Below are positions 1-38,616 of a stretch of DNA of 38,616 nucleotides, one piece after another. Source of the stretch: Armatimonadota bacterium. Lineage in GTDB: Bacteria; Armatimonadota; UBA5829; DTLH01. The notes beneath the pieces were generated by a model. That model was not told the DNA's origin and searched no databases. It saw nothing but the letters and a program-made list of their open reading frames with translations. The translations under genes were made by a program, and so were the position numbers. The stretch's first letter is position 1, and each line of letters opens with the position of its first letter. Location of the stretch: assembly GCA_038207085.1 (NCBI GenBank), contig JBBRAE010000026.1, positions 1 to 38,616 on the forward strand. Reading direction: 5' to 3'.

Positions 1-1
1 T

Positions 2-173
2 GAACTCCGCGAGGATTACAATATGCCCAAGCTTGAGGGCGGAGTTCGCGGCAAATACGCCGAGCGCTACAGGCAGGGCTCGAACATTGTCGTGCTCGCT
101 CCGGACGTGTTGGAGGCGTTTCCGACTGCGGATGCTTATCAACGTCGCTAAATCGACCAAACGGGCGAGTTAA
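2..173 (+). pseudogene. 3' part of a small BrnA-like antitoxin-type protein, apparently frameshifted (5' end outside window)
   Basis: Frame 2 reads ELREDYNMPKLEGGVRGKYAERYRQGSNIVVLAPDVLEAFPTADA and stops at 149-151. A plausible C-terminus, MLINVAKSTKRAS*, lies in frame 3 (132-173). The VNEALR-like segment I expect in this family is missing. Confidence 0.6.
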
Positions 174-213
174 TCTTCAGTTCATCGGTGACATATCTAC
201 CGCAGCCGAGAAA

Positions 214-239
214 GGGCGGACACGTTGGTCCGCCCCTAC
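214..239 (-). repeat. GTAG-type REP hairpin, copy 1
   Basis: Minus strand GTAGGGGCGGACCAACGTGTCCGCCC; near-identical to 25540-25565 and 38450-38475. Confidence 0.9.
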
Positions 240-249
240 GAATTGGTTC

Positions 250-388
250 CTAATCTCCGACTTTCTTCCAACTTCGCCCAAGGTGCGATTTCTCAATAGG
301 TTCACTACCTGGTGGACGAACGTCTCTCCCCAGCCTATGATGTGACCGGCGGACCACCAGCCTTCGATGTAGGGGTGAGCGCCTTCGG
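250..388 (-). pseudogene. Remnant duplicate of the 3' end of the Gfo/Idh/MocA oxidoreductase gene
   Basis: 298-388 matches 1731-1821 at 87/91 nt (EGAHPYIEGWW.AGHIIGWGETFVHQVVNL). After an internal deletion it continues IEKSHLGRSWKKVGD* (intact gene: IEKSHLGRSWEKVGS*). Confidence 0.9.
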
Positions 389-410
389 CACAATCAATGA
401 TCAACAAACG

Positions 411-1511
411 CTACGCTACGGCATTTGCGCCTCTATAAGCCTCCACGGACTCAATTAGACGCTCGGCCTCGGATTCATCCCCACAACCCGCCATAATGTA
501 GACGCCTTTTGGGCCGATCTCGTCGAGAAGTGGGATGACTTCATCTGCCATAACACCCACTGCCTGAACTGACTTACCTGCAGCAAGTATCCTCTTGTAA
601 ATGGGGTACCACCTCGGGTCGCCGCCCTGCTCTATTCCTGCCTGAGGGGTCCATTCGATCGCATCAAGCTCCTCTATCTCAAGCAAGTGATCGAGGTGGC
701 AGATGCACTGGGTGCCATCGAGGTGGAACATTGAGTAGTCCAGCCACTTGCACTGCTCGATGAGTGGCGGGACGACGAACTCGGCGAACATGTTAGGTGA
801 GATCATCGCAGACGCGTCACACTGCACTTTGGCGGTTTTACCGGGGCCCCAGAGAGCGAATGCGCCGAAGCTGGAGCCTCCGTCGGGAAGCTTGATAATG
901 TCGTAGATACGGCTGTAGGCCTCAAAGAAGACCTGATTGATCTCAATTAGCTTCTCTTTTACCCACTCAGGCCGCTCGATCATATCGAAGAGCACGCGCT
1001 CAGAGCCGCGAAGCGATGCGAGGACATCGATGTTCTCGATCAGGTCGGGGCAGCTTGCCATATACTTGCCGCGTCCCATCTCCGCCTCGGCGCGAAGTGT
1101 CGCCTCATGCACCCGCCACCACTTATTTTCCGGGTCGAACTGAAGCTTGGGGAGCTTCTCCGGCTCCTCGACATCACCGATACAGGGCTCAAACCACACC
1201 GTCTGGGGTGAGAACCCTGGTTCTGACCCAAGGAGCAGGGCGAGCGACCCTGGGCCGATATCCGCGCTTGCAAGGGGCATACAGTCGGCGGGATAGGTCC
1301 TTCCCGCAAGAGTGAAATGATTCACCCTCGCACGAAGATTTCCATCCGTATAGGCTTCTACAAGCGGCGGCGGACCCGGGTCTGCGACGACCTCATGAGG
1401 TGGATCGGCCTTGGGCGTTCCATAGATGGAGAGCACAAGCCCCTCACCTTTCCACCAGTCAACAAAATGCTGTTTTGTCTCTTCCCAGTTGGGTTTCCAA
1501 GCTAAAGTCAA
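411..1511 (-). CDS. Uroporphyrinogen decarboxylase (URO-D)/cobalamin methyltransferase-like family protein
   Basis: 366 aa; TTG start after GGAGG; motifs LASLRG, QCDASAMISP.MF.EFV.P, FHLDG, IEWTPQAG. Confidence 0.75.
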   Translation of the reverse strand: MTLAWKPNWEETKQHFVDWWKGEGLVLSIYGTPKADPPHEVVADPGPPPLVEAYTDGNLRARVNHFTLAGRTYPADCMPLASADIGPGSLALLLGSEPGFSPQTVWFEPCIGDVEEPEKLPKLQFDPENKWWRVHEATLRAEAEMGRGKYMASCPDLIENIDVLASLRGSERVLFDMIERPEWVKEKLIEINQVFFEAYSRIYDIIKLPDGGSSFGAFALWGPGKTAKVQCDASAMISPNMFAEFVVPPLIEQCKWLDYSMFHLDGTQCICHLDHLLEIEELDAIEWTPQAGIEQGGDPRWYPIYKRILAAGKSVQAVGVMADEVIPLLDEIGPKGVYIMAGCGDESEAERLIESVEAYRGANAVA

Positions 1512-1603
1512 TTGTCAGTCCTCCAATATTGCTGTCGGCACCTGTTACTGCCGAGGTAGACTTGATCGCGTTGATCGCGCTCGTTCTCCAGAATCCAAAA
1601 AAT

Positions 1604-2767
1604 CTAGCTTCCCACCTTTTCCCAAGATCGCCCAAGGTGCGACTTCTCGATCGCTTCCAAGACTTCCTGGCACTTCAGTCCGTCGTAGAAGTTTGGGGTA
1701 GGCATTTCGTCGCGGGCGACGGCGTTCATCAGGTTCACTACCTGGTGGACGAAGGTCTCGCCCCAGCCTATGATGTGACCGGCGGGCCACCAGCCTTCGA
1801 TGTAGGGGTGCGCGCCTTCGGTCACGTTGATCGTGCGCCAGCCCTGCAGGCCATCGGGGTCCTCACGGTTGAAATATTCGATCTCGTTCAAGCGCTCGAC
1901 ATTGAACCTAATCGCGCCCTTGTCGCCGTTGATCTCAAAAGAGTTTCCGTTGCGGTTGCCGGAGGCAAAACGCGTAGCTTCGATTGTCCCGATCGCGCCG
2001 CTTTTGAACTTGGCAAGCGCGATCACGGCGTCGTCGACCGTTACTTCGCCCATCTCGTTTCCGCCCTTGGCAGAGAGCCCTCCGGTCGTGCCCGCAAGCT
2101 TGGGGCGCTCTTTGACGAAGGTCGTCAGGTTGCTTGAGACCTCTTCAATGTCGCCAACGAGCCAGAGTGCGAGGTCGATGGAGTGCGCGGCAAGGTCGCC
2201 CAAAGAGCCCGAACCCGCGACGGTCTTATCAAGCCGCCACACAAGCGGAAACTCCGGGTCGATGATCCAGTCCTGCAGGTAGACGCTTCTCCAGTGGAAG
2301 ACCCGACCGATCAAACCCTGGTCTATCAGCTTCTTTGCAAACGCGACTGCGGGGACCGTGCGATAGTTGAAGTTGATCATATGCTTGACGCCAGCTGCCT
2401 CGACGGCCTGAAGCATTCTCTTCGCTTCGGCGACGTTCATGGCAAGCGGCTTTTCGCAGAAGATATCTTTGCCAGCCTCTGCCGCGGCGGTGGTCATCTC
2501 CTCATGGACGTTGTTGCCGGTCGCGATGTCTACGAGGTCGATATCCTCGCGGGTGAGGAGCTTTTTGTAGTCGGTTTCGTAGCTCTCCCAGCCAAACTCG
2601 GTCATCGCTGACTTGACAGCCGACTCATCGCGCCCGACGATCGCCTTCATCACAGGCTCAGCCTCGATCCCCGGGAACATGGCCGCCGCGTTCTTGAACC
2701 CGAAGCTGTGGGCTTTGCCCATAAACTTGTATCCGATAAGTCCTACGTTGACTTGTTTTTTTGCCAT
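1604..2767 (-). CDS. Gfo/Idh/MocA family NAD(P)-dependent oxidoreductase
   Basis: VGLIGYKFMG Rossmann start, CEKPLA, GSLGDLAAHSID; AGGAGG RBS before ATG at 2767. Confidence 0.92.
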   Translation of the reverse strand: MAKKQVNVGLIGYKFMGKAHSFGFKNAAAMFPGIEAEPVMKAIVGRDESAVKSAMTEFGWESYETDYKKLLTREDIDLVDIATGNNVHEEMTTAAAEAGKDIFCEKPLAMNVAEAKRMLQAVEAAGVKHMINFNYRTVPAVAFAKKLIDQGLIGRVFHWRSVYLQDWIIDPEFPLVWRLDKTVAGSGSLGDLAAHSIDLALWLVGDIEEVSSNLTTFVKERPKLAGTTGGLSAKGGNEMGEVTVDDAVIALAKFKSGAIGTIEATRFASGNRNGNSFEINGDKGAIRFNVERLNEIEYFNREDPDGLQGWRTINVTEGAHPYIEGWWPAGHIIGWGETFVHQVVNLMNAVARDEMPTPNFYDGLKCQEVLEAIEKSHLGRSWEKVGS

Positions 2768-2805
2768 CTCTAAGCCTCCTGATGAAGTCTGTTTGCGGTA
2801 CAAAA

Positions 2806-2870
2806 AAATTAGAGCGAACGGTCGCTTGGATCGTTCGCTCTAATTTAGCACTTCTTTCCCAATCTGTCGA
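2806..2870 (-). promoter_or_regulatory. Putative sigma70 promoter overlapping a long inverted repeat (terminator of the PPIase gene and/or operator)
   Basis: Minus strand TCGACA-N17-TAAATT with extended TG (2870-2842). Inverted repeat AAATTAGAGCGAACG...CGTTCGCTCTAATTT (2806-2846) runs into a T7 tract. Confidence 0.55.
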
Positions 2871-2890
2871 TAGGGAAAATAGTTTTTTGC

Positions 2891-3955
2891 TTACTTAGGA
2901 GCCGGAGGCGGGGTTTCGAGCTTCTCGGAACCGGCCTTGGCAGGAGCAGTCTTTGGTGCGGGCTTTGCAGCCGGCTTGACTGCGGGCTTCGGAGCGGCAC
3001 CCGTCGCGTTGCCCTCGGGGATGGTCGGGGACATCTTGTTCTGAACCTTCGCTTCTTCTTTGAGCTTCTCGAACATCGGGCGCATAAGCGTCTGCATCTT
3101 GCTCTGCATGATCTGCTTCTTCAGCTCGGCCTTGTCCTTGGCGGAAGCGGTTTGACCGCTGGCCTCGACCTGGATGATGTGATAGCCGTAGGGGCTCTTC
3201 ACTGGCTGGCTTGTTTCCCCAACCTTCATAGCAAACGCGGCGTCGGAGAACTCAGGGACCATACGGCCCTTGGTGAACCAACCGAGCTCGCCGCCCTTTT
3301 CCTTGCTGCCGGGGTCGTCGGAATACTCTTTGGCTGCAGCCTCAAAGCTCTTGCCGGCCTTCAGCTCAGCGTAGATCTTGTCGGCTTTCACCTTGGCGTC
3401 ATCTTCAGCCTTCTTGGTATCCTCAGGCTTGGCATCCGGCGCGCTGCGCGGGACGCTGACGAGGATATGCCTGGCCTGGATGTAGTCTGCATACTCGGCC
3501 TGGGTGGGAGCATTATCCTTCTCGACGATCTTTTCAAGGCCGATCTGGATAATCAGTCCTGCCTTGAATCGGGCCATCGGGTACTTCATCTTCTGCATCA
3601 TCGAGTCAAGGGTCTCACCGGGGGGAAGACTCTTCTTGGCCTCGGCCATCTTGGCGTCGATGTCTGCTTTGGATACTGCGATACCCCTCTTCTTCATCGC
3701 GGCTGCGATTACTTTGTAGTTGAGATACTCATCAAGCGTAGATGGGGCCATCCAGTCCCAAAGTACCGACATAAGTTCACTCTTGGTGATGTTCTGACCG
3801 GCTACTACCGCAACGACTGCGGTATCTGGGGCCGCCTTGAGCTTGGCCATGTTCTGCTCCTGGGTAGGCGCAGGGGCTGCTACGGCGAATGCCGTACACA
3901 GGAAAGCGACTACAAGCGCCATAGCTGCTACGACGGCGATTCTTCTTCCGTGCAT
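2891..3955 (-). CDS. PrsA/SurA-like parvulin peptidyl-prolyl isomerase (exported foldase)
   Basis: Signal peptide; ARHILV, F...AKEYSDDPGSKEKGGELGWF..GRMVPEF, PVKSPYGYHII; Pro/Ala/Lys-rich tail; AAGGAG RBS. Confidence 0.9.
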   Translation of the reverse strand: MHGRRIAVVAAMALVVAFLCTAFAVAAPAPTQEQNMAKLKAAPDTAVVAVVAGQNITKSELMSVLWDWMAPSTLDEYLNYKVIAAAMKKRGIAVSKADIDAKMAEAKKSLPPGETLDSMMQKMKYPMARFKAGLIIQIGLEKIVEKDNAPTQAEYADYIQARHILVSVPRSAPDAKPEDTKKAEDDAKVKADKIYAELKAGKSFEAAAKEYSDDPGSKEKGGELGWFTKGRMVPEFSDAAFAMKVGETSQPVKSPYGYHIIQVEASGQTASAKDKAELKKQIMQSKMQTLMRPMFEKLKEEAKVQNKMSPTIPEGNATGAAPKPAVKPAAKPAPKTAPAKAGSEKLETPPPAPK

Positions 3956-4053
3956 AGAGTTGCACTCCTTTCAACGTTAAGGTTGAGGTTGGATTTGAAT
4001 AAATGTTACTACATTCACTCGTTGCGGTCAACAAATTTGAGTAATTGTTTGGT

Positions 4054-4092
4054 AAAAAGCGAGGCGGCAGGGGAAATCCCTGCCGTCTTTTC
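4054..4092. terminator. Intrinsic terminator-like hairpin
   Basis: AGGCGGCAGGG-GAAAT-CCCTGCCGTCT flanked by an A run and a T run. Confidence 0.65.
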
Positions 4093-4125
4093 ACCATGAG
4101 GACATATAGAGTATAGAGTCTGGTT

Positions 4126-4270
4126 CTACTGATTGACTCGAAGGGCCGAGTTCGGGACTATGCTGAAGGCTGTCGTGCTAGGTGGCTGCCACATAAGCTG
4201 GCAGTATGCGCGGTCCTCGTCCTCGAACATCTGGGCTTCAAGCTTATACCACTTGTCTCCCTGAAGCTGG
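4126..4270 (-). pseudogene. C-terminal fragment of a PA14-domain protein
   Basis: Minus frame LQGDKWYKLEAQMFEDEDRAYCQLMWQPPSTTAFSIVPNSALRVNQ* resembles the PA14 C-terminal strands. There is an in-frame TGA just upstream and no plausible start codon or RBS for the full fragment. Confidence 0.6.
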
Positions 4271-4384
4271 TGGTGAAAGCCAACCGGGTATTTTTTGTCT
4301 GGGCAGTGGCTTCAAACGTGCCCGCCCTGCTCCAAATGCCTCTGTGTGAAAATATTTTTCAAATTCCTGTAAAAACTGCGAGTA

Positions 4385-4401
4385 TTGGCACGGGTTTTGC
4401 A
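4385..4401 (+). promoter_or_regulatory. Sigma54 (RpoN) -24/-12 promoter
   Basis: TTGGCACGGGTTTTGCA fits consensus TGGCAC-N5-TTGCA with exact spacing, in an AT-rich intergenic region. Confidence 0.8.
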
Positions 4402-4411
4402 GTATATATAA

Positions 4412-4521
4412 GTGAGAAGATAATTCTCTTTTTCTCCTTCCTAAAATGTGTTGTGAATTAACCGAAGGGACGCAAGTCCTGGAGGACCCGCAGAACTTCT
4501 AGTCCTGCGGGATATTTTTTT
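4412..4521 (+). ncRNA. Candidate sigma54-dependent small RNA (about 110 nt)
   Basis: Bounded by the sigma54 promoter and an intrinsic terminator. Contains a CU-rich tract and a GGGAC-GCAA-GTCCT hairpin; no RBS-supported ORF. Confidence 0.55.
4487..4521 (+). terminator. Intrinsic terminator
   Basis: CCCGCAG...CTGCGGG followed by ATATTTTTTT. Confidence 0.75.
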
Positions 4522-4578
4522 GTTGGGTGGCGATTTCCGAATCCCGAATGGCGTAATGCATGGCAATTGATCCACTAG
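4520..4578 (+). repeat. Dispersed palindromic repeat family B, internally deleted copy
   Basis: TTGTTGGGTGGCGATTTCCGAATCCCGAATGGCGTAATGCATGGCAATTGATCCACTAG matches the reverse complement of 29259-29350, lacking the segment between two CCGAATC motifs. Confidence 0.85.
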
Positions 4579-4655
4579 CCCGCATTATTCACGAGTAGCG
4601 TGAATAATGCTCTGTTAGCGAAAGCTTTATTCGCTTCACGAATAAAGCGGGCTAG
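4575..4655. mobile_element. 73-bp double-hairpin miniature element, copy A, CTAG-flanked
   Basis: CTAG (4575-4578) + 73 bp + CTAG (4652-4655); 72/73 identical to 29875-29947. Confidence 0.9.
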
Positions 4656-4692
4656 CCCTCACCCTAACCCTCTCCCTCAAGGGGAGAGGGGA
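4656..4692 (+). repeat. CCCTCACCCTAACCCTCTCCC-N5-GGGAGAGGG palindromic repeat
   Basis: Hairpin CCCTCTCCC/GGGAGAGGG with CCCTCACC leader, a REP-like motif type I recognise from many bacteria; single copy in this window. Confidence 0.6.
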
Positions 4693-4763
4693 CTCTGGTT
4701 CCTGTCTCCTTGAGGGCTGTCGCCTGAGAGGAGAAGGCTGGAATTAGGGGTAGTATCTGAAAC

Positions 4764-5774
4764 TCAATAGGGCACTTCTGAGTATCTGGCGTACTTGCGG
4801 AACTCTTCATCAAAGGCAAATAGTGCTGGCGCGCCTCCGGTGTGGATGAAGACTGTGGTGCGGTCTGCGTCAATCTTGCCCGTGCGCGCGAGGTCGACCA
4901 GCCCGGACATTGCTTTGCCGGTGTAGACGGGGTCAAGGACGAGGGCTTCGGTGCGGGCGGACAACAAAATCGCATCCATCCCTGCCTCGCTTGGGATGCC
5001 GTAGAACCCGCCGACGTAGTCGTGGTTGATATCGACCGCCCCAGCGTCAAACTCTCCGTCCTCCCCAAGAAGACCAAGCGCCACCGCTCCGACCTGTGCG
5101 GCGATCTTCTGAAGCGGCTTTTTTCTGCGCCCGACGCTTATTCCAAGGGCCTCGGCTTTGGGAAGAAAGAGCCGTATCCCCGCGATCACTCCAGCCATCG
5201 TTCCAGCCGAGCCTACGGCGAAGGTGATGAGCGGGGAATCGTCGTCGCCAAGCTGCTCCGCGAGCTCCCGAACAGCCTCGACGTAGCCAAGCGCACCGAC
5301 CGGGCTTGATCCGCCTATGGGTATAACGTAGGGCTTGCGTCCGGCCTTGGCAAGCCGCTTCGCCTCACGCGCCATCTCAGCCTCCATCGGCTTTACGTTG
5401 ACGTCGGGCATAAACTTGATTTCGGCGTCAAAGAGCACGTCAAGGAGCAGGTTCCCCTCGAACCGCTCGAACCTCGGGCCGCCAAGGACGAGCGTGCAGT
5501 CGAGCCCGAGCTTCTTTGCCGCAGCTGCCGTAAGACGCGCGTGGTTGGACTGCGGTCCGCCGTCGGTCAGGACGATATCGGCCCCCTGAGAAAGCGCGTC
5601 GGCCATCAGAAACTCGAGTTTTCGCACCTTGTTGCCCCCAAGCGCAAGGCCCGTGAGGTCGTCGCGCTTGATCAGGAGCCTCTTAAGCCCGATAGCTTCA
5701 GCCAGGCGAGGCGCCTCATCAAGCGGTGTCGGCCAATATCCAAGTCTTGTGCGGGGCATGCTTTCCAGGTTCAT
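4764..5774 (-). CDS. D-cysteine desulfhydrase / ACC deaminase family PLP enzyme
   Basis: PTPL, IKRDDLTGLALGGNKVRKLE (PLP lysine), QSNHAR, LDPVYTGKA, FIHTGG. Confidence 0.93.
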   Translation of the reverse strand: MNLESMPRTRLGYWPTPLDEAPRLAEAIGLKRLLIKRDDLTGLALGGNKVRKLEFLMADALSQGADIVLTDGGPQSNHARLTAAAAKKLGLDCTLVLGGPRFERFEGNLLLDVLFDAEIKFMPDVNVKPMEAEMAREAKRLAKAGRKPYVIPIGGSSPVGALGYVEAVRELAEQLGDDDSPLITFAVGSAGTMAGVIAGIRLFLPKAEALGISVGRRKKPLQKIAAQVGAVALGLLGEDGEFDAGAVDINHDYVGGFYGIPSEAGMDAILLSARTEALVLDPVYTGKAMSGLVDLARTGKIDADRTTVFIHTGGAPALFAFDEEFRKYARYSEVPY

Positions 5775-7210
5775 AGTTTCTCCTCAGTATCGACGGCGCT
5801 ATCTGCGCCGTCTCCTAAAGGCTGGCGCGTAGCGCCACCGGCGGTGACTTCTATGCCGTAGAACGCAAGCACGGGCCTTTGCAGGTGGTCGCGCAGGCTG
5901 CATGGCGGGTCGCATCCGAGCATGTTGTGACAGAGCGTGGTGCCTGATGCCGGTCTCGCGAGCTCTATCAACACATCGCTTGCTCCTTCAACCCTTGCAG
6001 ATTCGACAGGAACCACGCCCAGATCGTCTTCAAAGGTGAAGTCATTGGGCTTGATCTGTAGGAAAATCAGGTGGTCTACCACATTTTCAAAGCTTATTCG
6101 GACCCTTGTTCGCTCAGAGTTGTCAAACGCTGCGTTTTCCACATCCGCTGGCTTCCAGGGAATTTCGGCTCCGTAGACCATCCCAAGAGCTGCGCGTGCA
6201 AAGCGCTGGCCGAGGATCACGTTGCCGATCGCGCCTGTGTGGATGGCGTCGGAAAGGACGAGGTCGAGCGTTGGGACTACCGCTAGGCCGGGGATGGAGC
6301 GCGCGGCCTGTCGCTGGGCCTCCCGGAGGACCCCCCACCACTTGTCTTGTTCGGGCAGGCCATCCAGGTACCGATTGAGCTGTGCGGTGATGGCCGGCAG
6401 GTCGCCGAAGCGTGTGCGGAAGTCCTCGATCATTGCGGTGAAGCGCTCAAGGTAGGTCGGGGCTGCGGACTCGCCCGCGTCGGACTCTCCCTGATACCAG
6501 AGCATCCCCGCGACTTTTCCTCCCGCTGCCGTGATATGCTCGAGCATGTTCCAATATAGAACAGCCTCGTCTCCCTTGGCGGGCTCCCAGGAGCTGAGCG
6601 CGGAGCCGCCGAGCGCGGTTGGGATCAGGCCGATTGGCACGCCTGCCCCCGCAAGCACCTCTTTTCCAAAGGCAAGCCAGGGGGAGACATCCATCCAGCC
6701 GCTGTCGCGGTTTGCGGGGTGACGGGTGCCTGTTGTGTCAAACACGGGGTGTGTTGCAAGCCGCCAGACCTCGTTTACGCCGAAAACGCTCACGCCAAAG
6801 GCAGCCGGGTCGACCACCGGGCCGTGACCGTAGCCGACGGCATTGCTCTGCCCCGCGATCACCCAAACGTCGCCGACTGAGACGTGCCATATCTTGTCGC
6901 CCGTCAGTCGCCACTCGGCCCCCTGGTTTCGCAGGCGTGTTTCGATCTTGTAGAGCCCTCCGGTCGGGATCGAAAGCGTGATGGTCCATGCGTGGTGATC
7001 GAGCATCTCCGCGTCTCGCCAGTCGCAGCCTGGGACGGGGGAGTTGTCGCACTCGCTTGCGACGCGCACTTCGACCGTGCCTGGGGCGTCGGACACCCAC
7101 GAGCCCTCAAGCGTCACGTCCGCGCGACCGTCGGGGTTTCTTTGGATCACCTGCCAGGGCGCGGGACCCGAAGTTATCGTCACTCCCGGGAATACGGGCT
7201 CAGTTGTCAT
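5771..7210 (-). CDS. Sialate O-acetylesterase (SASA/SGNH) family carbohydrate esterase
   Basis: GDVWVIAGQSN, LWYQGESD, DAIH; stop overlaps the next ATG (ATGA). Confidence 0.88.
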   Translation of the reverse strand: MTTEPVFPGVTITSGPAPWQVIQRNPDGRADVTLEGSWVSDAPGTVEVRVASECDNSPVPGCDWRDAEMLDHHAWTITLSIPTGGLYKIETRLRNQGAEWRLTGDKIWHVSVGDVWVIAGQSNAVGYGHGPVVDPAAFGVSVFGVNEVWRLATHPVFDTTGTRHPANRDSGWMDVSPWLAFGKEVLAGAGVPIGLIPTALGGSALSSWEPAKGDEAVLYWNMLEHITAAGGKVAGMLWYQGESDAGESAAPTYLERFTAMIEDFRTRFGDLPAITAQLNRYLDGLPEQDKWWGVLREAQRQAARSIPGLAVVPTLDLVLSDAIHTGAIGNVILGQRFARAALGMVYGAEIPWKPADVENAAFDNSERTRVRISFENVVDHLIFLQIKPNDFTFEDDLGVVPVESARVEGASDVLIELARPASGTTLCHNMLGCDPPCSLRDHLQRPVLAFYGIEVTAGGATRQPLGDGADSAVDTEEKL

Positions 7211-7391
7211 CTTGTCTTGCTCCTTCAGTTGGGAAAACTCTCTTCACCCTTCCACTCAAGCGCCGCGAAATCCTCTGTGGCATAACCTGCGCCTGAGGAA
7301 GGATAGGGCAGGTGCTATCTATAATCAGGGTATAGAGACAAATCAGAACTGGTGTCGGATTAGCCCGATTCTTGGGATTTGGTGAGCGTTT

Positions 7392-7460
7392 CATCGAAGC
7401 CTCTGCACGCGGCACAAGTGCTTGGGCGATAAACAAGAATCAGGTTAGGCGTGCACTCGC
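7392..7460 (+). repeat. Dispersed repeat family C, copy 1
   Basis: CATCGAAGCCTCTGCACGC-N38-GCGTGCACTCGC; identical flanks at 30681-30750. Confidence 0.8.
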
Positions 7461-7473
7461 TGGTGAGGGTACA

Positions 7474-7836
7474 ATGAAATTCGTCGTCCAAGAGCATCAC
7501 GCAAGCCGCCTGCACTGGGATTTCCGCCTGGAGCTCGATGGGGTCGGCAAGAGCTGGGCCGTCCCCAAGGGCGTGCCCGAGGATCCGAACGTCCGTCGGC
7601 TCGCGATTGAGGTTGAGGACCACTCGCTCGACTACTTCGACTTTGAAGGCGTGCTCCCCGAAGGCACATACGGCGCAGGTGAGGTCAAAATCTGGGACCG
7701 CGGCACTTTTGAGCTGACCGAACGCGCCGAGGGCAAGCTCCACTTTATACTCCACGGTGAGCGCCTCGCGGGCGAGTACATTCTCACCCGCACGGAGGGC
7801 AAACAGTGGCTCATATTCAAGCGAAAGCCGAGGTAG
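7474..7836 (+). CDS. Stand-alone LigD 3'-phosphoesterase (PE) domain protein
   Basis: FVVQEHHASRLHWDFRLE, SWAVPKG, RLAIEVEDH, YFDFEG, YGAGEV.IWDRG; ATG at 7474 after GAGGG. Confidence 0.92.
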   Translation: MKFVVQEHHASRLHWDFRLELDGVGKSWAVPKGVPEDPNVRRLAIEVEDHSLDYFDFEGVLPEGTYGAGEVKIWDRGTFELTERAEGKLHFILHGERLAGEYILTRTEGKQWLIFKRKPR

Positions 7837-7842
7837 CTTGAA

Positions 7843-9117
7843 TTGGGGAACCAAAGCAAGAGCTCTCTTTTCAAACAGCGCAATTTTCGCCTGCTGACCA
7901 TCGGGGAAACAGTCTCTTCTCTTGGAGATCAGTTCACACTGATCGCTTTGCCCTGGTTGGTTTTGAAAATCTCCAATGACCCGGCCAGGCTTGGGCTGGT
8001 GATGGCCTTGGCGGCTGTGCCACGGGCTATCCTGATGCTTCTTGGCGGGGCGGTTGCCGATCGCTTCTCGCCGCGCGCGACTATGCTGGTATCCAACCTG
8101 GGCCGCCTGCTCCTGGTCTTGACCATGGGAGTGATAGCGGTCGTGGGAATAACAGAGCTATGGATGGTCTACGTCTTTGCTCTGCTGTTTGGGGTTGCCG
8201 ATGCTTTCTTTATTCCGGCTCAAAACAGCATCGTTCCCCGGGTAGCAGCAAGGGATCAGATTGGGCTCGCGAACACGGTGGTGCAGGGGATCAATCAGCT
8301 GAGCCAGTTTGCAGGTCCGTTTCTTGTCGGTGTCCTGATCGGTGTGCTGGATCATCGTGGCCACACCAACAGTGTCGGCTACGCTTTCCTGTTTGACTCG
8401 GTAACTTTTCTGATCTCTGTCGTTACGCTCGCCCTCATTTCTCTTAATAACGATCAGACAAACGCCGGAGAATCCATTCTTGAGTCCATAAAGAGCGGCT
8501 TGTCTCTGGTCTGGCGATGCAAGTCCCTGCGTTATCTGTTGATCGTGATCGCGGGGGTAAACTTCTTTCTGGTCGGCCCCTTTTTGGTCGGCATCCCGGT
8601 AGTTGCCAAGAGTGAACTGCCGGGTGGGGCGGCTGCGTATGGGATCATTATCGCGATGATGGGAATCGGAACACTGGTCGGCTTTATTCTAGCCGGTGCT
8701 TTGCCGAGTCCCAGAGAAGACCGGGTCGGCTCCGTTATCACGGCTTTGGTGGCTCTTATGGGGGTCGCTTTGATCGGCATGGGCTGGGCCCACTCGACTT
8801 TGGCCTTTGCTTCGTTGTCTTTTGCGATGTCGGTCGCCAATGGATACGTCTCTTTGGTTGCACTGACTATGATCCAGCAGTCGTTTCCAGAGAAAGTGCT
8901 GGGGCGGTTGATGAGTATTATCACATTTAGCGGGGTTGGACTGCTGCCGGTTTCTGAAGCGATCTCCGGGGTGGTCTTGCGATACGGCTCGACCGTGCTT
9001 TTCGTCGGCAGCGGACTTCTGTATGTGCTGTGGGTGTTGGCAATCGGGACGCGTCCAGAGGTTCGTCGTATCGGGGTGGAACTGAAGAAAGAGTATGGCG
9101 CGGGGGACACCAGTTGA
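7843..9117 (+). CDS. MFS transporter (DHA3/macrolide-efflux-like)
   Basis: About 12 hydrophobic segments; RNFRLL..GETVSSLGDQF, GGAVADRFSPR, LGRLMS. Confidence 0.9.
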   Translation: MGNQSKSSLFKQRNFRLLTIGETVSSLGDQFTLIALPWLVLKISNDPARLGLVMALAAVPRAILMLLGGAVADRFSPRATMLVSNLGRLLLVLTMGVIAVVGITELWMVYVFALLFGVADAFFIPAQNSIVPRVAARDQIGLANTVVQGINQLSQFAGPFLVGVLIGVLDHRGHTNSVGYAFLFDSVTFLISVVTLALISLNNDQTNAGESILESIKSGLSLVWRCKSLRYLLIVIAGVNFFLVGPFLVGIPVVAKSELPGGAAAYGIIIAMMGIGTLVGFILAGALPSPREDRVGSVITALVALMGVALIGMGWAHSTLAFASLSFAMSVANGYVSLVALTMIQQSFPEKVLGRLMSIITFSGVGLLPVSEAISGVVLRYGSTVLFVGSGLLYVLWVLAIGTRPEVRRIGVELKKEYGAGDTS

Positions 9118-9157
9118 GCCGACAGTTACGTAGTCGGCTCAACACCTGATGGGAAAA

Positions 9158-10387
9158 CTATTGTCTCTGCGAGCGAAGCCAGTTGGCCCAGTTCGGGTAG
9201 TCTCTGCTGAAGCTGAGTGTGGTGTAGCCGGTGTAGTACTCCTGGGGCGTAGGGACATAGATCGAAAGCCCGTGGCTTCTTGAGACCGAGCCGCTTGTGT
9301 GCGCTTCGTATACGACCGCCTGTCCCATAGCCGACTGCACCTGTGAGCACGCTGCCGATACCGCGGGACTTGGCAGCGCGTCTTTTATGTTCAGCGCATA
9401 GTCGAGCAGGTCTTTGTAGTAGCTGAACTTATACTCCTGGCAAGCCGCTCGCGCCCTGGCAAGTTCCGTTGCGCGGGTCAGGGCATAGGGCTGAATTGCC
9501 GAGCCGAGCTGATCGACCGCCGCCGCAAGCGCGGGAACAGCGGCGAGATTTACGACCGACTGGGTCACATCAAAGCGGTTGGTGTAGCTTGCGACGAACT
9601 TCTGGGCGATGCTCGTGCCAAGTTCAGAAGCGGTCATCGTGGGCCTCGATTTCAGCGCGCCAAGCCACTGATCGTAGATGTACCCCTCTCCGGGAGGGCT
9701 TTCTTCGGACCCGACCATATAAGCCGCGCTGTCTTTGATCTCATAGGCCACCTCCGTCATCTGCATAAGCGATGCGTCAAAGGCGACGAGGTCGAGCGGG
9801 GCCGAAGCTCCGGCAAGCGCGTAGGGAAGGTCGATGGTGCGGATACTCGTGCCGCTGGTGTCGTCAAAAGAGATGTTTCGGGTGATAGACTGAGCGGTCA
9901 TAGTCGACCTCCAGCCCGAGCCGTGGTTCCAGATGACAAGACACGTGTGGGTTGCCGGAAAATTGGTCTGTCCCCAGGTGATAAACTCCCGAAGCGTGCC
10001 GGGGTTCCCCATATCAACCTCGCCCATATCCTGAAGCATGGTCGATGTTATGGTCTGGGCGTTTGAGTCTCGGGTGACGAGATAGCGTCGGCAGCCGGTC
10101 CAGTTGTCGTTGGAGGTGTCGTAGCCTGAGGCGCGGTCTACCTGAACGACGATCTTGACGTTCGGGTCCGAGCCGACCTTTTCCATCTGGTTCAAATTGA
10201 GAAGCCCGTAAGGCTCAAGGTCGTTGTCGGCGTTCATGTAGACGAGGATCGTCCACTTGTTTTGGGTGTTGTCGATATTTCTGCCGTCGATCGGACCGGT
10301 CGAACCGCCTCCTCCGCCTCCACCGCATCCTGCGAGAAGAGCGCACAAGAGCGCCGAAACAGCAGACAACTTCGTAGCAAACGACAT
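9158..10387 (-). CDS. Clostripain-family (peptidase C11) lipoprotein with catalytic Cys replaced by Ser
   Basis: Lipobox LAGC + Gly linker; WTILVYMNADNDLE, MGEVDMG, IWNHGSGW, FDASLM, GSEE, GLSIY.P; start either 10387 (ATG) or 10414. Confidence 0.87.
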   Translation of the reverse strand: MSFATKLSAVSALLCALLAGCGGGGGGGSTGPIDGRNIDNTQNKWTILVYMNADNDLEPYGLLNLNQMEKVGSDPNVKIVVQVDRASGYDTSNDNWTGCRRYLVTRDSNAQTITSTMLQDMGEVDMGNPGTLREFITWGQTNFPATHTCLVIWNHGSGWRSTMTAQSITRNISFDDTSGTSIRTIDLPYALAGASAPLDLVAFDASLMQMTEVAYEIKDSAAYMVGSEESPPGEGYIYDQWLGALKSRPTMTASELGTSIAQKFVASYTNRFDVTQSVVNLAAVPALAAAVDQLGSAIQPYALTRATELARARAACQEYKFSYYKDLLDYALNIKDALPSPAVSAACSQVQSAMGQAVVYEAHTSGSVSRSHGLSIYVPTPQEYYTGYTTLSFSRDYPNWANWLRSQRQ

Positions 10388-10512
10388 TTTAAGTCCCACC
10401 AAATACACTCCCACCCGATTATCTGGAGCAAGCGGCTTTGGACCGCTATCAATATTGCCGCCTGCTCCCTAATTATTCCACCTTACGAGCATTCTATACA
10501 AGGCTTTGGTTG

Positions 10513-12648
10513 TTACCCAAGCTCAAACCCCGCAGTAACCCCTTGGGCGGCTCCAAGCTCGATGCTTCGGGTGTCGGCCTGGCTTCCGGCGACGCTTATG
10601 CGGTACTTGCCGGGAAGAAGCCTCGACTCGCCGTCCTCGCAGACGGTCGCGATCTGTTCGGGCTTCACCTCAAAGCTCACGCGCTTTTCTTCGCCCTGCG
10701 CGAGGTTGACGCGTGTGAACCCGACGAGTTTTCTGATCGGGACAGGCATCCCAGCCTCTTCAAGATACTTCAGATACACCTCGACGACTTCGTCGCCCGT
10801 GCGTTCGCCGGTGTTTTTGACGGTCGCCGAGACGGTGACTCCCGCGTCCTCTTCGCTAGTGAGCTCGATATCGCTGTAGGCGAATCGTGTGTAGGACAGC
10901 CCAAAGCCGAATGGGTAAAGCGGGCTTCCCTCAAAGTAGCGGTAGGTGCGGCCCTTCATCGAATAGTCTTCAAATGGAGGAAGCTCCTCGATCGAGCGCA
11001 CTACTGTGACAGGCATGCGCCCGGCTGGGTTGTAGTCGCCAAATATCACGTCGGCAACGGCGAGGCCACCGTCCTGGCCGGGGTAGAACACCTGCAGGAT
11101 CGCCGGGACGTGCTCGTCGGCCCAAGGGATGCTCATCGCGCTTCCCGAAACGTTTACCAAGATAACGGGTTTGCCGACCTCGTGGACGATCTCAAGGAGT
11201 CTCTGCTGCACTTCCGGCAGGTCGATCTTCACCCTGTCGCCGCCCGCATCTGAGTTGAACGCGTCGCCTTCCTCGCCCTCGATATCGGGTGTGATACCCA
11301 AGACCATCACGACCGCGTCGGATATTTGTGCGACCGAGACCGCTTCTGAGTAGTACTCCCCGCTCCAGAGGCCGGTCAGTGTCGACCCTTCCGAGTAGAG
11401 GAGCTTCACGCCGTTTGCCTCACACTTTTCGCGCAGCCCGTCGAGGATCGTGACATACTTCGAGGGCGTGCCGTTGTAGTTACCTAAGAGAACACGCACG
11501 TGCGTCGCGTTCGGCCCGATGACGCCAAGCGTCTTGATATTCTTGGCAATCGGCAGCGTATTGCCTACGTTCTTTAGAAGCACGATCGACTTGTGCGCAG
11601 CTTCAAGTGCAATCGCCCGGTGCTCGGGGGCGTCGTTTACTTCCCAGGGGATGCTACTGAAGGGAACTGCCTCCTCGGGGTCGAACATACCGAGGCGCAT
11701 CCGGGTCGTAAACAGGCGAACGAGCGAGCGGTCCAAGTCCTCTTCGGCGATAAGCCCGCGCTCGATGGCCGTCGTCAGGCTCGCGTAGACGCATCCGCAC
11801 TCGAGGTCGCAGCCGTTTTTCACGCTGATCGCGGCCGACTCGGCGGTGCACTGGGTCACTTTGTGGTGTTGGTGGATGTCTGCGATCGCCCCGCAGTCGC
11901 TTACGACGTGTCCGTCAAAGCCCCATTTGTCGCGCAGAATGTCAGAGAGAAGCGTCTTGCTCGCGCAACTCGGCTCCCCATTTACTCTGTTGTAAGCGCC
12001 CATTACAGCCTCGACTTTGGCCTCCTGGACAAGCTCGCGAAACGCCGGGAGATACGTCTCCCAGAGGTCTTTTTGGTCTACGATCGCGTCAAAGTGGTGG
12101 CGGTCTTTTTCCGGCCCGGAGTGGACCGCGTAGTGCTTGGCGCAGGCGGCGGCCTTCATATACTTGGGGTCATCCCCCTGCAGCCCTTTGACGAACGCCA
12201 CGCCGAGGCGGCCGGTGAGATACGGGTCCTCTCCGTAGGTCTCATGCCCGCGTCCCCACCTCGGGTCCCTGAAAATATTGATGTTCGGGCTCCAGAAAGT
12301 GAGTCCTCGGTAGATTGTATGGTCTCCCCTGCGCTGTGACTCGTTGTATTTGGCGCGCGCTTCGTCTGAGATCACGCGCGTCATGTCGGCGAACAGCCCG
12401 AGGTCCCAGGTAGCCGCAAGTCCGATCGCTTGTGGGAATACCGTAGCGACCCCGGCGCGCCCGACTCCATGCAGGCACTCATTCCACCAGTTGTATGACG
12501 CCACCGCGAGCCGCTCGATCGCGGGCGCATCGTGGAGCATCTGCTGGACCTTCTCCTGGGTGGTCATCCGCGAGACAAGGTCCGCTGCCCGCTCTTTCGC
12601 CGGGCGGGTGGTGTCTTTATAAATAGGCAAATCGTTTCCGTTAGACAT
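10513..12648 (-). CDS. Glycoside hydrolase family 3 (beta-xylosidase/beta-glucosidase-like)
   Basis: WWNECLHGV, WSPNINIFRDPRWGRGHETYGEDP, KHYAVH, VVSDCGA, EGEEGD, C-terminal Fn3-like domain. Confidence 0.95.
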   Translation of the reverse strand: MSNGNDLPIYKDTTRPAKERAADLVSRMTTQEKVQQMLHDAPAIERLAVASYNWWNECLHGVGRAGVATVFPQAIGLAATWDLGLFADMTRVISDEARAKYNESQRRGDHTIYRGLTFWSPNINIFRDPRWGRGHETYGEDPYLTGRLGVAFVKGLQGDDPKYMKAAACAKHYAVHSGPEKDRHHFDAIVDQKDLWETYLPAFRELVQEAKVEAVMGAYNRVNGEPSCASKTLLSDILRDKWGFDGHVVSDCGAIADIHQHHKVTQCTAESAAISVKNGCDLECGCVYASLTTAIERGLIAEEDLDRSLVRLFTTRMRLGMFDPEEAVPFSSIPWEVNDAPEHRAIALEAAHKSIVLLKNVGNTLPIAKNIKTLGVIGPNATHVRVLLGNYNGTPSKYVTILDGLREKCEANGVKLLYSEGSTLTGLWSGEYYSEAVSVAQISDAVVMVLGITPDIEGEEGDAFNSDAGGDRVKIDLPEVQQRLLEIVHEVGKPVILVNVSGSAMSIPWADEHVPAILQVFYPGQDGGLAVADVIFGDYNPAGRMPVTVVRSIEELPPFEDYSMKGRTYRYFEGSPLYPFGFGLSYTRFAYSDIELTSEEDAGVTVSATVKNTGERTGDEVVEVYLKYLEEAGMPVPIRKLVGFTRVNLAQGEEKRVSFEVKPEQIATVCEDGESRLLPGKYRISVAGSQADTRSIELGAAQGVTAGFELG

Positions 12649-12776
12649 ACTGACTCCTGCTATATGGTTGTTAGCACAACTATAACATGTAAAGGGATAA
12701 AAACGTAAGGGGGATAGCGTTTATGCTCAGATTGCGCTATCATATCAATGAACTTGCTATACAGGAGTATTCCAAT

Positions 12777-14282
12777 ATGAACAGTCGAGGTTTGTCCGCA
12801 AGTGTGACAGAGGACACCCGTGCCTTCTGCGAGGACGTCCGCCGCTTCGTCTCAGGTGATATGACCGCCGATGAGTTTCGGCCCAGGCGCGCGGTGATGG
12901 GGATCTACGAGCAGCGTGAGTACGGCACTTACATGCTGCGAGTGCGCTGTGCGGCGGGGGTGATTTTGCCCGATCAGGCAAGGCTTGTGGCCTCGCTTGC
13001 CCGCGAATACTCCTCGGGGATGATCCACTGCACCACCCGTCAGGACCTTCAAATCCACGGTGTCGCCGCAGAAAGCCTCCCCGATATGCTTGAGCGGTTG
13101 CTAGATGTTGGTATTTCCTGCCGTGGCGGCGGAGGCGACGCGGTCCGAAACGTCGCAGCGTGCCCGGGCTGCGGTGCGTTCGATGTGACCCACTACGCGC
13201 TCGCCGTCGCCGCGTACATGTCGCGTGACAGGGCAAACTACAAGCTTCCAAGGAAGTTCAAGATCGCCTTTTCGGGCTGCTCGTCGGACTGCGCCCTGGC
13301 CTCCGTCGCAGACCTCGGGTTCTTCGCACGCGTTCGGGACGGCGTCCGCGGCTTCAGCGTGTACGCAGGCGGCGGGATGGGCTCACGCCCGGCAGTCGGC
13401 GTTCTTGTAGAAGATTTCGTCCTCGATAGCTCGGTTTTTGAGATTGTGGAGGCTATGAAGCGGTTCTTTGACGCCCACGGCGACCGCACCAACCGCAGCC
13501 GCGCTCGTCTTCGTCACGTGGTCGAAAGGGTAGGGGCTGACGAGTTTCTTTCGCTCTATCGCGGGGAGCTTGAGCATGTAAAAAGCGAGAAAATCGAGTA
13601 CCCCAAGGTCGAGCTCGCCCCTGCGCCGGCCTCCGATACCCGAGCAGTCCGCCTCAGTTTTCCAAGCGGCAACCTCACCCCCGATCAGCTTGAGCGCGTT
13701 GCAGATCTTGCCGAAACCGGCGACGGGATGATCCGCGCGACCCAGGACGAGGAGCTTTTGCTTCGCCTCCCTGCGGAGTCGATCGCTTCTATCAACCCCG
13801 AACTTATCGCGCGCGGGTTTGTCAGGGCTGTCGCGTGTGTTGGCTCACATATCTGCAGGCTCGGCATCCGAAACTCCCCCGGCGTTGCCCGGGCGATAGA
13901 AGAGGCGCTTCAGGGGATGGGGCCAGTTGATGGAAAGATCAAGATCAGCGGCTGCCCTAACTCCTGCGGTCAGCACCTGACCGCGCCTGTCGGCTTGTGC
14001 GGCGCGGCGAAAAGAGTCGATGATCGGCAAGTTCCCAGCTATACAGTGTTCGTGGGCGGCAGAGTCGGCGAGGGCTCGGCAAATCTCGGCGAGCCCGTCG
14101 GTGTGGTCCCTGCAAAGTCAGTTCCGGGGATGATACGGGAGTTTGTTTCGCTGGCCAGAGATGGTGAAAACCTGGCAGACCTAGTCGACCGACTTGGATT
14201 GGAGCAACTGCGAGAACTCTGCGAGAAACATCAGGCAGTTCCATCGCTTGAGGTCTCGCCGGAGTATTATCAGGATTTCTGA
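12777..14282 (+). CDS. Nitrite/sulfite reductase (siroheme, 4Fe-4S) family protein
   Basis: GIYEQR, TTRQDLQIH, LPRKFKIAFSGC, RSRARLR, CVGSHIC and SGCPNSCG; AGGAG RBS before ATG at 12777. Confidence 0.88.
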   Translation: MNSRGLSASVTEDTRAFCEDVRRFVSGDMTADEFRPRRAVMGIYEQREYGTYMLRVRCAAGVILPDQARLVASLAREYSSGMIHCTTRQDLQIHGVAAESLPDMLERLLDVGISCRGGGGDAVRNVAACPGCGAFDVTHYALAVAAYMSRDRANYKLPRKFKIAFSGCSSDCALASVADLGFFARVRDGVRGFSVYAGGGMGSRPAVGVLVEDFVLDSSVFEIVEAMKRFFDAHGDRTNRSRARLRHVVERVGADEFLSLYRGELEHVKSEKIEYPKVELAPAPASDTRAVRLSFPSGNLTPDQLERVADLAETGDGMIRATQDEELLLRLPAESIASINPELIARGFVRAVACVGSHICRLGIRNSPGVARAIEEALQGMGPVDGKIKISGCPNSCGQHLTAPVGLCGAAKRVDDRQVPSYTVFVGGRVGEGSANLGEPVGVVPAKSVPGMIREFVSLARDGENLADLVDRLGLEQLRELCEKHQAVPSLEVSPEYYQDF

Positions 14283-14308
14283 GGTGATATGATCGAAACC
14301 AATCTTCT

Positions 14309-16315
14309 CTACGCAGCCTTTTCTTCGCTGTCACGGAACCGCTCTACGAACGCTTCGACGACACGGGGGTCAAACTGAGTCCCCGCTCCTGTCTGAAGCT
14401 CCGCAAGCGCCGCTTCCACCGCCATAGCCTTGCGGTAAGGCCTGTCCGAGGTCATCGCGTCAAAGGAGTCAGCGACCGCCATGATTCGGGCCATCAGAGG
14501 GATCGCTTCGCCCTTAAGCCCGTCGGGGTAGCCCAGGCCGTCCCACCTTTCGTGATGAAATACTATCGCGGGGATTACCTGATCCATGTGAGGTGTACGC
14601 CTGAGCATGTTTCCGCCAATAACGGGGTGCTTCCTCACTTCTGCCCGTTCCTGCTGGGATAGGCTCCCCGGCTTGTTCAACACAGCCTCCGACACTCCCA
14701 TCTTTCCGAGGTCGTGCAGGAGTCCGGCGATGCGCAGGCCATCAATCATCGGCTGCCCGGCTGAGAGTGCCCCCGCAATCTCCTGAGCATACCATGACAC
14801 CCGCTCTGAGTGACCGCTTGTGCCGCTGTCTTTAGCGTCTATGGCTGCAGTGAGGGAAGCGACCGCGGACTTGCTCGGACTGTGGAGCATGTTGTAAAGG
14901 TCCTGCGGGTCCATGCCATCCTCCCCTTCAGGCGCTTTGTAAGCTATTACACTGTTTCGGCTGACGTGTTTTGCTCGGCAGAGAGCGATATCGGCGGCCA
15001 TCGCGAGCCCGTCTTTGGAAGCGTGGTCGGCCGGGTATGTCGCGGCGCCTATGGTTATGGTGAGCCTGAGAGGCTTGCTGTCCCTCGGGCTTGCCGATAT
15101 GCCGGAGAGCTCACCTACAGGTATCGCGAGGAATGTGTGGGCCTCTACGCTTGCCCTGATCCGTTCGGCAGCGAGCAGTGCCTGTTCGTGATCGGTGTCA
15201 GGGAGTATCACCGCAAACTCGTCGCCTCCGTAACGCACGGGGATGTCGATCTCGCGGACGCTTTGGCGGATGACCTCCGCAAGCTGCGCGACCGCGCTGT
15301 CACCGACGATGTGCCCTAGGGTGTCGTTGATGCACTTGAACCGGTCGAGGTCCATCATCAGCACGCTCAGCTGCCGGTCGTGGCGTTTGGCCCGGGCGAT
15401 CTCGTCCTGAAGCCTGGTGTGGAAATACATGTGGTTATATAGCCCGGTCAAAAAGTCCCGGGATGTGCCTTCTATCAGCCGATCGCGCGATTCTTTAAGT
15501 CCGCAGATCATTCGGTTGAACATGTCGGCGAGTTCGCCGGTTTCGTCCTTCCAGGGGACCCGCATCCTGAAGTCAAGGTCGCCTTCCTCTATCCGAGTGG
15601 CAGCGTCGGTGAACACCCGTATCCGCCCGATCACCGATCGTGCGCCAATGAGCGCAAGCGCCAGCGCGATTGCAACAGCCATTGCGGCGCTGGTTTTCGC
15701 GGACTTTCGGAAAGCTGCTTCGTCTGCCCTTATCTTATCTGCGCACATGTCTATGCCGAGAATCCCCTGCACCCGGCCATGTGAGTCGGTAATGGGCGCG
15801 TACCCTGAGAGAAAATAGCCCCACTGGTCGCCTGTGATATCACGGTCGGCGCAGGGTTTCTGAAATCCGGCGAGCATTTGGGGAGCCTTTTGGGCATCGT
15901 AGGAGTCGCCGGGGCGTCCGGCATCGCTCTCGGAAGACTCATCAATGACAAACCGAAGCATGCCGTGACTGTCGCCTTTTCGCATTATGTAGATAAAGCG
16001 CGCCGAGTCGTCGGCGGCCTTTATCTTGTGGAGCTGCGCGCGGAGTGCGCGGAAAGCGGGCTTGGACTCATCACTTCGGATATGAATCTGTCCGAGCAGG
16101 TCGCCGTCGATCTGCGACGCCGAAACCGAGGCGACGTTCGTCAACCGCTCCCGCAGTTGCTCGCGGAGCGCTCGCTTGGAGCCCGTGTACAGCGTATAGC
16201 TCGCGTGCGCCGATATCAAAAGACACGCGCACACTGATCCGACAACAACTCTTCGTCTGAGAGAACGACTGCGTCTGCGGTCGATGGTCTCCGAACAACC
16301 CACAATGGCCTCCAT
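14309..16315 (-). CDS. Membrane sensor-HAMP-GGDEF-HD-GYP c-di-GMP signalling protein
   Basis: Two TM segments, HAMP (DETGELA..FNRM), RYGGDEF, HSERV, LHDLGK, HHERWDGLGYP. Confidence 0.92.
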   Translation of the reverse strand: MEAIVGCSETIDRRRSRSLRRRVVVGSVCACLLISAHASYTLYTGSKRALREQLRERLTNVASVSASQIDGDLLGQIHIRSDESKPAFRALRAQLHKIKAADDSARFIYIMRKGDSHGMLRFVIDESSESDAGRPGDSYDAQKAPQMLAGFQKPCADRDITGDQWGYFLSGYAPITDSHGRVQGILGIDMCADKIRADEAAFRKSAKTSAAMAVAIALALALIGARSVIGRIRVFTDAATRIEEGDLDFRMRVPWKDETGELADMFNRMICGLKESRDRLIEGTSRDFLTGLYNHMYFHTRLQDEIARAKRHDRQLSVLMMDLDRFKCINDTLGHIVGDSAVAQLAEVIRQSVREIDIPVRYGGDEFAVILPDTDHEQALLAAERIRASVEAHTFLAIPVGELSGISASPRDSKPLRLTITIGAATYPADHASKDGLAMAADIALCRAKHVSRNSVIAYKAPEGEDGMDPQDLYNMLHSPSKSAVASLTAAIDAKDSGTSGHSERVSWYAQEIAGALSAGQPMIDGLRIAGLLHDLGKMGVSEAVLNKPGSLSQQERAEVRKHPVIGGNMLRRTPHMDQVIPAIVFHHERWDGLGYPDGLKGEAIPLMARIMAVADSFDAMTSDRPYRKAMAVEAALAELQTGAGTQFDPRVVEAFVERFRDSEEKAA

Positions 16316-16389
16316 ACAAACATGCTACTGAGGCAGCCAATTACTGCTTAGATGTTATGCCATATATGGAGGCCGTTGACCAATATATT

Positions 16390-18114
16390 TTACCAGCCTC
16401 CGCCTCCTCCGCCTCCACCACCACCGCCGGAAGACCCGCCCGAAAACCCGGAGCCCCCACCGCTCCAGCTGCTTCCGCCGCCCTGGGACCTCGGCGTCGA
16501 GGCCATGCTGTTCGCCCAGCTGCTTGTGGCGTAGTCGAGGTCGTTTACAAAGAGTATGGGATAGAAAGACCCGCCTCCACCATACCAGCTCGGAGTCTGC
16601 AGCTCGAGCCCCTCAAATGCCCGGGCCCACTTGTTCGCGACCCCAAAGGCCATCGCGTAGGGCAGGAACTTCTCAAACTGGTCGAGCTTTTCCTGCATAT
16701 GGATGTCATTGCGCTCGGCTCGGGAAAGATATTCTTCAAAGCCTCGGGTGTTCACAAGCGCGTCTTTACCTTTGGCCGTCTTGCGGGGCATCGCTTTTGA
16801 GGAGAGTGCGAGGATTCCGCCGCAGACCGCGAGTGCAATCGGCCAGCCGACAGGAATTGTCCCCTCATTAGACGCCATAAGCGCCCCGACTATCCCGACT
16901 GCTGCGATCAGCAGTCCCACCGACAGATAGTTACTGCGCACCGAGTCGGGCCGATATCCGAAGTAGCCATATTTCGTCATAGCGTTGTATAGATGGTCTC
17001 GCAGCTTCGGCAGGTAGACGTAAAAATTGTTCTCCAGGCTTGACATCCACCGGCTTTCCCCAGCGCTGAATATCCCTCGGATCATCTCGCGCTCGAACGG
17101 TTTCAAGTCGGGGTCTTTGACGGCCTCATCGTAGGGTTTCTTCAGGTCGAAGCAATAGTCTGACTTGCTTGTGAGAAACCCCTTATATTCATGCGGGGTG
17201 ATCGTGAGGTACCCCCGGACGGCGAGGTCGATGATCGTCGCGGAGATGTCGCGCATGTCTACCTTTTCATCGATCAGTGTGCCGAGTTCAGCGGGTCGAA
17301 GATCGTCGGGAGGCTCGTAGGCGACCATCACGGAACGCCCGGTGTCGGGGTCGCATCCGAACTTCTTCCAGTAGAAAAACAGCAGCAATATGAAGGCGGG
17401 CGGGAGGAAGAAGAAGCCATTGTCCTTGATAAAGCCCCACCAGCGCTCGGACTTGCTCGGTTCGGCGACGACGCCCTTCGGCCAGCCGACTACGATCGTC
17501 ATAGACTCGCCCGGCGTAAGCGGGCGCTTCATTACAAAGTGCGCGGTGTGCCCGTTGGGGTGTTCGCCGATGGCGTCAGACGAGGTCATTCCATACGTCC
17601 CGGTGTAGCTTGTCATCCTCGGGCCGCCGGGGACGTCTTTGGGCAGTGTGACGATAGCCTCTGCCTGCCTGATCGGCACTTCCCACTCGCTTCCGATGGC
17701 GTTCCAGTAGAGCTCGTCCCACTGGTCAAAGTAGTGGATCGCCCGGGTGAGCTTGTAGCTTATCAAATATACCTGCGGGGTGTCGAAGGTCACGTTCGGG
17801 TCGCCGATCCTGAGGCGCAGCCGTCCGTTTTGTTTGCTTTGGGTGAATTGCCAGGGGGTCCCGTTTTCGTTTGTGACACTTGTTATGTCGTAGCGGACGT
17901 TGCGGTTGTTGCCGTATTTGTCCTTCATACTGTAGGGCAGATCGCGAAAGATGCCGCGATGCGCGTCGCCTGTGAAGTCGGCGTAGACCGTCTCTGTGAC
18001 CAGGATGCTCGAGTCCGACTGCACGTCCATCTTGATGACGTAGTTACTGATATCCCAACCAAACGCCGAGCAAGCAAGCGCCAGAAGTGCGAGTGTGAAG
18101 AAAATCCGTTTCAC
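16390..18114 (-). CDS. DUF2207 family membrane protein
   Basis: Signal peptide, RGIFRD, ELYWNAIG..W, LPYAMAFG, Gly-rich GGGGGGW C-terminus; directly after lemA. Confidence 0.9.
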   Translation of the reverse strand: MKRIFFTLALLALACSAFGWDISNYVIKMDVQSDSSILVTETVYADFTGDAHRGIFRDLPYSMKDKYGNNRNVRYDITSVTNENGTPWQFTQSKQNGRLRLRIGDPNVTFDTPQVYLISYKLTRAIHYFDQWDELYWNAIGSEWEVPIRQAEAIVTLPKDVPGGPRMTSYTGTYGMTSSDAIGEHPNGHTAHFVMKRPLTPGESMTIVVGWPKGVVAEPSKSERWWGFIKDNGFFFLPPAFILLLFFYWKKFGCDPDTGRSVMVAYEPPDDLRPAELGTLIDEKVDMRDISATIIDLAVRGYLTITPHEYKGFLTSKSDYCFDLKKPYDEAVKDPDLKPFEREMIRGIFSAGESRWMSSLENNFYVYLPKLRDHLYNAMTKYGYFGYRPDSVRSNYLSVGLLIAAVGIVGALMASNEGTIPVGWPIALAVCGGILALSSKAMPRKTAKGKDALVNTRGFEEYLSRAERNDIHMQEKLDQFEKFLPYAMAFGVANKWARAFEGLELQTPSWYGGGGSFYPILFVNDLDYATSSWANSMASTPRSQGGGSSWSGGGSGFSGGSSGGGGGGGGGGGW

Positions 18115-18665
18115 TGCGTCCCTCCAAGATCCACCTTGACCGGCGCTCGTTCGTCGCCTTCGGCCTGAAAATACTCCAGCCGCGAAAACCCAAAACCACT
18201 CCCGACTATGTTTGACGGAAACACCTCAAGCTTGGTGTTGAGATCGCGCACGACCGCGTTGTAGTACCGCCGGGCGTACTGTATAGTATCTTCGATCTCC
18301 GACAACTGCGACTGAAGCTGCCTGAAGTTTTGATCGGCGCGAAGTTCGGGGTAGCTTTCCGCGACTGCAAAGAGGCTCTTGATCGCCCCCGTGAACTGAC
18401 TCTCCACCCCGGACTTGCCCGCAGCGCCCTCGGCCGAAATAGCCTGGCTCCTGAGCCGCGTCGTGTCTTCAAACACAGCCTTTTCGTGCGCCGCGTAACC
18501 CTTCACGGTCTCGACGAGGTTCGGCACAAGGTCGTAGCGCCGCCGTAGCTGCACATCAATATCCGACCAAGCCGCCCGAGCCCGGTTCCGAAGCGAGACA
18601 AACGAGTTATACGTCGCGACGACGTAGGTCGCAAGCAGCACTACCGCGACTATAAGAATCCACAT
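18111..18665 (-). CDS. lemA: LemA family protein
   Basis: YN, AWSDIDVQLRRRYDLVPNLVETVKGYAAHE, ESYPEL, ARRYYN, FPSN. Confidence 0.95.
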   Translation of the reverse strand: MWILIVAVVLLATYVVATYNSFVSLRNRARAAWSDIDVQLRRRYDLVPNLVETVKGYAAHEKAVFEDTTRLRSQAISAEGAAGKSGVESQFTGAIKSLFAVAESYPELRADQNFRQLQSQLSEIEDTIQYARRYYNAVVRDLNTKLEVFPSNIVGSGFGFSRLEYFQAEGDERAPVKVDLGGTQ

Positions 18666-18674
18666 AGATTGCTC

Positions 18675-18890
18675 CTAAGCGGCTACTGAAATCGACTTGG
18701 CGCGCGTCGTCGGCTCGGGAACCGGCTTGCCCTCTTCTTGAAGGGTCTCAATATAGAGTGAAATCGCCTCAGCAATGTTGTGCTCAGTGTCTTCGATCGT
18801 CTTTCCGGTCGAAATACAGCCCGGCAGGTCGGGAACGTAGGCCGAGAAGTTGCTCCCCGCCCATTCAAAAACGACTAGATACTCATTCAT
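18675..18890 (-). CDS. hicB: HicB-family antitoxin
   Basis: AYVPDLPGCISTGKT.E...NIAEAI.LYIE.L.EEG.PVPEP; GGAGG RBS. Confidence 0.9.
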   Translation of the reverse strand: MNEYLVVFEWAGSNFSAYVPDLPGCISTGKTIEDTEHNIAEAISLYIETLQEEGKPVPEPTTRAKSISVAA

Positions 18891-19070
18891 CGGTTTTCCT
18901 CCAGTTGCGCTTGATCTCGAATGCTCTTAAGTGTGCCCGGTGCGATGTCGTCCGATTCGTGTCCCGGGACAACCACGATTCCGGGCTTGCCATCGTGTTT
19001 GAGCACTCGGTGACTGCCACGTGTGCGAGAGATATACCATCCGTATAGCGCGACTCCAGTTGGCTATTAC
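18887..19070 (-). pseudogene. hicA: HicA-family toxin remnant with decayed N-terminus
   Basis: Frame absent from the ORF track (19042-18887): GWYISRTRGSHRVLKHDGKPGIVVVPGHESDDIAPGTLKSIRDQAQLEENR*. Its stop overlaps the hicB ATG; there is an in-frame TAG upstream and no start codon. Confidence 0.88.
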
Positions 19071-19089
19071 TCAAGGTTTCTTCCTGTCC

Positions 19090-20472
19090 CTATCCCCTGT
19101 CCTTCAGCCCAATATCAATCGCCTGTCGCAGCGAGTCTACACCGTGGATGGAGAGGCCTATGTTCTTCGGCAGCTTGGAGGTGTTTCGTCCCGAGACTAT
19201 CGCCTGGCTGAAACCTAGCCGCCCCGCTTCTTTCAGACGTTTTTCCATCTGCCCGATTGTCCGCACCTCGCCCGCGAGTCCGATTTCACCGAGGACGATC
19301 GTCTCTGGGTCGATCGGCAGCTCCCGGAAGTTTGAGGCGACGGCGAGCGCTATAGCGAGGTCGACGGCGGGTTCCAAAATCTTGAGGCCACCGGCGACGT
19401 TGACATACACATCCTGGTTGGCAAGGCTCATTCCGACGCGCTTTTCGAGCACGGCGAGGATCATAAGCGTGCGGTTGTGGTCGACACCGGTCGTCATGCG
19501 CCGCGGGCTCGCGTAGTAGCTCGGAGCAACGAGCGCCTGTATCTCGACCAGAAGCGGCCTTGACCCTTCGATCGTCGATGTTACGACCGAGCCTGCGCCG
19601 TGCTTGGGTCGCTCCGAAAGCAGCATTTCGGAGGGGTTTGCGACCTCGGTCAGGCCTACCTCCTGCATCTCGAAGATGCCGATCTCGTCTGTCGATCCAA
19701 AGCGGTTTTTGACGGCGCGCAGAATGCGATAGGTCATGTGCCGGTCGCCCTCGAAGTAGAGCACGGTGTCGACCATGTGCTCAAGCACCCGCGGCCCGGC
19801 CAAAGCGCCTTCTTTCGTGACGTGTCCGACGATAAAGATCGGGATGCCCGTGGATTTCGCGATCCGGGCCAGCACCGAGCAGCAGTTTTTGACCTGGCTC
19901 ACCGTGCCTGATGCGCTGAAGATATCGGGGTGGTGGACGGCCTGGATAGAGTCGATGATCACATACTTGGGCTTGGTAGTCTCGATAAAGTGGGCGATCG
20001 CCTCGATGTTGGTCTCAGTCGCAAGCAGAAGCTCATCAGTTGCGACGCCGAGCCTGTCGGAGCGTATTTTGATTTGCTCGACCGACTCCTCGCCCGATAC
20101 GTAAAGCGTCCGCCCCGCCTCGCGGCTCAAGTTGTTCGCGACCTGCGTGAGCAGCGTCGACTTGCCAATCCCCGGGTCCCCACCGATCAAAATCAGCGAC
20201 CCCGGCACAATCCCGCCTCCAAGCACCCGGTCAAACTCAGAGATCAAGGTGCTTGTGCGCGCAGCGTTGCCGCTTTGAATCTTGGTGATCGGCTGCGGCG
20301 GCGCAAGCGAGCTAACGAACCCCCGTTCGCCCTTACCTCTTTTGATTTCCGGCTGGACCGCCTGCTCCAGCATGCTGGCCCATTCGCCGCAGTCCGGGCA
20401 GCGCCCGACCCACTTCGCCGACTCGAACCCACAGGCCTGACAGACGTATTTTGTGTCTCTTATCTTTGCCAT
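19090..20472 (-). CDS. radA: DNA repair protein RadA/Sms
   Basis: C4 zinc finger, GGDPGIGKSTL, KNRFG, C-terminal Lon-like domain. Confidence 0.97.
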   Translation of the reverse strand: MAKIRDTKYVCQACGFESAKWVGRCPDCGEWASMLEQAVQPEIKRGKGERGFVSSLAPPQPITKIQSGNAARTSTLISEFDRVLGGGIVPGSLILIGGDPGIGKSTLLTQVANNLSREAGRTLYVSGEESVEQIKIRSDRLGVATDELLLATETNIEAIAHFIETTKPKYVIIDSIQAVHHPDIFSASGTVSQVKNCCSVLARIAKSTGIPIFIVGHVTKEGALAGPRVLEHMVDTVLYFEGDRHMTYRILRAVKNRFGSTDEIGIFEMQEVGLTEVANPSEMLLSERPKHGAGSVVTSTIEGSRPLLVEIQALVAPSYYASPRRMTTGVDHNRTLMILAVLEKRVGMSLANQDVYVNVAGGLKILEPAVDLAIALAVASNFRELPIDPETIVLGEIGLAGEVRTIGQMEKRLKEAGRLGFSQAIVSGRNTSKLPKNIGLSIHGVDSLRQAIDIGLKDRG

Positions 20473-20543
20473 CTCAGAAATAAAACAACAGGGCAACAGC
20501 TCAAAAACGATGCGGCAGCCCCGATTCTCCTGTCATTATTTTA

Positions 20544-22919
20544 TCATTGTTGGCGCTCTGCCTCAAGCTGGCAGGCAGCTTGCCAGTGTCCCCCGCCGCT
20601 CACTATCTCATCGAAACTCCCGATTCGGACTCGCACGCGCATCTCCTCGGGGATATCAAGCGATACCCTGAGGCCGCCATCTTCGCGCGCCCAGCAGGCT
20701 CCGAGTGTGCCAAGCGGCGTTGAAAAGACCCCGCAGGCGTGCTCGATTTCGCCTGTATGCGGGGCGAACTCGACCTCCGACCACCCCGCGCCTGTGGGTT
20801 GGACGCCGAGGACGTAGGCGGGAAGCAAGAACGCCGTGCCGCTCGCCCAGCCCTGGCAGTAGACGATGTTTCCGTGCGGAAGGCGGGTTTCAGGGAACGT
20901 CGGCAGGTGGTCGTAAGGCCCCCAGAACATCCTGATCTGCTCGATTGCCTCCCGGTCCATCCCGGTCTCAAAAAGCGCCTGACAGAGGAAGTGCGCGAAC
21001 CAAAGCGTGCCTACAGGGACGATCTTCCCCGAAGTCTTGAGGTCGGCGGGTGTCGCTGCGTTCTCACCGACCGGCACGGGGCCGAGGTTCGCCGGGTCGA
21101 TGATCTTTGCCAGCAATTCCCGGCGCATCTCAGGTGGACAGACCCCACCAAGCACGGCGAGCGCGTTGCCGTCCTGGGTCGCAAGCGTCCCCTGCGTGCC
21201 GTCGGGCTCGACGCTGTCGACGTACAGCCCGCGCTCGGGGTTCCAGAAAGCCTTGTGCGACGCCGCTCGAATTTGATCGGCCCATGCGCCCAGGTCGCCA
21301 CCGAACGCGTCGTTGAAGATATCGTGCGCCGCCAGTCGATTGAGCGCCATAGCAAGCGCGGCGTTGGTTTCGATCAGGCAGCCCCCCTGTTCAAGCGGTG
21401 CCCACTCCCAGAACTGACCACTAGGCCAGCCCGCGACAAGGCCGCGTTCGTCGGTTTGTGCCCGAAAGACGTCGAGCGCGCGCTTGGCCTCGGGGAGGAC
21501 GGCGCGCACGTCGTCATGTCCGGTGTGGAGCCAGTAGTCGGCGAGCGTCATAAGCCAACAGATGTTGCTTGAGGCGAATGAGAGGTTGGTGCGGTCGGTC
21601 GGGAAGAACCCGTTGATCCGCCCGTCGGCAAGCGCCCCCTGCGCCCCCTGGAAGAGCGCCCGGCGCGTGAGGTCCATATTGCCGAACGCAAAGGCAGCGA
21701 CCCGGTTGTGGAGATACAGGTCTTCGGTCCACTGCACACGTTCACGCATGACGTTGTCGAGGAATGCGTCCTGCGAGCATATCTTGACCGTTCGAGCGCC
21801 GCGCGTGAAGAACTCGTCCAACTGTGAGTCAGATGAACTAAACGACTCCTGATGCTCGAATGGGTAGGTCTCTTCGACCGCGTAGACGCTCTCAAGCACA
21901 AGCGCGCTCTCGCACGCCTGCAGATCGACAGTCAGATATTGAAACCCCCTGGGGTGCGCGGTTCGGACGAGCGCTCTCCCGCCTGAGAGGGTGTATCGGT
22001 CGGTCAGTCGCGCGTAGGTGCGCTCGGGGTCGCCTGCGCCGTGCTCGGTCAAAATGTCGTTGTAGGATACATCGATGGTCTGTCCGGGAGCGCTTTCGGC
22101 GAAGCAGAGGACGGCGTAACCCGAGATTGTGCGTCCGAAGTCGAAGGTGACGTAGCTCTCAGGGCGAACATTCACAGGGAAGCCTGGAACCGCCTCACTT
22201 TTGGTGCGAACGCGCGCTGTGGCTTGGTTTGACGGCACCGGCGCGTCATTGCGGCCTTCGACAAACGTTCCGCAGGCTACGGGGGTCGAGTTGCGGTTGT
22301 CGTAGGAGAGCATCGCGATATCTCGGGCAATCAGGCGCGTCCAGGGCTGGCATGAAGGTCGGCCAATCTCGACCGATCCCGCCCAGGCCGCGTCGCTGAA
22401 GAGCAGCCCGTTCCAGCCCTCGGCAAGCTTCTGCAGGTCGAGCACCTCGGGGAATCCGAAGTGGGACATAGGCTCGGGCAGGTCTTTCTTCCAAGCGGCT
22501 GAGATATAGCTTTTCCAGTCGGCGTTGGTGGAAAGATCGATCTGTCTTTTGTCGTCAGTGAGCGTGACCTCGGCAAGCAGGCCAGGGCGACCGAGCATCT
22601 GCGTCGCGTTTTCTATCCCCACGTGGTGGACGAGTATGGCCAGGACGTGGCGCCCGGGAGTCAGATCAAAAGCAAATGAATCAAATGTATAATAGGGCAG
22701 GTTTGCCCGAGAGGGTCCGCGCGATATGAGCGAGCCGTCGATGTAGAGCCAGTAGAAGCTGTCTGCGGTGATATCTACTGCAAGCGAGGCCTCCGAGCCT
22801 GCGACAAACTCCCTGCGAAAAATCGCGTAGACGTTGCGGTCGTGCTCGACCTCCTCCGCCCAAATCCACGAGCCGTGCCAGTCGTCTTTGGGTGTCGATG
22901 GTGCAAGCCTGTTGTCCAT
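20544..22919 (-). CDS. Alpha-L-rhamnosidase-like glycoside hydrolase (GH78)
   Basis: WIW, FRREF, ITADSFY.LYIDG, FDFGR, D...RER.QW.ED, C.GWASG, GVQP...GW; GGGAG RBS. Confidence 0.82.
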   Translation of the reverse strand: MDNRLAPSTPKDDWHGSWIWAEEVEHDRNVYAIFRREFVAGSEASLAVDITADSFYWLYIDGSLISRGPSRANLPYYTFDSFAFDLTPGRHVLAILVHHVGIENATQMLGRPGLLAEVTLTDDKRQIDLSTNADWKSYISAAWKKDLPEPMSHFGFPEVLDLQKLAEGWNGLLFSDAAWAGSVEIGRPSCQPWTRLIARDIAMLSYDNRNSTPVACGTFVEGRNDAPVPSNQATARVRTKSEAVPGFPVNVRPESYVTFDFGRTISGYAVLCFAESAPGQTIDVSYNDILTEHGAGDPERTYARLTDRYTLSGGRALVRTAHPRGFQYLTVDLQACESALVLESVYAVEETYPFEHQESFSSSDSQLDEFFTRGARTVKICSQDAFLDNVMRERVQWTEDLYLHNRVAAFAFGNMDLTRRALFQGAQGALADGRINGFFPTDRTNLSFASSNICWLMTLADYWLHTGHDDVRAVLPEAKRALDVFRAQTDERGLVAGWPSGQFWEWAPLEQGGCLIETNAALAMALNRLAAHDIFNDAFGGDLGAWADQIRAASHKAFWNPERGLYVDSVEPDGTQGTLATQDGNALAVLGGVCPPEMRRELLAKIIDPANLGPVPVGENAATPADLKTSGKIVPVGTLWFAHFLCQALFETGMDREAIEQIRMFWGPYDHLPTFPETRLPHGNIVYCQGWASGTAFLLPAYVLGVQPTGAGWSEVEFAPHTGEIEHACGVFSTPLGTLGACWAREDGGLRVSLDIPEEMRVRVRIGSFDEIVSGGGHWQAACQLEAERQQ

Positions 22920-23018
22920 TGTGCATTCTCCCTGTCGTTCCAGTGGTTGATCATGCGATTGTACGCGCATAGATGTATCCAATGCAAGCTCTCTCGCCAA
23001 ATATTTCAGCCCCAGCCA

Positions 23019-23047
23019 TTCACGCCAATTGCAGACCTTGTTATAAT
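23019..23047 (+). promoter_or_regulatory. Sigma70-type promoter of the GH2 gene
   Basis: TTCACG-N17-TATAAT with extended -10 TG; AAAGGAG RBS follows. Confidence 0.6.
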
Positions 23048-23068
23048 ATTCACAAAGGAGATTTTCTC

Positions 23069-25522
23069 ATGATCATGCAGACACTGGACGGAGCCTGGCG
23101 AGTTTCTCAGGCGGGTAGCGACGACTCTTTCCCGGCCAAGACGCCGGGTTGTATCCATCTCGACCTTTTAAACGCGAAAGAGATCGGTGATCCGTTCTAC
23201 GGCGACAACGAGTACAGAATTGCTTGGATTGCCCGCACTGACTGGGTCTACACACGGACGTTTGTCCCGGATGCGTCGCTTCTTGGGGCTGAGAAGATCG
23301 TTCTTGAGTGCGACGGGCTCGACACGCTCTGCACCCTTGAGCTTAACGGTGAGGTGATCGGCTGCACCGATAACATGTATATAGCCCACAGATTTGACGT
23401 TAGCGGCAAGCTTGCGGCGGGAGAAAACGAGCTTCGGATCACCTTCAAGTCGGCGGTCAACTACGGCGAGGCACTGATGTGCAAGGATGTGGTCTGTCCT
23501 GGTGATTCGATTCCGGGCTCGGTCTTCGTGAGGAAAGCTCCCTCCCAGTACGGCTGGGACTGGGGTCCCAAGATTCCGACCAGCGGCATTTGGCGTCCAA
23601 TCAGGCTCGCGGGCTACAGCGTCTCCCGAATCGACGACCTGCGAGTCGAGCAGACCCATGAGGCGGGCCGGGTCACGTTGAACGTCACAGCCGAGCTTGA
23701 GAATTACAGTTCTGAAGTCTGTAGCCTTTCAGTCAGGGTGATCGACCCCGACGGGACTTCTCGTGAGTGCCCGGCAAACGTCTCCAGTTCGATTGGCGAA
23801 TGCGAAGTCACGATCGACTCCCCCAAACTCTGGTGGCCGAACGGTTACGGCGATCAGCCGCTTTACCAGGTAGAAGCAACCCTTTCCTACGATGGCAAAA
23901 CGCTCGATGTCGCAAAGAGGCAGATCGGCCTGCGCACAATCGAGCTCGATCAGACGCCGGACCAGTGGGGCAAACGCTTCGCCTTCGTCGTAAACGGCGT
24001 CCCCGTGTTCTGCAAAGGCGCGGACTGGATCCCTGCAGACCAGTTCCCAAGCCGCCTCACAGAAGAGCATTACCGCCATCTCATAAAAAGCTCCGTGATG
24101 GCTAATATGAACATGCTGCGGATCTGGGGTGGCGGGTTCTATGAGGACGAAGTCTTTTACGACCTCTGCGACGAGTACGGCATCCTCGTCTGGCAGGACT
24201 TTATGTTCGCCTGCGGGCACTACCCGGTCGACGCGCCGTTCCTGGCAAACGTCGCACGCGAAACCGAAGCGGTCGTGAGGCGTCTGCGAAATCGCGCGTG
24301 TATGGCGCTTTGGTGCGGCAACAACGAGATGGAGTGGGGAGTCGGCAGCTGGTGGGGAGGCGAGGGCAGCGACAAGCGCAAGGCCGATTATCCCAAGATA
24401 TTCCACGAGACCATCCCAAGTGTCGTTGAGAGAGTCGACCCGCACATCGCCTACTGGCCGAGCTCGCCCTCAAGTGGCATCGAAAATTACTGCAAGCTCG
24501 AGCCCAACGATCAGAACTTCGGCGACGGCCACTACTGGGACGTGTGGCACGGTAGAAAACCCTTTACAGCCTACCGCGAACAGTTCCACCGGTTCATGAG
24601 CGAGTTCGGCTTTGAGTCGATGCCCGCGATCGAGACCGTGCGCACATTCGCCGGGGAAGAAGATCTGAACATGACAAGCTACGTCATGGAGTGCCATCAG
24701 AAAAACGGCGGCGGCAATGGCCTGATACTTTACTACATGGCGCAGACCTTCAGGTTCCCCAAAGACTTTGAGATGATGTGCTACACAAGCCAGCTTCTCC
24801 AGGCCGAGGCGATGCGCTATGGCGTCGAGCACTGGAGGCGAAACCGCAACGACCTGCGCTGCATGGGGGCGCTCTACTGGCAGCTAAACGACTGCTGGCC
24901 GGTCTCAAGCTGGGCGAGCATCGACTACTTCGGCCGCTGGAAGGCGACGCAGTATTTTGCACGACGATTCAACGAGTCGCTGCACCTATCCGTCTGCGAA
25001 GAGGGCAAGACAGCCAAGGTCCACGTGACAAACGATCTGCTCGCGCCCGTAGAGGTAGAGATCAAGTGGAGCCTTGAGAAACTCGACGGCACAGTGCTTT
25101 CATCAGGCGCACAGACTCTGACAGTCGCAGCCGAACTAGACACGCTCGCAGCCGATCTGGATTTCACGAGCGAACTCTCAGGTGACGCGGTGCGCGAAAC
25201 GGTGCTCGTCTGCGAGATGACCGCCGGAGGCAAGCCCGCGGGTTCGTCGGTGACGACGTTTGTCCCGTCCAAGCACGTAGCCCTTCCTGAGGTCAATATC
25301 GCTCTTGAAACTGGGACGGACGCAGAAGGCCAGTTCATCCGGGTCACAACCGACAAGACGGCGCGCTACGTGTGTCTTGCGATTCCAGGCCGTGACGTGA
25401 TCTTTTCAGACAACTACTTCGACCTCGCAGCGGGTCGGACAAACACCGTGCGACTGCTCTCGGAAGTCGAGCCGGAGGTACTGGCAACCGCCAAAGTCTA
25501 CTCGCTTCGCGATTCTTATTAG
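23069..25522 (+). CDS. Glycoside hydrolase family 2, beta-mannosidase-like
   Basis: GLDT, RKAPSQYGWDWGP, WWPNGYG.QPLY, KGADWIP, NMLRIWGGG.YE, WCGNNE, RFMSEFG, YWQLNDCWP. Confidence 0.94.
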   Translation: MIMQTLDGAWRVSQAGSDDSFPAKTPGCIHLDLLNAKEIGDPFYGDNEYRIAWIARTDWVYTRTFVPDASLLGAEKIVLECDGLDTLCTLELNGEVIGCTDNMYIAHRFDVSGKLAAGENELRITFKSAVNYGEALMCKDVVCPGDSIPGSVFVRKAPSQYGWDWGPKIPTSGIWRPIRLAGYSVSRIDDLRVEQTHEAGRVTLNVTAELENYSSEVCSLSVRVIDPDGTSRECPANVSSSIGECEVTIDSPKLWWPNGYGDQPLYQVEATLSYDGKTLDVAKRQIGLRTIELDQTPDQWGKRFAFVVNGVPVFCKGADWIPADQFPSRLTEEHYRHLIKSSVMANMNMLRIWGGGFYEDEVFYDLCDEYGILVWQDFMFACGHYPVDAPFLANVARETEAVVRRLRNRACMALWCGNNEMEWGVGSWWGGEGSDKRKADYPKIFHETIPSVVERVDPHIAYWPSSPSSGIENYCKLEPNDQNFGDGHYWDVWHGRKPFTAYREQFHRFMSEFGFESMPAIETVRTFAGEEDLNMTSYVMECHQKNGGGNGLILYYMAQTFRFPKDFEMMCYTSQLLQAEAMRYGVEHWRRNRNDLRCMGALYWQLNDCWPVSSWASIDYFGRWKATQYFARRFNESLHLSVCEEGKTAKVHVTNDLLAPVEVEIKWSLEKLDGTVLSSGAQTLTVAAELDTLAADLDFTSELSGDAVRETVLVCEMTAGGKPAGSSVTTFVPSKHVALPEVNIALETGTDAEGQFIRVTTDKTARYVCLAIPGRDVIFSDNYFDLAAGRTNTVRLLSEVEPEVLATAKVYSLRDSY

Positions 25523-25539
25523 TAATATAGAGCTATTTC

Positions 25540-25571
25540 GTAGGGGCGGACCAGTGTGTCCGCCCTTTTTT
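25540..25571 (+). repeat. GTAG-type REP hairpin, copy 2 (followed by T6, may act as terminator)
   Basis: GTAGGGGCGGACCAGTGTGTCCGCCC + TTTTTT, just after the GH2 stop. Confidence 0.9.
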
Positions 25572-25610
25572 CAGTTTCCTTCGCTCATGTGAACGGGTAT
25601 TATTCACAAG

Positions 25611-25691
25611 CTAACCTGCATTATTCACGCTACTCGTGAATAATGCTCCGTTAGCGAGAGCTTTATTCGTAAAGCGAATAAAGCGGGCTAA
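25611..25691. mobile_element. 73-bp double-hairpin miniature element, copy B, CTAA-flanked
   Basis: CTAA (25611-25614) + 73 bp + CTAA (25688-25691); same stems as copies A/C, loops inverted. Confidence 0.88.
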
Positions 25692-25720
25692 TAGACAGTT
25701 ACCCGTAGACGGAGGATATC

Positions 25721-28201
25721 ATGGCCGATCATCCCGGACTTTCACCCGCAGATCTCACTCACCGGTGCGATCCGGAGCAGTTCCCGTTCCAAAGCACCGA
25801 GGAAGTGCCACCTCTTGACGGCACCATCGGGCAGGAGCGCGCCGTAAGTGCTATCGAGTTTGGGCTGGGGATCCAGACCGAGGGGTTTAACCTGTATGTC
25901 GCGGGCCGCCCCGGAACCGGCAAGAACTCGAGCGTGCGCCAGTTTGTCGACGGACGCGCGGTAAACGAGCCCATTCCCCAGGACTGGGTCTACGTCTTCA
26001 ACTTCGACAACCCACTTTCACCAAGAGCGATCAAACTCTCTTCCGGCCACGCGCAGCAGTTCGCCGCGGATATGGACGAAGTCGTAACTGCTGCGAAGAC
26101 CGAGCTGCCAAGAGAGTTTGAGTCGGAAAGCTACGAAAAACGACGCGCCGAGACGATGCAGAACATCCAGCAACGCCGCGACGCGATATTCACCCAGTTG
26201 CAGGGTCAGGCGGCAGAGCTTGGTTTCTCGATAGAGATGACCCCGATCGGCATCGTCACAGTCCCGATGTCCGATGGCAAACCCCTCGCCCGCGAGGACT
26301 TCGAGAAGCTCCCAGATGAAGAACGAGAGCACATCAAAGAGCGCAGCAACCGCTTGGAACAGGCCGTCAACCAGACCGCCTCAAGGATCCGTCAGCTCGA
26401 AAAAGAGGCCGCAGAACGGATGAAATCGCTCGACAGCGAGGTCGCCATGTTCACCGTCGGCCACCTGCTCGAAGACTTGAGGCGCAAATATAAGGCATGT
26501 GAGCCTGAGTCCGAGTGCACGGAGATACTCGCCTACCTTGACAATGTGCAGCGCGATATCGTCGAGCATATCGAGGAGTTCAGGCAGACCGAAAAGCAGC
26601 AGCCGATGCCTGCCGCGGTCCAGGGGATGGTCACCGAGGCCACCGAAGCGATATTTGACCGCTACAAGGTGAACGTCTTTGTGAGCAACGACGACGTTCA
26701 GGGCGCGCCGGTTATCATCGAGAACAACCCCAACTACTATAACCTGTTTGGCAAGGTGGAATATCGTGCGAAGTTCGGGTTTATGACGACCGACCACAAC
26801 CTGATCCGCGCCGGGGCGATCCAGCGGGCAAACGGCGGCTACCTGATCATCCAGGCGCTCGACCTGCTCCTGAACCCCTTCTCTTGGGAAGGCCTGAAGC
26901 GCACGCTTCGGGGCGGCGAAGTGCGCATCGAGAACATCGGAGAGCAGTACGGCATCATCCCGACCGCAACGCCAAAGCCTGAGCCCATCCCCATTGATCT
27001 CAAGGTCATCCTGATCGGAAGCCCTGAGATATACTACCTGCTCTATCAGAGGGACGAGGACTTCCGAAAGCTCTTCAAAGTCAAAGCCGACTTCGATATA
27101 GAGATGAACCGCGACGAGCGACACGTGGACCAGTATGTGCGCTTTATCAGCAAAGAGGTGCGCGAAAAGGGCTTGAAGCATTTCGACCGAAGCGCCGTGG
27201 CCCGGATGGTCGAGTTTGGCGGGCGGCTGATCGAGGACAAGGCCCGCATCTCGGCCAAGTTCATCGAGATTTCAGACCTAGTAAGCGAAGCGAGCTACTG
27301 GGCGGGAGCCAATGGCAACGGGCATGTCACCTCGGCAGACGTTGAGCAGGCGCTTTCTCAAAAAGAATATCGCTCGCGGATGATAGAGGACAAGATTCAT
27401 CGACTTATCGAAGAAGGCGTGATCCTGATCGACACCAAGGGAGCCGTCTCAGGGCAGGCAAACGGTCTTTCCATATATTCGATAGGCGACTACACCTTTG
27501 GGCGGCCCTCAAAGATCACCTGCCGCACCTCAATAGGACGCGGCGGGATAATCGACATCCAGCGGGAAACCGAGATGGGCGGGCCTATCCACAGCAAGGG
27601 TGTGATGATCCTCCACGGCTACTTGACCGGCAAATACGCCCAGGACAAGCCGCTTGTCCTATCGGCGACGATCGCCTTTGAGCAGCTTTATGAAGGGGTC
27701 GAAGGCGACTCGGCCTCAAGCACTGAGCTCTACACGCTTTTATCCAGCCTGTCGTCCCTTCCCATGCGTCAGGATATCGCTGTTACGGGGTCGGTCAACC
27801 AGTTCGGGGAGATTCAGCCGATCGGCGGGGTCAACCGCAAGATCGAGGGGTTCTTTGAGGTCTGCAAGTCCAGGGGGCTCACGGGGCGGCAGGGGGTGAT
27901 GATCCCCATCCAAAACGTGCGCCACCTGATGCTAAAAGACGAAGTGATCCGGGCGGTCGATGCGGGGCTCTTCAATGTGTGGGCGGTCGAGACGATCGAC
28001 CAGGGTATCGAAATCCTGACCGGTGTCCCGGCAGGCAAGCAATTAGACGACGGCAAATACCCCGAGGGCACGGTGCATTATCTGGTCGACAATCGCCTGC
28101 GGGAGATGGCCGACAAAGTGCACGATTTCGGCACGCCCGATGGCTACACCGCAAAACCCCGAAGAGAAAAGATCTCGATGGAGGGGCTTGGGGGGCAGTA
28201 A
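25721..28201 (+). CDS. Lon-like ATP-dependent protease (LonC/AAA_32 + Lon_C type)
   Basis: IGQERA, GRPGTGKN, ANGGYL, GPIHSKG, EGDSASSTE (catalytic Ser), TGSVNQFG.IQPIGGVNRKIEGFF (catalytic Lys); GGAGG RBS. Confidence 0.93.
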   Translation: MADHPGLSPADLTHRCDPEQFPFQSTEEVPPLDGTIGQERAVSAIEFGLGIQTEGFNLYVAGRPGTGKNSSVRQFVDGRAVNEPIPQDWVYVFNFDNPLSPRAIKLSSGHAQQFAADMDEVVTAAKTELPREFESESYEKRRAETMQNIQQRRDAIFTQLQGQAAELGFSIEMTPIGIVTVPMSDGKPLAREDFEKLPDEEREHIKERSNRLEQAVNQTASRIRQLEKEAAERMKSLDSEVAMFTVGHLLEDLRRKYKACEPESECTEILAYLDNVQRDIVEHIEEFRQTEKQQPMPAAVQGMVTEATEAIFDRYKVNVFVSNDDVQGAPVIIENNPNYYNLFGKVEYRAKFGFMTTDHNLIRAGAIQRANGGYLIIQALDLLLNPFSWEGLKRTLRGGEVRIENIGEQYGIIPTATPKPEPIPIDLKVILIGSPEIYYLLYQRDEDFRKLFKVKADFDIEMNRDERHVDQYVRFISKEVREKGLKHFDRSAVARMVEFGGRLIEDKARISAKFIEISDLVSEASYWAGANGNGHVTSADVEQALSQKEYRSRMIEDKIHRLIEEGVILIDTKGAVSGQANGLSIYSIGDYTFGRPSKITCRTSIGRGGIIDIQRETEMGGPIHSKGVMILHGYLTGKYAQDKPLVLSATIAFEQLYEGVEGDSASSTELYTLLSSLSSLPMRQDIAVTGSVNQFGEIQPIGGVNRKIEGFFEVCKSRGLTGRQGVMIPIQNVRHLMLKDEVIRAVDAGLFNVWAVETIDQGIEILTGVPAGKQLDDGKYPEGTVHYLVDNRLREMADKVHDFGTPDGYTAKPRREKISMEGLGGQ

Positions 28202-28234
28202 AAGAAAATGGCCCCGGAAGGTTCCGGGGCCAAA
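28200..28234. terminator. Terminator between the convergent protease and WYL genes
   Basis: GGCCCCGGAA-GG-TTCCGGGGCC with a T-rich tail on the minus strand. Confidence 0.75.
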
Positions 28235-28239
28235 TCTAT

Positions 28240-29238
28240 TCACACCTCAAAGTCAGATAGAGCGGAGTCGCCTGCTTTTCGTCCGTTATAGGACTCAAGC
28301 ATAGCTTTTGCCGTCTCCTGAATCTGGGTCCGCAGCTCAGCAGGCTCAAGCACCTCGGCTTCGGCGCCGAAACTGAGCACCCAAAAGCCGATCTCTTCAA
28401 GCCCCGCGACTGTTACGGAGAACAATACACCGCCGTCGGGCAAGTCTTCAAGCCGCTGGGTTGGATGACGCTTGGTTTCGCGTATCAACTGTGCGACTTT
28501 TGGTGAGAACTTCACCCGAACATTTTGCTCCTGATCTCCGACCCACAGCTCCCAACTCTTGGCATAAAAGTTGTCGATCGAAAAGTCATGGGGCAGTTGG
28601 AACGTCTCACCGGTCTGGTGAGCGGCCACCACTCGCATAAACTTGAGCTGTATCGTCCTGTTGTGAGACTTGGAATGCGCGATCACATACCAGTTGTGCC
28701 TTCTGAAAACGAATGCATACGGGTCGATGATCAGGTTCTTTGTCTCACCGCTGTGAAGCGACCGATAGGTGATGTTCACCCTGCGGTTTCGCTCGACCGC
28801 GTCCGCGAGGCATTTTGATACCTCCGGCTCCAGGTCGTCACCTGTAAAGTTCGGCGCGCTGATCGCGTGTTTCTTGAGCGACGCCTGCACAGACTCAACC
28901 GTGTCAGACATCAGCGCGTTTTCGATCTTCTGCCAGGCGCCAAGCGAATGCTCCACGAATGGCCCTTGTTTTTGCATAGCCCCGGCAGTAAGCGCAAGCC
29001 TTACGGCGAGCACTTCCTTGGGTGACAGATCAAGGCGACTGCCGATGGGACGTTCAGCGAGGTAGTAACCTCCATGATCACAATACACCGGGATGTGTAG
29101 CTCAGCAGAAAGCGACTCAAGGTATCTGTAGACAGTTCTCTGGGATCGGCCAAGGCAATCCGCAAGCTGTGCAATACTCAAGCCCGGTCGCTCCCGCAGC
29201 ACATCCATCATCTGCAGAAGCAGTATAGACTTAACCAT
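28240..29238 (-). CDS. HTH-WYL-WCX transcriptional regulator (PafB/YafY-like)
   Basis: N-terminal HTH (LADCLGRSQRTVYRYLESL), I.Y.S...IDPY....NWYV, WCX (WVLSFGAEAEVLEPAELR); GGAGGAG RBS. Confidence 0.93.
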   Translation of the reverse strand: MVKSILLLQMMDVLRERPGLSIAQLADCLGRSQRTVYRYLESLSAELHIPVYCDHGGYYLAERPIGSRLDLSPKEVLAVRLALTAGAMQKQGPFVEHSLGAWQKIENALMSDTVESVQASLKKHAISAPNFTGDDLEPEVSKCLADAVERNRRVNITYRSLHSGETKNLIIDPYAFVFRRHNWYVIAHSKSHNRTIQLKFMRVVAAHQTGETFQLPHDFSIDNFYAKSWELWVGDQEQNVRVKFSPKVAQLIRETKRHPTQRLEDLPDGGVLFSVTVAGLEEIGFWVLSFGAEAEVLEPAELRTQIQETAKAMLESYNGRKAGDSALSDFEV

Positions 29239-29258
29239 TTACTCCTCCGAATTTACTC

Positions 29259-29350
29259 CTAGTGGGTCGATTGCCATGCATTACGCCATTTGGGATTCGG
29301 GAATCCCGTCTTAGCTTGGGGGTGGCGATTCGGAAATCTCCACCCAACAA
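29259..29350 (-). repeat. Dispersed palindromic repeat family B, longer copy
   Basis: Two hairpins (GGGTGG.GATTTCCGAATC.CCACCC and GGGATTCCCGAATCCC) plus a tail shared with 4520-4578. Confidence 0.85.
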
Positions 29351-29799
29351 CGGCTGATTTCATGCCAAGTGACCCACCAGTGCCGGATAAACTTGATTCT
29401 TGTGCATTGGCAACTGCTGCTACGAAGCATCGCACGCGGCAGATACCAATGGGCAAACCACATTATTCAAGTTAAGCGTGCACTAATTGGTAATTCGGAG
29501 TAGCCCGTTCGGATTCCTCCCTGCTTTTCCGATTATTCGACAAATTTTCATCAGGGGAGTGCCGCATGTGGAGAGAAATGGTACCGGAGGCTGATAGCTT
29601 GGCCCCTACTGACATGTTCTGACATCCAAGTTGTTGACGATATGGTGAACAGGGTGCACATTAGCGGAAATTACTGTCGCTTCTAAGGGACACATTTATG
29701 ATTCCAATTAGTGAGGGTATTACTTCTGGCCGCAACAAATAAATAAACCCCTGCGCTGCCGGAGGACATCGCATGGGCTCGCCCATGGAATGCGCCGGG

Positions 29800-30402
29800 C
29801 TAGACTTCAAAATGGCTTGCACCCCAAATACGTCTGGTTCCAATGAGTCCAATCAGCCCTGCCGAGATGGCTAGTCCGCATTATTCACGAGTAGCGTGAA
29901 TAATGCTCTGTTAGCGAAAGCTTTATTCGCTTCACGAATAAAGCGGGCTAGCAGGCTGCCAGGTTCCGGGACATTGGGTGTGTTTGGTGGAGTGGTGGTG
30001 GTCGCGTGGTCGAACCAGGTCTGACAGAGTCGACGTGAACTTGAATGTCACGCTGCCACCGGGCGCAATCGCTGGTGGAGTGTAGTATTTGCTGTTGGCG
30101 CTGCCGATTCCGAACGTGCTCCAGTGCCCATCGCTCCACGACCAGCCCTGAGGCATTGTAAGAATCTGTTCGGGGGTCGGCAGGTTGAACGGCTGAAGCG
30201 TCCATACGAGGACATCATAGCCTGTGGTATTGTCGCCCACAGTTCCCGAGGTGTTTGTGAGCACAATCGTGTAGTCGTTTCCGACTCTCGAAAATATAGC
30301 CGACGTAATTCCGCTTGTCAGCCCGGATTGCCATGACTGCCCGAAAGCTGATCCAGCCAGAAGAGAAAACAGCAGGAAAATTATCGTCGTTGTTCGTTTC
30401 AT
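29800..30402 (-). pseudogene. PEP-CTERM sorting-domain protein, disrupted
   Basis: Signal peptide MKRTTTIIFLLFSLLAGSAFG; frameshift near 30023; VPEPGSLLA is split from ISAGLIGLIGTRR by a 77-bp insertion at CTAG. Confidence 0.88.
29871..29951. mobile_element. 73-bp double-hairpin miniature element, copy C, CTAG-flanked, inside the PEP-CTERM gene
   Basis: Removing the element plus one CTAG restores an in-frame PEP-CTERM signal. Confidence 0.93.
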
Positions 30403-30610
30403 TAATTGCTCCGTTCGTTTTCCGGCGGATAGCCGCAGTATAGTGTAAGTAAGTTTGATCCCACTGTCATTGCGGCAAGTATCGTCTCTGAAACCCATCA
30501 AGTTGCACAAATATAGTAATTTTGCTTAAGAAAATCAGGTATAACAGCCAGTCCTAATGTCGGTCTTTCTCGTGCAACCGATCAGCTTTCGGTGCTATAA
30601 TCATGCTTTG

Positions 30611-30651
30611 CTAGCGAGAGCTTTATTCGCTTCACGAATAAAGCGGGCTAG
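30611..30651. mobile_element. 33-bp single-hairpin unit of the miniature element, copy D, CTAG-flanked
   Basis: CTAG-CGAGAGCTTTATTCGCTTCACGAATAAAGCGGG-CTAG equals the right half of copies A-C. Confidence 0.82.
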
Positions 30652-30680
30652 TGCCGGATGAACTTGAATCTGACGTTTGA

Positions 30681-30750
30681 CATCGAAGCCTCTGCACGCT
30701 TCTGTGACGTTGCGAGATATCGGCCAAATCCAGATCAAGCGTGCACTCGC
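30681..30750 (+). repeat. Dispersed repeat family C, copy 2
   Basis: CATCGAAGCCTCTGCACGC-N39-GCGTGCACTCGC. Confidence 0.8.
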
Positions 30751-30779
30751 CGCACTTGCCCAGTTAGAAAGGACCTACC

Positions 30780-32810
30780 TTGAGCAGGATAGACCCTTGG
30801 AACCTAAGACAGATTCACCTCGACTTTCACACGCCGGGGTTTGTGCCGGTCGCTGACCAGTTCAGCGCCAAAGCATTTTTCGACACCTTGGAAGCCGCGC
30901 GCGTCAACTCGATCAGCTTTTTCGCGAAGTGCCACCACGGCTATTCCTATTTCAAAAGCGAGATCGGGACCCCTCACCCGGGGATGACGACGCGCGACCT
31001 CTTCGGAGAGGCCGCAGCTGAGGCCCAGCAGCGGGGAATGGGTTTCCTCGCCTACTTCAGCTTAAACGTCGACGAAGTGGTCGCCGAGGCGCACCCGGAG
31101 TGGGTCGCCCAGTTCAAAGACGGCACGCCGGTCGACAGCCAGGTGCTGCAGGACGGCTCGGAGCTCTACTGGAGATGGCTTTGTCCGAACAAGGGCGGGT
31201 ACCTCGACGAGTTCTTCTTTCCCCACGTTGAAGAATGCCTGAAGAATTATCCGATGGACGGCATATTCATCGATATGGCGGGGTACCTCCCAGGCAGCTG
31301 CTTTTGCGAGGCATGCGTCTCGGCGATGCGCGCGGAGGGCCTTGACCCCGACAACTCGATCGACCACAACAAGTTTAACTCAGCCAACATGCAGGCCTTC
31401 GCCGGGAGGCTCCGAGAGGTCATGGACCGCCACAGGTCGGGGATGCGCCTTGAGATCGGCTGCTTCAACGCCTGGGGCGAAGCGAGGAAAGCCCTGGGGA
31501 CGATCTCCGAGTTCTACGTCGAGTCGCTTTCTTACCAGACGGGCTGGTTCAACTTTCCTGTGATGGGCCGCTACGTCTCCAACACGGGTGTCCCTGTGAC
31601 GGGTATGACGGGCAGGTTCCTCAAGAATTGGGGCGACTTTGGGACGGTGCTTTCCGCGCATCAGATGAAGCTTCAGGTCGGCCAGCATCTCTCCATCGGC
31701 GCAAGCTGCACCGTGGGCGACCACCTGCACCCCTCAGGTAGGCTTGAAAAGGCCGTGTACGACGTAGTCGGCCAGGCGTTCTCTCATGTGGAGCGGCTTC
31801 AGCCTTACTGTTCGGGTATGGAGCGCTCGCGCGAGGTTGCGATATTGATCCCCGAGGGGATAGAGTCAAACACCGCCGTCGGAACCGAAAAAGTCGGGGC
31901 GATCGACGTCTGGGACTGTGTCTACGGCGCGGGCAAGCTCTTTATGGAGGAACACCTGCAGTGGGACGTGCTAGACCCCAGCATGTCGCTCCACGGCCTC
32001 ACCGCCGCAGTCTTGATTCATCCCTATTTGACGACCGAATATATAGATAAGCTTGAGGTGTTTGTAACCGGTGGCGGCACGCTCATCGTCGACGCAAACG
32101 GCATCCTCGCGCCCGAGTCCATCGCGCAGAGATGGAACGAGTTTATCGGCGTGACCTCCGCGAAGATCAGCGAGCACCCCGGCTCGTTCTACCGAACGCT
32201 CGACCCAGCGATTGGGGCGGGGCTTCCCGATATGGCGAACTACGTGCACGCGCCGGGCGTCGAGATCGAATCCGCCGAGGGTTCCGAAGTCCTCGCAAGG
32301 GTAATAAACTCCCCCTGTGTGCGCTCCCGCGAGCACTTCTACGGCCACTTCCACGGGGCCGATATGGTAGAGGCGGGTCCTGCGATAACCTCAGTCACCC
32401 GAGGGGCGGGCAAGGTAATCGTGCTCTCGCAGGCGATCTTCGCCGCATACCTAAACACCGGCTACCACGCCCACCGGACGCTTCTTTCGAACATCCTAAG
32501 CGCCGCCATCCCTGACACGCTCATCAAGACCGACGCGCCGACGATTATGGAGATCACCGCAGGCAAAAAGGGTGGCCGCACCGTCCTGCAGTTCCTGAGC
32601 TTCATAGCCGACCGCCGCCACCGCTACTCGTTCGAGTCGATCAACGAGCCGATCCCGCAGAGCATAACGGTAGAGCTTCGCACCGACAAGCCCATAACGC
32701 GTCTGTTCGAGCCGATCTCGGGGCAGAAGATCACCTTCAGCGAGACGGCGACCGGTATCAAGTTTACTACCCCGCCGGTTGTGGGACATTTGATGATTCT
32801 TGTGGAATGA
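30780..32810 (+). CDS. GH151/GHL6-like glycoside hydrolase (putative alpha-L-fucosidase) with trimerisation-type domain
   Basis: RQIHLDFHT, FAKCHHGYSYF, DGIFID, VESL, GMTGRF..NWGDFG, VGDHLHPSG; TTG start after AAAGGA. Confidence 0.8.
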   Translation: MSRIDPWNLRQIHLDFHTPGFVPVADQFSAKAFFDTLEAARVNSISFFAKCHHGYSYFKSEIGTPHPGMTTRDLFGEAAAEAQQRGMGFLAYFSLNVDEVVAEAHPEWVAQFKDGTPVDSQVLQDGSELYWRWLCPNKGGYLDEFFFPHVEECLKNYPMDGIFIDMAGYLPGSCFCEACVSAMRAEGLDPDNSIDHNKFNSANMQAFAGRLREVMDRHRSGMRLEIGCFNAWGEARKALGTISEFYVESLSYQTGWFNFPVMGRYVSNTGVPVTGMTGRFLKNWGDFGTVLSAHQMKLQVGQHLSIGASCTVGDHLHPSGRLEKAVYDVVGQAFSHVERLQPYCSGMERSREVAILIPEGIESNTAVGTEKVGAIDVWDCVYGAGKLFMEEHLQWDVLDPSMSLHGLTAAVLIHPYLTTEYIDKLEVFVTGGGTLIVDANGILAPESIAQRWNEFIGVTSAKISEHPGSFYRTLDPAIGAGLPDMANYVHAPGVEIESAEGSEVLARVINSPCVRSREHFYGHFHGADMVEAGPAITSVTRGAGKVIVLSQAIFAAYLNTGYHAHRTLLSNILSAAIPDTLIKTDAPTIMEITAGKKGGRTVLQFLSFIADRRHRYSFESINEPIPQSITVELRTDKPITRLFEPISGQKITFSETATGIKFTTPPVVGHLMILVE

Positions 32811-32960
32811 GGCTGTATGTTGGCTACGACTTGACGCGTTTTCGAGGTGAAGATCAATCAATATAGTTGTCGCAGCAGATATCTGTGCCTAAAGAAGGAG
32901 TCGCTAACTGACGATTATATTTAATGGGTATGGGTACGGGTATACTGGTATTGTTCAGTG

Positions 32961-32990
32961 TTGACTATTCCCCATTTGCTTTGGTATAGT
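32961..32990 (+). promoter_or_regulatory. Sigma70-type promoter of the three-gene module
   Basis: TTGACT-N18-TATAGT with extended -10 TG. Confidence 0.6.
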
Positions 32991-33027
32991 GAGCCTTAAT
33001 GTCATTGAACAACGGGATGTTAGCGCA

Positions 33028-33657
33028 GTGAGTGCTTTTTCATTCAATCTAATACAGGCTAATATTGTGGTCTTGGCGGATTCGTTTAACCCCAGTATTG
33101 CCACGAAGGATTGGTTACGGGACAATCTCATTCACGAAGAGCCTCCTGTATTTATCAACACGCCTCTTGTGTCCGTGTTTGAGACACCTGAGGTGCATTT
33201 ATTGATAGATCAGTCCCGCCTGCAACTGACATTCAAGATTCTTGATTCAAACGTAATGCAGAAATGGGTTAAGCTGGTTGCATATTATGTTGAACTTCTT
33301 CCACACACACCATACAAGGCCGTGGGTTTCAATTTCGTGTGGGAGGTGATTCCGCCGACATTGCAGTCTGGCACTGTTACCTGCTACGATAGGTGCTCGT
33401 GTGGGGAAACGAACTGGGAAAGTGTTTTTGACGAATATTCCAGTGAGCCGAATGTTCTCGGGCGTCGTGGTGAAGCAGTGATCAGACTGGGAGTCGAGCC
33501 ATCACTTGATATTGGCAATTCTAGGATAACCACTGTGAACTTTCACTATAATTATCAGAATGCGGAACGCATATCTGAGGCCATCGGGGGCTTACTTGAT
33601 GCTGTTTCAGATTCACGTAATTTCGTAACAGCGATTTTTCCGGAGAATGTGGAATGA
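33028..33657 (+). CDS. Hypothetical protein, TIGR04255-like (module gene 1)
   Basis: Motifs IVV...FNPSI...WL and LPHTPYKAVGFNF. The track start at 32989 overlaps the -10 box, so GTG at 33028 is preferred. Confidence 0.65.
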   Translation: MSAFSFNLIQANIVVLADSFNPSIATKDWLRDNLIHEEPPVFINTPLVSVFETPEVHLLIDQSRLQLTFKILDSNVMQKWVKLVAYYVELLPHTPYKAVGFNFVWEVIPPTLQSGTVTCYDRCSCGETNWESVFDEYSSEPNVLGRRGEAVIRLGVEPSLDIGNSRITTVNFHYNYQNAERISEAIGGLLDAVSDSRNFVTAIFPENVE

Positions 33658-34175
33658 TTTCAACTCCTGCAGGAGCGTCGCTAACGGCTGATATGATCAC
33701 AGAGATAAGAAAAGCAGAGACAGCGGCTTTGGTGCGTCGCATTGATACCGGCATAGATCCCTGTGGAGGGTATCCGAACTTCTCCGTTCACGAAGAGCCA
33801 TACTGGCAGAGTACGCGTGGGTGCCATTACTCCAATAGCGCAAGGTTGCTGGATCAACTGAGCGTTTATGGCGGCACTGCTCTTTCTGAGGTTCACGAAT
33901 CTACAGGAATGGTGACTACTACATCAAAAAGTAGTTCGGAGGAGTGTACTGTGGGTACCGCTAGTCTTGGGCCGGCATCAGTGGTTTCTTCAGGTGAAGT
34001 TGGGGCAGGTGGGGGTGGTTCTCTGGAAATTTTTGACGGTGCTGAGACAGAGATATTGGATTGGGATGCTTACTTGGCTGCTTCGCCAGTGTTGCGTACG
34101 AGGCAGGTAAAGGCGAAATTACGGAAAATTGTGGCTCCAAAACCTCTACCGATAGATGACGTGGCGGCGTGGTAG
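33654..34175 (+). CDS. Hypothetical protein with Ser/Thr/Gly-rich low-complexity middle (module gene 2)
   Basis: ATGA overlap with gene 1; fills the gap to gene 3; true start uncertain. Confidence 0.6.
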   Translation: MISTPAGASLTADMITEIRKAETAALVRRIDTGIDPCGGYPNFSVHEEPYWQSTRGCHYSNSARLLDQLSVYGGTALSEVHESTGMVTTTSKSSSEECTVGTASLGPASVVSSGEVGAGGGGSLEIFDGAETEILDWDAYLAASPVLRTRQVKAKLRKIVAPKPLPIDDVAAW

Positions 34176-34182
34176 GCAGTGG

Positions 34183-34719
34183 ATGAGTGATAAGGATTAT
34201 CCGTGGTATATCTCCGTTGAGGGGGATGAGATACGACAAGGTGATATATTGCTTGAGTGTCCTCTGATCTTTCCTCCCAATAATCTAGCTTGCGATTCTC
34301 TGGATGAGATTGAGTTGGATGTTGCTTATCTTGACGTGATCGTAGTCTCGCAGAGTTGCGATCTTGTTAAAGGGCGAGAAAAGCTGGAGTATGTTTTGCT
34401 TTGCTCGCTGACCCCTCTATCTGCTCACAAACAAGGCGAACTCTCCACTCCCAAGGGGAGAGAGAATGCCAGGCGAGGTTATCTGCCCGGAGTGCATATG
34501 TTGAATTCATGCCAAGCATCTGACATGGAGCGGGAAATATCAATTGTAGATTTTAGGCGTATCTACAGTTTACCGATAGGTCTGATACGAGAAGTTGCTT
34601 CCAAGGCAGGACCGCGATTGCGTTTGCTTCCGCCATATCGGGAGCATATGTCTCAGTCACTAGCTCGGTATTTTATGCGAGTTGGTTTGCCAGCTGATAT
34701 CCAACCTTTTGGCTCATAG
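34183..34719 (+). CDS. Hypothetical protein with QGDIL / SQSCDL motifs, possible MazF/PemK-like fold (module gene 3)
   Basis: RQGDIL, VIVVSQSCDL, VLLC.L.P, IVDFRRIYSLP, LLPPYREHMSQSLARYFMRVGLP; ATG 7 nt after the gene 2 stop. Confidence 0.7.
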   Translation: MSDKDYPWYISVEGDEIRQGDILLECPLIFPPNNLACDSLDEIELDVAYLDVIVVSQSCDLVKGREKLEYVLLCSLTPLSAHKQGELSTPKGRENARRGYLPGVHMLNSCQASDMEREISIVDFRRIYSLPIGLIREVASKAGPRLRLLPPYREHMSQSLARYFMRVGLPADIQPFGS

Positions 34720-34743
34720 GCAGATTTACAACATTTCACCTGT

Positions 34744-34772
34744 TTGACTGTAACTCCGCTCAGTAGTAGAAT
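34744..34772 (+). promoter_or_regulatory. Sigma70-type promoter of mfd
   Basis: TTGACT-N17-TAGAAT. Confidence 0.7.
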
Positions 34773-34890
34773 ATAGTCGTCCTCGAACTTTGGGGATGAT
34801 AGCTAAGAACGCATATTTCAGGGTTTTGGCACCACCTCTATGGCCCGCCAAAGCCCTTTTCGGCGTTGTACGCCCTTTTACGAGGAAAAA

Positions 34891-37800
34891 ATGTACCTGT
34901 CGGCTCTGCCCAAACTAAATAGCGAACTAGGCCAAATGCGCGAGGCGCTTGCGGCGATCTCCAAGAAGGCCGGGAAGTTCCATCTCGACGGGCTTACGGG
35001 GACGGCCAAGTCGTTCTTTCTCGCGGGACTGCTGCGGGAGTCGGGCCGTTCCGGGCTTGTCGTCACCTATTCAAGCGAACAGGCCGATCGAATCGCCGAG
35101 GATCTCTGCCAGTTCGGGTTTGCCGACGACGAGGTATTTGTCCTGCCCCCATCCGACGCTATCATATATGAGGAAGGCGCACCGGATTTCAGAGTCGTCG
35201 GGCAGAGGCTTGCGGCGATGGACGCGCTCCTTTCGGGCAAACCCGTAGTTGTCGTCGCCCCCGTAAACGGCGCGCTGCGGCTCACCATGCCCCGAAACAC
35301 CCTTGAGCCAAGCAAATTGACGATCGAGGTCGGGCATACGCTCGACACCGACGACTTCGCCCGCACACTGGTCGCGCTCGGCTACGAACGCACCGAAATC
35401 TGCGAGGTGCACGGCGAGTTCAGCCTGCGCGGCGGGATTATCGACGTTTACCCATCAAGCGAGGACGAGCCGGTCAGAATCGACATGTTCGGCGACGAGA
35501 TCGAGAGCATCCGCACTTTCGATTCCAACTCACAGCGCTCTCACGGGCACAATAAAAGCGTCAAAATTCTTCCAGCACGAGAGGTGATCCTCACAACTGA
35601 GCGCGCACAAGCCGCCGAGCCGATACTCCGAGCCGAAATGGCCGATCAAGTCGCGGGAATGCGCGAAGCCGGTCAGGATGAGGAAGCCGAAAAGCTTTCG
35701 GACAAGATCGAGAGCGATATCTCAAGGATTCTCGACCTCGTCTACTTTGACGGCATCGAAGAGTACCTGCCGTATCTGCACCCGGAGGGAAGCAGCATCC
35801 TCGACTATCTCCCGGCCTCGGCAATCGTCGTAGTCGACGAGCCGCTGCAGATCGAGGGCCACTGGAACGAACTTCAGGAGGAGATGATCGAGGTCTTGGT
35901 CAACCGCGCCAAGCGTGGGCTTCTCCTTGCTTCAACACGCAAACAGCACGTCGATCTCGATGCGGCGATGAAGCGGATCGAACGCAACTGGTCGGCGCTC
36001 TACCTCACTACGCTTGACCGGGCGATCCCCTACGCCGAGGGCGCGCCCAAGGCCCACATCGAATCTTCCTCTATGGAGAGCTTTTCGGGCCGCTTCGACG
36101 CGCTAGTGGAGCAGGTCAAGACCTGGACCGTGAACCAGTCCCGGGTCGTCATCGCCTCAAACCAGCGCGAGCGCCTGATCGAGCTCTTGATCGAGCACGA
36201 CGTCTCTACCCGCTCAACCGAAGAGCTCGAAACAGGAGCGCCGGTAGGCGTCTACGTCGCGGGCTCGAACCTGCGCACTGGCTTTAAGCTCCCTGAGATC
36301 GGGCTTATGGTGCTCTCAGACGCCGAGGTTTTCGGTGTCACCCGCACCCGCAGACCCAGGCGCGTCTCAAAAGAGGGCGTGCCGATCTCTACCATACTTG
36401 ACTTGAAAGAAGGCGACTACGTCGTCCACGTCTCACACGGGATCGGCCTCTTCCGTGGTATTGAGCGCCTCGAAACCAACGGTGTCGCGCGCGACTACCT
36501 CTGGCTCGAGTACTCAGGCGGCGACCGGATATTTGTCCCGACAGAGCAGATCGACCGCGTCCAAAAGTATATCGGCAGCGAAGGCAACGCGCCAAGCGTC
36601 CACAAGCTCGGTGGGGGCGAATGGCTGCGCACGACCAAACGGGTTAAAGCCTCGGTCCGCGAGATGGCAAAGGACCTGATCGAGCTCTACGCCTGGCGCG
36701 AGTCGATCACCGGCCACGCCTATAACGAGGACACCCCCTGGCAGCAGGAGATGGAATCGGCGTTTCCCTTTGAAGAGACCCCCGACCAGCTTCAGGCGAT
36801 CGAAGAGATTAAGGGCGACCTCGAAAAGCCCAAGCCCATGGACCGTCTGCTCTGCGGCGATGTCGGCTACGGCAAGACCGAGGTCGCAATCCGCGCCGCG
36901 TTCAAAGTGGTGAGCGACGGCAAGCAGGTCGCCGTGCTTGCGCCGACCACGGTCCTTGCCCAGCAGCACTTGAACACCTTCAGGGAGCGCCTCGGCGCGT
37001 TCCCGATTGAGGTCGACATGCTCAGCCGCTTCAAGAGCCGCAAGGAGCAAAAGCAGGTGATCGAGGGGGTTAAGCTCGGCACGGTAGATATCGTCGTCGG
37101 CACTCACAGGCTGCTCTCAAAAGATATCGAGTTCAAAGATTTGGGACTGATCATAGTCGACGAGGAGCAGCGCTTCGGCGTCGGCCACAAGGAGAAGCTG
37201 AAGCAGCTCAAGAAAACAGTCGACGCGCTCACGATGACCGCGACCCCGATCCCGCGCACGCTTCACATGTCGCTCGCGGGGATACGCGACATGAGCGTGA
37301 TCAACGACCCGCCCAACGGGCGCACCCCTATCAAGACGTTTGTCAAAGAATACGACGACGAGATCGTCCGCGAGGCGATCGTCCGCGAGCTCGACCGCGG
37401 CGGGCAGATATATTTCATCCACAACAGGGTGGAAAACATCGCCCACATCGCAGCGCATGTCGCCAAACTCGTCCCGCACGCCCGCGTCGAGATAGGCCAC
37501 GGCCAGATGTCCGACGACGACCTCGAGCGGGTGATGGTCGAGTTCTACGACCGGCAGTTTGATGTGCTGGTCTGCACGACGATCGTTGAAAGCGGCCTTG
37601 ATATCCCAAACGTCAACACGATCATCATCAACAACGCCGACAAGATGGGCCTCGCCCAGCTCTACCAGCTCAGGGGAAGAGTAGGGCGCGCCGACCGCCA
37701 GGCCTACGCATATCTTATGTACAGGCGAGACGAGGCCTTGACTGAAATCGCCGAAAAGCGGCTTGAAGCGATCCGCGAGTTCACCGATCTCGGCTCAGGC

Positions 37801-38424
37801 CTGAAAATCGCGCTCCGCGACCTTGAGATCAGGGGCGCAGGGAACCTCTTGGGCTCAGAGCAGCACGGTCAAATCGCCCAGGTCGGATTCGATTTCTACT
37901 GCCAGATGCTCTCTCAAGCCGTGTCCGAGCTTAAGGGCGAGGAGACAAAAGAGGTCGAGCTTCCGCCGGTCGATCTGCCCGTCGACGCGTTTCTCCCCGA
38001 GGACTACGTCAAAACCGAGGCCCAGCGCATATTCTTTTACAAGAAGATGGCCGCCGCAAAGACCGAGCGCGAGGTCCGCCAGATCCAGGAGGAGCTCGAG
38101 GACCGCTTCGGCGACCCGCTGCGCCAGGTCTGGAACATGCTCGCCCTGATTCGCCTCCGAATAAGATGCTCAGAGCTCAATATCAGGTCGATTACAACTG
38201 AAGGCCGCCAGATAGTGATCCGCCTTGCCGAGGGCTACCGCATCCATCCCGATGTGCAGAAGGAGTTCGCCAAGCAGTACAAGCGCCACTGGTTCCAAGC
38301 CGACCTGCTGCGTCTGAACCCCGACTCCCCGCGCATCATTACTTTGGTGGAGGACATGGTCGAAGTCGCGGCGAAGGCTCTAAAAGCAAGCGAGAAAAAA
38401 CACGCCGCACGCGGGATGAGGTGA
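34891..38424 (+). CDS. mfd: Transcription-repair coupling factor
   Basis: UvrB-like N-terminus (GEFSLRGGIIDVY), CarD/RID (GDYVVH..HGIG), GDVGYGKT, DEEQRFG, QLRGRVGR, RDLEIRGAGNLLG, TRCF C-terminus; GAGGA RBS before ATG at 34891. Confidence 0.98.
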   Translation: MYLSALPKLNSELGQMREALAAISKKAGKFHLDGLTGTAKSFFLAGLLRESGRSGLVVTYSSEQADRIAEDLCQFGFADDEVFVLPPSDAIIYEEGAPDFRVVGQRLAAMDALLSGKPVVVVAPVNGALRLTMPRNTLEPSKLTIEVGHTLDTDDFARTLVALGYERTEICEVHGEFSLRGGIIDVYPSSEDEPVRIDMFGDEIESIRTFDSNSQRSHGHNKSVKILPAREVILTTERAQAAEPILRAEMADQVAGMREAGQDEEAEKLSDKIESDISRILDLVYFDGIEEYLPYLHPEGSSILDYLPASAIVVVDEPLQIEGHWNELQEEMIEVLVNRAKRGLLLASTRKQHVDLDAAMKRIERNWSALYLTTLDRAIPYAEGAPKAHIESSSMESFSGRFDALVEQVKTWTVNQSRVVIASNQRERLIELLIEHDVSTRSTEELETGAPVGVYVAGSNLRTGFKLPEIGLMVLSDAEVFGVTRTRRPRRVSKEGVPISTILDLKEGDYVVHVSHGIGLFRGIERLETNGVARDYLWLEYSGGDRIFVPTEQIDRVQKYIGSEGNAPSVHKLGGGEWLRTTKRVKASVREMAKDLIELYAWRESITGHAYNEDTPWQQEMESAFPFEETPDQLQAIEEIKGDLEKPKPMDRLLCGDVGYGKTEVAIRAAFKVVSDGKQVAVLAPTTVLAQQHLNTFRERLGAFPIEVDMLSRFKSRKEQKQVIEGVKLGTVDIVVGTHRLLSKDIEFKDLGLIIVDEEQRFGVGHKEKLKQLKKTVDALTMTATPIPRTLHMSLAGIRDMSVINDPPNGRTPIKTFVKEYDDEIVREAIVRELDRGGQIYFIHNRVENIAHIAAHVAKLVPHARVEIGHGQMSDDDLERVMVEFYDRQFDVLVCTTIVESGLDIPNVNTIIINNADKMGLAQLYQLRGRVGRADRQAYAYLMYRRDEALTEIAEKRLEAIREFTDLGSGLKIALRDLEIRGAGNLLGSEQHGQIAQVGFDFYCQMLSQAVSELKGEETKEVELPPVDLPVDAFLPEDYVKTEAQRIFFYKKMAAAKTEREVRQIQEELEDRFGDPLRQVWNMLALIRLRIRCSELNIRSITTEGRQIVIRLAEGYRIHPDVQKEFAKQYKRHWFQADLLRLNPDSPRIITLVEDMVEVAAKALKASEKKHAARGMR

Positions 38425-38449
38425 TCTCTAGTAGATACAGCAAAACCCC

Positions 38450-38475
38450 GTAGGGGCGGACCAATGTGTCCGCCA
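38450..38475 (+). repeat. GTAG-type REP hairpin, copy 3
   Basis: GTAGGGGCGGACCAATGTGTCCGCCA, about 40 nt upstream of the RAYT-like start. Confidence 0.9.
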
Positions 38476-38516
38476 TCTTCCGGCATCCAACAATTTCGGG
38501 TAGAAGGGTGTCCATT

Positions 38517-38616
38517 ATGGATGATTACGATCCGAATATCCATCACCGGCGTACCATCCGCCTGAAGGAATACGACTACTCAACGTCAGGCGCATATTTC
38601 GTGACTATTTGCACCA
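38517..38616 (+). CDS. REP-associated tyrosine (Y1/HUH, IS200-like) transposase, N-terminus, cut by the window edge
   Basis: MDDYDPNIHHRRTIRLKEYDYSTSGAYFVTICT matches the characteristic HRRSIRL..YDYS..GAYFVTICT N-terminus; adjacent REP. Confidence 0.88.
   Translation, partial: MDDYDPNIHHRRTIRLKEYDYSTSGAYFVTICT

Follow-up and report, generated by a model that had tools for sequence, protein, structure and literature searches.

How a sequence of only 73 bp came to lie inside a PEP-CTERM sorting signal, between two copies of the same tetranucleotide, and what kind of enzyme could have placed it there, are the questions raised by this locus. It belongs to a window (the whole analysed stretch of 38,616 nucleotides) which is contig C26 of a 3.35-Mb Armatimonadota assembly of 83 contigs with 57% G+C. 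The initial annotation described three copies of the element in this window, each bracketed by identical 4-mers, and the window sequence confirms that description. Copy A occupies 4579-4651 (4575..4655 with the duplication included) between CTAG and CTAG, copy B 25615-25687 (25611..25691 with the duplication) between CTAA and CTAA, and copy C 29875..29947, with CTAG at 29871..29874 on its left and at 29948..29951 on its right; all of these lie on the plus strand. A repeat search of the window brought out a fourth, 5'-truncated copy on the same strand (30599..30651), recognisable from 30599 and consisting of a remnant of hairpin 1, a central CTAG and a complete hairpin 2, the right end of which, at 30647, is followed by CTAG. 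A single base of the 73 distinguishes copy A from copy C. The identity of copy B is 80% over the 82-nt repeat, a difference that stems mainly from inversion of both hairpin loops: the 5-base loops are reverse-complemented relative to those of A and C, and the stems are unchanged. The target occupied by copy A is the CTAG at the end of a sequence (4520-4578) that belongs to another repeat family.

Copy C breaks a PEP-CTERM tail that is read on the minus strand. The frame ...NVPEPGSLLA enters the element, and when 77 bp are removed, ISAGLIGLIGTRRIWGASHFEV and a stop codon follow in frame; this distal part of the tail (29800..29874, minus strand, stop at 29800-29802) is cut from the PEP motif by the element. 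Against a profile of 13 PEP-CTERM tails from this genome, the virtual empty site scores 28-29 bits over positions 2-25, compared with 12-13 bits over positions 2-13 for the DNA as it stands, and the full sorting signal (PEP motif, hydrophobic segment and basic cluster) is present only after the virtual removal. The tails of orthologues from the same family read ...VPEPGSLLALTSGLLGVVGI...RRRK at their ends, and the reconstructed tail aligns with them without gaps. The in-frame reading and the two scores thus bear out the proposal that the element interrupts the tail and that removal of 77 bp restores it.

To say that the element was caught in the act of inserting was, however, an overstatement, since the gene has a second lesion, a deletion of about 48 codons that shifts the frame, and the search for an empty allele of the site found none. 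The signal peptide and the domain lie in one frame (pseudogene body, 29948..30402, minus strand), and the linker with VPEPGSLLA (about 29948-30020, minus strand) follows in the other, after the internal deletion; residues 162-209 of the orthologue are without counterpart, and the reading passes from frame -2 to frame -3. The pseudogene therefore bears two lesions. When metagenome contigs were scanned for exact matches to 31 bases of the right flank of copy C, no allele, either empty or filled, came to light, and none of the contigs of run X1, which probably represents the source sample, joins across 29874 to 29952 within 25000-31000, the contigs breaking at repeats. The orthologues come from other genera (47-55% protein identity) and have CTC GCT, CTC GCA or ATT GCC where CTA GCC stands here; because they use other codons, an ancestral single CTAG is not checkable at this distance. 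In the explanation preferred here, copy C landed in these CTA-GCC (Leu-Ala) codons of the sorting signal.

In agreement with the initial annotation, the copies elsewhere in the assembly show that the 4-mer follows the target and not the element. A profile was made from 114 full-length BLAST matches and run with nhmmer over the whole 3.35-Mb assembly, which gave 252 matches falling into 182 loci, 135 of them full-length and 47 partial. When the flanking 4-mers of the full-length copies were tabulated, left and right were identical in 112 of 135; re-pairing the flanks 10,000 times gave 48.3 identical pairs on average and 72 at most, so that 112 was never reached. The matched pairs comprise CTAA (63 copies), CTAG (31), CTAT (7), TTAG (6), ATAG (3) and CTAC (2), and the 23 unmatched pairs mostly differ by one base. 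Three 'master' sequences are present 13, 12 and 8 times. All 12 copies of the second of them, one identical 73-mer, lie between matched pairs, which are CTAA in eight cases, CTAG in three and CTAT in one; for the 13-copy sequence nine flank pairs are matched and four unmatched, and for the 8-copy sequence seven and one, respectively. No motif extending the target beyond the 4-mer was found in these flanks. CTAG itself is strongly depleted in this genome (observed/expected 0.18).

Read in the orientation of the element, CTAN flanks outnumber NTAG flanks 72 to 9, a bias that a symmetric target model does not predict. Gene orientation was considered as its source and rejected, as the use of the duplicated 4-mer as a stop codon is alike on both sides (27 left and 31 right of 135 copies).

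Sites without the element were sought in relatives. Among the genomes compared, this genome is the only one of its genus, hence a pair of species from one sister genus was used, and the sites of four full-length copies in G005 were compared with G003. At three of the four sites the element is absent from G003 and the flanks abut; at the remaining one it is common to both genomes (91% identity). The three empty sites correspond to CTAA...CTAA in G005 and one CTAA in G003, with a length difference of 77 bp; to TTAG...TTAG and one TTAG, with a difference of about 75 bp; and to CTAG...TTAG and one TTAG, with a difference of 78 bp. The orthologous empty site that the initial annotation proposed to look for is thus seen in the sister genus and not at copy C itself. 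Given the matched flanks, the identical copies between different pairs and the empty orthologous sites, the element is a MITE whose insertion duplicates a 4-bp CTAR target, and its earlier description as mobile and non-autonomous is supported.

The anatomy of the element departs from what had been described. Its left end, CCCGCATTATTC, agrees with the reverse complement of its right end, CCCGCTTTATTC, at 11 of 12 positions; with the hairpin-1 (left) end written as CCCGCATTATTCACG and the reverse complement of the right end as CCCGCTTTATTCGTG, 11 of the first 12 agree. The terminal inverted repeat is therefore 12-15 bp long, of the form CCCGC[A/T]TTATTC..., in place of the near absence of such a repeat (CCCGC/GCGGG) that had been claimed, and over the 128 copies of 73 bp both end profiles show almost no variation. 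Folded as single-stranded DNA, the element forms two hairpins with stems of 12 bp and 10 bp (-23.2 kcal/mol, z -6.2 against shuffles), which in copy C correspond to 29878-29906 and 29920-29944, with TTAG at the centre. In each hairpin the terminal repeat is followed, after a five-base spacer, by an inverted copy of its own inner part, repeat and copy standing back-to-back, so that the element carries four repeat-like sites of alternating orientation; the centre is TTAG or CTAG in this genome. No ORF is possible within 73 bp. Of the 135 copies, at least 11 have an inverted loop in hairpin 1 and at least 19 in hairpin 2. Template switching between inverted-repeat arms is reported in PMC8604942 to homogenise the arms and invert the spacers, and the perfect stems together with the loop flips may have arisen by such switching between hairpin arms.

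A strong fold of this kind could also be taken as the mark of a structured RNA or terminator family that is kept by selection and whose spread is not transpositional. One copy of the target duplication does serve as the stop codon of a frame of at least 80 codons in 51 of the 135 copies (27 left, 31 right, 7 both), but this enrichment is modest against a background of 10-15% per strand. Insertion at a stop codon can restore that codon, as TAA or TAG forms part of the target. No Rfam family reaches its gathering score in the window, where the element receives chance-level rows with E up to 1. Moreover, presence or absence is accompanied by the 4-bp duplication, one copy lies within coding sequence, and the loops occur in both orientations. 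Selection for an RNA or a terminator is hardly credible as the source of the family.

The hairpins have likewise to be weighed with respect to REP/REPIN-type elements, which would be moved as single-stranded DNA by a RAYT protein (HUH Y1 transposase), with the hairpins as the structures recognised and CTAN as a conserved cleavage tetranucleotide. Such an origin would account for two strong hairpins and for the constant CTA core of the flanking tetranucleotide, and the genome does contain two RAYT genes (NF047646, 102 and 100 bits). Both genes are, however, flanked by unrelated repeats, namely GTAGTGGCCGGTCGC... in 135-nt units (contig C5) and TCGTGCGCGATATTCATCGCGCACGA (contig C23). In addition, where elements are identical in sequence, the first and fourth positions of the 4-mer, which vary from site to site, agree between the left and right flanks, and the single 4-mer retained at the empty orthologous sites is what duplication by a staggered cut leaves; Y1 transposition, as established for IS200/IS605, makes no duplication of this sort. 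The covariation of the direct repeats largely refutes mobilisation by RAYT, and we judge it very improbable. The impression of an element mixing DDE and HUH/REP signatures can be given up, because its hairpins are terminal repeats joined to their own inverted copies and the RAYT genes have other repeats beside them.

Smaller forms of the element throw some light on its build. Among the 47 partial loci there are single-hairpin units of about 35 bp, composed of repeat, 5 nt and repeat, with 4-bp flanks of their own. Some of them have full repeats on both sides and matched flanks, for instance the 35-bp units that read CCCGC...GCGGG between two CTAA at 37033 of contig C8 and 65449 of contig C7, and several partial loci are hairpin-2 units with CTAG at either side. 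Furthermore, two tandem pairs of copies have one 4-mer in common, as is expected if the regenerated target beside a copy is hit again. These observations suggest that the 73-bp form may have originated from two adjacent minimal units. In the related elements of G008, G039 and G006 hairpin 1 is the same, but the second hairpin differs and YTAG is missing from the centre, which weakens a simple origin from two units sharing a target.

The next problem is the enzyme. The initial annotation left the mobiliser unnamed and leaned towards IS5, for which the 4-bp CTAR-type duplication speaks, since IS5-group elements typically duplicate YTAR. Yet the PF01609 search of the genome gave two loci, neither of them of the IS5 type with these ends, and PF13359 gave none; nor did the genomes and loci examined show CCCGC[A/T]TTATTC ends on either side of an IS5-family transposase gene. 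The ends of the element match, at up to 15 of 15 bases, those of another family, IS1380, and an IS5-family MITE appears quite improbable.

One of the two PF01609 loci is an IS4/IS701-like element with the ends CAGGAGCATCGTTTTTAG; the other, on contig C75, is an IS1380-family copy, whose transposase is recognised by PF13701 (174.8 and 51.4 bits). Directly upstream of this gene stands CTAG followed by CCCGAATAATTCGTAAT. The copy is frameshifted near residue 93-95 and is cut by the contig end at residue 269, so that its right end is not visible, and tblastn with pieces from G033 indicated that the C-terminal half of the transposase is absent from the assembly. A complete relative, L058, measures 1669 bp and reads CTAG, CCCGGATTATTCATGAAG, a 466-aa ORF, CGTGAATAATCCGGG and CTAG, the ORF scoring 357 bits with NF033539 (cut-off 180) and 447 bits with PF13701.

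Together with 80 loci from a metagenome scan, made with the alignment of two such proteins, this relative forms a set of 81 IS loci. In 41 of them (L058 and 40 metagenomic) both ends are of this type, CTAG followed by CCCGSATTATTC...; these two-ended loci are 1420-1758 bp long, have CTAG/CTAG flanks in 30 of 41 cases, and enclose ORFs of the NF033539 / PF13701 type. The 4-mer preceding the IS ends found by motif is CTAG in 98 cases, TTAG in 7 and CTAA in 6. The closest relatives of the C75 transposase (L146, L148, with an ORF of 457 aa, and L151, 82-84% protein identity) have the right repeat CCCGCTTTATTCATGA, to be compared with CCCGCTTTATTCGTGA at the hairpin-2 end of the MITE, and a left repeat, CCCGAATAATTCG..., that resembles C75. 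For the C75 copy itself, CCCGCTTTATTCATGA before a CTAR is the predicted right end. The hairpin-1 end of the MITE is identical to the right ends in L048 and L181.

Full-length ISs are nearly always flanked by CTAG, a palindrome, for which a duplication is indistinguishable from a longer inverted repeat; for this reason the proof of a direct repeat rests on the MITE only.

Because of the same ends, the same target and the resident copy, albeit a defective one, the IS1380 family is by far the best candidate for the mobiliser, and the earlier view of the enzyme has to be revised in favour of a CTAG-inserting clade of this family. Judging from sequence, the MITE is very probably a 73-bp non-coding derivative of an IS1380-family IS of that clade, moved by a transposase acting in trans. 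Such a transposase would recognise the 12-15-bp repeats, CCCGCATTATTCACG on one side and CCCGCTTTATTCG on the other, and insertion into a tetranucleotide of the CTAG/CTAA type would then produce the 4-bp duplication; we infer that the mover is of the IS1380 family. PF13701 gave no match in any of the five copy-bearing relatives (G005, G003, G008, G006 and G039), in which the PF01609 matches have unrelated ends, and a search of 40 relatives brought up close homologues of the C75 transposase in 3. In MAGs, orphan MITEs are common, as are ISs that fail to assemble.

Another candidate source of the enzyme is a second multi-copy element, with the ends CCCCAATACGGTTCATATTAG, which abuts CTAG or TTAG and is found at eight contig ends. 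It has the same type of flank and often directly adjoins a MITE copy. On the other hand, only the first three bases of its ends are in common with those of the MITE, and its interior is not assembled, so that the enzyme is not readable. An 18-base scan of genome contigs with its end gave six matches in unrelated phyla, which is about the chance level. We consider it very improbable that this element moves the MITE.

With respect to distribution, an 81-base query had matches in 9 of 40 relatives. Of 201 genomes sampled from the phylum, 5 contain hairpin 1 with at most one mismatch, and these belong to a single class; the reversed control pattern gave no matches. The numbers of hairpin-1 matches at this threshold were 134 in G000, 108 in G008 (on 20 contigs), 76 in G039, 3 in G006 and 1 in G003. 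In G006, the three copies read carry TTAA, TTTA and TTCA pairs. Exact hairpin-1 matches in named public genomes were confined to Armatimonadetes MAGs and one contig labelled Anaerolineales. The distribution is patchy and burst-like, resembling that of other MITEs.

Naming a likely mobiliser family removes the apparent paradox of a DDE-type duplication combined with HUH-type hairpins, extends the IS1380 family by a group of very small MITEs, and points to a widespread environmental IS1380 clade that inserts almost only at CTAG. The element breaks genes as well as landing on stop codons, the PEP-CTERM tail being one example. For the annotation of Armatimonadota MAGs, its copies account for many of the breaks between contigs and of the small 'structured' repeats.

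A wider and more tentative reading would regard the Armatimonadota elements and their parent ISs as a bacterial counterpart of piggyBac, specific for a tetranucleotide (CTAG/CTAA, and TTNA in one relative), including the sufficiency of 35 bp, a requirement for paired ends and seamless excision. Taken as a whole we find it rather unlikely. In a counterpart of this sort, two 15-bp repeats 5 bases apart (the 35-bp unit) would suffice for transposition, the paired-repeat design would be needed by a multimeric transposase instead of being a by-product of arm homogenisation, the 72-to-9 bias would result from an asymmetric synaptic complex, and excision could be seamless, which is a hallmark of piggyBac. 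Doubled 4-mers, as footprints of excision, showed no clear excess (CTAGCTAG, 2 against 1.6 expected; CTAACTAA and TTAGTTAG together, 12 against 6.9).

When compared with known systems, the element and its putative parents stand closest to the IS1380 family. In Table 2 of PMC3281130, IS1247 of this family is listed with 1672 bp, inverted repeats of 16/13 and a direct repeat of 5 bp, and the metrics of the family as given there fit the complete relatives found here, with a single DDE transposase, about 1.65 kb, short repeats starting with CC and a 4-bp flank. ISPme1 and ISEcp1 are reported in PMC9330008 to accept repeat-like sequences as alternative ends, in keeping with a transposase that can use repeats which are degenerate or lie inside the element. 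Unlike the ISs of this family, the element is geneless and has 73 bp. The matching clade, in turn, inserts almost only at CTAG and has only about 40% protein identity to the plasmid-borne IS1380A and ISPa33; around an IS1380A copy, in the windows searched, neither such an end motif nor any repeat pair of at least 12 of 14 was seen.

The likeness to piggyBac lies in the duplicated four-base target and the CCC ends, and the differences in the CTAG/CTAA target and the bacterial host. PMC10813416 describes piggyBac with CCC... ends, a 4-bp TTAA target and CTAA/TTAG variants, and uses IS1380 (DDE) as its prokaryotic outgroup. Through this link to piggyBac, the clade could serve as a simple model in bacteria for DDE transposition directed at a tetranucleotide. 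A 4-bp duplication of the YTAR type is in common with the IS5 group, although the ends agree with the IS1380 family instead. Small palindromic units, often paired and in high copy number, in a genome with RAYT genes, recall REP, BIME and REPIN sequences. REPs are not known to duplicate their target, and they lie in clusters near their own RAYT, whereas the element described here is flanked by a genuine direct duplication of 4 bp and the repeats beside the RAYTs are different ones.

In the literature searched in full text and judged mainly on titles and abstracts, no description was found of an IS1380-derived MITE or of a miniature inverted-repeat element of this type from Armatimonadetes. With bacterial MITEs the element has in common that it is non-coding, has terminal repeats, duplicates its target, is high-copy and patchy, and shows insertion polymorphism. 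Bacterial MITEs such as Correia/NEMIS, RUP and ERIC measure about 100-160 bp; the 73-bp element and its single units of about 35 bp are smaller than these, and differ in their probable derivation from IS1380. It is thus a new and unusually small MITE family of an otherwise ordinary kind.

The window's genome is strongly depleted of CTAG (2304 sites, observed/expected 0.18), and also of CTAA/TTAG (observed/expected 0.36), while GATC is over-represented (observed/expected 1.75). Of these CTAG sites, a visible fraction falls at or within copies of the MITE, the 73-bp double-hairpin element flanked by a 4-bp target duplication.

The tetranucleotide CTAG also marks the end of a second repeat family, of about 90–125 bases and terminating in ...GGCAATTGACCCACTAG, two copies of which are found in the window, at 4520–4578 and 29259–29350, in mutually inverted orientation. 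BLAST of the whole genome returned 46 matches to this family. The terminal CTAG of one such repeat is the exact site of the MITE copy at 4579–4651, and MITEs on contigs C58 and C2 are likewise placed at terminal CTAGs of repeats of this family, which is probably another small mobile element, ending at or targeting CTAG.

A further multi-copy element, with 21-bp ends CCCCAATACGGTTCATATTAG, is found at contig ends of the same assembly, with one of its ends on C42, C79, C12, C45 and C67 and the other on C13, C27 and C29. CTAG or TTAG always precedes these ends, and a MITE copy often directly adjoins them; the interior of the element is missing from the assembly. A scan of public sequences with 18 bases of its end yielded matches at chance level only. 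An IS4/IS701-like element (C48:15058–16747), with a 468-aa ORF and ends CAGGAGCATCGTTTTTAG, is also located at a contig end, adjoining a PEP-CTERM gene end. Two RAYT genes (HUH Y1 transposases; profile NF047646) were found. The one at C5:70970–71554 (minus strand) lies between two 135-nt direct repeats, both containing GTAGTGGCCGGTCGC...GCGACCGGCCACTAC arms, and the other, at C23:43309–43863 (plus strand), is flanked on one side by TCGTGCGCGATATTCATCGCGCACGA hairpins and on the other by a 37-nt direct repeat which repeats the end of the upstream gene.

At C2:75509–75669 and C8:125271–125476, MITE copies lie directly 3' of intact PEP-CTERM gene ends, the stop codons of which are both contained within CTAA; insertion of the MITE at a stop codon restores that stop codon. 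The PEP-CTERM gene of the window (29999–30402, minus strand) lacks about 48 codons of its orthologues and its frame shifts at the same point, a lesion independent of the MITE insertion.

When the 135 full-length copies were read from hairpin 1 to hairpin 2, the duplicated 4-mer was CTAA, CTAT or CTAC in 72 and TTAG, ATAG or GTAG in 9. Neither flanking motifs nor gene orientation explained this bias. Three related double-hairpin elements of a relative genome, G006 (loci L111–L113), stand between TTAA/TTAA, TTTA/TTTA and TTCA/TTCA; they share the duplication size of the MITE but differ from it in target preference.

Follow-up and report, generated by a model that had tools for sequence, protein, structure and literature searches.

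Three genes (g1, g2 and g3, in order of transcription) in the 38,616-nucleotide stretch of Armatimonadota DNA analysed here, hereafter the window, probably form a mobile toxin-antitoxin-like system of three parts, with a biological role that is probably abortive infection or defence. Mechanistically, g3 would be the effector, a divergent toxin of the MazF/CcdB/Kid fold, which may act on RNA or on a protein target, for instance gyrase. Its cognate neutraliser would be g2, with a conserved C-terminal tail of about 43 residues that would bind g3 as the tails of MazE or CcdA bind their toxins, and a variable N-terminal body and low-complexity linker that would connect to g1. In turn, g1 would be an exchangeable accessory, distantly TIGR04255-like, whose most likely part is to bind g2 and govern how stable g2 is or when it is released. 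In this it would resemble SecB of the TAC and CmdTAC systems, serving as a chaperone or as a sensor of the trigger; the term "non-SecB chaperone" is in this respect an analogy.

The three open reading frames lie on the same strand (Table 1), and the ORF list and the sequence itself bear out the tight packing claimed by an earlier reading of the letters (the sequence-only reading). The ATG of g2 overlaps the TGA of g1 as ATGA and the ATG of g3 lies 7 nt past the TAG of g2, a spacing that suggests translational coupling; g3 also has an alternative in-frame ATG at 34156. The g1 frame, which ends at 33657, can open at GTG 32989 or GTG 33028, and the second is the likelier start because the -10 box of the promoter-like site overlaps the first, and also on the evidence of the homologue alignment and of the 209-aa form found in databases. 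The near-consensus promoter of the earlier reading is present as a 10/12 match, but a scan of the region returned five such sites against 2.9±1.8 in shuffled sequences, and therefore the match alone is no evidence of function. All the motifs that had been reported were found, namely SFNPSIATKDWL and LLPHTPYKAVGFNF in g1, the Ser/Thr/Gly stretch and C-terminus of g2, and the g3 set.

Table 1. Features of the module; positions are those of the window.
Feature	Positions	Strand	Remark
Promoter-like site, TTGACT - 18 nt - TATAGT, TG extended -10	32961..32990	+	10/12 consensus positions match
g1, 209 aa (222 aa from GTG 32989), acidic accessory protein	33028..33657	+	alignment A2, 15 sequences
g2, 173 aa, candidate antitoxin/adaptor	33654..34175	+	
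g2 Ser/Thr/Gly-rich low-complexity linker, residues ~83-123	33900..34022	+	from translation; not conserved in alignment A5
g2 conserved C-terminal tail, residues 131-173	34044..34172	+	proposed g3-binding/neutralising segment
g3, 178 aa, candidate toxin of MazF/CcdB fold, large unnamed family	34183..34719	+	
g3 SQSCD motif (S56-D60)	34348..34362	+	Q57, C59 and D60 nearly invariant in the family (alignment A1)

The claim that the module is richer in AT than its flanks, a GHL6-type glycosyl hydrolase gene and the Mfd/TRCF gene (mfd), holds as well, with a GC content of 0.435-0.505 over positions 32800-34800 and 0.59-0.63 on either side. No tRNA was found within the window and no direct repeats bounding the module were found in its flanks. 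Homologues of the upstream GHL6 gene occur in 8 of 21 relatives, with the window's own genome counted, and reach only about 30% identity, so that no orthologous junction can be compared for an empty insertion site. The neighbours of the module in the window are housekeeping rather than defence genes, which counts against our preferred reading; no defence island was found in the window, where the sole strong PADLOC match is a WYL regulator.

The g3 protein belongs to a very large family, with 4396 matches in the homologue search and at least 1493 clusters (representatives) at 50% identity, that has neither a name nor a model in Pfam, NCBIfam, PADLOC or PHROGs. A Pfam scan at E<=1 returned no family for g3, hence neither PemK/MazF (PF02452) nor CcdB (PF01845), and a profile of 74 family members found no MazF among PDB sequences. 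The AlphaFold (AF2) model, on the other hand, is confident (pLDDT 93.6, pTM 0.87) and gave 30 Foldseek matches in the PDB at E<=0.001, those listed being MazF-type chains (MazF-fold match at E 1.7e-5), while VIA-align placed 136 chains at Z>=8. Its best match there was MazF-mt3 (9ikd_I; Z 11.9, rmsd 2.7 Å, 105/106 residues), with CcdB (4elz_D; Z 10.6, 99/102 residues) within about one Z unit of MazF and Kid at Z 9.1. The model has the SH3-like barrel with a C-terminal helix that characterises these toxins, and we conclude from it that g3 is a protein of the MazF/CcdB/Kid fold, visible at the structural level only. The sequence-only reading had seen a parallel to PemK/MazF/CcdB-fold toxins in the order of the motifs present as RQGDI, VIVVSQSCD, VLLCSLTP and IVDFRRIYSL; the fold searches agree with it, although no sequence model detects the likeness, and on the predicted structure the objection that g3 might have no such fold fails.

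Compared with the toxins of MazEF, Kid-Kis and CcdAB, g3 superposes on whole chains (Z 9-12) but has no detectable sequence similarity to them. It exceeds them by about 60 residues, and its model shows an additional strand at the N-terminus as well as an inserted helix. MazF catalysis uses an arginine in the beta1-beta2 loop together with a Thr/Ser. Segment 31-45 of g3, which presumably corresponds to that loop, is variable and lacks a conserved Arg in alignment A1, and therefore a MazF-like RNase chemistry is not supported for g3. Residue C74 sits on the strand that would bear the threonine of MazF, while the SQSCD motif, directly after strand beta2, presumably matches the V-V-S-N-D segment of PemK/MazF. 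A reading of SQSCD as a Cys/His/Asp hydrolase site was set aside, as A1 contains no invariant His. The protein is mildly acidic (pI 5.25; family median 5.9), which, like the lack of a sequence-model match and of the conserved Arg, counts against the preferred reading.

A common fold does not prove a common function, and MazF catalytic residues are not evidently conserved in g3. Both points favour an explanation in which the barrel is merely a nucleic-acid- or protein-binding scaffold within a non-toxic complex, regulatory or housekeeping. The same holds for the housekeeping genes that adjoin the module in the window and for the failure of any toxin or defence model to match it. We nevertheless consider this explanation unlikely, in view of the genomic evidence given below. 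A precedent for a MazF-like fold recognised by structure only is found in GajC of Type II Gabija, the presumed effector of a defence system, whose MazF-like domain is split by an insertion of five helices and whose partner is the UvrD-like helicase GajB (PMC13069673). By comparison, g3 has no helicase partner, its partners being g2 and a TIGR04255-like protein.

Linkage across related loci was analysed on those 55 of 91 loci that have at least 1400 bp upstream of g3. A single g3 protein query of the contigs had given 3 loci, and the larger set comes from alignment-based scans. All 55 loci carry a g2-like ORF on the same strand, ending -3 to +105 nt from g3, and 41 carry a g1, of which 30 are of the TIGR04255 type and 11 of the type seen in the window. 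Another 10 loci consist of g2+g3 pairs with no g1-like ORF in the upstream DNA examined. In an independent sample of 29 loci from genomes of the phylum, a TIGR04255-type g1 lay upstream in 15 and a window-type g1 in one. In locus L055, a single 375-aa ORF directly upstream of g3 has a TIGR04255 domain at residues 33-247 and is an apparent g1-g2 fusion; its C-terminus does not match the tail profile.

The middle gene evolves differently at its two ends. With the whole g2 protein as query, the homologue search recovered only g2 itself among 310 candidates, and its relatives, the g2 proteins of window-type loci (alignment A5), came from phmmer against neighbouring ORFs. The tail reads ETEILDWDAYL..SP..R..VKAKLRK...PKPLPIDD..W (its C-terminus had been quoted as EILDWDAYL...PKPLPIDDVAAW), and the consensus in related loci is …LDWDA…PPPR…V…GR..P.P..DPW. 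It contains an invariant Pro in the tail alignment A4 (40 sequences), and W137 and P164 are conserved in A5. A profile of the tail is matched by the g2-like ORF in 45 of the 55 loci, 39 of those 45 being themselves members of the profile. The tail class also tracks g3 clades: in a quick-search, midpoint-rooted g3 tree with many unsupported forks, one clade (SH-aLRT 95) includes all the loci with a "WD" tail, the window too. Within that clade g1 is of the window type in 12 loci, absent in 10 and of the TIGR04255 type in 7. The description of g2 as a low-complexity body with a compact C-terminus can accordingly be sharpened to a variable body and a conserved tail that goes with g3.

Two further observations concern the modular build of g2. 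The middle protein of locus L033 shares 42% identity, over about 185 residues, with its counterparts in TIGR04255-HEPN operons and also bears a g3-type tail; it is a hybrid, a middle protein of the HEPN-operon kind to which that tail has been joined. In addition, g2 ORFs are shorter at loci without g1 (median 83 aa, n=9) than at loci with g1 (142 aa, n=37; one-sided Mann-Whitney p=0.008), these lengths being upper bounds as the start codons are not known. Like the antitoxin genes of MazEF, Kid-Kis and CcdAB, g2 is a small, fast-evolving, partly disordered upstream partner with a conserved C-terminal tail. In contrast to them, it has no DNA-binding domain recognisable in Pfam and NCBIfam scans, and a third gene is present in most loci here.

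The model of g1 (pLDDT 80.9) consists of two tandem beta-alpha-beta4-alpha repeats, and beyond these two predicted alpha+beta repeats we assign it to no fold family. Its structural matches are weak and mixed, the best in VIA-align being a phosphoglucomutase domain and AdoMetDC (Z 7.9-8.0), with McsB/arginine kinase and rolling-circle Rep proteins also present. SecB was absent among the fold matches listed, and the Pfam scan of g1 gave no match. The claim that g1 resembles TIGR04255 (NCBIfam "sporadTIGR04255") holds for its place in the operon. The first-gene position in the 30 related loci is held by bona fide TIGR04255 proteins, with a length and sporadic distribution like those of g1. The window g1, however, fails the TIGR04255 model at E<=1 (NCBIfam cut-off 30 bits), as does everything else in the genome, and its profile-profile comparison (hhalign) gave a probability of 3.9%, which is not significant. 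A profile of TIGR04255-type proteins (A3) reached the window g1 only at E 5.4 and three other window-type g1 proteins at E 8e-4 to 3e-3 (52-sequence set), and an Atlas feature search with g1 placed a TIGR04255 cluster third (score 0.94). No TIGR04255 structure was found in the PDB by sequence.

The gene order regulator-antitoxin-toxin is that of omega-epsilon-zeta, and the module fits it. In such a three-component toxin-antitoxin, g1 might serve as the operon's DNA-binding autoregulator, like omega in omega-epsilon-zeta or PaaR in paaR-paaA-parE, rather than as a chaperone or sensor, and the neutralising tail would be all that g2 contributes. The lack of a DNA-binding domain in g2 is in line with this, and so are the Foldseek results, which put TATA-binding proteins (TBP) first for g1 (E 1e-6) and include the Rep proteins. 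The apparent fusion in L055, moreover, would have the layout of a canonical antitoxin, in which a DNA-binding domain precedes the toxin-contacting part. We give this alternative little weight, however: g1 is acidic (pI 4.69; family medians 5.6-6.3), its TBP match in VIA-align is weak (Z 6.8, rmsd 5.8 Å) and stands level with those to AdoMetDC and McsB, and the two-gene loci with their short g2 would be left without a regulator.

A reversal of roles, with g1 as the effector and g3 as a sensor or immunity component, appears very improbable. It would account for TIGR04255 proteins as the constant element across operons with differing third genes, and g1 does have weak fold matches to the enzymes AdoMetDC and McsB/arginine kinase. 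These matches nonetheless stay at Z<=8, a level common for VIA-align, g2+g3 pairs exist without g1 in 10 of the 55 loci, and classical toxin domains fill the third-gene position elsewhere.

This last point comes from the best 30 TIGR04255 loci in the phylum, where g3-like genes follow in 7, PIN domains in 2 (above the Pfam cut-off) and an HNH domain in 1. HEPN domains follow as well, scoring above that cut-off in 2 loci and under it in 3, all as part of an eight-member family. The accessory family is therefore promiscuous, and the swapping of PIN and HEPN domains into the effector position behind TIGR04255 also argues against a mere scaffold. In TAC systems, likewise, one accessory family, a SecB-like chaperone, serves several toxin classes through an extra C-terminal segment of the antitoxin, the ChAD. 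The module and these systems share the joining of one accessory family to several toxin classes via antitoxins, here candidate ones, with an extra segment, and both go with defence genes. They differ in that the accessory gene is first here and not last, g1 is modelled as a two-repeat alpha+beta protein and not SecB-like, the extra segment of g2 is N-terminal and not a C-terminal ChAD, and a chaperone is only a candidate role for g1. The tripartite toxin-antitoxin-chaperone system CmdTAC is the subject of PMC11618068.

Taken globally, the distribution is that of a mobile element. Of 61 relatives, 2 carry a member of the g3 family, and of 401 sampled genomes of the phylum, 32 (about 8%) do; the family also occurs on 12 viral contigs, and broken g3 copies in several genomes. 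To judge from this sporadic occurrence, the GC dip and the viral contigs, the cassette is horizontally mobile, and the earlier suggestion of horizontal acquisition gains support. Flanking ORFs match PADLOC models at E<=1e-20 in 14 of 150 cases, spread over 10 of 28 loci, as compared with 2 of 144 ORFs from a control set of 18 arbitrary 10-kb regions (p=0.003 by Fisher's test; test and control come from different sources and the loci are not independent). The sporadic distribution and foreign GC, the viral contigs, the broken g3 copies and the defence genes enriched in the flanks all speak against a regulatory or housekeeping scaffold, and we retain the toxin-antitoxin-like reading.

The module is not a named system in the resources searched, since g1, g2 and g3 had no match in PADLOC-DB v2 (E<=1), NCBIfam 20.0 (E<=1) or PHROGs v4 (E<=0.01). 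Among the literature matches listed, no description of the three-gene module was found, nor was a paper naming the TIGR04255 family. In collections of plasmid and cultured-phage records, tblastn with g3 found nothing at E<=1e-5, an absence that may explain how the family escaped experimental screens. No RNA data set is listed as carrying the module.

These results lead to a broader and decidedly tentative hypothesis. TIGR04255 proteins and the divergent g1 could be an unrecognised class of highly promiscuous accessories, much as SecB is in TAC systems or as the Panacea domain is, that gate at least three toxin classes (the new MazF/CcdB-fold family, PIN and HEPN) via modular adaptor-antitoxins with toxin-specific, transferable short C-terminal tails. 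In environmental bacteria, such accessories would sense infection for a widespread family of abortive-infection systems. The partners of g3 in any case point to a combinatorial architecture of accessory, adaptor with a swappable tail and exchangeable toxin, which would carry the logic of toxin-antitoxin-chaperone systems over to a new accessory fold, and the orphan family TIGR04255 would gain its first functional context.

The three genes of the module, an accessory (g1), a candidate antitoxin (g2) and a candidate toxin (g3), lie between a GHL6-type glycosyl hydrolase gene and mfd, and are packed as the sequence-only reading had described: g1 ends and g2 begins within a shared ATGA, and 7 nt separate the g2 TAG from the g3 ATG. 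The AT-rich character noticed at that stage was recovered as well, with a GC content of 0.435-0.505 over positions 32800-34800 vs 0.59-0.63 on either side, and all the motifs quoted then were found in the translations. The proposed near-consensus promoter stood in part: the site exists, but the regional promoter-scan count was not above that of shuffles, so we treat it as a consensus match. The site's -10 box covers part of the GTG at 32989, g1 homologues align from about 13 residues past that start, and g1 has 209 aa in its database form, all of which make the GTG at 33028 the likelier start. Neither a tRNA within the window nor repeats bounding the module were found.

Several other features of the window were recorded. 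A second promoter-like site between g3 and mfd, with 10/12 consensus matches, is probably the mfd promoter, in which case read-through from the module into mfd would not be required. The exact 13-nt direct repeat TTCACGAAGAGCC occurs in both g1 and g2, each copy encoding the peptide H-E-E-P. An HTH-WYL-WCX regulator adjoins a LonC/LonB-like AAA+ protease some 4-7 kb ahead of the module; the WYL protein matches the PADLOC WYL and Cas3c-fusion models, and the Lon-like gene has no PADLOC match. The same genome also encodes another GHL6-type hydrolase, which shares 28% identity with the enzyme preceding the module.

Coordinates of the module genes, of other features in the window and its genome (G000), and of related loci (genome:contig:positions, or locus handles)
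Feature	Position	Strand	Basis or description
g1	32989/33028-33657	same strand as g2, g3	ORF
g2	33654-34175	same strand as g1, g3	ORF
g3	34183-34719	same strand as g1, g2	ORF
Promoter-like site	32961-32990		TTGACT-18-TATAGT, extended -10; consensus match
Second promoter-like site	34744-34772		TTGACT-17-TAGAAT
13-nt direct repeat, copy in g1	33131-33143		exact repeat
13-nt direct repeat, copy in g2	33787-33799		exact repeat
LonC/LonB-like AAA+ protease	25721-28198	+	
HTH-WYL-WCX regulator	28243-29238	-	
Second GHL6-type hydrolase	G000:C16:38022-39980		
Broken g3 copies	G175:C8:686181-686840, G340:C350:2295-2815, G266:C33:6540-7058, G280:C189:40527-41012		split match or stop codon
HEPN-like third-gene loci	L144, L146, L147, L148, L157, L165, L172, L173		phylum genomes

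A word-indexed search with g3 recovered 4396 proteins at E<=1e-3 out of 4504 candidates, and 1493 members, 870 of them at E<=1e-10, emerged when the 50%-identity representatives were searched exhaustively. The best relatives (51-66% identity, about 177 aa) lack Pfam domains, and those that have a name are annotated as 'hypothetical'. In an alignment of 74 members, Q19, G20, P151, E154, R166 and P170 are invariant, and W8, Y9, D21, P27, Q57, C59, D60, C74, G99, R145, R147, Y152 and R153 are among the nearly invariant residues. The AlphaFold model built on this alignment (pLDDT 93.6, pTM 0.87) gave 30 Foldseek matches in the PDB at E<=0.001, the matches listed being MazF-type chains. VIA-align returned 136 chains at Z>=8, headed by MazF-mt3 (Z 11.9, rmsd 2.7 Å, 105/106 residues), with the S. 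aureus and B. subtilis MazF proteins at Z of about 11, CcdB at 10.6 (99/102 residues) and Kid at 9.1. The model thus bears out the PemK/MazF/CcdB-like fold suggested earlier for g3, a relationship undetected by sequence profiles; g3 is a predicted protein of MazF/CcdB fold whose family is very large and has no name. Since the MazF and CcdB scores lie within about one Z unit, the fold is silent on the mode of action. The segment that we take to be equivalent to the MazF catalytic beta1-beta2 loop is variable in the alignment and holds no conserved Arg; MazF-type chemistry is not claimed for g3.

None of the three proteins had a match in Pfam, NCBIfam, PADLOC (E<=1) or PHROGs (E<=0.01), and with zero PADLOC and NCBIfam matches the module does not correspond to a system already named in either. 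In the literature searched, we found no description of the g1-g2-g3 architecture and no mention of TIGR04255 or its InterPro names. In a 2026 paper, the GajC protein of type II Gabija is described as MazF-like and split (PMC13069673), in an architecture different from that of the module; CmdTAC served as a comparison system (PMC11618068).

Conservation of the gene neighbourhood was assessed in 91 related loci whose g3 match was good (L001, L002 and L006-L094; L003 and L095-L097, with partial or weak matches, were excluded), 55 of which have at least 1400 bp of upstream DNA. In all 55, the g2 position holds an ORF on the same strand, at least 60 aa long, that ends -3 to +105 nt from the g3 match. 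The g1 position is filled in 41: by a TIGR04255 protein according to NCBIfam in 29, by a further one recognised with our own profile in L051 (giving 30/55), and by a homologue of the window's g1 ('window-type') in 11. Ten loci have no g1-like ORF in the upstream DNA examined, their g2 being preceded by unrelated genes (NuoC, histidine kinase, TPR protein), and four viral loci (L089, L091-L093) fall outside these classes. In an independent sample of 29 loci from genomes of the phylum, with 1.5 kb of flank each, the upstream gene was TIGR04255-type in 15 and window-type in one.

As a whole protein, g2 has no detectable homologue in the large database searched. Nevertheless, the ORFs upstream of g3 have in common a C-terminal tail, about 45 residues long, with the pattern acidic-φ-φ-D-W/Y/F-D-x3-φ-x2-PP-x-R-x3-φ-x-V-x-φ-x3-G/K-R-x2-P-x-P-x2-D-P-W and one Pro invariant among 40 aligned sequences. 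The tail profile matched 45/55 ORFs at E<=0.01, 39 of which had served to build it; the ten without a match are those of L055, L072 and all but one of the nine viral loci. Conservation is weak in the N-terminal body even across window-type loci; in the window, this body includes a Ser/Thr/Gly linker. In locus L033, the middle protein shares 42% and 41% identity, along some 185 residues, with those of L147 and L148, two TIGR04255 operons with a HEPN-like third gene, and then runs into a g3-type tail that these two lack and that is common to the g2 proteins of L036, L052 and L053. The tail is a g3-specific unit and is transferable. The g3 tree, used for the coarse tail and g1 pattern alone because it is a quick, midpoint-rooted maximum-likelihood search with 30/50 forks unsupported, unites all loci with a 'WD' tail, the window included, in one clade (SH-aLRT 95), within which g1 is window-type in 12, absent in 10 and TIGR04255-type in 7; 'HDF'-tail loci form a second group (support 93).

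The gene arrangements indicate that g1 is linked to g2, not to g3. L055 contains a single 375-aa ORF (469-1596) whose TIGR04255 domain spans residues 33-247 and whose end lies immediately before g3; it looks like a g1-g2 fusion, and its C-terminus does not match the tail profile. This locus continues with HEC-01A/B and a type III restriction enzyme. The g2 ORFs, whose lengths are upper bounds, have a median of 83 aa without g1 (n=9) vs 142 aa with it (n=37); p is 0.008 in a one-sided Mann-Whitney test that omitted the fusion L055 and the near-duplicates L010, L065, L068 and L075.

The suggested resemblance of g1 to TIGR04255 proteins holds for position, as members of that family occupy the g1 place in related loci. 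In sequence, the window's g1 has no match to the TIGR04255 model, and a profile-profile comparison gave 3.9% probability. The TIGR04255 profile weakly matches three window-type g1 proteins, and an Atlas feature search with g1 ranked a TIGR04255 cluster third (0.94). The g1 model (pLDDT 80.9) consists of two tandem beta-alpha-beta4-alpha repeats. TATA-binding proteins rank first in Foldseek (E 1e-6), but a TBP-like DNA saddle is disfavoured by the acidic pI of 4.69, and in VIA-align, where no match exceeded Z 8.0, TBP shared its rank with AdoMetDC, McsB/arginine kinase and rolling-circle Rep. The model is fitted best by A0A515MGR4, an unnamed 202-aa viral protein in BFVD (E 8e-11, TMq 0.59, 18% identity), well ahead of all solved structures.

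Of 401 genomes sampled from the phylum, 73 have TIGR04255 and 32 have g3. Among the best 30 TIGR04255 loci, a g3-like gene lies downstream in seven, a PIN-domain third gene in two (L145 and L170; E 2.8e-12 and 2.3e-11), one HEPN-like family in eight (relative to the Pfam HEPN cut-off, two members score above and three below), an unnamed family in three and, further downstream, an HNH gene in one. Classical toxin-type domains thus occupy the effector position behind TIGR04255, which is a promiscuous accessory family. The PIN and HEPN-like operons have three genes, TIGR04255 first, and their middle proteins belong to at least two unnamed families. L156, L168 and L169 represent a further operon type, in which genes 2 (about 166-190 aa) and 3 (159-171 aa) are alike across loci and have no Pfam match.

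The distribution of g3 is patchy: 2/61 relatives (the window's own genome counted) and 23/207 genera of the phylum. Two or three copies are present in some genomes, and several copies are broken; the four listed in the table appear decayed, either falling into two separate matches or containing a stop codon. The gene was found on twelve viral contigs and not in plasmid or cultured-phage collections. The window itself has no defence island. Elsewhere, PADLOC matches at E<=1e-20 were obtained for 14/150 flanking ORFs in 10/28 loci (the first 150 of 211 listed ORFs in locus order, four ORFs of the module itself omitted), including type I S subunits, HmaA/HmaC, HEC-01A/B, AbiEi, RmrA, type III MTase and REase, PDC-M05A and PDC-M48B, vs 2/144 ORFs in 18 arbitrary 10-kb regions of module-carrying genomes (Fisher p=0.003); since the two sets differ in origin and the loci lack mutual independence, this enrichment is no more than suggestive.

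Mechanistically, g3 would act as a toxin with a MazF/CcdB fold, neutralised through binding by the g2 tail. The g2 body and linker would connect g2 to g1, which in turn may stabilise g2 or sense a trigger, so that loss or release of g2 would free g3. We regard this toxin-antitoxin reading as moderately probable. The observation that started the analysis is confirmed, and its interpretation is largely supported; what the data show are the predicted fold of g3, the linkage of the genes, a tail that is modular and an accessory family that is promiscuous. The module is tripartite and toxin-antitoxin-like, and its putative toxin family, tail-type antitoxin and accessory are all new.
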